Shown here: piece after piece, positions 1 to 61,568 of the stretch | How positions within the stretch are numbered: position 1 is the first letter of the stretch | Layout: every line of letters begins with the position of its first letter | Assembly: GCA_938010785.1 (NCBI GenBank) | Contig: CALLVC010000099.1 | Location: forward strand, 1-61,568 | Direction: 5' to 3' | DNA from: an uncultured Saprospiraceae bacterium | Lineage (GTDB): Bacteria > Bacteroidota > Bacteroidia > Chitinophagales > Saprospiraceae | DNA: 61,568 bases | Made by a program: the position numbers and the translations under genes | The notes under the pieces: generated by a model | Databases searched by the model: none | The model's input: the letters and a program-made list of their open reading frames with translations, nothing else | Told to the model about the DNA's origin: nothing

Positions 1-46
1 AAAGTCAAAATCGTAATATATAAACCTTTGAAAAATTGATAGTCGG

Positions 47-3000
47 ATGTTTGAAGATTGCATCTTCAAACCAATATTTCGGCAGTTTTTAGCTTTTATC
101 AGTCGATTACATATTATAAAAACGACTTTTCGTTCGCCCTATACACGCTATGAGATTTATTTACATAGAGATACTACCGAGATATACTTGAAGAGAGAAC
201 TTTTTACATATTACCTATTTGCAGTCCTTTTATTATTTAACTTTAAAACTAATGGTCAATCATTGGTTATAGATAAATTGGAGGATACCTATGTGCTCAA
301 CGCTCATTTATTAGATTTAGCGATTGATGAAACGGCTACCTTATCTTTTGATAAAATAAAAGCTAATAATAGCGCATTAAATTTTAAAAACTTAGAAGAT
401 TGGACCAATAAATTTCAGCCTCAAAAAATTTACTGGAGCAAATTCCAAATTGAAAATAACTTACCAAACCAACAACCCAACACTGAATGGGTCCTAAAAT
501 ATTCTCTTACATTTACAGACTTGGATGTTTATGTCCTAGATAATGAAGGTATTATTCAGACTTATAAAAGTGGCTTTTTTACCCCATTAGCAGCAAGAAC
601 CTTTGCACCAAATATAAAAGCTAATATTGTAAAACTTAGTCTACTTCCTAACAAGTCCTATACCGTTTATACAAGAATGGACTGTGACCGGAGCGCTATC
701 TCTCCTGAATTCACATTAAGTATCACTTCTGCTGAAAAATATTTAACCGATTTAGGTAATCACAAAGAACGAAATGCCCTCTATTTTGGCTTTGTGTTGA
801 TGATGCTTATTTATAATTTGTTCTTATACATTTTTGCAAAGGACAAAGCCTTTATTTTTTATACGGTTTATTTATTGGGCTTGTTAGTGTTTGTTATCTA
901 CAATTCCGGCAGTCTAGCAGATTGGTTTACAGGTAGATTATTTCCTTCTAAACCAGAATTGATTCATTTCTTTAAGTTGTTGTTCTATGTCGGCATGATA
1001 GGGTATTGGACATTTGTTCGAACCTTTATGAACTTATCAAAAGTGCTACCTACTTGGGATAGTATTTTTAAATGGCTAGCTCTCTTGGCTATTCCTGCTA
1101 TGCTTTTGGATGCTTATTTGATGTCGAGCACTAATTTCAGTTATAATATTTCAGATAGGGTTTCTCTTTCTTTTGCGGGTTTATTTTGTCTGTCCATTTT
1201 TGGTAGTGCCATTCCTCTTATCAAAACTAAAGATAAAAAAGCCTACTTTATTGTTTTCGGTATTATCACTATGGGAAGTGGCATTCTATTAACCATTTTT
1301 TCAAGATTACAATCTATTGATTTCTCCACTTTATCCCTTAGGATTGGGTCCATATTTGAAATTATGGCTTTTTCTTTGGGACTAGCCTATAGAAGATTAT
1401 TGGAAGAGCGAGAACGACAGCAAGCCCATTTTCAATTGGTAAAAACTAAATTAGTCCAAGAACAAGAGCAAAAAGAAGGGGAGAGATTGAAAGAATTAGA
1501 TAACCTTAAAAGTAGGTTATACACCAATATTACGCATGAATTCCGCACACCATTAACGGTTATCATGGGCATTAATGAAAGAATAACTAATAACGATAAG
1601 GCAAAAGACTTAATTCATCGGAATAGCAAAAATTTACTTCGGCTAATTAACCAAATGCTCGATTTAGCAAAAGCAGAAGAAGGAAAATTGCAGTTGGATT
1701 TAATCCAAAAAGATATTGTCAATTATGTTCGATATTTGACGGAATCTTTTTTATCGGCAGCGGAAACAAAAAATATAAAACTGACCTTTTACACTGAAAA
1801 ACCACAATTAATTATAAAGTATGATGAAGCAAAAATTCAACATATCATACAAAATCTGTTATCTAATGCTATAAAATTCACATCTGATTATGGACAAATT
1901 ATCATTCATGTTAAAACTGTGGAAATCAAGAAACAATCCTTTTTCCAAATAAAAGTAGAAGACAGTGGAATTGGCATTGCTCAAGAAGAGATTCCTCATA
2001 TTTTTGACCGATTTTATCAGTCCGATAATACTTCTACTAGAAAAGTCGAGGGAACAGGAATTGGTCTAGCATTGACAAAAGAATTAGTCAATTTAATGAA
2101 TGGAGAAATACTAGTTGAAAGTCAACTAGGAAAAGGAAGTAAATTCATTGTTTTATTGCCATATGAAAAAGAACTGTCTCCTGTAATAGTATATAATTCT
2201 ATTGATATGGAAACTGAATTAACCTATATGCCACTAACTGTTTCTAGTCCACCTAAACCCAATCCAATAACTATCGAAGCATCGAATGTAGTAGAAACAA
2301 TTAACCTCGAAATAGATGACAAACCATTATTATTAATCATCGAAGATAATGAGGACGTTCTAACCTACATCCAACTCTGCTTAGTAGAACATTATAGAAT
2401 TAAAGTAGCAAGAAATGGAATTGAAGGACTAGAAAAAGCATTTGAATTGGTTCCTGATATCATTATTAGTGATGTGATGATACCTGAAAAAGATGGTTTT
2501 GAAGTCACTCAAACTTTAAAACAAGATAAAAAAACGAGCCATATTCCTATCATATTATTAACAGCTAAAGCTACCCACCAGAATAAATTAAAAGGATTGA
2601 AGTATGGAGCGGATGCTTATTTAATGAAGCCCTTTGACAAAGAAGAATTACTCATTCGACTGGAAAAATTAGTGGAACTAAGAAACCGATTGCAACAATA
2701 TTATGCAAAGGGTAACTTTTCAGAAAAAGAAAATAAAGCTAAAATTGATAACCCTGAAAGTATTTTCTTAAAAGAAGTATATCAGATTATTAACAAGCAT
2801 CTAATAGAGAATGATTTTTCTGTTCCTCAGATTGCTCAAGCAATGAACATGAGCCAAGTTCAAGTTTATCGAAAGTTAAAAGCGTTAACGGGCAAAACAC
2901 CTACTCAATATATCCGCTCTATTCGAATGGAAAAAGCAATGACTTTATTAAAAACCACTACCCTTAATATTTCCGAAATCGCCTATGATTTAGGGTTCTC

Positions 3001-3070
3001 CGACCCTAATTATTTTTCTCGAACCTTCCAGCAGGTCTATGGAAAAACACCTAGTTCCATCCGAAAATAA
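47..3070 (+). CDS. Hybrid sensor histidine kinase / response regulator: 7TMR-DISM-type sensor, HisKA + HATPase_c, receiver domain, C-terminal AraC-type HTH
   Basis: 1007-aa ORF. Multi-TM block at about aa 240-450. H-box HEFRTPLT; N/G boxes NLLSNAIKFT, DSGIGI, GTGIGLAL. Receiver LLLIIEDNEDV...SDVMIPEKDG...LTAK. AraC HTH GFSDPNYFSRTFQQVYGKTPS. The true start is probably the in-frame TTG at 188 (gives MKRELFTYYLFAVLLLFNF), because 50-72 is a perfect hairpin and 121-141 is a repeat also found at 49681-49701. Confidence 0.9.
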   Translation: MFEDCIFKPIFRQFLAFISRLHIIKTTFRSPYTRYEIYLHRDTTEIYLKRELFTYYLFAVLLLFNFKTNGQSLVIDKLEDTYVLNAHLLDLAIDETATLSFDKIKANNSALNFKNLEDWTNKFQPQKIYWSKFQIENNLPNQQPNTEWVLKYSLTFTDLDVYVLDNEGIIQTYKSGFFTPLAARTFAPNIKANIVKLSLLPNKSYTVYTRMDCDRSAISPEFTLSITSAEKYLTDLGNHKERNALYFGFVLMMLIYNLFLYIFAKDKAFIFYTVYLLGLLVFVIYNSGSLADWFTGRLFPSKPELIHFFKLLFYVGMIGYWTFVRTFMNLSKVLPTWDSIFKWLALLAIPAMLLDAYLMSSTNFSYNISDRVSLSFAGLFCLSIFGSAIPLIKTKDKKAYFIVFGIITMGSGILLTIFSRLQSIDFSTLSLRIGSIFEIMAFSLGLAYRRLLEERERQQAHFQLVKTKLVQEQEQKEGERLKELDNLKSRLYTNITHEFRTPLTVIMGINERITNNDKAKDLIHRNSKNLLRLINQMLDLAKAEEGKLQLDLIQKDIVNYVRYLTESFLSAAETKNIKLTFYTEKPQLIIKYDEAKIQHIIQNLLSNAIKFTSDYGQIIIHVKTVEIKKQSFFQIKVEDSGIGIAQEEIPHIFDRFYQSDNTSTRKVEGTGIGLALTKELVNLMNGEILVESQLGKGSKFIVLLPYEKELSPVIVYNSIDMETELTYMPLTVSSPPKPNPITIEASNVVETINLEIDDKPLLLIIEDNEDVLTYIQLCLVEHYRIKVARNGIEGLEKAFELVPDIIISDVMIPEKDGFEVTQTLKQDKKTSHIPIILLTAKATHQNKLKGLKYGADAYLMKPFDKEELLIRLEKLVELRNRLQQYYAKGNFSEKENKAKIDNPESIFLKEVYQIINKHLIENDFSVPQIAQAMNMSQVQVYRKLKALTGKTPTQYIRSIRMEKAMTLLKTTTLNISEIAYDLGFSDPNYFSRTFQQVYGKTPSSIRK

Positions 3071-3610
3071 ACCTTTTCATTAAAACTCCTTCCGTTAGGA
3101 AAATGCAACCAAATCCTTGTTTTTCTATCATTTTACAAGTAATTGTCTAAAAAGTACAGGTTTTTGAACAAAAAATGCTAGTCTATTATTCCATTTTGTA
3201 AGAAATTGCACTTGTGTTTAATGTAATTAACTCCGCCTCAAAAAACCAAGAATTATTATTACAGGCGAGTTATTTAAGAATAATGCAATGGTTTGATGGA
3301 TAATTCTACAATTAAAGTCTAGAATGATTCCATCAAACCACCCCAAAAATAAAACTATGAGTCTACACACATTCAACTGCTTAGCCTGTCATATTCTGGC
3401 TAATTCAGAAAAGCTAAAATTTTCCAAATGGCGGAATAGTAATTCCGATAAGTCACCAAAAATAGGTGTAGGAATTATCCAACCTACTTCATTCGTCAAA
3501 AACAAATCTAAATCAACTTTGGGTTCCACCAACAATAATAACCTAGATGTGACTTAATCTATATGGAAGGTAAGTCACCCCGTATTTTTTTACCTCAAAA
3601 ATTATGACTT

Positions 3611-4108
3611 ATGAGAAAACTACTCCTACTAGCATGTCTAGGCTTTGCCTTGAATGCTACCGCACAACAGAATTGGAAAAATTATTCTAGCTATCGTTCT
3701 TCAACTATTGACCCTTATAGTTGTATGATGGAGCTGAAATATGATGATGAATTTTATTACACGATGGACTATAAACCTGATATGTCTATTAAAGAATCTC
3801 GAAAGACACGTAGAAAATTGCGCAAAGCCAGAAAAGGAAGAAAACAATTGGCCAAAGCTAATTTTAAAGTCGTGCCTGACCGTGACCAACTTACTGTTAC
3901 TGCTTACTTAGATGCAGAAACCGAATCTTCTTACCATCTAAAATTAACAACCAATAAAGGGAAGGTTATTAAATCCTTTTTACACTTGTCCCCTCAAACA
4001 GTACAAGAAATTAAATTGATGCAATTATTGCCCGGCAAATATCAACTAAGTCTCTATGCTGGTATTGAGCGGAAATTATTAAGTCGTTATGATGTAAATC
4101 GGTATTAA
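3611..4108 (+). CDS. Small secreted hypothetical protein: signal peptide, Arg/Lys-rich tract, T9SS-sorting-domain-like C-terminus
   Basis: 165-aa ORF. Signal peptide MRKLLLLACLGFALNATAQ. Basic tract SRKTRRKLRKARKGRKQLAK. The last ~80 aa (FKVVPDRDQLTVTAYL...GKYQLSLYAG) resemble the C-terminal sorting domains ending 17766..20753 and 20853..22991. Confidence 0.6.
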   Translation: MRKLLLLACLGFALNATAQQNWKNYSSYRSSTIDPYSCMMELKYDDEFYYTMDYKPDMSIKESRKTRRKLRKARKGRKQLAKANFKVVPDRDQLTVTAYLDAETESSYHLKLTTNKGKVIKSFLHLSPQTVQEIKLMQLLPGKYQLSLYAGIERKLLSRYDVNRY

Positions 4109-4116
4109 ATCAATGT

Positions 4117-4170
4117 CAGTTGCCTATTTTAGTTTAGCGTATGTCTAAAATTCTAATTAATAGGCAACTG
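4117..4170. terminator. 12-bp inverted repeat between convergent genes
   Basis: CAGTTGCCTATT (4117-4128) / AATAGGCAACTG (4159-4170) with a 30-nt loop, large for a classical terminator. Confidence 0.4.
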
Positions 4171-4180
4171 GCTATTTCTA

Positions 4181-5164
4181 TTAATCCAAAAAAGATTTCG
4201 CTTTAAATAATTCTGTCTCTTCTTTTTGATTTAACACATAACTAAATCCTGGCTGAATACTGTAACCTCCATGCATTCCTGCTTTGTTAATAGCACAGTA
4301 ACCCACCTGTATATCTTTATAATGTTGATTCTTCGCTATTCTGTTAACCGCTTCTTCACAGGCTTCTTGAGGGGTTCTTCCTTGTCTCATTAATTCTACG
4401 ACTAAAAACGAACCTAAAGTTTTCAAAACTGCTTCCCCTACACCCGTTGCTACAGCACCGCCTACTTCATTATCCACAAACATACCCGCACCAATAATTG
4501 GAGAATCGCCAACTCGTCCATGAATTTTATAAGCCATCCCACTAGTCGTACATGCGCCAGAAATATCTCCTTTTTGGTCAATAGTAATCATACCGATGGT
4601 ATCGTGATTTTCAATATTGATAACAGGTTTATATTCCGAATTGACTAGCCATGCTTCATATTCTTTTTTGGACTTTTCGGTCAACATTTCTTCTACCTTA
4701 AATCCCTGCTCTAAGGCAAATTTTAAAGCGCCCGCTCCTGCTAAAATAACATGGGGGGTTTCTTCCATCACTTTTCTAGCTACTGAAATAGGATGCTTAA
4801 TGCCCTGTAAAAAACAAACAGAACCACAATCTCCATTTTCATCCATAATACAAGCATCTAGTGTTACTTTTCCATCTCTATCAGGCCTTCCTCCATATCC
4901 TACCGATTGGTCAGTTTCATCTCCTTCTGGTATTTTTACTCCTGCCTCTACCGCGTCTAAAGCACGACCTCCATTTTTTATCACTTCCCATGCAGTTTGG
5001 TTGGCTTTTTTATTGTTCCAAGTAGCTATTACGGTAGGCTTAGTTATATCATTTGAGACTTGTTGTGTTTTTTCTTCGGAGGCACAAGCGGTGCTACCTA
5101 ATCCTATTGCTGCTAACAGCGAGCTTAAGGCGGAACGATGGATAAATTTTCTTCGATTTAACAT
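4181..5164 (-). CDS. Glycosylasparaginase / isoaspartyl peptidase family Ntn hydrolase (asparaginase 2 family)
   Basis: 327-aa ORF. Tat-like signal RRKFIHRSALSSLLAAIGLGSTAC. Autoprocessing motif ENHDTIGMITID. GACTTSG and GDSPIIGAGMFVDN motifs typical of this family. Confidence 0.85.
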   Translation of the reverse strand: MLNRRKFIHRSALSSLLAAIGLGSTACASEEKTQQVSNDITKPTVIATWNNKKANQTAWEVIKNGGRALDAVEAGVKIPEGDETDQSVGYGGRPDRDGKVTLDACIMDENGDCGSVCFLQGIKHPISVARKVMEETPHVILAGAGALKFALEQGFKVEEMLTEKSKKEYEAWLVNSEYKPVINIENHDTIGMITIDQKGDISGACTTSGMAYKIHGRVGDSPIIGAGMFVDNEVGGAVATGVGEAVLKTLGSFLVVELMRQGRTPQEACEEAVNRIAKNQHYKDIQVGYCAINKAGMHGGYSIQPGFSYVLNQKEETELFKAKSFLD

Positions 5165-5410
5165 TGTACTGGTTATTTTAATTAAGAATTTTTCATAAAA
5201 CTCTGACTTTGTAAGTCGTTTCTTATTTTGATTTCCCTACAATATCTATATATATTCTATGTTTTCGTCATTTGTACGCCACAATTCATCGAATATATCT
5301 TAATAAATTAAAAATAATACGCATTTTCGCAATCTGTTTGTAGATAGATTAATCTAATCACAACTTACTTTTAGCCCCACTTCCTAAATTCTCAACTCAC
5401 TAAATACAAA

Positions 5411-6742
5411 ATGTTCATGAAATTAAAAGGATTTACTAGTCTATTTTTATTATTTGGGATATTCACGCTTAATGCCCAAATGAATAAAATTGATTTTGTA
5501 GAATATGATTTGGACAATGGCTTACATGTCATCTTGCACCAAGATAATTCTACACCGATTGTTGCTGTCTCTATCATGTACCACGTTGGTTCAAAAAATG
5601 AAAACCCTGATAGAACAGGCTTTGCTCACTTCTTTGAGCATTTATTATTTGAAGGTTCGGAAAATATTCCTAGAGGCCAATTTGATAAGTATATTAATGG
5701 AGCAGGTGGCTCTAATAATGCTTATACCTCTCAAGACAAAACCTTCTACTATGAATTATTGCCATCCAATCAATTGGAACTAGGTCTTTGGCTAGAATCA
5801 GAAAGATTACTACACGCTAAGGTAGACCAAAAAGGAGTGGAGACACAAAGAGAAGTCGTCAAAGAAGAACGTCGTCAGCGTTACGAAAATCAGCCTTATG
5901 GTACGATTCTCCCCGAATCTATGTCAAGAGCATTTACTAAACATCCTTATCGGTGGGTGCCAATTGGCTCCATGGAGCACTTGAATGCCGCACAAGAAAT
6001 TGATTACATCAATTTTTACAAAGATTTTTATGTACCCAATAATGCTGTTTTATCTATCGCAGGAGATTTGGATATCGAAGCAACGAAGAAAATGGTGGAT
6101 AAATACTTTAGTGGTATTCCAAAAGGGACCAAAGAGATTTATAGGCCAGATGTGGTCGAAGGACCAATTATGGGAGAGGTAAAAGATACTGTATTTGATA
6201 ATATTCAGTTACCTGCGGTGGTGCAAACTTATAGATTACCTGCTCAAGGAACGCCTGATTTTTATGCAGTGAGTATGTTGGCTCAATTATTATCTCAAGG
6301 ACAAAGTTCTCGATTATACCGAGCTTTAGTTGACGAGCAGCAAAAAGCAGTTTTCGCTGGTAGTTTCCCTCTTCCTGCTGAAGACCCCGGAGTTAATATT
6401 GTTTATTCCGTAGCAAACATGGGCGTAGATGCAGCCGCTTTAAGTGACGCTATTGATGCAGAAATAGCAAGAGTGCAAAATGAATTAATCTCAGATAAAG
6501 AATTTCAGAAGTTGGTTAATCAAGTAGAAAATGATTTTATAACAGGTAATGCCACTGTATATGGAATTGCAGAAAGCTTAGCTAATTATTACACCTTTTA
6601 TGGGGACACCAATTTAATTAATACAGAAATTGACCGTTACTTAGCCGTGACAAAAGCTGATATTCAACGAGTAGCAAAGGAATACTTTAAAAAAGATAGC
6701 CGAGTCAATTTATTTTACTTGCCTAAGCAGGCTCAACCTTAA
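5411..6742 (+). CDS. M16 (pitrilysin) family zinc peptidase, catalytic subunit
   Basis: 443-aa ORF with a signal peptide. Inverted zinc motif HFFEHLLFEG (HxxEH) with a downstream conserved Glu region (REVVKEERRQR). Confidence 0.9.
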   Translation: MFMKLKGFTSLFLLFGIFTLNAQMNKIDFVEYDLDNGLHVILHQDNSTPIVAVSIMYHVGSKNENPDRTGFAHFFEHLLFEGSENIPRGQFDKYINGAGGSNNAYTSQDKTFYYELLPSNQLELGLWLESERLLHAKVDQKGVETQREVVKEERRQRYENQPYGTILPESMSRAFTKHPYRWVPIGSMEHLNAAQEIDYINFYKDFYVPNNAVLSIAGDLDIEATKKMVDKYFSGIPKGTKEIYRPDVVEGPIMGEVKDTVFDNIQLPAVVQTYRLPAQGTPDFYAVSMLAQLLSQGQSSRLYRALVDEQQKAVFAGSFPLPAEDPGVNIVYSVANMGVDAAALSDAIDAEIARVQNELISDKEFQKLVNQVENDFITGNATVYGIAESLANYYTFYGDTNLINTEIDRYLAVTKADIQRVAKEYFKKDSRVNLFYLPKQAQP

Positions 6743-6891
6743 AAACGATGAAGGATAAATGATGAATGATGCCTGTCTACCGACAGGTAGAAATTCGTCA
6801 AGATGAACGTTTATTTTTCTTTAGGAAATTCAAAATCTAAAATTTCAAATAAAGGAGAGGTTTCTTTCCTTTGTTATTTAACTATATTACG

Positions 6892-9057
6892 ATGAAAAAG
6901 ATATTATTTTTATTATTAACAGGTGGACTTTTTTTCGTTCAGTGTACGCCTAAGCTAGCTGATGCTACTTCCATAGGAAAGGATAAAATGGAAGGGGCAA
7001 AAGATAAAGCTGAAGAAATGGTTGCTTCTGTAAATGATTTCAGAAAAACAGCTCCTCAACCTGGGCCTGCTCCAAAAATTGAAGTCGGGTCAGCGGATAA
7101 TTTCAATCTGGCAAATGGCTTAAAAGTATTTGTGGTGGAGAACCATAAATTGCCGAGGGTTTCTTTCCAAGTATTTGTCGATGTTCCTCCATTTATGGAA
7201 AATGAATATGCTGGTACTGCGAGTATCGCTGGACAATTATTAAGTGCTGGTACGATTACAAAAAGTAAAGCAGAAATTGATGAGGCTATTGATTTTATGG
7301 GGGCTTCTTTAAATAGTAATAGCTCTGGCTTATTTGGGGCTTCTTTAAAAAAGCATACAGAAGGCTTAATGGAAATTGCAGCAGATATTTTATTAAAACC
7401 TTCTTTCCCTCAAGCAGAATTTGATAAAATCAAAAAACAAACGCTATCTGGGTTAGCACAAGCTAAAGAAAACCCTAATGCGATTGCTAGTAGCGTATCG
7501 AGTGTATTGAAGTATGGCAAAGACCACCCTTACGGTGAAATCGAGACAGAAGAAACAGTCTCAAAAATTACTTTAGCTCAAACTAAAGCTTATTACAACA
7601 AGTATATCAAACCAAATAATGGGTATTTAATCATTGTTGGTGATATTACTGCCGCAGAAGCTAAGCCTTTAGCAGAAAAATATTTTGGCAATTGGATGAG
7701 TAAGCCTGTTGAAAAGAAAACGTATGCTACTCCTCAAAAACCTGCTGCTAGGCAAGTCGATTTTGTGAGTAAAAGTGGTGCTGTTCAATCAGTGATTAAT
7801 ATTACTTACCCAGTTGAATTAAAACCAGATTCGGACGATTGGATTAAGGCTAGAGTAATGAACGTCTTATTAGGTGGTTTCTTTGGAAGCCGAATCAATC
7901 AAAATATTCGAGAAGATAAAGGCTATACTTATGGCGCTCGTTCTTCGCTTTCTTATGATAAAGAAATTGGTTCTTTTACCGCATCTGCTCCCGTTAGAAA
8001 TGAAGTGACGGCGGCTTCTATCACAGAATTCTTAAAAGAATTAAATAGAATTAGAGATGAGAAGGTAACAGAAAAAGAATTGAACTTAGTGAAGAATTAT
8101 TTGACGGGTAGTTTTGCGCGTTCTTTAGAAAGCCCACAAACTGTAGCTCGATTCGCTTTAAATACTGCTAGATATAATTTGCCAGCAGAATACTACGCTA
8201 CGTACTTAGAAAGATTAAATGCGGTAACGGCGGACGACATTCAAGCAATGGCTCAAAAATATATCACGCCAGAAAATGCACACATTCTAGTAGTTGGTAA
8301 TAAAGGAGAAGTAGCAGAAAGCTTAGCTCAATTTGCTGCCGATGGAAAAGTAAATTATTACGATGCTTATGGTACGCCTTTAAAAATGGAAGAAAATGCA
8401 GCTGCGGCAAATATGACGGTCCAACAAGTATTGGATAAATATATTGCTGCGATTGGTGGTAAAGAAAAGCTAATGGCCGTCAAAGATTTGACGATGGTTA
8501 TGGCTGCTGATGTAATGGGGCAATCAATGGAAATGAAAATTGCTCAAAAAGCACCAGATAAAACGTACCAGTCCATGAGTATGGGTGGCATGACGCAGCA
8601 AGAGTCTATTTTAAATGGCGACAAAGGAAAAATTGCTATGGGTGGTCAATCTCAAGCAATGCCAGCAGAACAAGTTGCAGATGCTAAAGAACAAGCGGTG
8701 CTTTTTACAGAAATGCAATTTGATGAATTAGGTTATAAATCTAAGTTAGTTGGTACAGAAAATATTGGTTCAACAAATGCTTTTGTAGTAGAAGTAGAAT
8801 CTCCATCAGGCAAAAAACAAACATTGTTCTTCGATACAAAAACGTATTTAAAAATCAAAGAATCTAGTAATGTACCTGGACCTAATGGACAAATAATGAC
8901 CGTTTCTACAGACTTAGGTGATTATCAAGAAGTGGATGGTATTTTATTTCCTTTTAGTCGAAAGTTGGTTGGTGCTGCACCGATTCCTTTAGACTTAAAA
9001 ATCACAGAACTTAAAGTAAACTCTGGATTAAGTGATGATATGTTTAAGGTAGAGTAA
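6892..9057 (+). CDS. M16 family peptidase-like protein lacking the HxxEH motif (non-catalytic partner) with a ~230-aa C-terminal extension
   Basis: The ORF track starts at TTG 6871; ATG 6892 gives the lipoprotein-like signal MKKILFLLLTGGLFFVQC. M16-like fold motifs are present but no HxxEH. It directly follows the catalytic M16 gene, the typical paired arrangement. Confidence 0.8.
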   Translation: MKKILFLLLTGGLFFVQCTPKLADATSIGKDKMEGAKDKAEEMVASVNDFRKTAPQPGPAPKIEVGSADNFNLANGLKVFVVENHKLPRVSFQVFVDVPPFMENEYAGTASIAGQLLSAGTITKSKAEIDEAIDFMGASLNSNSSGLFGASLKKHTEGLMEIAADILLKPSFPQAEFDKIKKQTLSGLAQAKENPNAIASSVSSVLKYGKDHPYGEIETEETVSKITLAQTKAYYNKYIKPNNGYLIIVGDITAAEAKPLAEKYFGNWMSKPVEKKTYATPQKPAARQVDFVSKSGAVQSVINITYPVELKPDSDDWIKARVMNVLLGGFFGSRINQNIREDKGYTYGARSSLSYDKEIGSFTASAPVRNEVTAASITEFLKELNRIRDEKVTEKELNLVKNYLTGSFARSLESPQTVARFALNTARYNLPAEYYATYLERLNAVTADDIQAMAQKYITPENAHILVVGNKGEVAESLAQFAADGKVNYYDAYGTPLKMEENAAAANMTVQQVLDKYIAAIGGKEKLMAVKDLTMVMAADVMGQSMEMKIAQKAPDKTYQSMSMGGMTQQESILNGDKGKIAMGGQSQAMPAEQVADAKEQAVLFTEMQFDELGYKSKLVGTENIGSTNAFVVEVESPSGKKQTLFFDTKTYLKIKESSNVPGPNGQIMTVSTDLGDYQEVDGILFPFSRKLVGAAPIPLDLKITELKVNSGLSDDMFKVE

Positions 9058-9088
9058 ATTTGGTTTCGGGTTTCAGGTTTCAGGTTTT

Positions 9089-9125
9089 GGGTATCAGGTT
9101 GGATTTTTCGTCCAGTCTGATACCC
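9089..9125. terminator. Hairpin between the convergent M16-like and GNAT genes
   Basis: GGGTATCAG (9089-9097) / CTGATACCC (9117-9125), embedded in reiterated TTTCAGG / CTGATACC words. Confidence 0.55.
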
Positions 9126-9143
9126 TAATACCTGATACCTCTA

Positions 9144-9632
9144 TCAAAGTTTTCGATAAAAAATATAAGCGTCTACATACCCCTCCTCTACGTGATAAAA
9201 CCCTTCTGGCACTGTCCCTATAATTTCAAAGCCGTTATCTAACCAAGTTTTAATTGCTCCTTTATTTGTGCTGACTACAAGATTAAATTGCATACCTCGA
9301 TAGCCTGCTTCTTTTGCCATTTCTATAGAATGAGCACATAAAAAATGCCCAATTCCCTGACCTCTATTTTCCGTTTTTACCATATAGGCGGCATTGGCAA
9401 TATGCCCTCCATAACCAGGTTGGTTTGCCTTAAAAATATAAGCTCCAACCACCTTATCTTCTACTTCCGCGACGTAAGTATGATTCGTTAAATTGACCCA
9501 GCTTTTTTCAATATCGGCTCTGCTAAAACTATCATCATAGGGATAATAAATCTTTTGTTTCATGATGGTTTTCCACATCTGCCAAATGACTTCTAAATCT
9601 TTGGGGGCGGCTGGACGAATTTTAATATTCAT
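9144..9632 (-). CDS. GNAT family N-acetyltransferase
   Basis: 162-aa ORF. Acetyl-CoA binding motif RGQGIGHFL followed by the GYRGMQFNLV..N..A region typical of GNAT motifs A/B. Confidence 0.85.
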   Translation of the reverse strand: MNIKIRPAAPKDLEVIWQMWKTIMKQKIYYPYDDSFSRADIEKSWVNLTNHTYVAEVEDKVVGAYIFKANQPGYGGHIANAAYMVKTENRGQGIGHFLCAHSIEMAKEAGYRGMQFNLVVSTNKGAIKTWLDNGFEIIGTVPEGFYHVEEGYVDAYIFYRKL

Positions 9633-9724
9633 GCTTATTTATTTATAAAAGAGTATCATCTATCAAAACAAATGTAAGGCCCAATCTTCAAAGTCGCCCT
9701 TTTATCAATTGTCTTTGAGCTTGC

Positions 9725-9750
9725 AAAAAATTGAATTGGTTCAATTTTTT
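9725..9750. promoter_or_regulatory. Perfect 11-bp palindrome AAAAAATTGAA-TTGG-TTCAATTTTTT in the GNAT / ECF-sigma divergent promoter region
   Basis: Arms at 9725-9735 / 9740-9750. The 14-nt word AAAAAATTGAATTG recurs at 9775-9788. TTTTTTCATA is tandemly duplicated at 9745-9764. Confidence 0.4.
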
Positions 9751-9838
9751 CATATTTTTTCATATTAAAATAAAAAAAAATTGAATTGATTGATTATCTT
9801 TAGGTGTTAACTAATTCTAACACCTTAGCTAAATCGAA

Positions 9839-10390
9839 TTGAACCAACATACTTTACATAAAAAAACAGCTAAAGTAATCGAAAACCAACACTTGGATTT
9901 CGAGCGTTTTTTTATGACCCATTATAAAGTATTGTTTGGTCTCGGTTATCGGCTTTGTGGAGATAAAGAATTAACTAAAGATTTATTACAAAGCTTTTTT
10001 CTACAATTATGGGAAAATAGGTTTCAATCACAGAATATTCAGTACTTAGAAGCTTATCTCAAAAAGGCTTTTCATCGAAAAGTTGTCAAAACACTTCAAA
10101 AAAATACGGCCAATCAGCTCGCCTTAAAAAATCAGTCTAATTCCTTAAGTGTTCCTTCTTACGAATCCTTGCTTATCAATTTACAAACAGAAAAAAAACA
10201 AAAGATTCAATTAGAAACGGCTATTAATAAGCTGCCCAACCAACAAAAAGAAATACTTAGTTTACGATTCAAAGAAGGCTTAGATTATGCAGAAATTGCT
10301 ACTTCTACAGGTAAAAGTCAACAAACTATTTATAATCAAATCCATTCTGCTATTCAAAAATTACGCAAATCTTTCCACCCTATTTTCTAG
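9839..10390 (+). CDS. ECF-type RNA polymerase sigma-70 family factor
   Basis: 183-aa ORF with a TTG start. Region 2-like LTKDLLQSFFLQLWE. Region 4 HTH LPNQQKEILSLRFKEGLDYAEIATSTGKSQQTIYNQIHSAIQKLRK. Followed by a FecR-like gene. Confidence 0.85.
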   Translation: MNQHTLHKKTAKVIENQHLDFERFFMTHYKVLFGLGYRLCGDKELTKDLLQSFFLQLWENRFQSQNIQYLEAYLKKAFHRKVVKTLQKNTANQLALKNQSNSLSVPSYESLLINLQTEKKQKIQLETAINKLPNQQKEILSLRFKEGLDYAEIATSTGKSQQTIYNQIHSAIQKLRKSFHPIF

Positions 10391-10513
10391 TTTGTAATTT
10401 TTTTTCAAAAAAAAAATTCATTCGGATAGTAAATCTTCCAAATTCCTTCCTCTTATTTATAAAAGCGTTATTTATTTCCCCATTTGGACGAACTGCATTT
10501 ACACTAAAAAATA

Positions 10514-11530
10514 ATGAATTTAAACCATATGACTGTAGCGGCCTTAGTAGCTTCTGAGCATTTTCAAAACCATTGCTTGTATCCAACTACTCAATCTGTG
10601 GCGTATTGGGAACAACAGCTACTTCAATTTCCAGAACAGCAAGCAGTATTTGAAGAGGCAAAGGCTTTAGTTTTAACATTGACGTTACAGCCTTCTGATT
10701 ATGAAGTTTCTGAGGCATTCTTAGATTTCAAAAAAGTAATCGACCAACAACAATTAGAACAGCCTACAAAACTAGTCGCACTTCCTAGCAAAAAAACACC
10801 TAAAAATAATAGAAGAAAATTTATCTCTATTGCCGCTACCCTATTATTCCTATTTTCCTTGGGTATATGGAAATTTTTCCTAGCGCCCTCTACTGCAACA
10901 ATTCAGTTGACAACCAATTACGGAGACATAAAAACCTATCTTTTACCAGATGGGAGTAAAGTAATCTTAAATGCAAATTCAAGCCTTACTTTTCACAAAC
11001 ACTGGTCGAATAATACCCAGCGTAAAGTACAATTAGTAGGAGAAGCTTTTTTTGAAGTAAAAAGGAAATCAGTACAGGAACAGTTTATTGTTCAAACAAA
11101 TAAAGGAACGATTCAAGTACTGGGAACCTCTTTTAATGTTAAGCAAAGAGCGACAACTTTAGAAGTAGCACTCTTGGAAGGCGCAGTCGCATTGTCCATT
11201 CCTAAATACCCACTCCTAAATATGGAACCCGGAGAATTAGTCAGAATAGACGGAACAGATTTTTATGATAGAAAAACCGCAGATGTAGATGCTTTTAGTG
11301 CGTGGAGATTTAAACGAATGGTGTTTAAAGAAATGACTATTGCCAAAGTCATTCAAAGATTAGAAGATGAATTTAATTGGAAAGTGACTGTAGCAGACCA
11401 AACACTATTGAAAAGAAAAATTACCGCAACTATACCGAAGAATGACCCAGAATTATTACTAAAAGCACTTTCGGAAATATATGATTTGCAGATTGAGCAA
11501 TTGGATATTAGAACTTATTTAATCAGATAA
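10514..11530 (+). CDS. FecR family anti-sigma factor / transmembrane sensor
   Basis: 338-aa ORF with a single TM (FISIAATLLFLFSLGIWKFF). FecR-like periplasmic domain (LPDGSKVILNANSSLTF...GEAFFEV...FIVQT..GTIQVLGTSFNV). Lies between the ECF sigma and the STN-SusC genes. Confidence 0.85.
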   Translation: MNLNHMTVAALVASEHFQNHCLYPTTQSVAYWEQQLLQFPEQQAVFEEAKALVLTLTLQPSDYEVSEAFLDFKKVIDQQQLEQPTKLVALPSKKTPKNNRRKFISIAATLLFLFSLGIWKFFLAPSTATIQLTTNYGDIKTYLLPDGSKVILNANSSLTFHKHWSNNTQRKVQLVGEAFFEVKRKSVQEQFIVQTNKGTIQVLGTSFNVKQRATTLEVALLEGAVALSIPKYPLLNMEPGELVRIDGTDFYDRKTADVDAFSAWRFKRMVFKEMTIAKVIQRLEDEFNWKVTVADQTLLKRKITATIPKNDPELLLKALSEIYDLQIEQLDIRTYLIR

Positions 11531-11580
11531 ATTTTGACTAAGCTTTAAGTCTACTTTTAAAGAAATTGAAATTTTAGCAT

Positions 11581-14500
11581 ATGAAAATACTTCACCGCTT
11601 CACTTCTTTTCTACTTTTTATTGGTATGTGTTGCTTTCCTTTATTAGGAAATGCCGCTACTAAATCTCAAAGTAGTTTAGCGCAAAAAACCATACCGCTT
11701 TCCAAAGCCATTGATGAGGTCGCCAATGTGTACCAAGTCAACATTGTTTATGATGTGGAACAAATTGCTGGAAAGCAAATAACCAATTGGTCCATTAAAC
11801 ATCAATCAGTAGAAGCTGAGCTAAAAGAACTACAGCGTAAATCAACCTTTGATTTTAAAAAACTAGGAGCGGAAACTTATATCATAAAAGTCGAAACAGT
11901 TATTTCTGACAAGGAAGAAATCATTAAACAGCATAACCAAAAGCAGGCTATATCAAAAGTGCAAAAAGCCATCATTACCGTTTCAGGAAGCGTTTATGAT
12001 ATTGATAATAATGACCCATTAATAGGAGTAAATATTTTATTAAAGGGGAAAGATGTCGGTACTGCTACTGATTTTGATGGTAAATTTTCCTTAGAAGTAG
12101 AAGAAGGCGCAACACTAATTTTTAGTTATATTGGATATACTGAAAAAGAAATTAAAGTCCGAAATGCTAATTTGGGGAAGATTTATTTAGAATCAGATGC
12201 CAAGCAATTAGAAGAAGTTGTCGTCGTCGGTTATGGTACCCAAAAAAGAAGTGATTTAACAGGTGCATTATCATCCGTTGGAGAAAAAGAAATAAAAGCT
12301 TTGCCTGCCACAGGATTGGACCAAGCACTTCAAGGAAGAGCAGCAGGTGTACAAGTTACCCAAAACTCTGGTGCTCCTGGCGGTGGTGTATCTATCCGTA
12401 TTAGAGGTATCGGTTCGACACTTTCTGCGGAGCCACTTTATGTGATAGACGGTATTCCTGTCGTAAATGATAATCAAGGAACTTCTGCCAACTTTAGCGA
12501 ATTAGACGGCGGAGGTCAAAACTCTAATGCATTAAACACGGTTAATCCTAGCGATATAGAATCTATTGAAATTTTAAAAGATGCTTCGGCCACCGCTATT
12601 TATGGTGCACGAGCTGCCAACGGTGTAGTTTTAATTACTACAAAAAGAGGAAAAGCGGGTAAGTCAAATATTAGCTTAGAAAGCTATTATGGCCTACAAG
12701 AATTATCAACTAAAATCCCTGTTTTAGACTTACGTCAATATGCAGCCTATTATGGAGATATAGGTTTTACCTTGATTGAAGAATTTGAAAACCCTGAATT
12801 ATTAGGAAAAGGAACAGATTGGCAAGATGCTGTCTTTCGTCAAGCATCCACTCAAAACTATCAACTAACGGTTTCTGGCGGTTCTGAAAAAACAAAATTT
12901 GCCTTATCTGGTGGTTATAACTTTAAAGAAGGTATTGTGGTGGGTTCTGATTTTACGCGCTTGTCTGCAAAAATAAATGTGGACCATTCCTTCTCCGACC
13001 GGGTGCGGATTGGTAATAGTTTTTTAGCCAGTAGAACTAGTGAAAACATTACGTTTAATGACAATAGTAGCGGAGTCGTTTATACCGCATTATTAGCCGT
13101 ACCAAATGCGCCTGTCAGAAATGCAGATGGTTCCTTTGCGGGCCCGCAGGAAGAAATTACTTTAGCTTTTGATAATCCTGTGGCTAGAGCTTTGGAGACA
13201 CAAGATGTAAATACGAAGACCAGAATTTTATCGAACTTATACGCAGAAATAGATGTATTACCTTGGTTAAAATATAGAACTGAATTTGGAGCAGACATCA
13301 TTTATTCCAATCATAATACTTTTTTCCCACAGTTTGAGCGAGGTAATTTCTTTGGAAGATCTGGGGTGCGCAGGAATTTAAGCAATAGCTTATTTTGGAT
13401 TAATAAACATCTATTAACCTTCAATAAAAAAATCGCAGACAAGCACAATGTAAATGCCCTACTTGGTTTTGAAGCACAAGAAGGAACTTTTGAATGGTTA
13501 TTCGCCTCTAGAGATAACCTTGTCTCTAACGACCTCCAACAATTATCTCTAGGTGACGCAGGTCAGCAACAAAATAATGGTGGTGCCGGACACTGGGCCT
13601 TGGTCTCTTATTTTGGTCGATTCAATTATGGTTTTGATGACCGCTACTTACTAACGGGAACGGTTAGAGTCGATGGTTCTTCTCGATTTGGTCCTAATAA
13701 TCGCTATGGCGTGTTTCCGTCCGCAGCCTTTGCTTGGAGAGCTTCTAATGAAGCCTTTTTAAAGTCGGTAGATGCTATTGATAATTTAAAAATTAGAGTC
13801 GGTGTCGGAACAGTCGGCAATCAAGAAATAGGACTCTATTCTTACAGCGCTAATCTGAGGTCTATTAATGTAGCTTTAGGTGACCAACTAGTCACAGGCT
13901 TTGCGCCTGATAATATCGCCAATCCAGACGTAAGATGGGAGTCTTCTTTCCAAACGAATGTCGGTATTGATTTAGGTTTATTTAATAATCGGATAGAAGT
14001 TATTGCTGATTATTATGTAAAAAAAGCAGACGGAATGTTGTTGCCTGCTTTGATTCCATTAACAGCAGGTAGTTTGAATGCTCCCTTTGTCAATATTGGA
14101 GAAATAGAAAATAAAGGCCTAGAAATTACTTTAAACACACAAAATACGACGGGTGCTTTTTCTTGGCGAACAGGTATCAACTTTTCTGTCAATAGGAATG
14201 AAGTAATTAGTCTTGGGTCTAATGGTAACCTAATTGGGTTGATTCAAAGAATTCCTGTTACTCGAACGGAAGAAGGACAACCGATTAGTCAATTTTATGG
14301 CTATGTAACGGATGGTATTTTTCAAAGTCAAGCAGAAGTAGTTGAAAGCCCCTTCCAGCAAGATGGGACAAGAGCAGGAGATATTAAGTTTAAGGACTTA
14401 AACAATGATGGAATTATTAATGACTTAGACCAAACCTTTTTAGGTAGTCCTCATCCAGATTTCACCTTAAACATGACTAATAATTTTAGTTACAAAGGCA

Positions 14501-14955
14501 TTGATTTCAGTTTCTTTTTCCAAGGTGTTTTTGGTAATGAAATTTTAAACTTAATCCGTAGAGATATAGAAGGGATGGCAGGCTTAGCGAATCAATCCGT
14601 TCGAGTCATTGACCGCTCTCGTCCGGGAATGCCTGATGACGAAATACCTAGAGCAACCGGCCCTGACCCCAATTCGAATAGAAGAATTTCATCAAGATTC
14701 ATCGAAGACGGGACTTTTGTGCGCTTAAAAAATGTATCACTTGGTTATACCTTTCCAAAAAATTGGATGCGCCGAGTAAAAATACAATCTATGCGTGCTT
14801 ACATCAGTGCACAGAATTTACAAACTTGGACGGATTATTCTGGCTATGACCCAGAGATTGGTTCTTTTAACCAAAACCCTTTAATTAATGGCGTAGAAAA
14901 TGGACGTTATCCTATTTCTCGGTCTTATACTGCTGGGATTAATGTCAATTTTTAA
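11581..14955 (+). CDS. SusC/RagA family TonB-linked outer membrane transporter with N-terminal STN signalling domain
   Basis: 1124-aa ORF. STN-like N-terminus (LSKAIDEVANVYQVNIVYD...). CarboxypepD_reg-like domain (ITVSGSVYD...GVNILLKG...TDFDGKFSL). Plug motif VVVVGYGTQKRSDLTGALSSV. C-terminal barrel ending in ..GINVNF. Confidence 0.95.
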   Translation: MKILHRFTSFLLFIGMCCFPLLGNAATKSQSSLAQKTIPLSKAIDEVANVYQVNIVYDVEQIAGKQITNWSIKHQSVEAELKELQRKSTFDFKKLGAETYIIKVETVISDKEEIIKQHNQKQAISKVQKAIITVSGSVYDIDNNDPLIGVNILLKGKDVGTATDFDGKFSLEVEEGATLIFSYIGYTEKEIKVRNANLGKIYLESDAKQLEEVVVVGYGTQKRSDLTGALSSVGEKEIKALPATGLDQALQGRAAGVQVTQNSGAPGGGVSIRIRGIGSTLSAEPLYVIDGIPVVNDNQGTSANFSELDGGGQNSNALNTVNPSDIESIEILKDASATAIYGARAANGVVLITTKRGKAGKSNISLESYYGLQELSTKIPVLDLRQYAAYYGDIGFTLIEEFENPELLGKGTDWQDAVFRQASTQNYQLTVSGGSEKTKFALSGGYNFKEGIVVGSDFTRLSAKINVDHSFSDRVRIGNSFLASRTSENITFNDNSSGVVYTALLAVPNAPVRNADGSFAGPQEEITLAFDNPVARALETQDVNTKTRILSNLYAEIDVLPWLKYRTEFGADIIYSNHNTFFPQFERGNFFGRSGVRRNLSNSLFWINKHLLTFNKKIADKHNVNALLGFEAQEGTFEWLFASRDNLVSNDLQQLSLGDAGQQQNNGGAGHWALVSYFGRFNYGFDDRYLLTGTVRVDGSSRFGPNNRYGVFPSAAFAWRASNEAFLKSVDAIDNLKIRVGVGTVGNQEIGLYSYSANLRSINVALGDQLVTGFAPDNIANPDVRWESSFQTNVGIDLGLFNNRIEVIADYYVKKADGMLLPALIPLTAGSLNAPFVNIGEIENKGLEITLNTQNTTGAFSWRTGINFSVNRNEVISLGSNGNLIGLIQRIPVTRTEEGQPISQFYGYVTDGIFQSQAEVVESPFQQDGTRAGDIKFKDLNNDGIINDLDQTFLGSPHPDFTLNMTNNFSYKGIDFSFFFQGVFGNEILNLIRRDIEGMAGLANQSVRVIDRSRPGMPDDEIPRATGPDPNSNRRISSRFIEDGTFVRLKNVSLGYTFPKNWMRRVKIQSMRAYISAQNLQTWTDYSGYDPEIGSFNQNPLINGVENGRYPISRSYTAGINVNF

Positions 14956-15024
14956 GAAGATATATTATTACGATATTCTTGGTCTCTTCGCTGAAACCAT
15001 CGAGTAATTTTCAAAATATTAATT

Positions 15025-16509
15025 ATGAAAAATAAGCTAATAAAATTATTATCATTTCTCGCCATTATTGGCTGTTGCGCTTGCGGCGAACTACTAGATA
15101 AACAACCGCTTGACCAACTAACAACTGACCTTTTTTATAAAACAGAATCAGATGCGAACAAAGCAATCTTAGCAGCTTATTCGCCAATGATAGATGTAGA
15201 ATGGATAGGAAAAGGTTGGATGATTACAGAGATTCCCTCTGATAATTCTCAAGCTGGTGGAACAGACCCCGATTTTACACCCATTGATAATTTTACGGTT
15301 GCTGCCGATAATATACCTGTCGCTAATTATTGGGCCATCCATTATCGGCAAGTTACCTTAGCAAATGTGGTCATTGAAAAAGTAGCAGGCATGGATATTC
15401 CAGAAACAGCCAAAAATACTTTTTCAGCCGAAGCCCGCTTTTTAAGAGCTGTCGCTTATTTTGATTTAGTTAGAGTTTATGGAGGCGTACCTTTAATTAC
15501 AGAAGCACCTTCTCTCGATAGAGAATTATTTTATCCTCGGTCCAGTACGGATGATGTTTATGCTTTAATTAAATCAGATTTTGAGTTTGCTGGACAATAT
15601 TTGCCTTTGACGAGAACAGGGTCAGATGCAGGCAGAGCGACCAAAGGAGCAGCCTTAGCATTTTTAGCAAAAGTAAATTTAACCACTAGAGATTATGTGG
15701 CAGCCAGAGATGTAGCTAAATCTGTCATAGACTTAGGTGTTTATAAATTACTCGAAGAGTATAATGATAACTTCGAATTAGCGACAAGCGACAATAATGA
15801 AGAGGCCGTCTTTCAAGTACAATTTACGGGTTGCGGTCCTTTTGGAACAGGTAATGCCATGCAAGCCTTTTTTGCACCTTGGGGAGAAGGAATTACTAAA
15901 GACCGAGATGGTTGGGGCTCTCAGATTCCTACTGGGCCAATATTAAATAATCCGAATACAACAATTATAGACGCGATTAAAAAAGAGGACCTTCGTCGAT
16001 ATACCAGTATCATGTTGCCTAATGCGCATTATCCATCTATTAATGCTAGCGATGGTGGCTATACTTATCCATCAAGAGGAGCTTCGGCAGTAAGTGCCAA
16101 TATCAAAAAATATGTAGTGGGTAGTGGCTCAAATATTTGCTTTATGAGCACCCCTCAAAATGCGCATGTGATTCGATATTCGGATGTCTTGTTGACTTAT
16201 GCAGAAGCTATTATGATTATCCAAGGTGGTGTTGCTTCTGACCCCGCTGCTTTAGTGGCCTTTAATCAAGTGCGTACTAGAGCAGGTTTACCAGCAGTAG
16301 ATAGTTTTGACGCGGATGATGTATTGCAAGAAAGACGGGCGGAATTTGCTTTTGAAGGACACCGTTGGTTTGATTTATTACGGTCAGGAAAAGCCGTAGA
16401 AATCATGACTTTACATGGAAAAAACTTAGATGACCATAACTTATTATTCCCAATTCCAAGTTCTGAAATAGAGGTAAACCCTATGTTAGAACAAAATCCA
16501 GGATACTAA
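15025..16509 (+). CDS. SusD/RagB family nutrient-binding outer membrane lipoprotein
   Basis: 494-aa ORF directly after SusC. Lipoprotein signal LAIIGCCAC. SusD-like motifs (RFLRAVAYFDLVRVYGGVPL; ERRAEFAFEGHRWFDLLR). Confidence 0.9.
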   Translation: MKNKLIKLLSFLAIIGCCACGELLDKQPLDQLTTDLFYKTESDANKAILAAYSPMIDVEWIGKGWMITEIPSDNSQAGGTDPDFTPIDNFTVAADNIPVANYWAIHYRQVTLANVVIEKVAGMDIPETAKNTFSAEARFLRAVAYFDLVRVYGGVPLITEAPSLDRELFYPRSSTDDVYALIKSDFEFAGQYLPLTRTGSDAGRATKGAALAFLAKVNLTTRDYVAARDVAKSVIDLGVYKLLEEYNDNFELATSDNNEEAVFQVQFTGCGPFGTGNAMQAFFAPWGEGITKDRDGWGSQIPTGPILNNPNTTIIDAIKKEDLRRYTSIMLPNAHYPSINASDGGYTYPSRGASAVSANIKKYVVGSGSNICFMSTPQNAHVIRYSDVLLTYAEAIMIIQGGVASDPAALVAFNQVRTRAGLPAVDSFDADDVLQERRAEFAFEGHRWFDLLRSGKAVEIMTLHGKNLDDHNLLFPIPSSEIEVNPMLEQNPGY

Positions 16510-16584
16510 TTTAAGTTTCCGGTTGACCATTAAATTGTATCAAATAAGGGTCAACCAACAACTGTTAACTTATTATATAAAGCT

Positions 16585-17685
16585 ATGTTAATTAGAAGAT
16601 TTACCTTTTTTTGCTTGCTTGCCCTTTTATTTGCAGCATGTAGAAAAGATGCAGGGCCGCCAGTTATTGAAAGTATCGAACCAGTTTTTGGACCAGCCGA
16701 AACCCTCATCACTATTCAAGGCGTTAACTTAGCCAACATCAAAGAAGTTAAGTTTAGTGAACAAGTCGTTAACTTTAATAATGCCTATAACGCAGAAAAT
16801 GCTTTATTGATGAGAATTCCTACCAATGTTCCCCTAGGCGAACATGTAGTTACGCTAACAACTGATGGAGGTGTCGTGACTACTAACTTTAGAGTCACTT
16901 TAGAACCACCAGAAATTTTTAACTTCACTCCCGCTTCTGCCGCTGTTGGCGAACAGGTAACGATTAAAGGAAAAAACTTTTACGAACCTTTGACTGCTTG
17001 GTTTTTTGATAGTGTACAAGCAGAAATAATAACTGCTACTCCAGATTCAATGATTATTATAGTTCCTGAAGGAGTAGAAAAAGGTAGAATTAGCATGTTT
17101 GCTAATGGTGGATTTACACGGTCTCCCATTAATTTTTTTACGGTTAATCCAATCTTAGTCAATGATTTTGATGGAAATGGGATTCGTTCAGAAACAGACA
17201 AATGGATTTTTAGAGGGAGTATCGACCAGGATAAAAATACGGCAGTACAAAATAGTGTGCCTGAACCAATTGATGGCAATTATTTAAAAATAAGTGGAAA
17301 AGATGACCTAAATATTAGTTGGATTGGTGGGGCCGAAAATCATACGTGGGATGTAGAGCAATTCCAAACTTTTGGAATTACCACCGATGCTAATAACACT
17401 TTAGTAGAAATGGACATCAATAATAACGGTCAAAAAAAGACCCATATGATTTTAGTCCTTTTAGAAAAAGATGGCTCTCCTAATGATTTTGCCCTGACTA
17501 CTAAAATTGACTGGAATGGATGGGAAAAAATTTCCGTTCCGCTCATTCGATTCCAAGATTTAAATGGTTTCACAGTAGATCCAACCAAGATAAAAACACT
17601 AAAAATCCAGCTTATTGACGCTGATGATTCTAATGAAAAATTAGAAGTCAATGTGGATAATATTCGATTTGTTGAAATTTTGTAA
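16585..17685 (+). CDS. Surface lipoprotein with two IPT/TIG domains and a C-terminal CBM-like domain (SusE/F-position glycan-binding protein)
   Basis: 366-aa ORF. Lipobox LLFAAC. Two IPT-like repeats (IESIEPVFGPAETLITIQGVNL... and IFNFTPASAAVGEQVTIKGKNF...). The ~180-aa C-terminal beta domain starts NDFDGNG, like the repeat starts of the next gene. Confidence 0.75.
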   Translation: MLIRRFTFFCLLALLFAACRKDAGPPVIESIEPVFGPAETLITIQGVNLANIKEVKFSEQVVNFNNAYNAENALLMRIPTNVPLGEHVVTLTTDGGVVTTNFRVTLEPPEIFNFTPASAAVGEQVTIKGKNFYEPLTAWFFDSVQAEIITATPDSMIIIVPEGVEKGRISMFANGGFTRSPINFFTVNPILVNDFDGNGIRSETDKWIFRGSIDQDKNTAVQNSVPEPIDGNYLKISGKDDLNISWIGGAENHTWDVEQFQTFGITTDANNTLVEMDINNNGQKKTHMILVLLEKDGSPNDFALTTKIDWNGWEKISVPLIRFQDLNGFTVDPTKIKTLKIQLIDADDSNEKLEVNVDNIRFVEIL

Positions 17686-17765
17686 TGATAAATAATGATT
17701 CGATGCCACTAATTAGGCACTAATACATAACAACCAATTTTTTTAAACCGAAAATCAGCTTTAAC

Positions 17766-20753
17766 ATGAAAAAACATGTACTTTTTTTTATTTGTGCTAT
17801 GCTCTTTACGAGTATAGGATTCTCCCAGGTTTATCTGGATGAATTTGATAATGATGACACTGCTTTCACTAGTGGAGCAGGTTCTTATACCTTTAGTGAA
17901 AGTAACTCCGAATGGACCATTAATGCTTCCAATACAGGCCCATGGGATGTGTTCACGTATGAATTCCATAATCCAACTACAGGAGAGGGTACTTTGGTGG
18001 ATATAACAGGAAATAATAAAATTTTTGTAAAAGTTAAAGCCAGTAATGTTGGTACCCAGTTACGGATGGACGTGCAAGACGAAGCTGGTTTCTTAACCTC
18101 TATTGCTGGTCTAACCAAAACCATGACTACTGAATACATGGTTTTAGAATTTGACTTTTCTGGAACTTATCAAGATGGTGGCTTTGGGGGCACTCCTTGT
18201 ACTTCCGATACAGCGCCTTGTGCTGTGGATGGCACAAAAATTAAGCAACTAGTTTTCTTTACAGACCCTGGCGTAGGTGCTTTCAATGGTTCTGTAGTTA
18301 TGGACTATATTGCGGTGGGAGATGAAGCAGTTGGGGCAATTGTTTCTGATGTTTTCCAAGACCATTTTGACAAAGCCGATAGTACCATTACTTCTTTTGG
18401 TGCAGACTTATTCGACAAAGGTTATAACATGACCGTAAATGGGTCAGAAATGATATTAACAGGTGATGGAACAACTCAGATGTGGGATGCCATTGGATAT
18501 AGCATTAGAAATCAAAATACTTTTGAAGAGCAGGATATTGATGTAACTACAACCAACAAACTTTTTATTAAGGTAAAATCTTCTGTTCCTGGTGTGGCAT
18601 TACGATGTGACATTAGAGATTTAGACGGATTTATCACCACACAAGGGTCCATTACTAAAATTATAGATACGGAATATAGTGTTTTGGAATATGATTTTTC
18701 TGGTACTTACGCTGACTTAGGTTTTGGTGGCACTCCTTGTACCATGGAGACAGCGCCTTGTCCAGTTGACCCTAAAAGAGTTGCTGGTTTAGTATTTTTT
18801 ATAGAACCTGGTGTTGGTGGTTTTGTGGGAGAATTGACTTTTGAATACCTTTCCTTTGGTAATTCTTTAGAACCAGCAGGAGACGAACCTGTTCTATCCT
18901 ACGGTGACCATTTCAGTAATGAAACGATAGAATTTACTAATAGTGATCTTTTCAATGTAACGGAATCAGGCTCTAATTTAGTAATTGCTGGCGATGGTAC
19001 TGCTCCTCCTTTTGGTACTGTTTCATATGTCTTACATAGTAAAGAAACAGGAGAATCTGTTGTTTTGGATATGGGACCTGCACAAAACAAACTATATATT
19101 GCTGCTAAGACGAATGGTGCGATGGTACCGCTCAGAATCGATGCCGTAGACTCTCTAAATTTTCATTCTTCCCAAACATCGCTTACAAAAATTATTGGTC
19201 CAGAATTAACCGTCTTTGAATATAATTTTGATGGGTCATCGGATGGTGGCTTTGGTGGCACAGCTTGCGAAACTGGACCTTGTTCTGTTGATTTATCAAA
19301 AATAACACAGTTCTTATTGTACCCTAATCCTATTGAAGGCGGTTATAACGGAGAAATCACGATTGATTTTATTTCTATTGGTCAACCATTAGGTGAAGAA
19401 GAAATAGATTTAGGTCCTGTAGGTATTACTAACTATGCTGACCAATTTAATGAAAACACAACTGTTTTCTTGGGTGAAGCAGGTGGTCTAACTACGACTT
19501 ACGGAGAAGAAGCATTAACTATCACAGGGGATGGTACTTCTAGTATGTGGACACCTATCACCTATGCTATCCATAATGAAGTTGGAGCGTTAACTATGGC
19601 AAACGCTGTGGCTAGTGGTAATAAGTTATTCATTAAAGCTCGTTCCTCTGTAGATGGAGCTACTTTAAGAGTGGACTTACAAGATAATATGGATTTTGTA
19701 ACCAATGCCAACGCTGTTTCCACTACTTTGACCAACGATTATATGGTTTATGAATTGGATTATTCTAATGCTTATAACGATGGTGGGTTTGGTGGCTCTC
19801 CTTGTACAGCAGATACTGCACCTTGTCCTGTAGATGGCGCTAGAATCGCTAACCTTCAATTTTTTATTGAACCTGGTGTTGGTCTATTTAATGGTACCGT
19901 TGACATTGATTGGATTTCTTTCGGGACTTCTTTAGATGTAGTTGAAGTACCAGCGGGAATAGTTAATTATAATGACGAATTAGATGAAAGTACAACTGAC
20001 CAAATTACAGATGTTCCAGGGTTAGTTACTTCGATTGCTGGAGATACTTGGACGGTGACGGGTGATGGTACTGGCGGCATGTGGACACCATTGGTTTATA
20101 AAATTCATGATGACGCTGGTGAAGGGATTTTAGCGAACGCTGCAGCTAGTGGAGATAAAGTTTACGTTAGAGCTAAAGTGAACATTGATGGAACGGAACT
20201 AAGAATGGATTTACAAGATAATCAAGATTTCGTCACCAATGCTAGTGCACAGTCCAACATACTTACTACAGAATATGCCGTGTACGAATATAGCTATGCG
20301 GGTGCTTATAACGATGGTGGGTTTGGTGGCTCTCCTTGTACGGCTGCCACAGCACCTTGTCCTGTAGATGCAGAGCGAATTTCTCAATTACAATTTTTTG
20401 TCAAACCGGGTGTAGGTGGTTTTGACGGTGTCTTGGATATTGACTGGATTTCTTTTGGTGCGCCATTAACAACCAGTATCGTCGATGAAGAAAAATTAGC
20501 TACTATCAAGGCTTATCCAAATCCTGCTAGACAGCAGGTAACTTTGGAATATGATTTACGAAAAACAAGTCATATACAAGTAAAAGTATATGACATTTTT
20601 GGTAAACAACTAAGTACTCAGCAGTTAGGACTACAAGCAACAGGCAAACAACAACAAGTCATTAATATTGAATCGTATACGAATGGTGTTTACTTATTAC
20701 AATTAGAATCTGACGGTAATATTCTTGGCGCTATGCGATTGATGAAGAACTAA
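17766..20753 (+). CDS. 995-aa secreted protein: five ~178-aa CBM-like repeats, each ending in a GGFGG-PC..TAPC-VD motif, plus a T9SS C-terminal sorting domain
   Basis: Signal peptide MKKHVLFFICAMLFTSIGFSQ. GGFGG (LGFGG in repeat 2) codons at 18177, 18717, 19245, 19782 and 20316. C-terminus KAYPNPARQQVTLEYDL...GVYLLQLESDG is T9SS type-A like. Confidence 0.85.
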   Translation: MKKHVLFFICAMLFTSIGFSQVYLDEFDNDDTAFTSGAGSYTFSESNSEWTINASNTGPWDVFTYEFHNPTTGEGTLVDITGNNKIFVKVKASNVGTQLRMDVQDEAGFLTSIAGLTKTMTTEYMVLEFDFSGTYQDGGFGGTPCTSDTAPCAVDGTKIKQLVFFTDPGVGAFNGSVVMDYIAVGDEAVGAIVSDVFQDHFDKADSTITSFGADLFDKGYNMTVNGSEMILTGDGTTQMWDAIGYSIRNQNTFEEQDIDVTTTNKLFIKVKSSVPGVALRCDIRDLDGFITTQGSITKIIDTEYSVLEYDFSGTYADLGFGGTPCTMETAPCPVDPKRVAGLVFFIEPGVGGFVGELTFEYLSFGNSLEPAGDEPVLSYGDHFSNETIEFTNSDLFNVTESGSNLVIAGDGTAPPFGTVSYVLHSKETGESVVLDMGPAQNKLYIAAKTNGAMVPLRIDAVDSLNFHSSQTSLTKIIGPELTVFEYNFDGSSDGGFGGTACETGPCSVDLSKITQFLLYPNPIEGGYNGEITIDFISIGQPLGEEEIDLGPVGITNYADQFNENTTVFLGEAGGLTTTYGEEALTITGDGTSSMWTPITYAIHNEVGALTMANAVASGNKLFIKARSSVDGATLRVDLQDNMDFVTNANAVSTTLTNDYMVYELDYSNAYNDGGFGGSPCTADTAPCPVDGARIANLQFFIEPGVGLFNGTVDIDWISFGTSLDVVEVPAGIVNYNDELDESTTDQITDVPGLVTSIAGDTWTVTGDGTGGMWTPLVYKIHDDAGEGILANAAASGDKVYVRAKVNIDGTELRMDLQDNQDFVTNASAQSNILTTEYAVYEYSYAGAYNDGGFGGSPCTAATAPCPVDAERISQLQFFVKPGVGGFDGVLDIDWISFGAPLTTSIVDEEKLATIKAYPNPARQQVTLEYDLRKTSHIQVKVYDIFGKQLSTQQLGLQATGKQQQVINIESYTNGVYLLQLESDGNILGAMRLMKN
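17829..20470 (+). repeat. Five intragenic ~530-540-nt repeats (protein-level modules) within 17766..20753
   Basis: Motif-to-motif spacings are 540, 528, 537 and 534 nt. Repeats 4 and 5 share an identical 38-nt run (19770-19807 vs 20304-20341) and a further identical 19-nt run. Confidence 0.9.
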
Positions 20754-20852
20754 ACTATTACTCAACGATAATAGATTAGTATAACCAAATTCATTTAAGG
20801 GGCTGTATCTTCTGGTACAGTCTCTTATTTTTTCAAAAACATTTTTATTATT

Positions 20853-22991
20853 ATGAAAAGAATAATCTACTTAATCACCTACCTTTTCTTAGGTGTTACG
20901 CTCTCGGCACAAGATACTTACCACAGTCAACTAGAAGCTACTTTTTTAACAACCTACCAAATCCCCATTGGTGAATGGGCATTTTTTGATAACGAGGCTG
21001 CCAATATGGAAGCTGCAGGAAATTATGGTGGTAATTATTCGATACAAGAATCCACGGATACTGATTTTTCCAAATTGGTCAAGGCAAGTATTGCCAATGC
21101 AGGAAATAACGCCTGGGATGCTGGTTGGAATATAAAGAACCAGCGAAAAATTAATGCTGGAGATAAAGTATTAATCGTCTTCTCCATTCGGTCGATTGGT
21201 AGCACAGGTAAGGTTAGTATCTTTGCAGAAAATGCTGCTACCTTTGACAAAGAAATGTTTTTAACCGTAGATATTTCAGAAGAATGGACTCATTATTTTG
21301 TTCCATTTCAATCCACTAGAACTTATAATGCCAATGCTATGGTTTTTGGCTTTCATTTGGCCGGCCAAGCGCAAACAATTGAAATAGGTGGCTACACAGC
21401 AATGAATTTTGCCAACGAAGTGACACTCGATGACCTACCAAATCAAATAAATAGTGATAAATACGACGGTTTTGAAGCAGATGCCCCCTGGCGTGCAGTA
21501 GCTGCTGAAAATATCGAAAAATTTCGGAAAGCCAATTTATCTCTTCAAGTTACCAATACAGCTGGCGAAACTATCGAAGGCGCTAATATAGAAGTAAAGA
21601 TGTTACAACATGACTTCGCTTTTGGAGCAGCGGTCAATGCTAATAAAATTGCTGGTAATAATGCACAAAATAATATTTACGAAAGTAAAATTACTAACCT
21701 AGATGGTAAAGGACATGGCTTTAATTGGGTTGTTTTTGAAAACGATTTAAAATGGCCTGCATGGGAAGATAATTGGTTCGTAGATAATGATGGTATTGCT
21801 AGAGCAGTACAATGGTTGAGAAGTAAAAATATTAAAATTAGAGGGCATACTTTAGTTTGGCCAGGTAGTAATAATATGCCAAATGACATTGCCGCTAATC
21901 AAAATAATATCGACTATATCAATAATCGAATTGATAATCATTTAGAGTCTATCCTCAATTATCCCGGCATCAAAGGAGAAATTGAAGAATGGGATGTATT
22001 AAATGAAATTACGACTAATAGAAGTTTAGAAAATTATTTTAAAGGAGAAACTGGATACGAAACTGGCAGAGAATATCTAGCAGAAATTTTCAAAAAAACT
22101 AAAGCATTAGACCCCAATACTGGATTGTGGTTAAATGATTTTGTCACCATTTCTACCAATTCAAAACCCGGAAATGGAAATTATGATAACCTTAAAAAAT
22201 TTACTAGAGAACTGTTAGATGCAGGTGTGGAATTAGAGGGTTTAGGTTTTCAAGGACACATTGGCGGTTTTCCAAACGGAATTCCATCTGTCCTAGAAAC
22301 CTTAGATGATTTTCATAATGAATTTGGCTTAAAAGCAAAAATTACAGAATATGATATGCCAACCTTTGTGGATGCAGAAACAGCCGCTCAATATCTAGGC
22401 GATTTCTTAACCGCTATTTATGGACATGAAAGTATGAATGGATTTTTATTTTGGAGCTTTTGGGATGGCGCTACTTGGATACAAGGTGGAACAAAATCCA
22501 ATTTTTTTCAGACCAATTGGACTGCCAATCCTTCATTAGATGTTTTCAATGATTTAGTCTTTAATCAATGGTGGACTAATGAAACGATTTCGACTAACTC
22601 GAATGGCTCCTCTAACATTCGCGTATTCAAAGGAATGTACGAAATTGCCTATGAAGCTAACGGAGAAATAGTCAGAGATACAATTGAAGTAACCGAGGAC
22701 ACTGCCTTGGAAATAATGGGTAATAATATCTCTACAGGAATAAATGACTTGCTAGTTGATAATACACTAGCCAAGGTTTATCCCAACCCTGCTGATAATC
22801 AATTAATTATTGAAAAGCAAACGACGCTTCCTGCAATCATTCAAGTGTTTGATATGACTGGAAGAAAAATAATCGAACAACAAACAACCGAATTAAAGAC
22901 TAGATTGGCAGTCTCTGATTTAGAAGGGATTTATATTGTAAAGGTGTCTGACGGTATTCGAACAACATCAAAAAAGATTACGGTACAGTAA
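20853..22991 (+). CDS. GH10 endo-1,4-beta-xylanase with N-terminal CBM4_9/22-like module and T9SS C-terminal sorting domain
   Basis: 712-aa ORF. GH10 motifs FAFGAAV, ENDLKW, RGHTLVWPG, WDVLNEI (acid/base Glu codon 22005-22007), GFQGH, ITEYD (nucleophile Glu codon 22347-22349). C-terminus VYPNPADNQLIIEKQ...GIYIVKVSDG. Confidence 0.9.
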   Translation: MKRIIYLITYLFLGVTLSAQDTYHSQLEATFLTTYQIPIGEWAFFDNEAANMEAAGNYGGNYSIQESTDTDFSKLVKASIANAGNNAWDAGWNIKNQRKINAGDKVLIVFSIRSIGSTGKVSIFAENAATFDKEMFLTVDISEEWTHYFVPFQSTRTYNANAMVFGFHLAGQAQTIEIGGYTAMNFANEVTLDDLPNQINSDKYDGFEADAPWRAVAAENIEKFRKANLSLQVTNTAGETIEGANIEVKMLQHDFAFGAAVNANKIAGNNAQNNIYESKITNLDGKGHGFNWVVFENDLKWPAWEDNWFVDNDGIARAVQWLRSKNIKIRGHTLVWPGSNNMPNDIAANQNNIDYINNRIDNHLESILNYPGIKGEIEEWDVLNEITTNRSLENYFKGETGYETGREYLAEIFKKTKALDPNTGLWLNDFVTISTNSKPGNGNYDNLKKFTRELLDAGVELEGLGFQGHIGGFPNGIPSVLETLDDFHNEFGLKAKITEYDMPTFVDAETAAQYLGDFLTAIYGHESMNGFLFWSFWDGATWIQGGTKSNFFQTNWTANPSLDVFNDLVFNQWWTNETISTNSNGSSNIRVFKGMYEIAYEANGEIVRDTIEVTEDTALEIMGNNISTGINDLLVDNTLAKVYPNPADNQLIIEKQTTLPAIIQVFDMTGRKIIEQQTTELKTRLAVSDLEGIYIVKVSDGIRTTSKKITVQ

Positions 22992-23015
22992 TTTTATTAG
23001 TGACAACAATACCCT

Positions 23016-23051
23016 AAAAAGGGTAGTACTATTCGTAGTGCTACCCTTTTT
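23016..23051 (+). terminator. Rho-independent terminator after the GH10 gene
   Basis: AAAAAGGGTAG (23016-23026) pairs with CTACCCTTTTT (23041-23051); the T-run continues. Confidence 0.75.
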
Positions 23052-23217
23052 TATTTAAATAAGCTAACTTCTTACCAACTATTTTACCCGCTAGTTATCC
23101 TATTTTATACAGAAACGCTTAATGCGGACAGAATTCGGTGATTTTATATTAAAAAATGTAGTAAAACTCTGAGGAAGTGGTATCTTGCGCTTTTTTTCAA
23201 ACCATAAGTCAACGTTT

Positions 23218-26200
23218 ATGAAAAATAAATGCTACAAATTGAGCATTATGGCCGCATTATTCCTATTTGTAATGCAGTCTGCCTGGGGGCAGGGTTCCAC
23301 TTCTTCCAGAATTACAGGACAAATTACTGATGGCACAGAAACCTTAATCGGTGCTAACGTAATTGCAATTCACGAACCTACTGGTTTTCAGTATGGAACG
23401 GCAACTAATATTGAAGGATTATTCACCTTGAATAATGTCAATGTTGGAGGGCCATACACGATTACTGTTTCCTACACAGGATACGAAGAATATGTTGTAA
23501 AAGACATTTACTTGAACCTTGGACAAACGGAGTCTTTTAATATCAAAATGAATGAAGCTGCACTTCAGTTAGCAGAAGTAGTCGTAACCGCAGGTGGTCT
23601 TTTTGATGGTAACCGAACTGGTTCTGAAACAAGAGTATCAGAAGAAGCGATTGCTACTTTACCTACTGCGGATAGAGGGCTGAATGATTATTTACGTTTG
23701 ACACCACAAGCAGACGTTGCCAATAATGGAGCAACTAACGGCGGTGGTATTTCTTTTTCTGGAGTCAACAACCGTTTCAACGCTATCTTTATTGATGGTG
23801 CTGTCAACAACGACGTTTTCGGTTTGGCAAACTCTGGTACTAATGGTGGACAAGCAGGTATCTCTCCTATTTCACCTGATGCCCTAGAGCAAATTCAGGT
23901 AGTATTGGCTCCTTATGATGTAACCCTTGGTGGTTTCGCAGGTGGTGGTATCAATGCGGTAACTAGAAGTGGTACGAATGAATTGGAAGGTTCTGCTTAC
24001 TATTTTACAAGAAATGAAAATCTTTCAGGCAAGACACCAACGGATATTGATGGTGCTGAAAGAACAAAGTTAGCCCCTTTTACAGCTCGAACTTTTGGTG
24101 GTCGTTTAGGTGGTGCCTTGGTTAAGAATAAATTATTCTTCTTTGCGAATGTTGAAATTCAGCGAGATGAAATCCCTAGACCTTTTATTCAAAGCGAATA
24201 TAATGGAGACTCTGATGCAAATCAGCTAAATGCAGTTCGTCAAAAATTAATCAACGATTATGGATATGATCCAGGAGGTTTTGAAAATAATCCTCAAACG
24301 ATTAATGGCGAAAAAGTCTTAGTTAAACTAGATTACAATATTAATGAAAAGCATAAATTATCTGCTCGTCATAGTTATGTAAAAGGAACTACTGAAATTC
24401 ACCCTTCTCCAAGTGCCAATAGAGTTGTTTTTGGTAATGTTGGATATATTTTCCCTTCTACAACGAACTCTACAGCAGTTGAATTAAAGAGTATCTTTAG
24501 CCCCAATACCTCTAATAACTTAATTGTAGGATATACAACAGTAAAAGATGATAGAGATATTTTGGGCGATCCTTTTCCTCAAATTATTATGCCTGATGGA
24601 AATGGTACGGTAGTAGTAGGTACAGATAATTTCTCTTATTCTAATATTGTGAATCAAAATGTTTTCACAATTACTGACAATTTTAACTTTTACAAAGGGA
24701 AACACTCTTTTACTTTTGGTACACATAATGAATTTTTTAAGATTGAGAACTTATTTACTATTTTCTCTACACCTAGATACCAGTATTTCTTTGATGGAGT
24801 CAATCGTTTCCTAAATGATGAAAATCCTGATTTAGTTTTATTTGGTCATGAGCAAGCTTTTGGTGGAGACCAAATTCGTTTAGCAGATGCGGCAGAAAAC
24901 TTAGGCCCATCTTTTAATGCGATGCAATTGGCATTTTACGGTCAAGATGAAATTCAAATCAACAAAGACTTTAAAGTAACGGTTGGATTAAGATTTGATG
25001 TACCAATCTTTACAGATGACCCACCATTAGACAATACTGCTTTTAATAATACAACGATTCCTTTACTGGAAGCTGCTGGTTATGATTTGAAGGGAGCAAG
25101 AGCGAGTAAAGCGCCTGGTACTTCTATTTATGTTAGCCCAAGAATTGGATTCAACTACGATGTCAATGGCGACAAGTCTACCCAATTAAGAGGTGGTGTA
25201 GGGGTCTTTACTAGTAGAGTACCTTGGGTATGGCCAGGAGGTATGTTTATTAGAAATGGACTAAACTCTGCTTTTAATGTGAATTTTGGACAACCGCTCT
25301 ATACGACTCCACAAGAATGGTTACAAAACTTAACTATTGATGATAGCCCCGCTGGAGATGTTGATTTATTTACAGAAAATTTCAAATATCCACAAATTTT
25401 GAGAGCTAGTTTAGCAATGGACAAAAAATTACCTTGGGGCTTAGATGGAACAGCAGAACTTACGTTCACAAAGACGCTAAATAACATGGATGTAAAAAGT
25501 ATTAACTTCCGTCCAAGTACTCAAAATCTAGCTGGTGCAGATAATCGTCCTGTCATTAACTTTAATGAAAGAATTGACGACACCTATTCTAATATTACAT
25601 TAGTAGATAATACGAGCAAAGGATATACTTTTAACATCACAGGACAAGTTTCTAAGCAATTTAGTAGAAATACTTCATTGAATGTAGCCTACTCTTTCAC
25701 TAGAGCAGAAGCTTTAGTAGATGGTAGAGGTTTTATCAATAACACGAACTGGTCGAATATTTTGAGTGTACAAGGAAATAATAATCCTGCAGTAACTCGT
25801 TCATCTTTTGATGCAGGCTCAAGATTGACTGCTTTCTTATCTCATAGATTTGATTACTCAGATGTAATGAATACTTCTGTTTCTCTTTTCTTTACAGCTA
25901 AATCAGGTTCTCCTTATAGTTTTGTTTACAATTCTGAAGCTACTTCTGATTTATCTCAATCATCTGGTTATAATGATTTAATTTATGTGCCTGCTAGTCA
26001 AAGTGAGATTAACTTAGTTGATATTGATGGTGGTGCAACGGCTGCTCAACAATGGGCTGCTTTAGATGCTTTCATTAGTGGTAACGATTACTTAAATAGT
26101 CGAAGAGGAGACTATGCAGAAGCAAATGAAGTAAGAACTCCATTTGAAGCCGTATTGGATTTAAAACTTATCCAAGACTTTTATTTTGGTGGTAAAAACG

Positions 26201-26448
26201 GAGGTAAGCGACAAAATATTCAAGTTACTTTTGATGTTTTCAACTTCACCAACATGATTAATAAAAATTGGGGTAGAAGATATTTTGTAGGTGGTAACAC
26301 TTTCTCTTTGATTCAAGCGAGTAGAAATGATGACGGTGTATTAGAATACAATTTTACCGCACCTAATAGAGACCCTTTTAATATCGTACAATCTGGTACT
26401 TATAGTGCTAGGTGGAACGCACAATTAGGGTTAAGATATAGTTTCTAA
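23218..26448 (+). CDS. TonB-dependent outer membrane receptor (CarboxypepD_reg-like N-domain + plug + barrel), no cognate SusD
   Basis: The ORF track starts at TTG 23185; ATG 23218 gives MKNKCYKLSIMAALFLFVMQSAWGQ. ITGQITDG..LIGANV...GYEEYVV is a carboxypeptidase-regulatory-like fold. Plug region follows. C-terminal ...LGLRYSF is a typical barrel terminus. Confidence 0.9.
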   Translation: MKNKCYKLSIMAALFLFVMQSAWGQGSTSSRITGQITDGTETLIGANVIAIHEPTGFQYGTATNIEGLFTLNNVNVGGPYTITVSYTGYEEYVVKDIYLNLGQTESFNIKMNEAALQLAEVVVTAGGLFDGNRTGSETRVSEEAIATLPTADRGLNDYLRLTPQADVANNGATNGGGISFSGVNNRFNAIFIDGAVNNDVFGLANSGTNGGQAGISPISPDALEQIQVVLAPYDVTLGGFAGGGINAVTRSGTNELEGSAYYFTRNENLSGKTPTDIDGAERTKLAPFTARTFGGRLGGALVKNKLFFFANVEIQRDEIPRPFIQSEYNGDSDANQLNAVRQKLINDYGYDPGGFENNPQTINGEKVLVKLDYNINEKHKLSARHSYVKGTTEIHPSPSANRVVFGNVGYIFPSTTNSTAVELKSIFSPNTSNNLIVGYTTVKDDRDILGDPFPQIIMPDGNGTVVVGTDNFSYSNIVNQNVFTITDNFNFYKGKHSFTFGTHNEFFKIENLFTIFSTPRYQYFFDGVNRFLNDENPDLVLFGHEQAFGGDQIRLADAAENLGPSFNAMQLAFYGQDEIQINKDFKVTVGLRFDVPIFTDDPPLDNTAFNNTTIPLLEAAGYDLKGARASKAPGTSIYVSPRIGFNYDVNGDKSTQLRGGVGVFTSRVPWVWPGGMFIRNGLNSAFNVNFGQPLYTTPQEWLQNLTIDDSPAGDVDLFTENFKYPQILRASLAMDKKLPWGLDGTAELTFTKTLNNMDVKSINFRPSTQNLAGADNRPVINFNERIDDTYSNITLVDNTSKGYTFNITGQVSKQFSRNTSLNVAYSFTRAEALVDGRGFINNTNWSNILSVQGNNNPAVTRSSFDAGSRLTAFLSHRFDYSDVMNTSVSLFFTAKSGSPYSFVYNSEATSDLSQSSGYNDLIYVPASQSEINLVDIDGGATAAQQWAALDAFISGNDYLNSRRGDYAEANEVRTPFEAVLDLKLIQDFYFGGKNGGKRQNIQVTFDVFNFTNMINKNWGRRYFVGGNTFSLIQASRNDDGVLEYNFTAPNRDPFNIVQSGTYSARWNAQLGLRYSF

Positions 26449-26480
26449 TTTTTAGAGCTAAACCAACTTTAAAATTTTTT

Positions 26481-26508
26481 CCCGAACTTTCTTTATGGAA
26501 GGTTCGGG
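26481..26508. terminator. Hairpin terminator between the TonB receptor (+) and the DUF6884-like gene (-)
   Basis: CCCGAAC(T)TTC ... GAAGGTTCGGG, followed by ATTTTTTAT on the plus strand and preceded by AAAATTTTTT. Confidence 0.75.
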
Positions 26509-26521
26509 ATTTTTTATGCCC

Positions 26522-26896
26522 TTACTCTATATAAAAAGGCACCTCATACTGCTTCATTTCCGTTACCAAATGCCTTCGATAAGTTTCATTTGTCAATAGA
26601 TAGAAATAATCCTTTTGCAAATCACATCCAGCTTCTATTAATTGTTGCAGGACTTTAGCTGACCAATTTTTTAATGCGGCTTCCGATACATGATTTAAAT
26701 TCACATCGTATGGAGCAATTTCTTCTTCTAAAGACAATAGGTGATGTTTTCCTGAAAGGATGAATATGGCTGCAGGATTTTGCGCTTCGGCAAACTGCAT
26801 TAGTTTTTCAAACAGCTGACCTTGATATAAATCTTTAGCTGCGCAGGTATGATTCCTTTTAGGTGCTACGCAGGTAACGAGAATAATTTTTTTCAT
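26522..26896 (-). CDS. Small hypothetical protein resembling the DUF6884 family
   Basis: 124-aa ORF, 77 bp downstream of and co-directional with 26974..28683. From memory it matches the DUF6884 pattern: N-terminal C..K, then A.DLY.G.LF, ILSGKHHLL and PYD. Confidence 0.6.
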   Translation of the reverse strand: MKKIILVTCVAPKRNHTCAAKDLYQGQLFEKLMQFAEAQNPAAIFILSGKHHLLSLEEEIAPYDVNLNHVSEAALKNWSAKVLQQLIEAGCDLQKDYFYLLTNETYRRHLVTEMKQYEVPFYIE

Positions 26897-26973
26897 ATAA
26901 TTGACAGATATTAGACTTTCGAACTTTTCAGATAAATGCCTTATAAAAAAGTCAAAAGATGCTAGGTATATTG

Positions 26974-28683
26974 CTAAACCTTCAAATAAACTATAGACTT
27001 ATTTTCAACCTTTTCGCTTAGCCTTATCCCCGATTCAATATTTACAGCCTCTGTTACAGATTTATCATTTATTTTCAAGCTAATAATTTTTACTAATTTA
27101 ATATTGTGATTTTTTTCTATCAATAGGGAATCACCGATTGATATTTTAGTGTTATTAACATCAATAATTATGACCTCTCCTTGTGAGTAAATTTCCTTTA
27201 CTTTTCCTATTTCTATACAATTGGGTTTAAAATCAATAAGTCCAGTATCATAAAATTTTTCACGTGCCTCAGCTTTAGAAATAATTCCTCTATGAATCAA
27301 AAAATATAGTTTGTACAGCTGCCAGGTTGTTATTAAGCCTCGTTTATCTAACTTTGCATCATTTATTTGGTCTTGAGAAAAAGGAGGAGATTCCCTTTTT
27401 TGTGGAGGAAGGTGGCGTTGATGATTGACCAAATAGTGTGCAAATACATCAAATCTACCTCTTTCTTCCTGCCTCCTAGATTTTATTTTATGGATTTGAG
27501 AACATTCTTTATCAGTGGAAGTGCCTCCAATCCTTTTAGCCTCTATAATGATTAAGCCCTTTGTAGTTTCAATTTGTATATCTTCTTCTTTAATAGTTCT
27601 TTTTCGGATTTTATCATAATCAACCGCATTGTCAAAACCTAACCACTTAAAAAACTCAATTATCGGTTCAACTAATCCATCACCAGTTTGAATCAAAATA
27701 TCATGAAGGAATTCATGTTTTTTATAGTTGGAAGAAATTTCCTCTTCAATCAATTGTAATTCCTTCTCGTGTCGAACAATCTCACTATTTTTCTTCTTTA
27801 GTAAAGATTCATGATTGGGTAAGAAGTACGCTTTATCATTCTTCCATTGACCTTTTACAATTTCAGGAAAAAATTCAGGTAAAACAGTAGGGATATATTC
27901 AAATAAAAATTCTAACAAAAAACCTTCTTTATCTTTAAATTGCGGAAATACAAATAAATTTAAATCACTAAAAAACTCTATGTAAGAAATTATGTCTTCT
28001 TGACTATTAAACATTAAAGGATAAAAATCTGATTTTTTTACTCGCTGATTTTTAATAGGGTCAAAATAGGTAGGGAACGAAAATGTTTGCCGATATTTTG
28101 CATCTTGATTATGCTTGTTGAGAATTTTTGCTAATTCGGGTTCATTGCAGTTTACTACCGTTTCAACACCAAGTTTATTATTTTCTGAGGTGGGAAATTT
28201 TAAAAAATCATATAATGTATGAGATTCACTCTTAGGTTTTAAGCTTGTATTAGAATAATCTACTATTTGATATTCAGTTTGGTAATTCGATTCAGCAAAT
28301 ACAATGAATAAAGTGTTTTTTGTAAAATCCTTTATTTTTTCACCCAGAAACTTTAAACTTATTGGAGTTGGATTAAATAATGTTTCTGGGTAACGAGAAA
28401 GTAATCTAGAATCAGAACTTCCAGCTATAAATTCTTTCTGATGATTTTCTTTGACGTAAGGTTTGGATTCTCTATTAATTAAGTCAATAATAAATATCTC
28501 ATATTCATGGATATTTTGAGGGAACCGGGACTGAAGAAGACAGTAATGGTTTGGATGTCTGGGAGTATTGGGAATAATTAAACTATCTCCGAGACTTCCT
28601 TCATATAAATTTGTAGCTAGTTTTTTAAGTTTTGAATTTATTTTTTTGTCTAAATTGAATGTGCAAATTTTGGCTTTATACAT
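26974..28683 (-). CDS. 569-aa hypothetical protein with a predicted PD-(D/E)xK nuclease core and a C-terminal small beta-barrel-like domain
   Basis: Long ORF in clearly AT-rich DNA. aa 1-290 have no motif I recognise. Coiled-coil-like region at aa 291-330 (LLKKKNSEIVRHEKELQLIEEEISSNYKK). EED368-IQIETTKGLIII-E381-A-K383 followed by SQ. aa 488-569 alternate hydrophobic beta-like strands (GKVKEIYSQGEVIIIDV...IGDSLLIE...VKIISLKINDKSVTEA). Confidence 0.7.
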   Translation of the reverse strand: MYKAKICTFNLDKKINSKLKKLATNLYEGSLGDSLIIPNTPRHPNHYCLLQSRFPQNIHEYEIFIIDLINRESKPYVKENHQKEFIAGSSDSRLLSRYPETLFNPTPISLKFLGEKIKDFTKNTLFIVFAESNYQTEYQIVDYSNTSLKPKSESHTLYDFLKFPTSENNKLGVETVVNCNEPELAKILNKHNQDAKYRQTFSFPTYFDPIKNQRVKKSDFYPLMFNSQEDIISYIEFFSDLNLFVFPQFKDKEGFLLEFLFEYIPTVLPEFFPEIVKGQWKNDKAYFLPNHESLLKKKNSEIVRHEKELQLIEEEISSNYKKHEFLHDILIQTGDGLVEPIIEFFKWLGFDNAVDYDKIRKRTIKEEDIQIETTKGLIIIEAKRIGGTSTDKECSQIHKIKSRRQEERGRFDVFAHYLVNHQRHLPPQKRESPPFSQDQINDAKLDKRGLITTWQLYKLYFLIHRGIISKAEAREKFYDTGLIDFKPNCIEIGKVKEIYSQGEVIIIDVNNTKISIGDSLLIEKNHNIKLVKIISLKINDKSVTEAVNIESGIRLSEKVENKSIVYLKV

Positions 28684-28985
28684 TTAGGGACACTTAATTA
28701 GTTTTCTAAAATCCCAAAAATACAATCAAAATCAAACTAAGGTGATTTTTTTATATATAAAGATAGCTTTTATTTGCCAGTACGAAGTTTTTCTGTAGAA
28801 ATATTAATTTTTCTATCTGGATTAGATTATTCTTTATATGAAGAGTCACAATAAAGAGGATTGATTAAATTATACTTAGAATATATTTTAATCCTTCTAA
28901 ATAGTTGGTTAATTTCTTTAGTTGTAAAACTTCAGGTGAACAAATTATAAGATAGAAAATACTATAGTATCATTTTTAAACAAAA

Positions 28986-29021
28986 AAAGCGCATCATCAA
29001 TGTTACTTGATAATGCGCTTT
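28986..29021 (-). terminator. Rho-independent terminator of tRNA-Val
   Basis: 15-bp stem with one mismatch (28986-29000 pairs with 29007-29021) and loop TGTTAC. On the minus strand it is followed by a T-run (reverse complement of CAAAAAAAGC). Confidence 0.8.
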
Positions 29022-29022
29022 A

Positions 29023-29100
29023 TGGTGGGCGATGAGAGACTCGAACTCCCGACCCCCTGGGTGTAAACCAGGTGCTCTGAACCAACTGAGCTAATCACCC
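29023..29100 (-). tRNA. tRNA-Val (anticodon UAC), CCA encoded
   Basis: The reverse complement reads GGGTGAT TA GCTC AGTTGGTTCA GAGC A CCTGG TTTACAC CCAGG GGGTC GGGAG TTCGAGT CTCTC ATCGCCC A CCA. All four stems pair, the T-loop is TTCGAGT, and the anticodon loop is TT-TAC-AC. Confidence 0.95.
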
Positions 29101-29137
29101 GAATTTAATACAAATTGCTTTTCTTCAAAAGCGAGTG

Positions 29138-29145
29138 CAAATATA
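29138..29145 (-). promoter_or_regulatory. Possible Bacteroidota -7 promoter box (TAnnTTTG) for tRNA-Val
   Basis: The minus strand reads TATATTTG about 38 nt upstream of the tRNA 5' end and matches the TAnnTTTG consensus. No -33 element was checked rigorously. Confidence 0.3.
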
Positions 29146-29310
29146 TAGGTCTTTGAAATATAAAGCAAGTTTAATTAATAAAAAATTAATAAAAAATAAA
29201 AATGCCTTTGCACACCAAACCAATATGCGAATTTCGTTAATTTTACATATTAATAGTTTTCTTCTTATCAAACAAAGTCAGTACAGTGTGTGTTAAATTT
29301 TTTATAATTC

Positions 29311-29433
29311 TGCTCGGCGCCTACGGCGCCTCGCAGGAGGGATTTTTAAGGGTGGAGATTTTGGATTTCCCCGTGGGGAAATCCAAAATCTCCACCCTTA
29401 CTATCCCCTAGTTAGTCGAGCCCGTACGGGCGA
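29311..29433. repeat. Cluster of three GC-rich palindromic hairpins, including a perfect 54-nt palindrome
   Basis: GGCGCC-TAC-GGCGCC at 29316-29330. TAAGGGTGGAGATTTTGGATTTCCCC/GGGGAAATCCAAAATCTCCACCCTTA at 29347-29400. GCCCGTACGGGC at 29420-29431. Confidence 0.9.
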
Positions 29434-29524
29434 AACAAAACTTAAAACAACTTAATACATAGTGTAGTTACACCCTACTTTTTATAAAAAAATACTTTCT
29501 GCAAAAAATAATTCACCCTAGTAT

Positions 29525-32122
29525 ATGAAAATCCTTAAAAGAATAGCTATTTGGTTAGGCATCGCGATGTTCCTCCTTTTTATCGCCTCTATTGTTCTAG
29601 CCATTTTTTTTGAAGATGAGATTGGACAAGAATTAGTCAATCAAATCAATAAGGAATTAGTCAGTGACATCAAAGTAGAAAATTTTAGACTTTCCTTAAT
29701 CAAAGGCTTTCCTAACGTTAATGCGGATTTACAGAATATCATCGTTCCTGATAGTAATGATGGGGTTTTGTTAGAAGCTAAAAGTATGTCCTTTCAATTA
29801 GGTTTTTTAGGGCTATTGACGAGAAATCTAAAAATGAAATCCGTCTTAATTGAAGACGGAGCTTTATTTGTAAAAGTGAATCGAAATGGAAAAGTTAACT
29901 ATTTTATTAACAAACCTACCAAACAAGATATTGTTGCTTCCCAAATGAGTTTTTCGCTCTCTTTGGATGAAGCTATTTTAAAAGATATTGAATTAATCTA
30001 TGTAGACGAGCGAGCGAAGCAAGAAATGAAACTACAATTAGAGGATGCCTCTTTTTCTGGAAAGTTTAACAACGACCAGTTTTCTTTAACTAGTACAGCT
30101 GACATCTATTCCAATTTTGTAGAATTAGATGCACACCGCTACTTTGTAGGAAAAGACCTAGGGTATGATGCTAAAATATACGTGGATTTAGAAAATAATT
30201 TTTATGAATTCCAAGATGTAGAATTAAGTGTAGCAAATAACATTTTTGATATTTTTGGCACACTCGAACCCCACCCAAAAACAACAGAACTTGATTTGGA
30301 AATTACTAGTCAAAAGGGCAGCATTGAATCTGTTATTCAATTATTGCCAGAAGAATTTCAATATTTAGAAGGATTTGCCAGTAAAGGAAATTTCAACTTA
30401 AAAGCAATTATCAAAGGGGAATTGAATGAAAAGAAAACACCTAGTATCGATTTAGATTTTGGATTGGAAGACGGTAAAATCAGCCATACAGTTTTAGAAA
30501 GTACCGTAAAAGATGTTTCCTTTGCCGCCAATTTTAAAAGTGGAGAAACACATTCTGGCCATGATGCAACTTTCGAGATTAAGGATTTTAAAGGCTATTT
30601 TAATCGAGAATTAATTGAAGCTAAGTTAAAATTAGTGAACCTAGAAAACCCGATGATTAATCTTCAAATGGACGGTACCCTACCGCTTCAATCCATCTAC
30701 ACGCTTTTTGATTCACCGATGATTACAAATGGTAGAGGAGAAGTAGAAATTCGAGGATTAGAAGTGGAAGGCAGATACTCCGATATGATTAATCCTTCTA
30801 GAATTCATAGAGTCCAGTCTAGTGGAACGCTTGAATTTGACGATGCGTCATTAACCATTAATGATGAAAAATTAACGCTCGATAAAGGTACTTTAGAATT
30901 ACGTGACAACGATTTAAAAATTGATGATTTAAAATTAGAAGGGGCTGGTAGTGAAATTGTTTTTCATGGCTCTGCAAGTAATTTCTTACCTGTTTTGTTA
31001 GCGGATTCGATTAATAGCAAAGATGCCAAATTAAAATTTAATGCCACTTTAAAATCTGATGAGTTAGACCTTGACAGGCTAATCGGCATCACGGAAGTCA
31101 AAGTACCTCAAAGTAGATTTGCCGCAAAAGGAATAGAAGTAACTCCTGATTCTATTAAAAAAGAAAATATTCATAGAAAAGAAGTCATCACTAACTTTTT
31201 AGAAGGCACCTTTGATGCAGAAGTTGCTGAATTTAACTATGATTTAATTGAAGGAGAAAGCTTTAATGGAAGCCTAGAATTTAAAAATAAACAAATGACT
31301 TTGGTCGGAGAAGCTGGGGCAATGGGTGGGTCTTTTGATATTGACGGTACTGGCTATTTTGAAAAGCTACCGAAGTTTAAAGCAAAAATTGCTTGTAATG
31401 ATATTGATGCTAAAGAATTTTTCCGACAAGGGAAAAACTTCGGGCAAGAAGTTTTGCAATCTAGACACATCGAAGGTACGCTGAATGCCAATATAGTTGT
31501 TAGTACAACATGGGACACCGATGGCAATTTTTTATACGATGAACTAAGAGTAATTGCGGGTATAGACATTAAAGATGGAGAATTAAATGATTTTGAGCTT
31601 TTGGAAGATTTTTCCACCTACGTCAATCCAAGAGATTTGGAGAATGTGAAATTTGTAGATATGCAAAATTGGCTGGAGATAAAAAATGAACGAATTTACA
31701 TTCCCGTAATGTTTATTCAAACTAACGCCATGAATATGTTATTAAGTGGAGAACATACTTTTAATAATGACATCGACTATAATATGAAGGTCAATGCTGG
31801 TCAAGTTTTAATGGCTAAATTGAAAAGTAATTCGGGCGCAAGACCGCAACCTGCTAAGCAAAATGGTTTATTCAACCTTTATTTCAATGTTGCTGGAAAT
31901 ATAGAAGATTATGCCGTGGAAACGAACAAACGAAAAGTCAAGAAAGAATTTACTTTTAGTGAATACAAAAAAGAAGCCATTCAAAAAGCACTAGCCGATG
32001 AATTTGGAAAAGCTGAAGTCACTAAAGAATTGAAAAGAATAGAACAAAAAATTCCAGCTTTTAAGGACACCGAAGGGAAAGAGGAATATTTAGATGTGAT
32101 TGAAGGTGGGCGGAGTAAATAA
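29525..32122 (+). CDS. AsmA family / AsmA-like outer-membrane biogenesis protein
   Basis: 865-aa ORF. N-terminal TM anchor (IAIWLGIAMFLLFIASIVLAIFF) followed by a long beta-rich periplasmic region. Overall architecture typical of AsmA-like proteins; the call is by architecture only. Confidence 0.6.
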   Translation: MKILKRIAIWLGIAMFLLFIASIVLAIFFEDEIGQELVNQINKELVSDIKVENFRLSLIKGFPNVNADLQNIIVPDSNDGVLLEAKSMSFQLGFLGLLTRNLKMKSVLIEDGALFVKVNRNGKVNYFINKPTKQDIVASQMSFSLSLDEAILKDIELIYVDERAKQEMKLQLEDASFSGKFNNDQFSLTSTADIYSNFVELDAHRYFVGKDLGYDAKIYVDLENNFYEFQDVELSVANNIFDIFGTLEPHPKTTELDLEITSQKGSIESVIQLLPEEFQYLEGFASKGNFNLKAIIKGELNEKKTPSIDLDFGLEDGKISHTVLESTVKDVSFAANFKSGETHSGHDATFEIKDFKGYFNRELIEAKLKLVNLENPMINLQMDGTLPLQSIYTLFDSPMITNGRGEVEIRGLEVEGRYSDMINPSRIHRVQSSGTLEFDDASLTINDEKLTLDKGTLELRDNDLKIDDLKLEGAGSEIVFHGSASNFLPVLLADSINSKDAKLKFNATLKSDELDLDRLIGITEVKVPQSRFAAKGIEVTPDSIKKENIHRKEVITNFLEGTFDAEVAEFNYDLIEGESFNGSLEFKNKQMTLVGEAGAMGGSFDIDGTGYFEKLPKFKAKIACNDIDAKEFFRQGKNFGQEVLQSRHIEGTLNANIVVSTTWDTDGNFLYDELRVIAGIDIKDGELNDFELLEDFSTYVNPRDLENVKFVDMQNWLEIKNERIYIPVMFIQTNAMNMLLSGEHTFNNDIDYNMKVNAGQVLMAKLKSNSGARPQPAKQNGLFNLYFNVAGNIEDYAVETNKRKVKKEFTFSEYKKEAIQKALADEFGKAEVTKELKRIEQKIPAFKDTEGKEEYLDVIEGGRSK

Positions 32123-32161
32123 TAAATTGTGGAATGTAAAATCAGAAATCATAAATTTTAA

Positions 32162-32189
32162 ACCTGCCTTCCTACGACGGCAGGCAGGT
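32162..32189. terminator. GC-rich hairpin between the convergent AsmA-like and DUF72 genes (shares the CCTGCC/GGCAGG module)
   Basis: ACCTGCC at 32162-32168 pairs with GGCAGGT at 32183-32189. An alternative inner pairing is CTGCC/GGCAG. Confidence 0.6.
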
Positions 32190-32207
32190 CATACATCATA
32201 AACCATC

Positions 32208-33122
32208 CTAGAACAAACTCATTTGCTGTCCCTGCTCTTTTATAAATTCGGGCCCTCTAGTAGTCACGCCTGAAATTACTGCCTTTGCTTTATCGACCAT
32301 ATACTTAGCCATTTTAGGCGATTGAATATTATCGGGTTCGTGAGTGAAAAAATAAACTTCTGAAATACCACGCTCCAACCAATCTTTTAAACGTAAAACC
32401 CATTCATCTATTCGCTGGTAATCTGTGGGATGCAAGTCATTGCCAACAAAACGAACCATTGCGATATTATTTGTGAGTTGTTGGTGTAAAACATCTCGCC
32501 TACCCGCTACATCTGTTAACACAAATGCACAATTTTTAGTCGCCAATAAATCAGCAAGGCGATTTGTCTCTCCCTTATCTTTAAACCAACTTTCATGTCG
32601 CACTTCAACTGCTAATGGAATATGTGAAGGGAATTGGTCTAAAAAGGTTTTTAAAATGGCGATTCTGTCTGCACTGAAATAAGGAGGCATTTGCATAAAA
32701 CAACAGCCCATTTTTTCTTCGAGTTGTTGAATAGATTCACAAAAGGCGATTAATTTTCCATCATTCAGTCCCATGCCCGAACTATGGCTAATGGCTTGGG
32801 GAATTTTTGGACAAAAACGAAAATCATCCGCAGATTCATTTTTCCACTTCTGCACCGTATCAAAAGATGGAATTCTATAATGCGTTGTATTTAATTCAAT
32901 GGTATTAAACTGCTTTGCGTAGTGCGTTAAATAGTCTTTTGTTTTTGCATTTGATGGATAAACAGAACCAATCCATTCTTTCATACTCCATCCCGTGCAA
33001 CCTACATATAACAGGGGTTGTTCTGTTTTAGATAAATTATCCAAAACTGCTTTCGTTCTTTCAGGGTCAATTGGTAGTCTAAAATCAACTTGACTTATAT
33101 CAGCTAGTTTTCCAAACTTCAT
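32208..33122 (-). CDS. DUF72 (YecE-like) family protein
   Basis: 304-aa ORF. DUF72-like pattern: GCTGWSMKEW, FNTIELNTTHYRIPS, FRFCPKIPQAISH, and a VEVRHESW-type motif. Confidence 0.8.
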   Translation of the reverse strand: MKFGKLADISQVDFRLPIDPERTKAVLDNLSKTEQPLLYVGCTGWSMKEWIGSVYPSNAKTKDYLTHYAKQFNTIELNTTHYRIPSFDTVQKWKNESADDFRFCPKIPQAISHSSGMGLNDGKLIAFCESIQQLEEKMGCCFMQMPPYFSADRIAILKTFLDQFPSHIPLAVEVRHESWFKDKGETNRLADLLATKNCAFVLTDVAGRRDVLHQQLTNNIAMVRFVGNDLHPTDYQRIDEWVLRLKDWLERGISEVYFFTHEPDNIQSPKMAKYMVDKAKAVISGVTTRGPEFIKEQGQQMSLF

Positions 33123-33275
33123 ACACTAGTATTTTAATATTTCCGCTTCTAATTGCTAACTATTAAAGCTATTTTACGCAAAGATGTTTATTTGAAACGC
33201 GGATAGCCTTCAAAAATAAATGAAGGCAGTATCTTTGCATTCTATTTATAAGATAGTACTATAAAACAAACGTAA

Positions 33276-33399
33276 CTATTCAGCAACCCACCCCCTGCCC
33301 CTCCCTTAAAATGGAGGGGAGTCCCCTTCCTTTTGAAGATGAACCCGTAAGGGTGAACCGTAAGGATGGGTGGCTGGTTAGGATTGGGTTGCTGAATAG
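33276..33399. repeat. Nested-hairpin element, family 1, copy A (124 bp) with 15-bp perfect terminal inverted repeats
   Basis: CTATTCAGCAACCCA (33276-33290) / TGGGTTGCTGAATAG (33385-33399). Internal hairpins CCCCTCC...GGAGGGG and GAACCCGTAAGGGTGAACCG. Located 24 bp upstream of the hemC start. Confidence 0.9.
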
Positions 33400-33422
33400 T
33401 AACAAACAAACTTAATAAAATT

Positions 33423-34325
33423 TTGAAGTCAAAAATAATCATAGGTACAAGAGGAAGTAAATTAGCCCTTTGGCAAGCATATTTTACTAAAGATAATTTA
33501 GAAAAATTAGGCATTGAGGTGGAATTAAAAATTATTAAAACTAAAGGCGATAAGATTCAGCATCTTAGTTTTGATAAAATAGAGGGTAAAGGATTTTTTA
33601 CTAAAGAAATTGAAGATGCCTTATTGCGAGGAGAAATTGATATGGCAGTCCATTCGATGAAAGATTTACCTACAGAATCTCCAGAAGGTCTATCTATTGC
33701 GGGTGTCTCCTACAGAGAAAATCCTGCGGATTGGTTAGTTATCAACAAAGGGAAAGAAGACACTTCCAAAATTTATAAACTAAAGGAAAATGCAGTAGTT
33801 GGCACTTCTTCTGCTCGCCGTAAAGCCATCTTGTTAGATATTCGACCAGATGTTAACCTTAAAGATATTCGAGGCAATGTACCTACTCGGTTACAAAAAT
33901 TAAAAGAAGGACAATTTGATGCTATTGTTCTGGCAGCGGCAGGCTTAACGAGATTAGATTTGGATATGTCTGACTTTGTAGTAGTCAAATTAAATACCAA
34001 GGAATTTGTCCCTGCTCCAGCACAAGGCGTATTGGCTTACCAAACTTGTACTTCTGATACTGAAACTAGAAAAATTATAAAAAAATTACACCACTCTGAA
34101 GTAGCTTCCTCTACCAATGTTGAAAGAAAAGTTTTAAACTTATTAGGTGGTGGATGTCATATGCCTTTAGGTGTTTATTGCGAGCAAGACGAAATGGGCA
34201 ATTATCATGTTTGGGCCGCTAAAGCTGCTACTTGGAATGGTCCTGTCAAACGAGTTCGTTTATCTTCTAGCACTAGTTTTGAATTGGCAGAACAAGTATT
34301 AGCAGCATTGAATGGCGAGAGCTAG
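33423..34325 (+). CDS. hemC: Hydroxymethylbilane synthase (porphobilinogen deaminase)
   Basis: 300-aa ORF with a TTG start. N-terminal IIIGTRGSKLALWQA, then KTKGD, DMAVHSMKDLP, GTSSARR, RGNVPTRL and the cofactor-Cys region GGGCHMPLG. Confidence 0.95.
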   Translation: MKSKIIIGTRGSKLALWQAYFTKDNLEKLGIEVELKIIKTKGDKIQHLSFDKIEGKGFFTKEIEDALLRGEIDMAVHSMKDLPTESPEGLSIAGVSYRENPADWLVINKGKEDTSKIYKLKENAVVGTSSARRKAILLDIRPDVNLKDIRGNVPTRLQKLKEGQFDAIVLAAAGLTRLDLDMSDFVVVKLNTKEFVPAPAQGVLAYQTCTSDTETRKIIKKLHHSEVASSTNVERKVLNLLGGGCHMPLGVYCEQDEMGNYHVWAAKAATWNGPVKRVRLSSSTSFELAEQVLAALNGES

Positions 34326-34329
34326 TAAA

Positions 34330-37300
34330 TTAGGAGAAGAAAAAACGCTTAATAGTAAAAACCAAAAGTCCAATAATTAAAATTATTCCTACAAAAAAAG
34401 AAGTAGGCCAATGTCTATGCTGAAATTCAATGGGATTTATGTTCCCATAAGCAACATAGCCTGCCCAGAAGAATGGATGTCCAGTGCTTCTATTTTGCTT
34501 AATAAATTCTTTCTTTGCATTCCATAGTGCCTTATCTTTTGGCTGCCCGCTTTTAAGATTCTTATAAAAAATAGGCATAAAGGTAGCCGTGGAATTATCA
34601 CTCACTCTCCAAAGAGTAGTCACCATGCTTTTAGCACCTGCATAAGAAAATCCTTTTCCGATACCAACAATGCCCTCGCCCCGTTTCATTTCACCCAGCC
34701 CCGTTTCACAAGCACTTAACACCACCAAATCTGCTGGAATTATTAAATTAAAAAGGTCTCTAACATACAGCAATTGTTTATCGGAAGAATCCTGTGGTTC
34801 AGAAAAAGCTAAATAAGAATATTCGCCTTGTGCATCATTAGATTTACCATGAGTGGCTAAATGAAGAATTTGTCCTTTTTGAATATAGTCTAAGAAAGCT
34901 TTCCGGGTAGCAGTAACTCCTTTAATAACGGTGCCCCCAATATTATTTTTGATATTTTCTACCTCCTCCTGATTATATTTAAGTGGGCCTAAACCAATTC
35001 TAAAATCAGCAACATCATTCGAGTTATTTGTTCCCTTAAACACGGGAGCAATACCAACAAAGTTTTGGTCAAATTCTAGTACTTCTTTTCCATAAAGTTC
35101 GCTCAACCAATTTACTGAATGGGCATAACTAATTTGATACTGTTCCATTAAATAATTCACATTCGTAAAGTCTTCATCCTTATTAGGTTTTGCCGTTAAT
35201 AATGCATCGAAAGGCAAATGACTAATTGCTCCGTCTGTAATCAGTATGATTCTCTCCGTTAGGTGAGCTTCTATTGGTTGAATTAATAATTGGTATAACT
35301 CAAACCCTAATTGATTTGTGCTATTAATTAAGTTGGTATTCTCAGTCGTATTTATTGAAGACGGTCTATAACTATAAATACTTTCCCTAAACTTATTGAT
35401 TTTTATATCTAAATCAGCTTTTATCGGTAAGGTAAAAACTTGAAAATCGTCTTGCTGTATCAAAAATGCATACATAACATTTTCATCAATAAAGTATTCA
35501 AGAATAGATTGGTCCCGTTTTAGTATCTTTTGCTGAATCTCTTTTATTGAAATAAAGGTAGGCTCAAATTTTAGTTCATAATAATCTGGATAATCCTTAC
35601 CGATTTTATCGACTAACACTTGTCGTTCTTGTTTTAAATCAAAAATATCCCCGTTTAGCTCTCTTACTATGGCTCTATCTATCTCCGCTTTTTGATTTTC
35701 TTCATACCGTCTATTTTCTAGATAGGTAATATTATTTCTTAACTTTTTTTGCTGCTCGATAAGTGTATCTGGAATACCCGCTAATTCAAAGGCACTGATA
35801 TTTTTTATCGTTTCCAATAAAATTAAATTCTTACTTTTCTCAGATAAACCAAAGGCCGCTTCCAAATATTTCTTTTTGCTCGTTTGGGCATACAATCCAA
35901 GTTTTGTTTGAATTGCCATACTAAAAACCTTGTGGTATTCATCTATGAAGTTTTCCTTAGTACTCCTTTCCTGATAATTTTTATTAATATAATCTACCAG
36001 CACTATCGTGGAAGTAAGTAAACTATCTATTTTTAACAAATCCGTTGTCTCATTATTTAATCGATTCTGATATAGTGCTGCATATTCCAAATTTAGAGAA
36101 ACAAGATTTTTAAGTTGTTTAATTGTTAACAACATTTCATCACTCGTTTCACCATTTGCTTTGAAAGCTGCTGAATAGGCAGAAGTCGATTTTGCAGTAT
36201 CTTTTAGTTGTCGAAAACATGCTCCTTTTATTAGGTATAAATCAAAAAGTTCGACTGGTCTTTCTTGGTAGTACTTTTCGCCAAGTTTAATGGCTTTATT
36301 TATAGCTAACAATGCAACTTCTAAATTATTGACTGATATATGATGTCCTGCTATAGCTTTATAAGTATTCAACAAATAATCTTTATCATTTTTTTCAATC
36401 TTTTTGAATCCTTCAATGGCTATGTCAAAATGAATATTAGCTGCCGTGTTTTTTTTGTTAAGAGAGGCTTCAATTCCTTTAATCCGATGAACTGCTGGTA
36501 ATAAAAAAGGGTTCTCTTTATCTATGACCAATGCTTTATCCAAGTATTTGTACGCTTTTTTATAATCCTTAAGCTTTGCATAAACATCACCTATATTAAA
36601 ATGTAACATTCCTTCTCGAAAAATATCTCTCTTTTGTTGTTTTTCTACTATCTGTAAAGCTTTATAAAAATAGTTGATAGCTTCTCCATAAAGTTCATTT
36701 TGATCATAAGCATCTCCCAAATATTTGTAGGTATAAGCTAAATCTTCATGATTTTCTCCAAGTTCACTTTGCTTTAATACTAAAGCTTTTCTTAAGAACT
36801 TAATGGCTTCTACAAAATCGCCTTTAGAAAAAGCATTAAAACCTAACTCCTCATAAAAATCAGCATTTTCTGCATTTTCTTTAGGATGTATCTTTTTCAG
36901 AATCGCTAATCCTTGCTCGAAAGCCTCATCTGATTTAATAAACTGTTCTTTTGTTTGATATAAGAAACCGATATTAAAATATAGGTTACTTAGTTTGACA
37001 TGTGGTGCATTATATATTTTTTGTTTCAGCGCTAAGGATTTCTTATAATTTACTATACTGCTATCTAACTCTTCTAGTTCATGATAACAAGAACCTAGTA
37101 CTAGATAGGATTCTGCCAAGTAGACTAATTCAGCCGTATCTCTTTGTAAATATGTTTTTGTTGTATTTAAAAAATTAATTGCTTTATTCCAGTTTTCTTT
37201 TGCATGCCAGTATTCGCCTTGGAGATAGGCTATTTTACCTAAGTGAGTCGTATTCTTAGCCTTGGATAAGCTTTCCAATTCTTTGATGGTCACCAGTAAA

Positions 37301-37449
37301 CTTTCCATTTGACCATCTGCTAAGTACGCCTGAGCTTCGGTCCATTTTTTATCAAATAAATCCACATTTTCTTGGCCGATTCCTAAAAAGGAAATGCTCA
37401 TAAGAAACAGGGAAATTATTGTTTTTTTATGCCAAAAAATGATGCTCAT
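34330..37449 (-). CDS. TPR-repeat / CHAT-domain protein with N-terminal signal peptide and C-terminal TM anchor
   Basis: 1039-aa ORF. Multiple TPR-like repeats in aa ~30-460. CHAT caspase-like dyad context ILHLATHG ... LVVLSACETGLGE. C-terminal hydrophobic helix FFVGIILIIGLLVFTI. Confidence 0.85.
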   Translation of the reverse strand: MSIIFWHKKTIISLFLMSISFLGIGQENVDLFDKKWTEAQAYLADGQMESLLVTIKELESLSKAKNTTHLGKIAYLQGEYWHAKENWNKAINFLNTTKTYLQRDTAELVYLAESYLVLGSCYHELEELDSSIVNYKKSLALKQKIYNAPHVKLSNLYFNIGFLYQTKEQFIKSDEAFEQGLAILKKIHPKENAENADFYEELGFNAFSKGDFVEAIKFLRKALVLKQSELGENHEDLAYTYKYLGDAYDQNELYGEAINYFYKALQIVEKQQKRDIFREGMLHFNIGDVYAKLKDYKKAYKYLDKALVIDKENPFLLPAVHRIKGIEASLNKKNTAANIHFDIAIEGFKKIEKNDKDYLLNTYKAIAGHHISVNNLEVALLAINKAIKLGEKYYQERPVELFDLYLIKGACFRQLKDTAKSTSAYSAAFKANGETSDEMLLTIKQLKNLVSLNLEYAALYQNRLNNETTDLLKIDSLLTSTIVLVDYINKNYQERSTKENFIDEYHKVFSMAIQTKLGLYAQTSKKKYLEAAFGLSEKSKNLILLETIKNISAFELAGIPDTLIEQQKKLRNNITYLENRRYEENQKAEIDRAIVRELNGDIFDLKQERQVLVDKIGKDYPDYYELKFEPTFISIKEIQQKILKRDQSILEYFIDENVMYAFLIQQDDFQVFTLPIKADLDIKINKFRESIYSYRPSSINTTENTNLINSTNQLGFELYQLLIQPIEAHLTERIILITDGAISHLPFDALLTAKPNKDEDFTNVNYLMEQYQISYAHSVNWLSELYGKEVLEFDQNFVGIAPVFKGTNNSNDVADFRIGLGPLKYNQEEVENIKNNIGGTVIKGVTATRKAFLDYIQKGQILHLATHGKSNDAQGEYSYLAFSEPQDSSDKQLLYVRDLFNLIIPADLVVLSACETGLGEMKRGEGIVGIGKGFSYAGAKSMVTTLWRVSDNSTATFMPIFYKNLKSGQPKDKALWNAKKEFIKQNRSTGHPFFWAGYVAYGNINPIEFQHRHWPTSFFVGIILIIGLLVFTIKRFFFS

Positions 37450-37618
37450 AAAAGAATTACCAAATTAAACTATAAAAGTATAGTGACCGCTAGTCAAAAT
37501 AGAAAGCTAATTTAAAGAATAATATGCGAAGGAGAAAGATTTAAGAGGTAAACCTCTCCTAAAGTGTAGTAAAAACTTACCTTTGAGTAATTTCTATAAT
37601 ATCAAAAAACTTAATAAT

Positions 37619-38359
37619 ATGCGTATTCTTAAATGGTTACTAGGCATCATTGCCTTATTATTTCTTGGTTTATTTATATTTATTAAAGTATCGAGTGAAG
37701 CTAAACCAACTGGAACAACAGGCGCAGCAGCGGATGCACTCGCTAATAAAGTATTGATGGCTATTGATAAACCTGCTTGGGACACCACTGGTGTAGTCCA
37801 ATGGACCTTTAAAGGTGCTCATGACTTTTTATGGGATAAAAAAAGAAATTTAGTCAAAGTTAACTGGGAGGAGAATGAAGTATTAGTTACTCTTGATGAA
37901 ACAACTGGTAGAGCATGGAAAAACGGCGTAGAAATAACTGGTGATGAAGGAGATAAATTGGTCAAAGCAGCATGGGCGCATTTTTGTAATGATTCTTTTT
38001 GGCTAAATGCACCTGCTAAAGTATTTGACCCCGGTACAGAAAGAAGTATTGTAGATATGCCCGACGGCAGCAAAGGTCTAATGATTACTTACAAATCTGG
38101 AGGTGTTACACCTGGTGATTCCTATTTATGGAGTTTAGATGAAAATGGATTACCAACTAGCTACAAAATGTGGGTTTCTATTATTCCTGTAGGCGGTATG
38201 GAGTTCACTTGGGAAGATTATACGACTCTTTCTACAGGCGCTAAAATAGCTACGAACCATGCTAGTAAGGTTTTAGGTATAGATATTACCAATTTAAAAG
38301 CAGCAACAGATTTGACTAGTTTTGGTCTTTCAAATGACCCATTTCAGCCAATTTTGTGA
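37619..38359 (+). CDS. Membrane-anchored hypothetical protein
   Basis: The ORF track starts at 37583 (TTG); ATG 37619 gives MRILKWLLGIIALLFLGLFIF, a signal anchor. No recognisable motifs. Confidence 0.6.
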   Translation: MRILKWLLGIIALLFLGLFIFIKVSSEAKPTGTTGAAADALANKVLMAIDKPAWDTTGVVQWTFKGAHDFLWDKKRNLVKVNWEENEVLVTLDETTGRAWKNGVEITGDEGDKLVKAAWAHFCNDSFWLNAPAKVFDPGTERSIVDMPDGSKGLMITYKSGGVTPGDSYLWSLDENGLPTSYKMWVSIIPVGGMEFTWEDYTTLSTGAKIATNHASKVLGIDITNLKAATDLTSFGLSNDPFQPIL

Positions 38360-38440
38360 AATATTTTAAAGGTCCTCGTTTTTATAGAAACATAAGCTTA
38401 CTAAATCAGGTATATCTGCCTGATAATCAGTTAAGCTTCA

Positions 38441-38605
38441 GGATATAGAGCGTCAGATAAAAAATTGATATTACAAAAAATATTATTGTAATTTAATATC
38501 AACTAATATCTGTGTTCCTTCACTAATCCGTGGTAGTAATCAATACCACGGATTAGTGAAGGAACACGGATATTTATTACTTTTTTGTCTGACGCTCTAA
38601 TATCC
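38441..38605. repeat. Composite nested palindrome (MITE-like)
   Basis: Perfect 24-bp arms at 38512-38535 / 38544-38567, extendable to 30 bp with one mismatch. Outer arms at 38441-38464 / 38581-38605 (GGATATAGAGCGTCAGATAAAAAA vs its near reverse complement). An AT-rich inner hairpin at 38465-38502. Confidence 0.85.
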
Positions 38606-39270
38606 CATTGATTACGGATTGAAAAGTAATTAGCAGAAAGACTATTAACGGTTGATTTTTTTGATAAATTATAGTAAAATCGTGGTGAAATTTGTAAGCT
38701 TAAATACCCATCATAATAGGCATAATCCTGTTTCCCATAATGTAAGTAGGTAAGATTGGTATTGATGGAAAAGGCAGTTCGTTTTATTCCTTGTTCGTAC
38801 CCAATACTGATTTTACTTAGCAAGTTATTTCTTCCTGTCCCAAGAAAAATTGGTAATAAATCTAGTTTCCACATAGACAAATCTTCTTTGTTGTACTCCA
38901 AAATGGGTTTCTTAACTTGTGTATTCTCTGTTTTGCCTAAAGCAATTCCAAGACCTACTTTATAAGTCATTAAGGACTGCCATTTAGGAAGTTGTTTAAA
39001 ATATGCACTTTCTTCTGGTGTTAATAATTCTACTGGAAAGTCAAATGCTTCATTATATCGAATTGCAGATGCAAAAAACCTTTTTTGTTAAACCTCCGTT
39101 GCCAACCGATATTTAGGGTACTATATTGAAAATTACTCTTAATGTAAGGGGTATAATGTACGTCCATCAGCAGTCGTTACACTAGTAAAACCAGGTCTTT
39201 GTCAATGCTGCCTACCAATTGTACTTCCCAAATAAAGCCCACTTAGATTATTGCCACTTTTACCATTTTG
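38503..39270 (-). pseudogene. Decayed outer-membrane beta-barrel-like gene (several frame breaks)
   Basis: The 155-aa ORF 38503..38970 has an alternating beta-strand pattern. Upstream minus-strand translation continues in other frames (NGKSGNNLSGLYLGSTIGRQH*, FQYSTLNIGWQRRF..., LLTPEESAYFKQLPKWQSL-MTYKV), interrupted by stops and frameshifts. The 3' end runs into the palindromic element at 38441-38605. Confidence 0.5.
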
Positions 39271-39530
39271 GTGTCGGTCATTTTTTGATTACAGCCTGCC
39301 TTCTTTAAAGATGTTAATTAAAAGAGGATGAAATAGGATAGAAGGGTTGTATAAGATAGGAAAAAAACAACAAATAAGTTTTTTTTGTATTTAAATAGCA
39401 GAAATATCGCTTTGCTGGAATAAATTATAGTATTTTATAAAAATTAATAATAGATATATTTTTTAACAATATTTACTTTTGTTAATTTTAGGTTTAAGTT
39501 ACATAAACACAGTTATATACAACCCATATC

Positions 39531-39887
39531 ATGAAATTGGTAAATATTACCCTTGCCCTACTTTTTACAGTATTTGCTATTGTACAATACAATGACCCAG
39601 ACCCATGGTTGTGGATTAGTGTTTATTCTTTTATAGCAATTGTGTCAGGTCTTGCAGCTGTAAAAATATATCCCACTTGGTTGATACGAATCGGTCTAGC
39701 TAGTTGCGTGATTGGTTTAGGCATATTATTACCAGATTTTATAGATTGGATGAATACGGGGGCAGAATCCATTACCGAATCTATGCAAGCCAAAAAGCCA
39801 CATATTGAATTAACCAGAGAGTTCTTAGGTTTACTATTGTGTACTTTAGTTATGGGTTTACATCTTTGGCAATCGCAGCAAAAGTAG
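39531..39887 (+). CDS. Small integral membrane protein (TMEM220-like family)
   Basis: 118-aa ORF with four hydrophobic helices. N-terminal FAIVQYNDPDPWLWI motif as I recall it for transmembrane-220 family proteins. Confidence 0.65.
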   Translation: MKLVNITLALLFTVFAIVQYNDPDPWLWISVYSFIAIVSGLAAVKIYPTWLIRIGLASCVIGLGILLPDFIDWMNTGAESITESMQAKKPHIELTREFLGLLLCTLVMGLHLWQSQQK

Positions 39888-41025
39888 GTGATTCAGATTT
39901 AAGCGCTTCACAATTATTAAAGGCCATAAAAGCCTTTAATTTTTTTAGAAAAGGGGCATGAAATTCGTCTGAATTTTTCAAACCATCTTCCCAAACTAAA
40001 TTTCTTATCCAAAGGATTTTCGTCTTTCTATCTGCCTTTACATCTATTTGTCCTATAAAGTTTTTATCATATAAAATAGGTAAACTAAAATACCCCACCT
40101 TTCGTTTTTTAGCAGTCACATAGCATTCCAAAAGGTAAGAGAAGTCAAAGAGTTGTTCGACTCGTTTTCTCAAAATGACTAAATTGTCAAAAGGAGAAAG
40201 GATATGTAATTTTTTAGTTTTTCTAGCAGGGGAATAGCTGTCTATTGAATCCGTAAAAGCATAATAAGGGGTAGTGACTAGGTTTTTAATTTGAATTGGA
40301 CATAGTTCTCCCTTTTGAACAAGCTTATCTATTATCGCCTGTTTTTCTTTAATAGAAATTTTTAAGAGGTGCCCGATAGATTTCGTGGTGATGAGTCCAT
40401 GCGCGCCAATATCTCTTCGAATAATATGTTCGATGTATTCGTCCCTAGTTGGTAAATCTGTGTTTACTTCGGCTGGTAAAAAACGCTCGGGTAAGTCGTA
40501 GATTTTTTGAAAGCCTTTTCGCCCTACAATCATAATCCGCCCGTCCATAAACAGGTGCATTAAAGCCTGCTTGATGGGTGGCAATCCCCATCCTTGTATT
40601 TTGACAAACGTACCTTTATCAAAATCCTTTGACATCATGGGACCCCGTTCTTTAATTTGGTCAAGCACATAGGCCATATTTTGAGGATTCTTTTGGTACC
40701 AGTGTTTATCCTTTTGTGTTTTTTCCCATTTTCTATATAAGCTAAACCGATAATCTTTCATTGGCAAAAAACTGGCAGCATGCGCCCAATAATCATAGAC
40801 TTTTTTATCTTTTTCTACTAAGGTGCTTAAAAAATCGGCTTGATAATTAGGCACTCTAGTCCATAGGACATGATGATGCGCTCGTTGGACAACAGAGATA
40901 GTATCAATTTGTACATAGCCTAGCTGTTCAATCGTTTCAAGTACCCCCTTTTTACCTTTTTTAGGAGTCGGTAATTGATGGTCTAAGACAAAAGAACGGG
41001 CGGTATTTTTGGTGATGATTTTCAA
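39850..41025 (-). CDS. YcaQ/AlkZ-like winged-helix DNA glycosylase family protein (DUF1006)
   Basis: 391-aa ORF. N-terminal ARSFVLDHQL...LETIEQLGYVQIDTISVVQRAHHHVLWTRVPNY is characteristic of the YcaQ family. The 3' end overlaps the convergent 39531..39887 by 38 bp. Confidence 0.8.
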   Translation of the reverse strand: MKIITKNTARSFVLDHQLPTPKKGKKGVLETIEQLGYVQIDTISVVQRAHHHVLWTRVPNYQADFLSTLVEKDKKVYDYWAHAASFLPMKDYRFSLYRKWEKTQKDKHWYQKNPQNMAYVLDQIKERGPMMSKDFDKGTFVKIQGWGLPPIKQALMHLFMDGRIMIVGRKGFQKIYDLPERFLPAEVNTDLPTRDEYIEHIIRRDIGAHGLITTKSIGHLLKISIKEKQAIIDKLVQKGELCPIQIKNLVTTPYYAFTDSIDSYSPARKTKKLHILSPFDNLVILRKRVEQLFDFSYLLECYVTAKKRKVGYFSLPILYDKNFIGQIDVKADRKTKILWIRNLVWEDGLKNSDEFHAPFLKKLKAFMAFNNCEALKSESPTFAAIAKDVNP

Positions 41026-41237
41026 CAGAAATAAATTTTGGTTGATAATAAAACGGGGGTAATTGGGTTTTGCCCAATTGTGCCAATATAACCCTAGCCA
41101 TACTTGTGAAAAAGAAGTCCATAAAGGAACGCATTTTAATTTAAAAACACATTAGCCACTTCATAAATAAATGGTATTTTCAACAATTTGCCTTACCTTG
41201 AGGAAATATTTTAATCAAGGATAAAGATAAAACGAAA

Positions 41238-42941
41238 ATGCTCAAACAACTCATCAGCCTAATTTTTATAGCGCTATTATTTGCCTGCCAACCAACACCT
41301 AAAGGAGAAATAGCAGATTTAATTTACCAAAATGGTACCGTCATAACAATGGAAGGAGAAGCAGATAAGGCGACTTCTGTAGCCGTGAAGGATGGTAAGA
41401 TTTTGGCAGTTAGCGAGACCTCCTTAGTAGACCAACATCAAGGAGAGGACACAAAGGTAATTGATTTAGAAGGAAAGACGCTTTTACCAGGATTTATAGA
41501 TGCGCATAGTCATATTGCGATGGGGATGGTTTTATTAGGACAAGCCAATATTTCTTCTCCACCAGTCAGTACCGTAAATAATATTGCGGATATTCTACAG
41601 AAGTTAAAAACACACCAAGAGAAAAATAATATTGCCAAAGGAGAATGGATAGTAGGGTGGGGCTATGACCCCGATTTATTGGACGAAAAAAGGCATCCTA
41701 CCAAATTGGACTTAGATGAAATGTTTCCCGATAATCCAGTCTTTCTCATGCACGTATCTGGGCACATGGCAGTCATTAATAGTACCGCTTTAGCTAAAGT
41801 AGGGATTGATGAAAATACCAAAAATCCTGACGGTGGAATGATTGTCCGAATGCCAAATTCTAACGAACCCAATGGATTGGTGCAAGAAACGGCAGTTTAT
41901 GCTGTTAGAAAAGGTTTACCATTGCCGACACCAGAACAGTTAATGGTCTTATTAGAGGAGGTTCAAAATTTATACGCTTCTCATGGAGTTACTTCCGCGC
42001 AGGATGGATTTACAGATTATAAAACCTACCAATTATTACAAAAAGCAGCGTCGATTGGAAAATTGAAATTAGATGTAGAAGTACTTGCAGGATTTTTAGA
42101 GCTAAAGCAATTTTTGACCAATCACGGGCAGGATTTTGGTAAGCGAAATAATCGACTTCGGTTAGCTGGAGTTAAAATAGTATCAGATGGTTCACCACAA
42201 GGGAAAACCGCTTTTTTTAGCAAGCCCTATTTGACCGAAGTACCAGGATGTGCGCATGATTGCAAAGGCTTCCCCAATTTAACGAAAGCACAAATGGCAG
42301 ATGTGATGAAACAGTGCTATGAAGCGGGCATTCAATTGTATACCCATGCGAATGGAGACGGTGCGATAGATTTGTTTTTAGAAACGCATCAGTCGGTCAT
42401 AGATTCGATGGCTAATGTGCCAGAAGATTTAAGAAGTGTCATTATTCACTCTCAATTTGTTCGACCAGACCAATTGGAGTTGTACAAAAAACATAAGATG
42501 ATACCTGCTTATTTCTCCAATCATGCTTTCTTTTGGGGCGATACCCATTTAGAAAATTTAGGAGAAGAAAGAGCCTCGTTTTTAAGCCCACTAAAAGCCT
42601 CGATGGATATGGGCATTGTTTGCACCAATCATACCGATTTTCCAGTCACGCCTATAGACCAATTATTTTTATTAGGCACCGCAGTTAATCGAACAACTCG
42701 AAGTGGCATCACGCTTGGCAAAGACCAGCAACTGACACCATATGAGGGATTAAAAGCGATTACTATTAACTCCGCTTATCAGCATAAGCAAGAGGAGGTA
42801 AAAGGGTCCATTAAAGTAGGAAAGTTGGCAGATTTTGTCATTTTGGCCGAAAATCCTTTGACGGTAGCAGCCGATAAAATTAAAGATATTAAGGTATTAG
42901 AAACGATAAAAGAAGGAGAGGTAATTTTTAGTAGAGAGTAA
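41238..42941 (+). CDS. Amidohydrolase family 3 (YtcJ-like) metal-dependent hydrolase, lipoprotein
   Basis: 567-aa ORF. Lipobox ALLFAC. PGFIDAHSHI metal-binding motif, later HANGDGAID and ..HSQF.. motifs typical of Amidohydro_3. Confidence 0.85.
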   Translation: MLKQLISLIFIALLFACQPTPKGEIADLIYQNGTVITMEGEADKATSVAVKDGKILAVSETSLVDQHQGEDTKVIDLEGKTLLPGFIDAHSHIAMGMVLLGQANISSPPVSTVNNIADILQKLKTHQEKNNIAKGEWIVGWGYDPDLLDEKRHPTKLDLDEMFPDNPVFLMHVSGHMAVINSTALAKVGIDENTKNPDGGMIVRMPNSNEPNGLVQETAVYAVRKGLPLPTPEQLMVLLEEVQNLYASHGVTSAQDGFTDYKTYQLLQKAASIGKLKLDVEVLAGFLELKQFLTNHGQDFGKRNNRLRLAGVKIVSDGSPQGKTAFFSKPYLTEVPGCAHDCKGFPNLTKAQMADVMKQCYEAGIQLYTHANGDGAIDLFLETHQSVIDSMANVPEDLRSVIIHSQFVRPDQLELYKKHKMIPAYFSNHAFFWGDTHLENLGEERASFLSPLKASMDMGIVCTNHTDFPVTPIDQLFLLGTAVNRTTRSGITLGKDQQLTPYEGLKAITINSAYQHKQEEVKGSIKVGKLADFVILAENPLTVAADKIKDIKVLETIKEGEVIFSRE

Positions 42942-43018
42942 TAAAATTATTTGTGTTCGTAAATATAAAAAAATATTTTTTGTTTAAAATTTAAGATATT
43001 TTTTCATATTTAAATATT

Positions 43019-43038
43019 TTTTTGCATTTTTGCAAAAA
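43019..43038. promoter_or_regulatory. 8-bp inverted repeat TTTTTGCA-N4-TGCAAAAA, candidate operator (C-box-like) upstream of the HTH gene
   Basis: Perfect arms at 43019-43026 / 43031-43038, ending 10 nt before ATG 43049 of the small HTH protein that heads the methyltransferase operon. Confidence 0.4.
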
Positions 43039-43048
43039 ATATCTATTT

Positions 43049-43333
43049 ATGGATGACTGGAAACTTAAAGCAAAAAGGTTATTAAAGTCGGAGTTAATAA
43101 GAAAAGGTATATCTCATAAAATGCTGGCATTAGAACTAAATCAATTAGGTATTGAAGAGACAAAATCAAGTATTGATAGTAAAATAAGCCGAGGGACTTT
43201 TAGTGCTGCTTTTTTACTACAATGTTTATATGTTTTAGATTGTGATCAATTATTTTTAGGAAGAGAGAAAAGTACATTAAGTATTGCTGCCGAAGCCGTA
43301 GTGAGTTATCAAAAAAAATCAAAAAATGCATAA
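43049..43333 (+). CDS. Small HTH protein (DUF6471-like), putative controller of the R-M cassette
   Basis: The ORF track starts at TTG 43022; ATG 43049 gives MDDWKLKAKRLLKSELIRKGISHKMLALELNQLGIEETKSSIDSKISRGTFSAAFLLQCL. I recall this pattern as DUF6471. Its stop overlaps the MTase ATG (ATGCATAA, 43326-43333). Confidence 0.65.
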   Translation: MDDWKLKAKRLLKSELIRKGISHKMLALELNQLGIEETKSSIDSKISRGTFSAAFLLQCLYVLDCDQLFLGREKSTLSIAAEAVVSYQKKSKNA

Positions 43334-44669
43334 GAGAAAAGTTAAATTTATTGATTTATTTGCGGGTATGGGAGGAATGAAATTAGGGTTTGAAAATGCT
43401 TTTAAAAAACATGGTTTTGAGACGGAATGTGTGATGACCTCAGAAATAAAACCTTATGCTATAAAAACTTTGATGGCAAATTTTTCAGGAGAAAATTTTG
43501 TTGGGGATATTTTTAAGGTTAGAAATGAAGCTATACCTGATTTTGATTTCCTATTAGGAGGATTTCCTTGTCAACCATTTAGTGCAAGCGGAAAGCGTTT
43601 TGGTTTTCAAGACACAAGGGGCACTTTATTTTTTGAGATTGAACGAATTTTAGAAGCAAAAAAACCTTACGGTTTCATTTTAGAAAATGTTGAGGGGTTA
43701 ATAAAACATGATTTAGAGAATAAGAAAGATAAAATAGGACGCACTTTAAAAACAATATTGATTAAATTAAGAGAATTGGGTTATCAGGTCTCCTATAATT
43801 TATTAGATTCTATTGATTTTAATTTGCCACAATCCAGAAAAAGAGTGTTTATAGTGGGAACAAGAGAAAAAGAAATTGATTTGACTGATTTTCCCACGAA
43901 GCGAGCAAAATTAAGAGAGATATTAGAGACAGGATTGGATACAGTAAGTACGACTTTTACAAAAAAGTTGCTACAAAACTATTCTATTGAAGAACTTTAT
44001 GGAAAATCTATCAAAGATAAAAGAGGAGGAAAGAATAATATTCACAGTTGGGATATAGAAATAAAAGGAGCTGTAAGCCCCAAACAGAAGCTTTTATTAA
44101 ATAAATTATTTAAAGAGCGAAGGAAGAAAAAATGGGCAGAAGAAAATGGCATTGATTGGATGGACGGAATGTCGCTATCATTAGAACAGATAAATACCTT
44201 TTTTCCTGATAAAAAATTAAAGGAACTTTTAGATGATTTGGTGGATAAAGGATACTTGAAATTTGAACATCCTAAAAAACTAGTGCGAGAAGTAACTGAA
44301 AATGGGGGTATCAAAAAATTTAGAACTTTTGATGAAGATTTACCAAAAGGATATAATATAGTTACGGGAAAATTGAGTTTTGAAATTAATAAGATTTTAG
44401 ATCCAGAAGATATAGCTCCTACTTTAGTTGCCACAGATGTTTCTAGAATAGCAGTGGTAGATGGTAGTGGGTTGCGAAAATTATCTATTCGAGAAGGTTT
44501 AAGACTTTTTGGGTATCCAGAGTGGTATAAAATACCAGTAAAAGAAAAAGAAGCATTTGATTTATTAGGGAATACGGTGGCTGTGCCAGTTATGGAAGCT
44601 GTAGCGATTAGAACCGCAGAAATATATGCTAGTTATAATCAATTAACAACAAGTACCGTCCCCGTATGA
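43326..44669 (+). CDS. DNA (cytosine-5)-methyltransferase
   Basis: 447-aa ORF. Motif I FIDLFAGMGG, motif IV GGFPCQPFS, motif VI ENVEGL, motif VIII QSRKRVF, long variable TRD, motif X GNTVAVPV. Confidence 0.95.
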   Translation: MHKRKVKFIDLFAGMGGMKLGFENAFKKHGFETECVMTSEIKPYAIKTLMANFSGENFVGDIFKVRNEAIPDFDFLLGGFPCQPFSASGKRFGFQDTRGTLFFEIERILEAKKPYGFILENVEGLIKHDLENKKDKIGRTLKTILIKLRELGYQVSYNLLDSIDFNLPQSRKRVFIVGTREKEIDLTDFPTKRAKLREILETGLDTVSTTFTKKLLQNYSIEELYGKSIKDKRGGKNNIHSWDIEIKGAVSPKQKLLLNKLFKERRKKKWAEENGIDWMDGMSLSLEQINTFFPDKKLKELLDDLVDKGYLKFEHPKKLVREVTENGGIKKFRTFDEDLPKGYNIVTGKLSFEINKILDPEDIAPTLVATDVSRIAVVDGSGLRKLSIREGLRLFGYPEWYKIPVKEKEAFDLLGNTVAVPVMEAVAIRTAEIYASYNQLTTSTVPV

Positions 44670-45325
44670 GTCTTGTAATTTTTTAATACTTTTCTTAACC
44701 AGTGAGAATTATCCTTTCTTGTTTGAGCATATTGATATCTAGTATTATTTAATGCAGATAGGAATGCTTCTTTTGAGTTGAATGGTTTGAATCTACTTCT
44801 CTCAGAATACCAAGTAGATGGCCTCAAGTTGTATATTATATTTTTTTTCTCCTGAACTTTTATAGGGTACGTACCACTTGGACATGCAAGTTCCCATATT
44901 TTTTTGAGCCATACATTCTTGATACTTAATTCACTACCAATAAGCTCATAAGCAAAAATTAGATAATCTGAATCTAGTCTGTAAGCATCTGTAAGTAAAG
45001 AATTACAATAGGAATCAAAATTTGCTAAATCAAATCCAGGCCCTCTTTTCCAATCAAAAGATTTTATTTCTAAAAGTCCTTCTTTTAAGTTTGTATTATT
45101 TAAATAAAAATCAGGAAAACTTTGAGTATTCTTATTTTCTTCAAAAAAGATGTTATTTTGTTTTAACCAAGCTTTAAGCCATTCTTGCAGTAAATTACCA
45201 ACAGAATCTTTTGTTTCTACTGCAATTGTCAAATCTTTTAATGTAAAATTAATAACACCCTTCTGACCTATAATTTTATAATCTTTTATTAATTTATCAT
45301 ATAATTGATGGGATGTCAGTTTCAT
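44639..45325 (-). CDS. Type II restriction endonuclease (PD-ExK fold), family not identified
   Basis: 228-aa ORF convergent with the MTase, overlapping it by 31 bp. Catalytic pattern E37 ... P71-D72 ... E86-I-K88 (SFPDFYLNNTNLKEGLLEIKSF). Confidence 0.75.
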   Translation of the reverse strand: MKLTSHQLYDKLIKDYKIIGQKGVINFTLKDLTIAVETKDSVGNLLQEWLKAWLKQNNIFFEENKNTQSFPDFYLNNTNLKEGLLEIKSFDWKRGPGFDLANFDSYCNSLLTDAYRLDSDYLIFAYELIGSELSIKNVWLKKIWELACPSGTYPIKVQEKKNIIYNLRPSTWYSERSRFKPFNSKEAFLSALNNTRYQYAQTRKDNSHWLRKVLKNYKTHTGTVLVVN

Positions 45326-45437
45326 TTTGATGAGTTCATTTTGAATTTATTGAAGTAAATTTAGGTAAAAAATAAATAGAAGTTTGGCTAATTTCTCTAA
45401 AAGGTTTTTTTAGATTTAAAATCACATAAAAATAAGC

Positions 45438-45977
45438 TCACTCCCAATTCAAGACCACTCCAAAAAATACCACTCGCCGATTCAAATATTCCGCAAAGCG
45501 TTGGCTATAATCTTCATTATAATTATAGTCACGAACGTTCTTAAAATCGAGTAAATTAGTAGCATTAGCATAAAGAACCGCAGAGCCAAAAGGCAAACCA
45601 ATAATTCTGGAAATACTGAGGTCCATTTTGTGATAATCGGGTAATCGAAGCCCCTCGTGTTGGGCGGCAAAAATGGGCGCAAAAGTATTGGTCTGTTCAT
45701 CAAAATAGCTTTGACTAACGGGCAAATAATACCGACCTTGGCGTTGCCAATAAACGAGTCCTAGTTCCCAAAGACCAGCTATTTTATACTGTAAAGTAGT
45801 TCTTAAAAAATAGCTCAAATCATAATCAGTAGGAATAGCATTACCGTCATTTTCTAGCGAAGATTGAATACTGGCTACACTAATACCAGCTCTTAGGTTT
45901 TGACCTTTATAAGCCGCATAAATTTCTGCTCCACGAACTAGATTTGGTGTAATGATTTGATAAACTAGGATATATTT
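45438..45977 (-). pseudogene. C-terminal remnant (~180 codons) of a TonB-dependent receptor
   Basis: The reading frame is open from 45977 down to the stop at 45438. Barrel-strand pattern, ending ...RRVVFFGVVLNWE like a TBDR terminus. No plug or N-terminal barrel; upstream the frame runs straight into the repeat at 45978-46082. Confidence 0.65.
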
Positions 45978-46082
45978 GGTAGAAAAGCCTTTAGGCTTTC
46001 CCGTCTAAGACCTTTAGGTCTGTGTTAAATAGTACGCTGACCTGAAGGTCACCTAACAGGAAAGCCTAAAGGCTTTTCTACC
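45978..46082. repeat. 105-bp nested-hairpin element, family 2, copy A
   Basis: Terminal inverted repeats GGTAGAAAAGCCTTTAGGCTTTCC / GGAAAGCCTAAAGGCTTTTCTACC. Internal hairpins GACCTTTAGGTC and GACCTGAAGGTC. Homologous to 56819-56922. Confidence 0.9.
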
Positions 46083-46085
46083 AAC

Positions 46086-48395
46086 TTAAACAACCTCAAC
46101 CTTCTTCACCGTCACCACCACCGATTTAGAAGCAGGCGTGTAACTCTTCTTATCATATTGGTCAATGGGCACAAGCACATTCGCTTCGGGAAAATACGTC
46201 GCAATACTCCCTTTTGGGATATTATATTTCACGACCATAAAATGAGGGGCCATGCGTTCCACTTGATTAAAATGGCTATATAAATCAATATAATCTCCTT
46301 GTTGAACCCCCGCCGCTTGCATATCCTCTTCGTTCATCATCGCTACCCTTCGACCATTGGCAATGCCTCGATAGCGGTCATCATCTCCATAAATCGTGGT
46401 ATTAAATTGGTCGTGACTTCTAATAGTAGTCATTAATAATTCACCAGCCTTTAAAGTATTATCAGGCACAGGATTAACGGTAAAGTGTGCTTTTCCGTCA
46501 GCAGTTGTAAACTTTTGTTCTCTTGGCCCATTCGGTAAATAAAACCCACCTTTCCGTCTGACACGTTCGTTATAATTATCAAACCCAGCAATACAAGCTT
46601 CAATTTTAGCTCTAATTAGGTCATAATTACCTCCTAAAGTAAGCCAATCTGTTTTTGTCTTATTTCCTAAAGTAGCGGAGGCTAATTTGGCAACAATCAT
46701 TGGTTCACTTAATAAGTGGTCAGAAGCAGGAGTAAGGACCCCTTCCGATTTGTGGACGATACCCATCGAATTTTCTACACTCACAAATTGATTACCTGCA
46801 TCTTGAACATCTAATTCTGTTCGGCCCAAACAAGGTAAAATGATGGCTTCTTTACCCGTCACCAAATGATTTCGATTAGGTTTTGTACTGACCATGACGG
46901 TCAAATCGCAATTGCGCATACCATCTGCGGTATACTCTGTATCGGGAGCAGCGAGCAATAAATTTCCGCCCATGCTAAAGAAAACCCGCACTTTATTTTC
47001 GTGCATAGCTTGAATAGCTTGCACGGCATTATAGCCGACTGCACTCGGTGCTTCAAAGTTGAAATTAGTTTCCAATTTTTCTTTTAAAGCAGGTTTTAAA
47101 TGTTCCCAGATACCCATCGTTCGGTCACCTTGCACATTACTGTGTCCACGTACAGGACAAGCACCAGCACCGGGAATACCGATGCTACCTCGTAATAAAA
47201 GTAGGTTGACTATTTCTTGTACATTTTGCACGCCATTTTCATGTTGGGTAATGCCCATTGCCCAACAAATAAGCATACGTTTATGGTCTCGAATGAGTGC
47301 TGCAGCTGCTTCTATATCTCCAATTGGAATACCCGCAGCATCGGCTAAAATCCATTTGTCTTGTGTTTTTAAGTCAGCAATCAAGGCATCAAAACCTTCC
47401 GTTTGTTGCTCAATAAACGCTTGATTAAAAACAGTACCGGGATTTGCTTCCTCCATTTCCAATAAGACACACATAATCGCTTTGAGCAAAGCAATATCCC
47501 CTTTGACTTTGACTTGCAAAAAGAGGTCAGAGATTTGCGTACCGCCACCAATCCAGCCTCTAATTTCTTGCGGATTTTTAAATTTTTTAAAGGCAGTTTC
47601 CTCCAAAGGGTTAACGGTAATGATTTTAGCCCCCTTTCGTTTTGCTTTTTGCAAAGCGGACAACATTCTAGGGTGATTGGTGCCAGGGTTTTGCCCAATT
47701 ACCATAATCAAATCAGCGACATAAAAATCTTCCAATTTGACCGTTCCTTTTCCAATCCCAATCGTTTTAGACAAGCCTTTTCCTGTTGCTTCGTGACACA
47801 TATTAGAGCAATCAGGTAGATTGTTGGTGCCAAATTGGCGAACAAATAATTGATATAAAAAAGCGGCCTCATTACTGGTTCTCCCAGAAGTATAAAAAAC
47901 AGCTTCATCGGGCGAAGCTAATTCATTGAGTTTTTTAGCAATATGTGTAAAAGCATCGTCCCAACTAATAGGTTCATAATGACTTGCCCCTTTTCTCAAA
48001 ATCATCGGCTCTGTTATCCGCCCGGTTTTTCCAAGTTTTCGTTCAGACCAAGTATTCATTTCTTCGATGCTATGTTTGGCGAAGAATTCAGGAGTTACTC
48101 TAGCATCTGTTGCTTCTTCTGCGACGGCTTTAGCTCCATTTTCACAATATTCCGCAATACTCGAACGCCCACTTGGTTTCGGGTCGGGCCAAGCACAACT
48201 AGGGCAATCAAAGCCTTTCGTTTGATTTAAATTTAAAAAAGCCTTGGAACATCTTATCCAATCCATTTGACCAAAACCATTTGCAAAAGAGGAGGTAACA
48301 GCCGTAACACCAACTGCCGTATCCATTGGTTTGGAAATTTTAATATTTTCTTCTCTTTCTATGGGTAGCGTATATTTAGGCTTTTTCATAAACAA
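46086..48395 (-). CDS. FdhF/YdeP family molybdopterin oxidoreductase
   Basis: 769-aa ORF. N-terminal GFDCPSCAWPDP Cys motif, molybdopterin-binding segments and a C-terminal beta-barrel-like MopB domain. Pattern typical of YdeP-like proteins. Confidence 0.85.
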   Translation of the reverse strand: MFMKKPKYTLPIEREENIKISKPMDTAVGVTAVTSSFANGFGQMDWIRCSKAFLNLNQTKGFDCPSCAWPDPKPSGRSSIAEYCENGAKAVAEEATDARVTPEFFAKHSIEEMNTWSERKLGKTGRITEPMILRKGASHYEPISWDDAFTHIAKKLNELASPDEAVFYTSGRTSNEAAFLYQLFVRQFGTNNLPDCSNMCHEATGKGLSKTIGIGKGTVKLEDFYVADLIMVIGQNPGTNHPRMLSALQKAKRKGAKIITVNPLEETAFKKFKNPQEIRGWIGGGTQISDLFLQVKVKGDIALLKAIMCVLLEMEEANPGTVFNQAFIEQQTEGFDALIADLKTQDKWILADAAGIPIGDIEAAAALIRDHKRMLICWAMGITQHENGVQNVQEIVNLLLLRGSIGIPGAGACPVRGHSNVQGDRTMGIWEHLKPALKEKLETNFNFEAPSAVGYNAVQAIQAMHENKVRVFFSMGGNLLLAAPDTEYTADGMRNCDLTVMVSTKPNRNHLVTGKEAIILPCLGRTELDVQDAGNQFVSVENSMGIVHKSEGVLTPASDHLLSEPMIVAKLASATLGNKTKTDWLTLGGNYDLIRAKIEACIAGFDNYNERVRRKGGFYLPNGPREQKFTTADGKAHFTVNPVPDNTLKAGELLMTTIRSHDQFNTTIYGDDDRYRGIANGRRVAMMNEEDMQAAGVQQGDYIDLYSHFNQVERMAPHFMVVKYNIPKGSIATYFPEANVLVPIDQYDKKSYTPASKSVVVTVKKVEVV

Positions 48396-48416
48396 ATTAA
48401 TGGTTGAAAAAATGAG

Positions 48417-48579
48417 GAATAGTTCAATAATAAATTTACATTCTTCTACTTGTTCTTTAGCATCCCGTCCGCAAGCGGTTCACCCGTACGGGTTCATGCC
48501 TTGAATAAGAAAAAAAACTGCCTCTGCCGGCAGGCAGGTAACTGCGCATAAAAACGCAATTTATTAATGTACCATTCCT
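48417..48579. repeat. Direct repeat unit A: 31-nt R1 + hairpin cassette + 41-nt R2
   Basis: R1a at 48417-48447 (GAATAGTTCAATAATAAATTTACATTCTTCT). R2a at 48539-48579 (TAACTGCGCATAAAAACGCAATTTATTAATGTACCATTCCT). They match unit B at 30/31 and 40/41 nt. Confidence 0.9.
48458..48540. repeat. Nested-hairpin element, family 3, copy A
   Basis: Modules CCGCAAGCGG, CGGTTCACCCGTACGGGTTC and CTGCCTCTGCCGGCAGGCAGG. The same modules occur in reverse orientation at 50727-50873. Confidence 0.85.
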
Positions 48580-48934
48580 GAGAATGCTCCAAAAATAAGA
48601 AAAAACAAGATGGGATGATAGTCGAGAAGTAAGAGATTATTGGGAGATTGTATTAGAAGATAAAAAGGTGATTTTTTTTAGGACAAGGTATAAAGGTTAA
48701 ACAAGCTTTGAAGGAAGGAAAAAAGAACCACTTCACTATATATAGCACGCTATTTTACTTAGTTAGTAACGCGTAAATAATATCTCCGTCATTTTCGAGC
48801 TATTCTTTTGCCCAATAATTTCGTTATTTTTATCAGCTATCCCGATAGCTATCGGGATTATATCCTCAAAAAATACCTAGTTTTTGCACAAAATAATTAG
48901 CGCTAAACGACCGATTTACTTTTTGCTTGCTACT

Positions 48935-49141
48935 GAATAGTTCAATAAAAAATTTACATTCTTCTGATTGTTTTTTTTATTTTCTACATCGTTGAATCCC
49001 GGTAGCTATTGGAACGTAATAGCTAGGCTATCTCTGAGAGCAGCCCGCGCCCACTTCGTGGTCCAAAGTTTTCGCTTTTCATGCTTTGTATAAACAAAAA
49101 TAACTGCTCATAAAAACGCAATTTATTAATGTACCATTCCT
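48935..49141. repeat. Direct repeat unit B: R1 + a different hairpin cassette + R2
   Basis: R1b at 48935-48965 and R2b at 49101-49141. The 135-nt insert between them differs from unit A (CCCGGTAGCTATTGG..., GCCCGCGCCC...). Confidence 0.9.
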
Positions 49142-49533
49142 TAGAGAAAGTCTAAAAATTTAACGAACAGATAATTTGTAGTTTGAAGTTCTGAATAACA
49201 ATTTTTTTAGCACTTAGCGAGCTAAATGAAAAACAATTTGAATGTCAGGTCCACAAAAAACTAGTTATCGGGGCGATAAAATTTAGATAGACTCTTAGAC
49301 TCATTAAGGCAAACAAATAGAATTTGCACCTTTAGGAGTTTAAGTAATATAGAATTTTATAGTGTTAGTGAAGTGGTAATTCTCTTTTTCAACGAATTTC
49401 AATTGAAAAAGAACACATATTCATTTTTTATTTGCCACAAATATAAAATTTTATAAAGCCAATTGCTAGTAGGGATCGCAATAAAAATAAATTTATATTT
49501 TCGTCGAATAATTTGTAGTTTGAAGTTCTCAAT

Positions 49534-49606
49534 GTACCGACGAATTCATTCGTCGTTAATTCTTTTGATAGGCTTACTTTTTAACGACGAATGAATTCGT
49601 CGGTAC
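49534..49606. repeat. Perfect 26-bp inverted repeat with 21-nt spacer; each arm is itself self-complementary
   Basis: GTACCGACGAATTCATTCGTCGTTAA at 49534-49559 and TTAACGACGAATGAATTCGTCGGTAC at 49581-49606. Outer 9-bp pair GTTCTCAAT (49525-49533) / ATTGAGAAC (49620-49628). Confidence 0.9.
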
Positions 49607-49718
49607 TTTAAGACAAACTATTGAGAACTTACTTTTTATAGATTTAAAATGCTAGTTATCAAGTATTTATATATAATATTAACAACTTTTCGTTCGCCCT
49701 ACTTACTATTAAGAGGAG

Positions 49719-50363
49719 TCAAATAAGGTCAATTTTTATGTAATTCCTTCCTAATTCGATGATGTTTTCTTGCTCCATTTTTTTTAACAATCGAGATACG
49801 GCTTCCCTTGAGCTGTTCAGTTCATTAGCAATTTCTTGGTGGGTGATATGAAAGGCATTTTTGTTATTAATTTTTGCTTTTTCTTGTAGGTAAGTCAATA
49901 ATCGTTGGTCTAATTTTTGGAAAGAAATGGCTTCAATATGATTCATTAATTTATCATAAGAACTTTGGTAGGTTTGAAAGATGAAATTTTTCCAAGAAGG
50001 GTATTTTTTCAACCAGATTTCCATTTGCTGAACGGGAACCATGATAAGTTGAGTATTATCTTCTGCAATAGCTTTGATTTGACTCTTTTGGTGTTGAGCA
50101 CAACAGGTCATAGACATAGCGCAAGTCTCACCTGATTTTAGGTAGTATAAAAATACTTCTTTACCAGAATGAGCATCTTCTCTTAGAATCCGAAGGCCTC
50201 CATTGATAATAAGTGGAATGTGTGAAATATTTCTACCGTAATCCATTAAGACTTCTCCCGAGGCAAAAGAAAAGAGAACCCCCTTTTCAAAGATTTCTTT
50301 TTGTAAAGGTCTTTCTGTTAGTGAAGGAAAAAGTTCTGTGATATTTATAGGGATATTTAACAT
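49719..50363 (-). CDS. Crp/Fnr family transcriptional regulator
   Basis: 214-aa ORF. N-terminal cNMP-binding-like beta roll. C-terminal HTH ITHQEIANELNSSREAVSRLLKKMEQENII. Confidence 0.85.
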   Translation of the reverse strand: MLNIPINITELFPSLTERPLQKEIFEKGVLFSFASGEVLMDYGRNISHIPLIINGGLRILREDAHSGKEVFLYYLKSGETCAMSMTCCAQHQKSQIKAIAEDNTQLIMVPVQQMEIWLKKYPSWKNFIFQTYQSSYDKLMNHIEAISFQKLDQRLLTYLQEKAKINNKNAFHITHQEIANELNSSREAVSRLLKKMEQENIIELGRNYIKIDLI

Positions 50364-50604
50364 AGGCTATATACTGCTCCAAAGATAATAATATTAAGTT
50401 TTACGGGATTAATTTGGTAATAGAACTATTTTTGTCTTTTTATTCAAAACCATACAGTTTTGAGAAAAGAGAGTAGAGAACAGAGAAAAGAGATTACTTG
50501 TTGGAAAACCTAGACTTTTTTATCGATTAAAAGGCAATTTTACTTATTTCAAGTCTCTAATCTCTACTCTCTGTTCTCGATTGAATAGTTACAAAACAGT
50601 TATC

Positions 50605-50647
50605 AGATAATAAGTCTATTTTAGATAATAAGTCTATTTTAGATAAT
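50605..50647. repeat. Tandem 18-mer AGATAATAAGTCTATTTT, about 2.4 copies
   Basis: Identical units at 50605-50622 and 50623-50640, then a partial AGATAAT. Confidence 0.9.
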
Positions 50648-50726
50648 GTTAGCCGATACTTGAATTATACTTAGGCAAAATAAATTAATAAAGTGGTCAT
50701 TTTGAGGAAATATTTTTTTCTAGACA

Positions 50727-50873
50727 AGGCATGAACCCGTACGGGTGAACCGCAAAGCGGATGGGAGGCTTACAGACATAGCACCGCTATGTCGAGCCTG
50801 CCTGCCGGCAGAGGCAGGCATTTTCAACATAAACAAACACTGTTTGTGAACCGCATAGCGGACGGGATGCTAG
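50727..50873. repeat. Nested-hairpin element, family 3, copy B (inverted relative to copy A)
   Basis: Modules GAACCCGTACGGGTGAACCG, CCGCAAAGCGG, GCCTGCCTGCCGGCAGAGGCAGGC, ACAAACACTGTTTGT and CCGCATAGCGGACGGGATGCTA. Confidence 0.85.
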
Positions 50874-50934
50874 TAAAAAAGATGAACTCATAAATGGCTA
50901 ATTAATTATTTTACTTTGCCTTATAAAAAGAAGT

Positions 50935-51627
50935 ATGGAAAAATACGATTTTCAGGCAGGAGCGACTTTATTGGTTGACAAACCATTAGATTGGACCTCT
51001 TTTGATGTAGTAAACAAGATTCGTTGGGCGTTACGCAATAAGCTACAAGTCAAAAAAATAAAAGTAGGGCATGCTGGAACGTTAGACCCAAAGGCTACTG
51101 GCTTATTAATTATCTGTGCGGGAAAATTTACCAAGAAATTGGACACCTTTCAAGGGATGGGGAAAACGTATACGGGAACCTTAAAGTTAGGTGCAACGAC
51201 ACCTTCCTACGATGTGGAAACAGAAGAAGACCAAACCTATCCAACCGAGCATATTGATGATTTGCTATTGGATAAAACCAGAGAAGAATTTATTGGACCA
51301 ATTGAGCAATTGCCTCCAATGTATTCAGCCATTAAAGTAGAGGGACAGCCATTATATAAACTAGCGCGAAAAGGCAAAAAGATAGAGGTGAAACCACGAC
51401 CTGTAACTATATACGATTTTGAGTTCACACGTGTAGAATTGCCAGAAGTAGGTTTTAGAGTTTCTTGTAGTAAAGGGACCTATATTCGGTCTTTAGCTTA
51501 TGATTTTGGGAAATTGGCAGGAAGTGGAGCTTATTTGACCAGTCTTTGTCGTACACAAATAGGCACACATCTGTTATCAGATGCATGGAATTTAGAAGAA
51601 TTGATAAAATATATCGATGAAAGTTGA
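50935..51627 (+). CDS. truB: tRNA pseudouridine(55) synthase
   Basis: 230-aa ORF. Catalytic motif VGHAGTLDPKATGLL, then YSAIKVEGQPLYKLAR and GTYIRSL. Confidence 0.95.
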   Translation: MEKYDFQAGATLLVDKPLDWTSFDVVNKIRWALRNKLQVKKIKVGHAGTLDPKATGLLIICAGKFTKKLDTFQGMGKTYTGTLKLGATTPSYDVETEEDQTYPTEHIDDLLLDKTREEFIGPIEQLPPMYSAIKVEGQPLYKLARKGKKIEVKPRPVTIYDFEFTRVELPEVGFRVSCSKGTYIRSLAYDFGKLAGSGAYLTSLCRTQIGTHLLSDAWNLEELIKYIDES

Positions 51628-51629
51628 TG

Positions 51630-51670
51630 CTGGATGCTAGATACTAGTCTTACCAGTATCCAGCATCCAG
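51630..51670. terminator. Bidirectional hairpin between convergent truB and the lipoprotein gene
   Basis: 18-bp stem with 2 mismatches (CTGGATGCTAGATACTAG / CCAGTATCCAGCATCCAG), built from repeated CTGGAT/ATCCAG words. Confidence 0.6.
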
Positions 51671-51678
51671 TACCCAGT

Positions 51679-52185
51679 TTAATGATAAGCTGTATTATGT
51701 GCTAAAGCACCACCACACGAAGCACAGGTCCCTGCAGCACCAGCGCCGCCAGCACATCCAGCGCTACAAGTGTAGTGCCATACACCCGCTGCATTTTGTG
51801 CAGGTTCGGTAGAATTAGGGTCTGTAAAGTTGATGGTAGAAGTAGAAGTTTGTGTATTAGCTGCACCTGCCGCTCCAGCTGCACCTGCTGCTGCTGCGGG
51901 ATTAGTAGTTGGAGCTGCCGTATTATTATGATAAGCATCATTATGTACGTAAGCATTGCCACAGACAGGACAAGTTCCTGCTGCGTCTCCTCCACTACCT
52001 GCACAATTATTAGAGCAAGTGTAGTGTTTTACGCCAGGGTTAACGCCTCCTGTTGCTGCAGGAGCAGGTTGTGCTAAATCAACAGCTCCTTCAATAGGAT
52101 ATTTAGGAGCAGTTTTGTTTTCGTAACAGCCGATTGTTAAACAAAGCGCTGCTAATAAAAAAAGAAATGTAGGAATCGACCTCAT
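51679..52185 (-). CDS. Lipoprotein with two 4-Cys HYTC...C...CxxC...HN.AYH repeats (putative metal-binding), Ala/Gly/Thr-rich linkers
   Basis: 168-aa ORF. Lipobox LTIGC. Repeats HYTCSNNCAGSGGDAAGTCPVCGNAYVHNDAYH and HYTCSAGCAGGAGAAGTCASCGGALAHNTAYH. Locally GC-rich. Confidence 0.8.
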   Translation of the reverse strand: MRSIPTFLFLLAALCLTIGCYENKTAPKYPIEGAVDLAQPAPAATGGVNPGVKHYTCSNNCAGSGGDAAGTCPVCGNAYVHNDAYHNNTAAPTTNPAAAAGAAGAAGAANTQTSTSTINFTDPNSTEPAQNAAGVWHYTCSAGCAGGAGAAGTCASCGGALAHNTAYH

Positions 52186-52399
52186 GTGATTATAATTTTA
52201 ATGGTTGAATTCAGCGGGAGCAAGCCTTTTTATAAAATTAAATAGGTAGCTTTAGCTAAAAATTGAAATTTCGCATAGAAATGCTTGTGAAATTACGAGA
52301 TTCTTCTCTTTTTGTTGAAGATATAATTGGTTATTTGTACTGAATACGGCAAATTGGGGAAAAATAATTGATATTAGCGTTTAAATAAATTTCTGGACT

Positions 52400-53014
52400 A
52401 TGTTATTGAGAATTAATCCGAGTAATGTGGAGTGGCGAAAAATTCACCAAATAGTAGACATCTTAAAAGGTGGTGGTGTTATTATTTATCCGACTGATAC
52501 CGTATATGGTCTAGGTTGTGATATCAATAATCAAAAAGCAGTAGAGAAAATATGTCGGCTACGAAATTTGGACCACAAGACGGCAAACCTTTCTTTTATT
52601 TGTAAAGATATTGGTCAAATTGCTAGTTACACGAAAGCGATTGATAATCCAACCTATAAAGTGCTTAAAAAGAATTTGCCGGGCGCTTTTACTTTCATTT
52701 TACCTTCCAATAATGAAGTGCCTAAATTATTTAAAAATAAGAAAAGAACAATAGGGGTAAGGGTGCCCGACCATCCTGTTCCATTAGCTATTGTAGAAGG
52801 TTTGGGGCGACCTATTTTGACAACGTCGCTGCGTTCGGACGATGAGATATTAGAATATTTTACAGACCCGCAAGAAATTTATGAAGATTTTAAGTCTAAA
52901 GTAGATGTATTTATTGATAGTGGCTATGGGAATAATATGCCTTCTACTGTTGTCAATCTTGTTGATGGAGAACCAGAGATTTTTAGAGAAGGATTGGGGG
53001 AATTAAATTATTAA
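52400..53014 (+). CDS. tsaC: L-threonylcarbamoyladenylate synthase (YrdC/TsaC type)
   Basis: 204-aa ORF. YPTDTVYGLGCD, RLRNLDHKTANLSFIC and GVRVPDHPV motifs of the YrdC/Sua5 fold. Confidence 0.85.
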   Translation: MLLRINPSNVEWRKIHQIVDILKGGGVIIYPTDTVYGLGCDINNQKAVEKICRLRNLDHKTANLSFICKDIGQIASYTKAIDNPTYKVLKKNLPGAFTFILPSNNEVPKLFKNKKRTIGVRVPDHPVPLAIVEGLGRPILTTSLRSDDEILEYFTDPQEIYEDFKSKVDVFIDSGYGNNMPSTVVNLVDGEPEIFREGLGELNY

Positions 53015-53121
53015 AAAATAAAGGGAGAATAGTTAGAGAAATAAAATAAATATTACCTTTAGCCAATTATAAAATATTAAAAGATAGTTGTTTGTAAAGG
53101 AATGGTAAGCTCTTAATTCAT

Positions 53122-53329
53122 GGTCGTCAGGAGACGAACAGATAGCAATTTCCAGTCTGGAGACCATAGCCGTCAGGCTAAAGAAAGAGATACGCTGAAA
53201 GTATCGCTTTCTAGGCTCCCCTAGCAGGAGATACTTTCAAAGTATCTCCTGCTTTTCGGTCAATAATCCCTTAGCCTGACGGCCTTGGCCTCCAGATTGG
53301 AACCGAATATCCGCTGGTCTCCAGACCAG
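53122..53329. repeat. Nested palindrome cluster (family 4) between tsaC and glgA
   Basis: 13-bp perfect IR GCCGTCAGGCTAA (53169-53181) / TTAGCCTGACGGC (53271-53283). Outer imperfect IR 53152-53165 / 53287-53300. Central 29-nt palindrome GCAGGAGATACTTTCAAAGTATCTCCTGC at 53224-53252. CTGGTCTCCAGACCAG at 53314-53329. Confidence 0.9.
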
Positions 53330-53373
53330 CATTAAGCACTTACAAAACTTATAACCAAAACACCTCCAAATTT

Positions 53374-54813
53374 ATGAAAGTCCTTCACATAAGTGCAGAA
53401 TGTTACCCCGCTGCTAAAGCCGGTGGTTTAGGAGACGTAGCAGGTGCACTACCAAAGTATTTAACCACAGCAGATTGTCCTGCTACCGTTATTATTCCAA
53501 AATATCACACAAAATGGATAACGACCCAAGAATGGGAAGAGGTATATAAGAGTAGCTTTGAATTAGGGTCAACGCCCATTTCTTTTAGTATACAAAAATT
53601 AATAAATGGAGAATTGGGGTTTCCACTTTATGTAGCAGATATTCCAGGCAAATACGACCGACCTAGCGTTTATTTAGATGAAAATGGAAAGGGTTTTAAA
53701 GATGAAGTGGAACGGAGTTTGTGTTTTCAGCAAGCCACCTTACATTGGGTAAACCAATTAAATGAACTGCCACAAGTAATTCATTGCCACGACCATCATA
53801 CAGGCTTAGTACCTTTTATGATGAAGCACTGCCCGATTTATAATCGTTTGGAGAATATCCCTTCTGTTTTTACCATTCATAATGCAGAATATCATGGTAC
53901 TTTTGGTTGGGAAAAAGTGCAAAATTTACCTTTGTTCGATGGAAGAGTAGGAGGTTTATTGGATTGGGATAGAGCGATTAATCCCTTAGCGGCGGCAATT
54001 AAATGTGCTTGGAAATTAACAACCGTTTCTCCGACCTATATGAACGAATTGCAGTTAAGCTCAGGTAATTTATCACCTTTATTAAAGCAAGAATATACAA
54101 AGTCTGTCGGGATACTCAATGGCATTGACGCGCAAGTATGGAATCCCCAAACAGACCACTTGATTGCAGAAAATTTAAAGCGAAGTTTTAAAACGTTTAA
54201 AGAAAAAAATAGACAAGCATTAACAGCTAAATTTACGATTCCTAATAAATTACCGTTGATTACTTTCATAGGTAGACTAGCAGGAGAAAAAGGAGCGGGT
54301 TTATTGGCACCCATGATTGAGCGATTTATAGCAGAAGGTAATAAAGCAGCTTTTATCATTCTAGGAACAGGAGAACCCCAAATACATTCACAATTAAAGC
54401 AATTAGAACAAAGTTACCCCGAAGCAGTCAATGTAGCTTTAGAATATAATGAACAGTTAGCTCATCAATTGTATGCGGGTTCAGATTTTTTAATAATGCC
54501 CTCAAAAGTAGAACCTTGTGGACTCAATCAGATGTATGCCATGCGATATGGGACGATACCAGTGGTGAGAGCAGTAGGAGGCTTAAAAGATACGGTTATT
54601 GATATCGCATCAAGTAATGGTAGAGGCATCCAATTTACTCATTTAAATGTAGCCGACGGAGTTGTAGCTCTGGAACGAGCGGCTGCATTGTATCAAACGA
54701 AAAAAACTTTTGAAGCTGTTAGAACAAGTATTACCAAGGTAGATTTTTCTTGGGAAAATTCTGCCCAACAGTATATTGATTTGTATGATTCACTGATTGC
54801 TATGGCAAATTAG
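53374..54813 (+). CDS. glgA: Glycogen/starch synthase (GT5)
   Basis: 479-aa ORF. N-terminal MKVLHISAECYPAAKAGGLGDV, plus the C-terminal PSKVEPCGLNQMYAMRYGTIPVVRAVGGLKDTV motif. Confidence 0.9.
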   Translation: MKVLHISAECYPAAKAGGLGDVAGALPKYLTTADCPATVIIPKYHTKWITTQEWEEVYKSSFELGSTPISFSIQKLINGELGFPLYVADIPGKYDRPSVYLDENGKGFKDEVERSLCFQQATLHWVNQLNELPQVIHCHDHHTGLVPFMMKHCPIYNRLENIPSVFTIHNAEYHGTFGWEKVQNLPLFDGRVGGLLDWDRAINPLAAAIKCAWKLTTVSPTYMNELQLSSGNLSPLLKQEYTKSVGILNGIDAQVWNPQTDHLIAENLKRSFKTFKEKNRQALTAKFTIPNKLPLITFIGRLAGEKGAGLLAPMIERFIAEGNKAAFIILGTGEPQIHSQLKQLEQSYPEAVNVALEYNEQLAHQLYAGSDFLIMPSKVEPCGLNQMYAMRYGTIPVVRAVGGLKDTVIDIASSNGRGIQFTHLNVADGVVALERAAALYQTKKTFEAVRTSITKVDFSWENSAQQYIDLYDSLIAMAN

Positions 54814-54835
54814 TAGCCCTAATCCATTAAATAAA

Positions 54836-55726
54836 CTACTCAAATCTTTTCAAATCCGTTCGTTCAAATCGCCATTCAGGGGTAATCAAATCACCAAAAA
54901 ATTGATTAGAATACCAAGGTCCAAAAGTTTCATTCATGGGGTTTTGCAGAATTTGAATATCTTGGGCGGGCATATAGCTTTGCGCCAATAAAAACAATTG
55001 TTTGCCTGATGTTGGGTTGATGGCCATATCGACGACTATGATGGCATGTCCAGGACTCCCGCCTTGAATAAAAATATCTCCAATTTTCATAGTTTCAAAT
55101 GCTACTTTAGGTAATTCTTTAGACAAAGAAAGGGTACCTGCATAAGCAAAAATTAAATTCATATAAGCTCTGAAATCTTTATAAGAAGTAGCAGATTCCC
55201 TAGCCTTATACCAAGTGGTCTGGTTGCCTTTAATACGAATTTTATATCCCTGTCTCCATTTACTATAATCGACTCGGAAACCATTCGTGAAATTAAAATG
55301 AATGTCTTCATAGGCTCCTTTTTGCCATAAATATTCCGCTCGCAGTCGCATAATAGCATCCGCACATTGTTGCAAATCTCGGTTGCCAATATCCATATCT
55401 ACCACACCAGCATAGACACCATGATTCTCTTTAATGGCACCGTTATAATATTTTACTTTTGTACCTACAGGCCGAAGCGGTAAATGGCGTAAGTAATGCG
55501 CAAAAGAGTTTTCTGCTGTTGCTACACGTTGAAACCCATCGGGTAATTGAAACCGAGTAGCTATATTTTTGCCATTGGTATTGATTAAGGTTTGGTGATT
55601 TTTTTCGATGGTTGGTATTTGAGCCAAGACAGTTGACGGAACTGTTTTTATAGGAGCGTCTTCCGCTTTAAAAGCAATGGCAAAAAGTACAAAAAATAAC
55701 CATAGAGGCCAGTTGGGAAAGTTCAT
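54836..55726 (-). CDS. Secreted hypothetical protein (possibly DUF4846 family)
   Basis: 296-aa ORF with a signal peptide (WPLWLFFVLFAIAFKA). The GDIFIQGGSPGHAIIVVDMA segment is recalled from DUF4846 proteins; the assignment is tentative. Confidence 0.55.
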   Translation of the reverse strand: MNFPNWPLWLFFVLFAIAFKAEDAPIKTVPSTVLAQIPTIEKNHQTLINTNGKNIATRFQLPDGFQRVATAENSFAHYLRHLPLRPVGTKVKYYNGAIKENHGVYAGVVDMDIGNRDLQQCADAIMRLRAEYLWQKGAYEDIHFNFTNGFRVDYSKWRQGYKIRIKGNQTTWYKARESATSYKDFRAYMNLIFAYAGTLSLSKELPKVAFETMKIGDIFIQGGSPGHAIIVVDMAINPTSGKQLFLLAQSYMPAQDIQILQNPMNETFGPWYSNQFFGDLITPEWRFERTDLKRFE

Positions 55727-55779
55727 ATTTTTTAGTTTTTAATTAGGCGTGTACGAAGTTTTGATAATAGTCCGTTTCC

Positions 55780-55950
55780 AACCCATCCCTAGCCAGCCAC
55801 CCATCCTTGCGGTTCAGAAGCTTACACTTCTTCATCTTGAAAAGGAAGGGGACTATTTTTTCGGTAAATTGGAGAACTTATCGATTTTTAGCACAAAATT
55901 TAGGGTTTAACGACTCCCTTCCCTCAGGAGGGAAGGGTTGGGGATGGGTT
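55780..55950. repeat. Nested-hairpin element, family 1, copy B (171 bp, with ~60-bp internal insertion)
   Basis: 10-bp perfect termini AACCCATCCC / GGGATGGGTT. About 80% identical by eye to the reverse complement of 33276-33399 over AACCCA..CCAGCCACCCATCCTT.CGGTTCA...CATCTT.AAAAGGAAGGGGACT and GACTCCC.TCC...GGGA.GGG..GGGG.TGGGTT. Confidence 0.85.
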
Positions 55951-56141
55951 AAAAAGGGAAATTTCAAAACTTTGTATAACTCTAGTTTTTAATTTTGGAT
56001 ACTAGATTAACGATAGGCATCCTTAGTTTCATATGAGGTAACAGTAGAAGGTGAAGGGAAATAGGAAAAAAGAGTAGTGAAGGTGGCAAAGCCCTTGAAA
56101 TTATTTACTTTTGTTCCAATACATTGATTTTTATTCTAAAA

Positions 56142-56768
56142 ATGGAGGAAAAGAAAATGCTAAAACAAACAACTTTAAAAAAGATAAATAACTGGATAAC
56201 AGAAGGCTTTGAAAAACGGAACGAAGAAGATTCGAAGGCCTGTTGTGATTATTTTATCAAAGCATGGGAAGCATTGCACGAAAACGCACCTGAATCCTAC
56301 CAAGATTTTACGCTTTTAATAGAAAAATACAACCAAGGAGCAGAAGACTATGATTGGGGTGGTTGGATATGGGAAGTAGGAGAAGAGTTAGGCGTTGCCG
56401 GAAAAGCACATCCTGAATGTATGGAACACCGCATCGAGTTCATCGAGTCCTTTAAAGCTCGGTTTCCAGAAACATCTGATGAAGAACTAATGGAATATTT
56501 ACAGCGGACTTTGATTAAAACTAATTTTCTGATAGGTAAAGATGAAGCAGGGGAACAAGCCGTCAAAGATTTTTATGAAAAAATTGATTACTCTGTTTGG
56601 GGCTACATCGAATGGGCAGATGCGCTGATTAAAAGAGAAGAAAAACCAGTTAAGGCAGTTTATGAAAATGCGCTGGCTATTTATAAAAAAGGTTTAGGTT
56701 TGGACGATGACCCTGAATTTTTGGATACGTTAAAAGCACGGATTAAGAAAGCAGAGAAAATGGTTTGA
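56142..56768 (+). CDS. Cytoplasmic helical hypothetical protein
   Basis: The ORF track starts at TTG 56124; ATG 56142 gives MEEKKMLKQ.... Acidic, helical, with no signal peptide and no recognised motifs. Confidence 0.6.
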   Translation: MEEKKMLKQTTLKKINNWITEGFEKRNEEDSKACCDYFIKAWEALHENAPESYQDFTLLIEKYNQGAEDYDWGGWIWEVGEELGVAGKAHPECMEHRIEFIESFKARFPETSDEELMEYLQRTLIKTNFLIGKDEAGEQAVKDFYEKIDYSVWGYIEWADALIKREEKPVKAVYENALAIYKKGLGLDDDPEFLDTLKARIKKAEKMV

Positions 56769-56818
56769 GGCAAAAACTAATCGTAATTAATCCAAGTTGC
56801 GGAGCATTGGAATAAACT

Positions 56819-56922
56819 GGTAGTAAAGCCTTCAGGCTTTCCTGTCCAAGGCCTTTAGGCCTCTAAAACTTAATAAATCGACCTAAAGGTCGGTGACGGG
56901 AAAGCCTAAAGGCTTTGCTACC
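56819..56922. repeat. 104-bp nested-hairpin element, family 2, copy B
   Basis: GGTAGTAAAGCCTTCAGGCTTTCC ... GGGAAAGCCTAAAGGCTTTGCTACC, with internal GGCCTTTAGGCC and GACCTAAAGGTC. Same architecture as 45978-46082. Confidence 0.9.
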
Positions 56923-57022
56923 TGTTGTCCGCAATTTAGATTAATTAATAGAATTAAATTTTAAATCAAAAGGCACAAGAGCTAAATTTATAGATGCTTT
57001 TGTGCCTTTTTATTTTTGTGAA

Positions 57023-58447
57023 ATGACAAAACGAAAGAACCCAATAGCCCTCTCCAAAAGAAAAATGCGCCGAATCGGCTACAAAGTAATTGACACCATA
57101 GTCGAGCATCTAACGGACATGGAAGACTTAAAAATCCATGCACAAAAATCTCCCCAGTATTTAAATGAAAAACTAGGCGGTACCATTCCCAACAAAGGTC
57201 AAAATCCGCTCCATTTAATTGACCAAGCCAAACAAGAAGTCTTTGCCAATATCTTGCACGTAGACCATCCTAGATTTTACGCTTTTATCCCATCTCCAGG
57301 AAATTTTATGGGCGTCATGGCGGATACTTTAGCCAAGGGATTTAATGTGTTCAATGGACATTGGTTGGCAGGGTCAGGGTCAGCGGCTATAGAGCGAATT
57401 ACAGTAGATTGGTTGAAGGATATTTGTAGATTTCCTAAAAAAGGAGGTGGCCTTTTTTTGAGTGGAGGTTCTATGGCGAATTTATCTGCTATTGCGACAG
57501 CTCGAAAAATTAAATTAAAAGACGAAGGCAAAAGAGGCGTGGTCTATTATTCCAATCAAACGCATTCTTCTTTAGCAAAAGGACTAAAAGTATTAGGCAT
57601 TGGTGAAAAATATCGTCGTCCTTTACCGACTGACCAAGATTTGAGAATCGATATCAAAGCCTTAGAAAAAGCGATTAAGCGAGACTTGAAAAGAGGATTA
57701 CGGCCATTTTGCATAGTCGGCAATGCTGGCACAACCAATGCAGGTGCGGTAGACCCACTTGAAAAAATGGCAAAAATTGCAGAAAAATACAATTGTTGGC
57801 TACACATTGACGGAGCATATGGCGCAGCAGCGATGCTCACTAAAACAGGTCGAAAAGCCTTGAAAGGAATTGAGATGGGGGACTCTTTGACGCTCGACCC
57901 GCACAAATGGTGGTTTCAACCAATGGAAATGGGCTGCTTGTTAGTCAAAGACGCCAATCATTTAAAAACAACTTTCCAAGTCTCTGCGGAATATTTAGAA
58001 GATACCAAAGCCAAAGGCTTAGAAGAAATTAATTATTACGACCACGGGATTCAACTAACCCGTTCTTTTCGAGCTTTAAAATTATACCTGTCTTTAAAAA
58101 CCTTTGGCTTAAAAGCGTTTAAAAAAGCCATACAGAAAGGAATGGACATGGCGGACTATACAGAAAAGTTGTTGCGCAAAGAAGCAGATTGGAAAATTAT
58201 CACTCCTGCTCAATTAGGTATTCTAAATTTCATTTATGCGCCCAAAGGAGCGAGTCGTTCAGCCATAGATACTTATTCAAAAGAGATTGCCGAGAAAGTA
58301 ATGCACGATGGATTTGCCATGATAACGACGACTAAGATTGACGATTTGACGGTATTACGTATGTGTCCAATCCATCCAGGTCTAATGAAATCAGATATTA
58401 AAGAGACGATTAAAAAACTAAAGCAATTCGCAAGAGAAGTGGGGTAG
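57023..58447 (+). CDS. PLP-dependent group II decarboxylase (aromatic amino acid / glutamate decarboxylase-like)
   Basis: The ORF track starts at GTG 57002; ATG 57023 is likely. GGSMANL, HIDGAYG and the lysine motif SLTLDPHKWWFQP are typical of Pyridoxal_deC. Confidence 0.85.
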   Translation: MTKRKNPIALSKRKMRRIGYKVIDTIVEHLTDMEDLKIHAQKSPQYLNEKLGGTIPNKGQNPLHLIDQAKQEVFANILHVDHPRFYAFIPSPGNFMGVMADTLAKGFNVFNGHWLAGSGSAAIERITVDWLKDICRFPKKGGGLFLSGGSMANLSAIATARKIKLKDEGKRGVVYYSNQTHSSLAKGLKVLGIGEKYRRPLPTDQDLRIDIKALEKAIKRDLKRGLRPFCIVGNAGTTNAGAVDPLEKMAKIAEKYNCWLHIDGAYGAAAMLTKTGRKALKGIEMGDSLTLDPHKWWFQPMEMGCLLVKDANHLKTTFQVSAEYLEDTKAKGLEEINYYDHGIQLTRSFRALKLYLSLKTFGLKAFKKAIQKGMDMADYTEKLLRKEADWKIITPAQLGILNFIYAPKGASRSAIDTYSKEIAEKVMHDGFAMITTTKIDDLTVLRMCPIHPGLMKSDIKETIKKLKQFAREVG

Positions 58448-58823
58448 CGGAGGGCGAAGGGCTTGGGGCAAAGAGTTGAAACCGTCTATAGAGAAAATCC
58501 ATAGCTCTCCCACCCACAATTGATTCACAAACGATGTTTGTTCATGCCCAATCCGTCAAAATTCGAGGTCAATACTCCTAGCTAAGCAGACCTCATAGAA
58601 CAATGGTATTTAGAGCATACTTTTATTGTGTTCCCAATCCAATACTAAATAATTTCAATTTTTTAAATTTTAAGGGTAACCTTTTCATTCTTATGATATA
58701 AATAGGTGTAATAGGAAATAATCAATTTCCAAAAACTATAACTCATTTATAAAAAATAAAGCATGAAAGATTACAAATACAATGACCTGATTTTTGATTT
58801 ATTAAATCGTTAATATTTATTTT

Positions 58824-58921
58824 AACTGCCAACTGCCAACTGCCAACTGCCAACTGCCAACTGCCAACTGCCAACTGCCAACTGCCAACTGCCAACTGCC
58901 AACTGCCAACTGCCAACTGCC
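58824..58921. repeat. Perfect heptanucleotide microsatellite (AACTGCC) x14
   Basis: 14 uninterrupted 7-nt units counted from 58824 to 58921, within a 950-bp intergenic region. Confidence 0.98.
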
Positions 58922-59202
58922 CCAATTGACGCATAATAGCGTATATCTATATAGTTTGAAAAAAGATATTAGTGTATAAAATATTCTTTGTTTGTTTGCA
59001 GCTATATACTCGAAATGGCTGAAAATAATTTTTTTTAAAATAAATCTTTCCTCAATAGGCTACTACTAAAATCACTTGCATTGCTCTTTAAATAACTGAA
59101 AATTAATTAGTTGTAACAACTAATAGGTTGATTTTTATGGACTGATTGAACATTTTTTGGATAGATGTTGAATTAAAAAATAAAAAAAATTCAAAAAGGA
59201 TA

Positions 59203-59210
59203 GGGGGGGG
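59203..59210. repeat. Homopolymeric G8 tract in an AT-rich intergenic region
   Basis: TAGGGGGGGGCATT. It lies 188 nt upstream of ATG 59398. Confidence 0.95.
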
Positions 59211-59397
59211 CATTTCTTTCTTCGTCTTCACAGTGCATAAGGAACAAAAATTAATTAATAATAAATTTATTGCGCAACAACTACCTTCCTTTAAACCTTT
59301 TTCTTAACCGAGGTAATACTAAAAACTTTCAAATTAAAAACACGCAAAAAAAAGCAGTCGGGTTTTAATTTTAGTATTACAAAACAACATTTTAAAA

Positions 59398-61326
59398 ATG
59401 AATATTTTAAAAAGATTTTTCGTATTGGCCTTAGTGGCATTAGCAATGGTAGCTTGTAACAAAGACCAAGAGTTAACCTCAAAAAACACAGAGAGTTCCA
59501 CCGTAAAAACTGACCAAACTGTTTTTGATAACAGTACTACTAGAAAAAGAGCTTGTTCCTCTGAAGCACACATGGAACATTTATTACAGGACGCAGAATA
59601 TAAGAGCGCATACGACGAAAGAAATGCAAGATTTGAGCGACAATTGAGAACAAATGTAGCAGAAAGCAGAGCATTATGTAGCAACCCAACCGTATTACCC
59701 GTAGCGGTTCACTATCAAGGGACTACAGCAGATAGAGCTTGTTTGGTAGCCTTAGCACAAACACAAATCGACATCTTAAATGCGGACATTCAAGGAACGA
59801 ATGCAGACATTGTTCAATGGACAAATAATGCTTCTGCTACTTTTCCAGGAGTTAGTTTTGGAGAAGCCTGTATAGAATTTTGTTTAGCTTCCAAAAACCA
59901 CCCTTCAGGCTTTAGTTTGAGCGATGGAGATGCAGCAGTTACGATTAATCAAACAAATGGAGACCAATCTAATGCTTGGTCGGGATACATCAATATTTTT
60001 GTGAATGACGCGGACGGCGCGTTAGGCTATTCGCCACTAGGCGGAAGCGGAAACGGAGATGGTGTAGTCATTAACCGAGATGCTTTTGGAGCGGGCAATG
60101 GATGTGCAGGTGTAAGTCCTCAATCTCCTTATGATTTGGGAAGAACATTAACACACGAAATTGGACACTACCTAAACCTAGACCACATTTGGGGGGGAGG
60201 TTGTAACCAAGATGATGGTATCGCGGATACACCAAGTCAAGGTTCTGATAATGCAGGTTGCCCAAATATCGGTATTACTTCTTGTGGTACACCAGATTTA
60301 CACATGAATTACATGGATTATACCAATGACGCTTGTATGTATATGTTTACAGCTGGACAAGCAGGGGTAATGGAAAGTTGGATAAGTGCTAATTTAAGTT
60401 TGAAAACAGCATCGACTGTTTGTGGTGAGATAACTGACAATAGTGGTGGAACTGACGGTGGCGACGGAACAGATGACGGTGGCGACAATGGTGGTGGAAC
60501 TGACGGTGGCGACGGAACAGATGGCGGTGGTGACAATGGTGGTGGAACTGACGGTGGTGACGGAACAGATGACGGTGGTGACAACGGTGGCGACACAGGC
60601 GATGCTTGTACTGCTCCAACTAGTAGTTCTGTCGTACAAATCAATGCAACCGATATTCGAGTTGACTGGGAAGATATTACAGATGCTATCCGGTATCAAA
60701 TCCAATACCGACCACAAGGAGGTGCTTGGACTAGAAAAGCAGGAACAAACTCTCAAAAGCGTATCAACGATTTAATAGAAGGAACAACCTACGAATACCG
60801 TATCAGAACAAGATGTGCAGATAATACTTGGACAAGTTACTCTAGCATTTCTGCTTATACGCTTCCTGGTGGTGGTGATAATGGCGGCGGAGACAATGGA
60901 GATGGAGACAATGAGAGCACTAGTCGAGTACAAATCCAAGTGACTTTAGATGATTTCGGTTCAGAAACAAGTTTTGCTATCGAAGATGGAAATGGAAATG
61001 TAGTTAAGTCTTGGGGAACATTTGCAGATGGACAAAATGGAACGAAAAAGACTAGAAACATTGATTTGCCAACAGGTGTCTACACATTTGTTATCTTCGA
61101 TGAATATGGAGATGGAATCTGCTGCGATTGGGGAGATGGTTCTTGGGTAGTGAAAGTTGACGGTTCGCCCATAGCTACTTCAGATGGACAATTTGGTTAC
61201 TGGGAAGAATTTGACTTTGCTATCGGAGGTGCTAGATTAAGTGGACCGGCCTCAAGAAAGGATGCTAAAGATTACGGCAAATTGATGAATACAGCAAAGT
61301 ATCAAAGCAAAACAACTGAAAAGTAA
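59398..61326 (+). CDS. Secreted M43 (pappalysin/cytophagalysin-like) zinc metalloprotease with Gly/Asp/Thr repeat linker, Fn3-like domain and C-terminal Cys-rich beta domain
   Basis: 642-aa ORF. Lipoprotein-like signal LALVALAMVAC. Zinc motif HEIGHYLNLDHIWGGGC with downstream Met-turn region MNYMDY. Fn3-like IRVDWEDITDAIRYQIQYRP...YEYRIRTRC. C-terminal FVIFDEYGDGICCDWGDG. Confidence 0.85.
   Translation: MNILKRFFVLALVALAMVACNKDQELTSKNTESSTVKTDQTVFDNSTTRKRACSSEAHMEHLLQDAEYKSAYDERNARFERQLRTNVAESRALCSNPTVLPVAVHYQGTTADRACLVALAQTQIDILNADIQGTNADIVQWTNNASATFPGVSFGEACIEFCLASKNHPSGFSLSDGDAAVTINQTNGDQSNAWSGYINIFVNDADGALGYSPLGGSGNGDGVVINRDAFGAGNGCAGVSPQSPYDLGRTLTHEIGHYLNLDHIWGGGCNQDDGIADTPSQGSDNAGCPNIGITSCGTPDLHMNYMDYTNDACMYMFTAGQAGVMESWISANLSLKTASTVCGEITDNSGGTDGGDGTDDGGDNGGGTDGGDGTDGGGDNGGGTDGGDGTDDGGDNGGDTGDACTAPTSSSVVQINATDIRVDWEDITDAIRYQIQYRPQGGAWTRKAGTNSQKRINDLIEGTTYEYRIRTRCADNTWTSYSSISAYTLPGGGDNGGGDNGDGDNESTSRVQIQVTLDDFGSETSFAIEDGNGNVVKSWGTFADGQNGTKKTRNIDLPTGVYTFVIFDEYGDGICCDWGDGSWVVKVDGSPIATSDGQFGYWEEFDFAIGGARLSGPASRKDAKDYGKLMNTAKYQSKTTEK
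60445..60588 (+). repeat. Three tandem 48-nt (16-aa GGTDGGDGTDDGGDNG) repeats inside the protease gene
   Basis: Units start at 60445, 60493 and 60541 and are near-identical at the nucleotide level. Confidence 0.95.
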
Positions 61327-61568
61327 GCTACTAAACAAAGTTCAAGTTCAAGAACCAAGTTCAAACTCAAACTTTAAGCCTTTATTCAGAGGGAATTTTT
61401 GAACTTGATACTTGAACTTGCACTTAAAAATTATTAAGTAATGCGGATTGATTAATCGGGTAAAATTTTTAGCTTGAATTTTTTCGATAGTTTTCGCCAA
61501 AAAATCAATGCATAGCACCCGCTACGGATTTATTTTTTGGTAAAAAATAGCGGAAAAAGGCTGCTAAA

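Follow-up and report, generated by a model that had tools for sequence, protein, structure and literature searches.

Do two neighbouring genes that lie between a TonB-dependent receptor gene and a tRNA gene in a Saprospiraceae genome form an undescribed defence system? This question is raised by a stretch of 61,568 bp (hereafter, the window) from a contig of an uncultured member of this family. The larger gene (26974-28683, minus strand) encodes a 569-aa protein of an unnamed family, and the smaller one (26522-26896, minus strand) a protein of 124 aa; they are separated by 77 bp. On one side, a hairpin terminator with a 13-bp stem and a T-run (26480-26509) lies between the small gene and the convergent TonB-receptor gene. 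On the other side, the gene for tRNA-Val(tac) (29023-29100, minus strand) is located 339 bp from the large gene. A first-pass annotation had read these features as an AT-rich two-gene defence module composed of a nuclease-like protein and a DUF6884-like protein. The open reading frames, their spacing, the tRNA, the hairpin, and the identity of the small protein were all confirmed. The module itself was not: the two genes do not co-occur in the approximately 90 loci retrieved for the large gene or in the seven retrieved for the small one, and the large gene alone was inserted at this site.

The AT-rich composition holds for the large gene but not for its neighbour. With a GC content of 0.298, the large gene falls into the lowest 1% of 1,710-bp segments of the window (mean 0.358, sd 0.028). 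Its leader (28684-28977, minus strand) has a GC content of 0.228, and positions 26920-28977 taken together have 0.288 vs 0.358 for the whole window. The value for the DUF6884 gene, 0.360, is close to the window average (0.358). The low GC content is confined to the inserted block, and the DUF6884 gene is host-like. The leader is AT-rich and borders the tRNA side, as had been described, but the tRNA gene possesses an intrinsic terminator of its own (28986-29021, minus strand), a resident hairpin whose position is conserved in the sister genomes. No credible ORF was found in the 339 bp that separate the large gene from the tRNA, and an Rfam search of the leader gave no match to a known RNA. A possible Bacteroidota-type -7 box, TATTTTTG, occurs in the leader at 28715-28722. 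Both this motif and the matches of a sigma-70 promoter scan occur at chance frequency in the window and, therefore, are not taken as evidence.

The limits of the inserted block were defined by comparison with two sister genomes (loci L092 and L095). Both display the gene order AsmA, tRNA-Val, 65-73 bp, DUF6884, and TonB-dependent receptor, which is the order of the window minus a block of about 2.08 kb. In blastn alignments with these loci, synteny is continuous over 29247-29023, is then broken, and is resumed at 26898/26891; the tail of the tRNA terminator, GCTTTTTTTGTTT, is kept down to about 28978. The block missing from the sister genomes (26899-28977, minus strand) consists of one gene, its leader, and a 77-bp trailer. 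Since the sisters share the window order minus a block that holds only the large gene, the latter represents a single inserted gene. It entered alone between the terminator of the resident tRNA-Val gene, which delimits the insertion site on one side, and the resident DUF6884 gene. Neither flanking repeats nor an integrase were found at the block. The survey of the insertion edges for att-like repeats, target-site duplications, and inverted repeats revealed chance-level short repeats only, and an att-like duplication of the tRNA-Val end was not found. A gain in this genome, rather than a loss in its relatives, is suggested by the composition of the block and the phyletic patchiness of the family, and not by a dated phylogeny.

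The first-pass annotation could name a family for neither product; this holds for the large protein but not for the small one. The small protein belongs to DUF6884 (PF21818; E = 1e-32, 113.5 bits vs a cut-off of 30). A second match, to PDC-M57A, a candidate model of PADLOC, spans profile positions 1-120 of 138 (E = 7.4e-39), and a weak one, to the DpdC profile, covers positions 49-110 of 312 only (E = 8e-5). The CxxxK and LSAxxG-type motifs described for DUF6884 (PMC11701544) are represented here by C9 and K13 and by I46-L47-S48-G49-K50 (ILSGK), which are invariant in 18 of 18 DUF6884 homologues. The orthologues are 70-89% identical and every one of them has 124 aa. In three related Saprospiraceae-type contexts, the gene is 78-87% identical and convergent with the same TonB-dependent receptor gene. 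The pair formed with this receptor was kept in all seven retrieved loci (L092-L098; three distinct contexts), while the upstream genes vary: these loci contain neither a conserved upstream partner nor a relative of the large protein. Among known systems, the small protein is comparable to the PADLOC candidate system PDC-M57 and to the DUF6884/YaaA-like 'cantaloupe-fold' proteins YfjM and DpdC (PMC11701544), as it keeps CxxxK and the ILSGK version of LSAxxG. However, it is resident in a fixed TonB-dependent receptor synteny and no other component recognized by PADLOC stands alongside: a second PDC-M57 component was not found next to it, the large protein having no PADLOC match and the other neighbour being the TonB-dependent receptor gene. 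The Dpd system differs in that the small protein covers only about 60 of the 312 DpdC positions; also, no dpdA or dpdB was found near the DUF6884 gene, which is flanked by the TonB-dependent receptor gene, the large gene, and the tRNA gene. A literature survey for PDC-M57 yielded nothing relevant. The DUF6884 gene is, accordingly, a resident bystander of this lineage that lies outside the inserted element. Genes of the DUF6884/PDC-M57A type can be ordinary resident genes.

These data bear directly on the two-gene reading, in which the DUF6884 protein would act as a base-flipping reader or modifier, for self-immunity or for sensing, and the large protein as the effector. The two genes are co-directional and the 77-bp gap contains no predicted terminator, so that co-transcription is likely. 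The biochemical part of this reading draws on proposals that DUF6884 proteins bind DNA, including DNA lesions, and flip bases (PMC11701544). It also draws on the match to PDC-M57A (E = 7e-39) and on the weak match to DpdC, which acts on modified DNA bases within the Dpd restriction-modification system (PMC10164549). All of this is outweighed by the genomic record. The pair occurs only in the source organism (the window and locus L001). No DUF6884 gene was found in about 90 loci of large-gene relatives, including those of the closest clade (44-54% identity), and no large gene in the seven DUF6884 loci. The DUF6884 gene has a host-like GC content and orthologues of 70-89% identity in fixed synteny, whereas the best relative of the large gene is 54% identical. 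We therefore regard a two-gene module as highly improbable: with no shared synteny elsewhere and the large gene alone inserted into the gene order of the sisters, the adjacency to DUF6884 is an accident of insertion and the genes are not a functional pair. Closeness of the genes, their shared orientation, and a patch of AT-rich sequence did not suffice here to define a system, and it was the comparison with sister genomes that told the bystander (DUF6884) from the newcomer (the large gene).

What, then, is the inserted gene? The 569-aa protein gave no match at E <= 1 in Pfam, PADLOC 2.0, NCBIfam, or PHROGs, the PADLOC version being that of 2023 and covering the systems named by then. At the same threshold, these four collections provided no curated profile of the PD-(D/E)xK clan that would match. 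When all PDB sequences were searched with the family profile, only a chance Fab match was returned (E = 2.2). The domain layout was deduced from conserved residues and from AlphaFold models. It agrees with the layout proposed in the first-pass annotation, i.e. an N-terminal domain, a long helix, a nuclease core, and a C-terminal beta domain, and is uniform across the family. Full-length Foldseek searches were dominated by the C-terminal barrel, which made the other domains invisible; for this reason, residues 1-480 were modelled separately.

The putative nuclease core comprises residues of about 351-480 (27244-27633, minus strand). D368 (27580-27582), E381 (27541-27543), and K383 (27535-27537), all three at the positions given earlier, are invariant in 40 homologues of about 40-54% identity. 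The positions of the core that are invariant in these 40 sequences include E367, D368, E381, K383, S389, D391, C394, Q396, K399, R403, R404, N420, H421, and R423. Nearly all invariant core residues are kept in relatives from Klebsiella and Synechocystis at 27-29% identity, and D368, E381, and K383 are kept in the plasmid-borne relatives. In the model, these three residues are placed on predicted strands 369-372 and 377-383, which form a beta-hairpin of an alpha/beta core with a strand-strand-helix-strand pattern; E381 and K383 are followed by the conserved loop KxIGGTSxDxxCSQ. The D...(D/E)xK motif on consecutive core strands, which characterizes the PD-(D/E)xK superfamily, is thus present. 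Foldseek matches of the core in the 1-480 model are weak and none is below 1e-3: Nt.BspD6I (5liq, E = 0.02), SduA (8ps4_A, E = 0.022), VC1899 (E = 0.099), and BstEII (9ibq, E = 0.24). Taken together, the motif and the model point to a possible nuclease activity.

The N-terminal alpha/beta domain (residues of about 1-250; 27934-28683, minus strand) was most similar in Foldseek searches to 3fij, 2a9v, 7mo6, PabA, and HTS, with E values of 1.5e-3 to 0.25 and target-normalised TM-scores of 0.43-0.50. The best match was 3fij (E = 1.5e-3, probability 0.99, target-normalised TM 0.43-0.47), and 2a9v had a TM-score of 0.50. The matches to this domain, like those to the core, are weak, with TM-scores at the limit of what is significant for a fold. 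They suggest a class I glutamine-amidotransferase-like fold, the closest structures being lin1909, the GATase subunits of GMP synthase and PabA, and homoserine O-succinyltransferase. Pfam GATase profiles, however, fail on the large protein and the invariant Cys of these enzymes is missing. No invariant or nearly invariant Cys occurs in residues 1-290 of the 40 sequences and, hence, no Cys-His-Glu triad. An active amidotransferase was rejected on this ground, and the N-terminal region probably serves as a pseudoenzyme or binding domain; non-catalytic copies of the fold are also present in glycoside hydrolases. H59 is nearly invariant and E60 is invariant, and both are kept at 27-29% identity.

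Residues of about 251-350 (27634-27933, minus strand) constitute a helical linker. According to DSSP, both AlphaFold models contain a long helix within it (residues 291-322/331), which may be a coiled coil. The C-terminal beta-barrel (residues of about 481-569; 26977-27243, minus strand) had 179 Foldseek matches in the PDB at E <= 1e-3, and the best 50 of these 179 were all translation GTPases (best E = 5e-6). Searches against BFVD gave a similar picture, for example IF-2 with an rmsd of 3.8 over 92 columns. This suggests that the barrel resembles domain II of EF-Tu/IF2.

A scan of genome contigs with a single-protein query gave a match in the source organism only and was complemented by a metagenome scan and by look-ups of exact proteins. 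The family is large. At least 562 homologues of the 569-aa protein were recorded, and the family comprises 1,674 representative sequences (50% identity level) at E <= 1e-3, of which 591 at E <= 1e-30. They are distributed patchily over at least six phyla: Bacteroidota, Planctomycetota, Acidobacteriota, Campylobacterota, Cyanobacteriota, and Pseudomonadota. Relatives are carried by plasmids of Klebsiella (WP_016946333.1), Serratia, and Pantoea. A search of IMG/VR viral contigs with the family alignment revealed no relative, and complete E. coli genomes contained no megablast match to the Klebsiella homologue. The Klebsiella and Synechocystis relatives, like the large protein itself, matched no PADLOC model. 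Nothing relevant was found in the literature on the RefSeq accessions of the relatives or on this combination of domains.

Patchiness of this kind argues against the view that the protein is a host nuclease with a housekeeping function in DNA repair or recombination. PD-(D/E)xK nucleases do include many repair enzymes, and the window encodes an AlkZ-like glycosylase in addition to DUF6884 (PMC11701544). Yet the large gene is missing from the sister genomes at the same locus, its composition is atypical, and the family is scattered across phyla, is carried by plasmids and a phage-type contig, and has no conserved genomic partners. We give this explanation very little credence.

Some family members are located on or beside mobile elements. 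One plasmid copy is bracketed by IS1, and another directly follows pifC-pifA and has an Abi gene in its vicinity. The relative from Aureispira is inside an element that also carries an integrase gene and IS110. On a phage-type contig, the record of which is marked 'unverified', the relative occupies a slot beside a CI-like repressor gene in a prophage-type lysogeny module, with integrase and excisionase genes nearby. The protein might, therefore, serve the mobile elements that carry it rather than host immunity: in plasmid or prophage maintenance, in the exclusion of competitors, as an addiction toxin, or as a recombination or homing nuclease that furthers its own spread. The precise insertion of a single gene in the window, with no integrase, would be in keeping with a gene that mobilises itself or spreads by recombination. 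The block, however, shows neither terminal repeats nor a target-site duplication, and the tRNA end is not duplicated in an att-like manner; no antitoxin-like partner recurs; the three-domain architecture of 569 aa is unlike known homing endonucleases; and carriage by mobile elements is equally typical of defence genes. A role in the service of the carrier is, in our opinion, unlikely.

Restriction genes of types I, II, IIG, and IV were detected near the relatives. The neighbours include an NgoPII REase with a C5 methylase, HsdR with YgjP and PLD genes, type IIG Eco57I/MmeI-like enzymes, Mrr, GmrSD, PIN, and Roc-COR-EAD11 proteins. These are plain counts with no background; many metagenome contigs are not long enough to include neighbours, and at several loci the flanking genes are those of ordinary metabolism. 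In one clade (L004 from Aliarcobacter, L042, L045, and L053), the gene lies 3-13 bp from the gene for an NgoPII-type REase on one side and overlaps that for a C5 methylase by 4-19 bp on the other, and this order is retained down to a protein identity of 57%. Together with the members that follow HsdR, YgjP, and PLD genes, this clade raises the possibility of an accessory part of restriction-modification systems, i.e. a second nuclease or a specificity or regulatory subunit that works with the neighbouring REase and methylase. The arrangement is restricted, however, to one clade of about 90 loci, and the adjoining systems differ in type. Most relatives' loci have no adjacent methylase, and most members have neither a methylase nor a REase next to them. 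The same is true for the window copy, whose neighbours are the DUF6884 and tRNA-Val genes. An accessory role is, consequently, decidedly unlikely. No recurrent partner gene was found in the relatives' loci, which points to a single-gene unit.

The explanation we favour, by our estimate slightly better than an even proposition, is that the 569-aa gene is a horizontally acquired single gene (about 26899-28977) coding for a sensor-nuclease that would act on its own in defence or restriction. The idea of an uncharacterised sensor-plus-PD-(D/E)xK protein with a probable role in defence survives as this narrower claim for the large protein, not for the cassette. It does so because the protein has no match in the profile libraries but has an invariant triad, a patchy distribution, plasmid and prophage-type carriage, and repeated restriction or defence neighbours. 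In such a stand-alone nuclease, the PD-(D/E)xK core (D368/E381/K383) would cut DNA, and the long helix would mediate oligomerisation. The N-terminal pseudoenzyme domain and the C-terminal barrel might hold the nuclease inactive until they recognise some feature of invading DNA; modified bases, DNA ends, and foreign proteins are candidates. The scheme resembles the mode of action proposed for Shedu and type IV restriction enzymes.

Shedu (SduA, DUF4263), a single-protein defence nuclease, is similar to the large gene in being a one-gene unit that occurs among defence genes and in which a PD-(D/E)xK core is preceded by a domain devoid of catalytic function (in Shedu, a regulator or sensor). E. 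coli SduA (8ps4_A) was matched by the 1-480 model with a probability of 0.47 and a TM-score of about 0.2 at the E value given above. The DUF4263/SduA profile, however, had no match to the large protein in Pfam or PADLOC at E <= 1, and the present family has a uniform rather than a variable N-domain and an extra C-terminal EF-Tu-domain-II-like barrel. Type IV and other modification-dependent enzymes, such as Mrr, SauUSI, GmrSD, and the END nucleases (PMC12191111), share the sensor-plus-nuclease layout, the usual lack of a cognate methylase, and restriction-rich surroundings. Their known readers (PUA/EVE/SRA/YTH/ASCH, winged helix, iEndoIII) were not detected by Pfam in the large protein, in which the core is flanked by the GATase1-like domain and the barrel instead. 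The END nucleases have a PLD + iEndoIII architecture and are unrelated. Type II/IIS enzymes (Nt.BspD6I, BstEII) provide the best structural matches to the core, and one clade is embedded in an NgoPII restriction-modification operon. Still, no relationship to the large protein is recognizable at the sequence level, and the window and most other loci lack an adjacent methylase.

A broader proposal is that the 1,674 representatives constitute an undescribed, widespread family of single-protein immune nucleases, the core of which would be governed by two sensor modules so far not known from defence proteins, the GATase-like pseudoenzyme and the EF-Tu domain II-like barrel. We put this forward tentatively and consider it possible but rather doubtful. 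The domain II barrel of translation factors contacts the 3' end of charged tRNA. By analogy, what members of the family sense could be a small molecule, the 3' end of a nucleic acid, or a phage protein, instead of a DNA sequence. Should the large protein prove to be a functional defence nuclease, it would add a sizeable family that has no Pfam, PADLOC, or NCBIfam label to the single-gene immune systems, and a combination of domains missed by current detection tools. The plasmid-borne relatives in Klebsiella, Serratia, and Pantoea make a direct test feasible in a tractable host.

The window also contains a restriction locus. A type II restriction-modification cassette, composed of genes for a DUF6471 protein, a C5 methylase, and an NgoBV-type REase, is located at 43022-45325, 14.3 kb from the large gene, in agreement with the first-pass annotation.

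Two minus-strand open reading frames, as the first-pass annotation had described, lie 77 bp apart in the window, which stems from an uncultured Saprospiraceae metagenome-assembled genome: one of 569 aa at 26974–28683 (the large gene) and one of 124 aa, encoding a DUF6884 protein, at 26522–26896. The tRNA-Val(tac) gene at 29023–29100 is on the same strand and is directly followed by a terminator-like hairpin (28986–29021). Another hairpin, with a 13-bp stem and a T-run (26480–26509), separates the DUF6884 gene from a convergent TonB-dependent receptor gene. Another assembly of this organism (L001) has the same gene order.

The proposal that both genes form one AT-rich defence module has to be rejected, since conservation, synteny, and composition all separate the large gene from the DUF6884 gene. 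The DUF6884 protein has dozens of 124-aa relatives with 70–89% identity, at least one of them annotated as Saprospiraceae, whereas the best relative of the large protein shares only 54% identity. Seven loci, representing three distinct contexts, were retrieved for close DUF6884 relatives. In every one the gene faces the same TonB-dependent receptor gene in convergent orientation, whereas the upstream side differs; the DUF6884 gene behaves as a resident gene. The order in two sister genomes (L092 and L095) is as follows: AsmA-like gene, tRNA-Val(tac), 65–73 bp including the tRNA terminator, DUF6884, and TonB receptor. Comparison with these loci by blastn placed the synteny break exactly between window positions 29023 and 26898, while the tRNA terminator tail 'GCTTTTTTTGTTT' is kept down to ~28978. 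Accordingly, the window contains ~2.08 kb of extra DNA (26899–28977), which codes for the large gene only. The insertion has neither an integrase nor an att-like duplication, and no flanking repeat of note borders it. The reported AT-richness also applies to the large gene alone: its GC content of 0.298 ranks within the bottom 1% of windows of equal size, and that of its leader is 0.228, while the value for the DUF6884 gene, 0.360, is close to the window's 0.358. The first-pass annotation had itself named lack of synteny among homologues elsewhere as grounds for discarding the module, and this is the situation found: a DUF6884 protein is encoded in none of ~90 loci with relatives of the large protein (80 metagenome loci, four distant genomes, four look-ups in the closest clade comprising five loci, and three plasmids). 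We consider it shown that the large gene was acquired horizontally as a single gene next to tRNA-Val and that it is independent of DUF6884.

No terminator was predicted between the two genes, and the spacer that ancestrally preceded DUF6884 has been replaced in the window, so that DUF6884 is probably co-transcribed with the large gene. Such co-transcription would result from the insertion and does not speak for a common function. In the seven loci retrieved for DUF6884 relatives (L092–L098), the side away from the TonB receptor is occupied by tRNA-Val and AsmA, by ExbD, or by unknown genes of 120 and 554 aa. The variable junction, at locus position ~7000 in L092–L096, may be a place where rearrangement or gene gain has happened repeatedly in this lineage.

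The domain organization of the large protein was examined using AlphaFold models, built with the family alignment, of the full-length protein (pLDDT 86.6) and of residues 1–480 (pLDDT 82.9); four parts can be distinguished. The domain sketch and the residues picked by hand in the first-pass annotation proved accurate. Residues ~1–250 form an alpha/beta domain. In Foldseek it came closest to the class I glutamine-amidotransferase fold, with E from 1.5e-3 to 0.25 and target-normalised TM of 0.43–0.50; the matched structures are lin1909, GMP synthase and PabA subunits, homoserine O-succinyltransferase, and the non-catalytic copies known from glycoside hydrolases. No cysteine is conserved in this region across the family, so the amidotransferase triad is absent; the pair H59/E60 is kept even by the most distant relatives. 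A helical part (residues ~251–350), with one helix of 30–40 residues, leads to the nuclease-like core (residues ~351–480), in which an invariant E367-D368...E381-x-K383 block is located on a beta-hairpin. Downstream of this block come the loop KxIGGTSxDxxCSQ, strongly conserved and modelled with low confidence, and further invariant basic residues. The stretch after ExK at window positions 27514–27537 (residues 383–390), continuing to residue 396 (27496), is among the most conserved in the family; the Gly-rich loop is flexible, with pLDDT < 50 in both models despite its conservation. Restriction-type nucleases were matched weakly by the core: Nt.BspD6I (E = 0.02), SduA (E = 0.022), VC1899 (E = 0.099), and BstEII (E = 0.24). 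The large protein displays the motif of the PD-(D/E)xK superfamily; its resemblance to the superfamily's fold is weak. The C-terminal beta-barrel (residues ~481–569) resembles domain II of translation GTPases of the EF-Tu/IF2 type: at E <= 1e-3 it gave 179 PDB hits, and the top 50 listed are translation GTPases without exception. The PD-(D/E)xK triad and residues of the other domains are under strong purifying selection.

Scans of Pfam, PADLOC 2.0, NCBIfam, and PHROGs gave no hit for the large protein, and PDB sequences none for its family profile. By profile-based definitions, the protein belongs neither to Shedu nor to any PADLOC 2.0 system or Pfam nuclease family. The family is nevertheless large: clustering at 90% identity gives at least 562 clusters, and at 50% identity there are 1,674 representatives with E <= 1e-3, 591 of these with E <= 1e-30. 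Most of the best 150 representatives listed are ~560–620 aa long; the shorter ones align to a portion of the profile only, and no other domain fusion can be seen among the 150. Several phyla are represented, with members in Bacteroidota, Acidobacteriota, Aliarcobacter, and a planctomycete of the genus Scalindua; relatives with 27–39% identity are carried on plasmids of Synechocystis, Klebsiella, Serratia, and Pantoea. Neither the family nor its domain combination appears to have been described in the resources queried (open-access literature; PADLOC 2.0 of 2023), while the solitary sensor-nuclease as a kind of system is already well known.

No partner gene recurs among the family loci, which defines the family as a single-gene unit. 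Genes of restriction, defence, or mobility are frequent in its neighbourhood: an NgoPII-type REase with C5 methylase, HsdR with YgjP-like and PLD proteins, Eco57I/MmeI-type IIG enzymes, Mrr, GmrSD, PIN, NA-iREase1, IS110 transposases, and Roc-COR NTPases with effector-associated domains; these are counts rather than statistical enrichment, and several loci have unremarkable neighbours. An Aureispira relative sits in an integrase-bearing element. On the conjugative MOBF plasmid NZ_CP024642.1 of Klebsiella michiganensis (L101 2315–7539), pifC and a P-loop NTPase gene that occupies the place of pifA are immediately followed by the gene of a 563-aa relative sharing 27.7% identity; an Abi-family gene comes 3 kb further. 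This locus would offer a convenient natural setting for experiments. A relative on a K. pneumoniae plasmid is bracketed by IS1. The only 'phage' record with a relative (603 aa) is an unverified 7.5-kb contig from human faeces, MT837188.1 (L102 4905–6716), where the gene is flanked by an integrase/excisionase block on one side and a CI-like repressor on the other. Exclusion genes are commonly found in this slot in temperate phages. In one clade, represented by Aliarcobacter butzleri (L004 5143–8831) and three metagenome loci (L042, L045, L053), the homologue resides inside a type II R-M operon, with an NgoPII-type REase 3–13 bp upstream and a C5 methylase overlapping its end by 4–19 bp. This trio persists as the protein diverges to 57% identity and may represent a three-gene restriction system, or a nuclease now dependent on the methylase. 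A family of ~973-aa proteins is encoded immediately downstream of the homologue in four loci (L014, 6834–9755; L018; L034; L035); the same neighbour set contains three strong matches to the single-gene PADLOC candidate PDC-S05 (E = 4e-62).

With moderate confidence, we consider the large protein a putative DNA nuclease for inter-genome conflict. It would act alone, its helix serving oligomerisation and the two flanking domains restraining or targeting the nuclease pending recognition of a foreign feature. A sensor paired with a nuclease, without a methylase, would liken it in function to Shedu and to modification-dependent (type IV) restriction enzymes (framework summarised in PMC12191111).

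The small protein is a clear member of DUF6884 (PF21818, E = 1e-32); further matches are to the PADLOC candidate model PDC-M57A (E = 7e-39) and to phrog_5935. PADLOC found no second component adjoining this gene in the window. According to the Pfam curators, DUF6884 is a distant relative of the DNA-binding protein YaaA, and an interaction with DNA lesions is noted for its Bacillus subtilis member YfjM (PMC11701544). The match to DpdC, which in the Dpd system turns preQ0-DNA into ADG-DNA (PMC10164549), is weak and covers a short stretch of DpdC only. C9 and K13 (CxxxK) as well as ILSGK, a version of LSAxxG, are invariant in 18 DUF6884 homologues and are proposed as active-site motifs.

The type II R-M cassette noted 14 kb away was confirmed at 43022–45325, within a low-GC patch. 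It consists of a 103-aa DUF6471 protein, whose stop overlaps the start of a 447-aa C5 methylase, and a convergent 228-aa NgoBV-type REase; an unannotated 126-aa ORF (45438–45818) adjoins it. Another low-GC patch (0.29–0.33) at 34330–37449 (minus strand) encodes a 1,039-aa protein with TPR and CHAT (caspase-like protease) domains, an architecture typical of conflict or signalling systems. A gene for an AlkZ-like DNA glycosylase (39850–41025, minus strand) is located ~2 kb from the R-M cassette.
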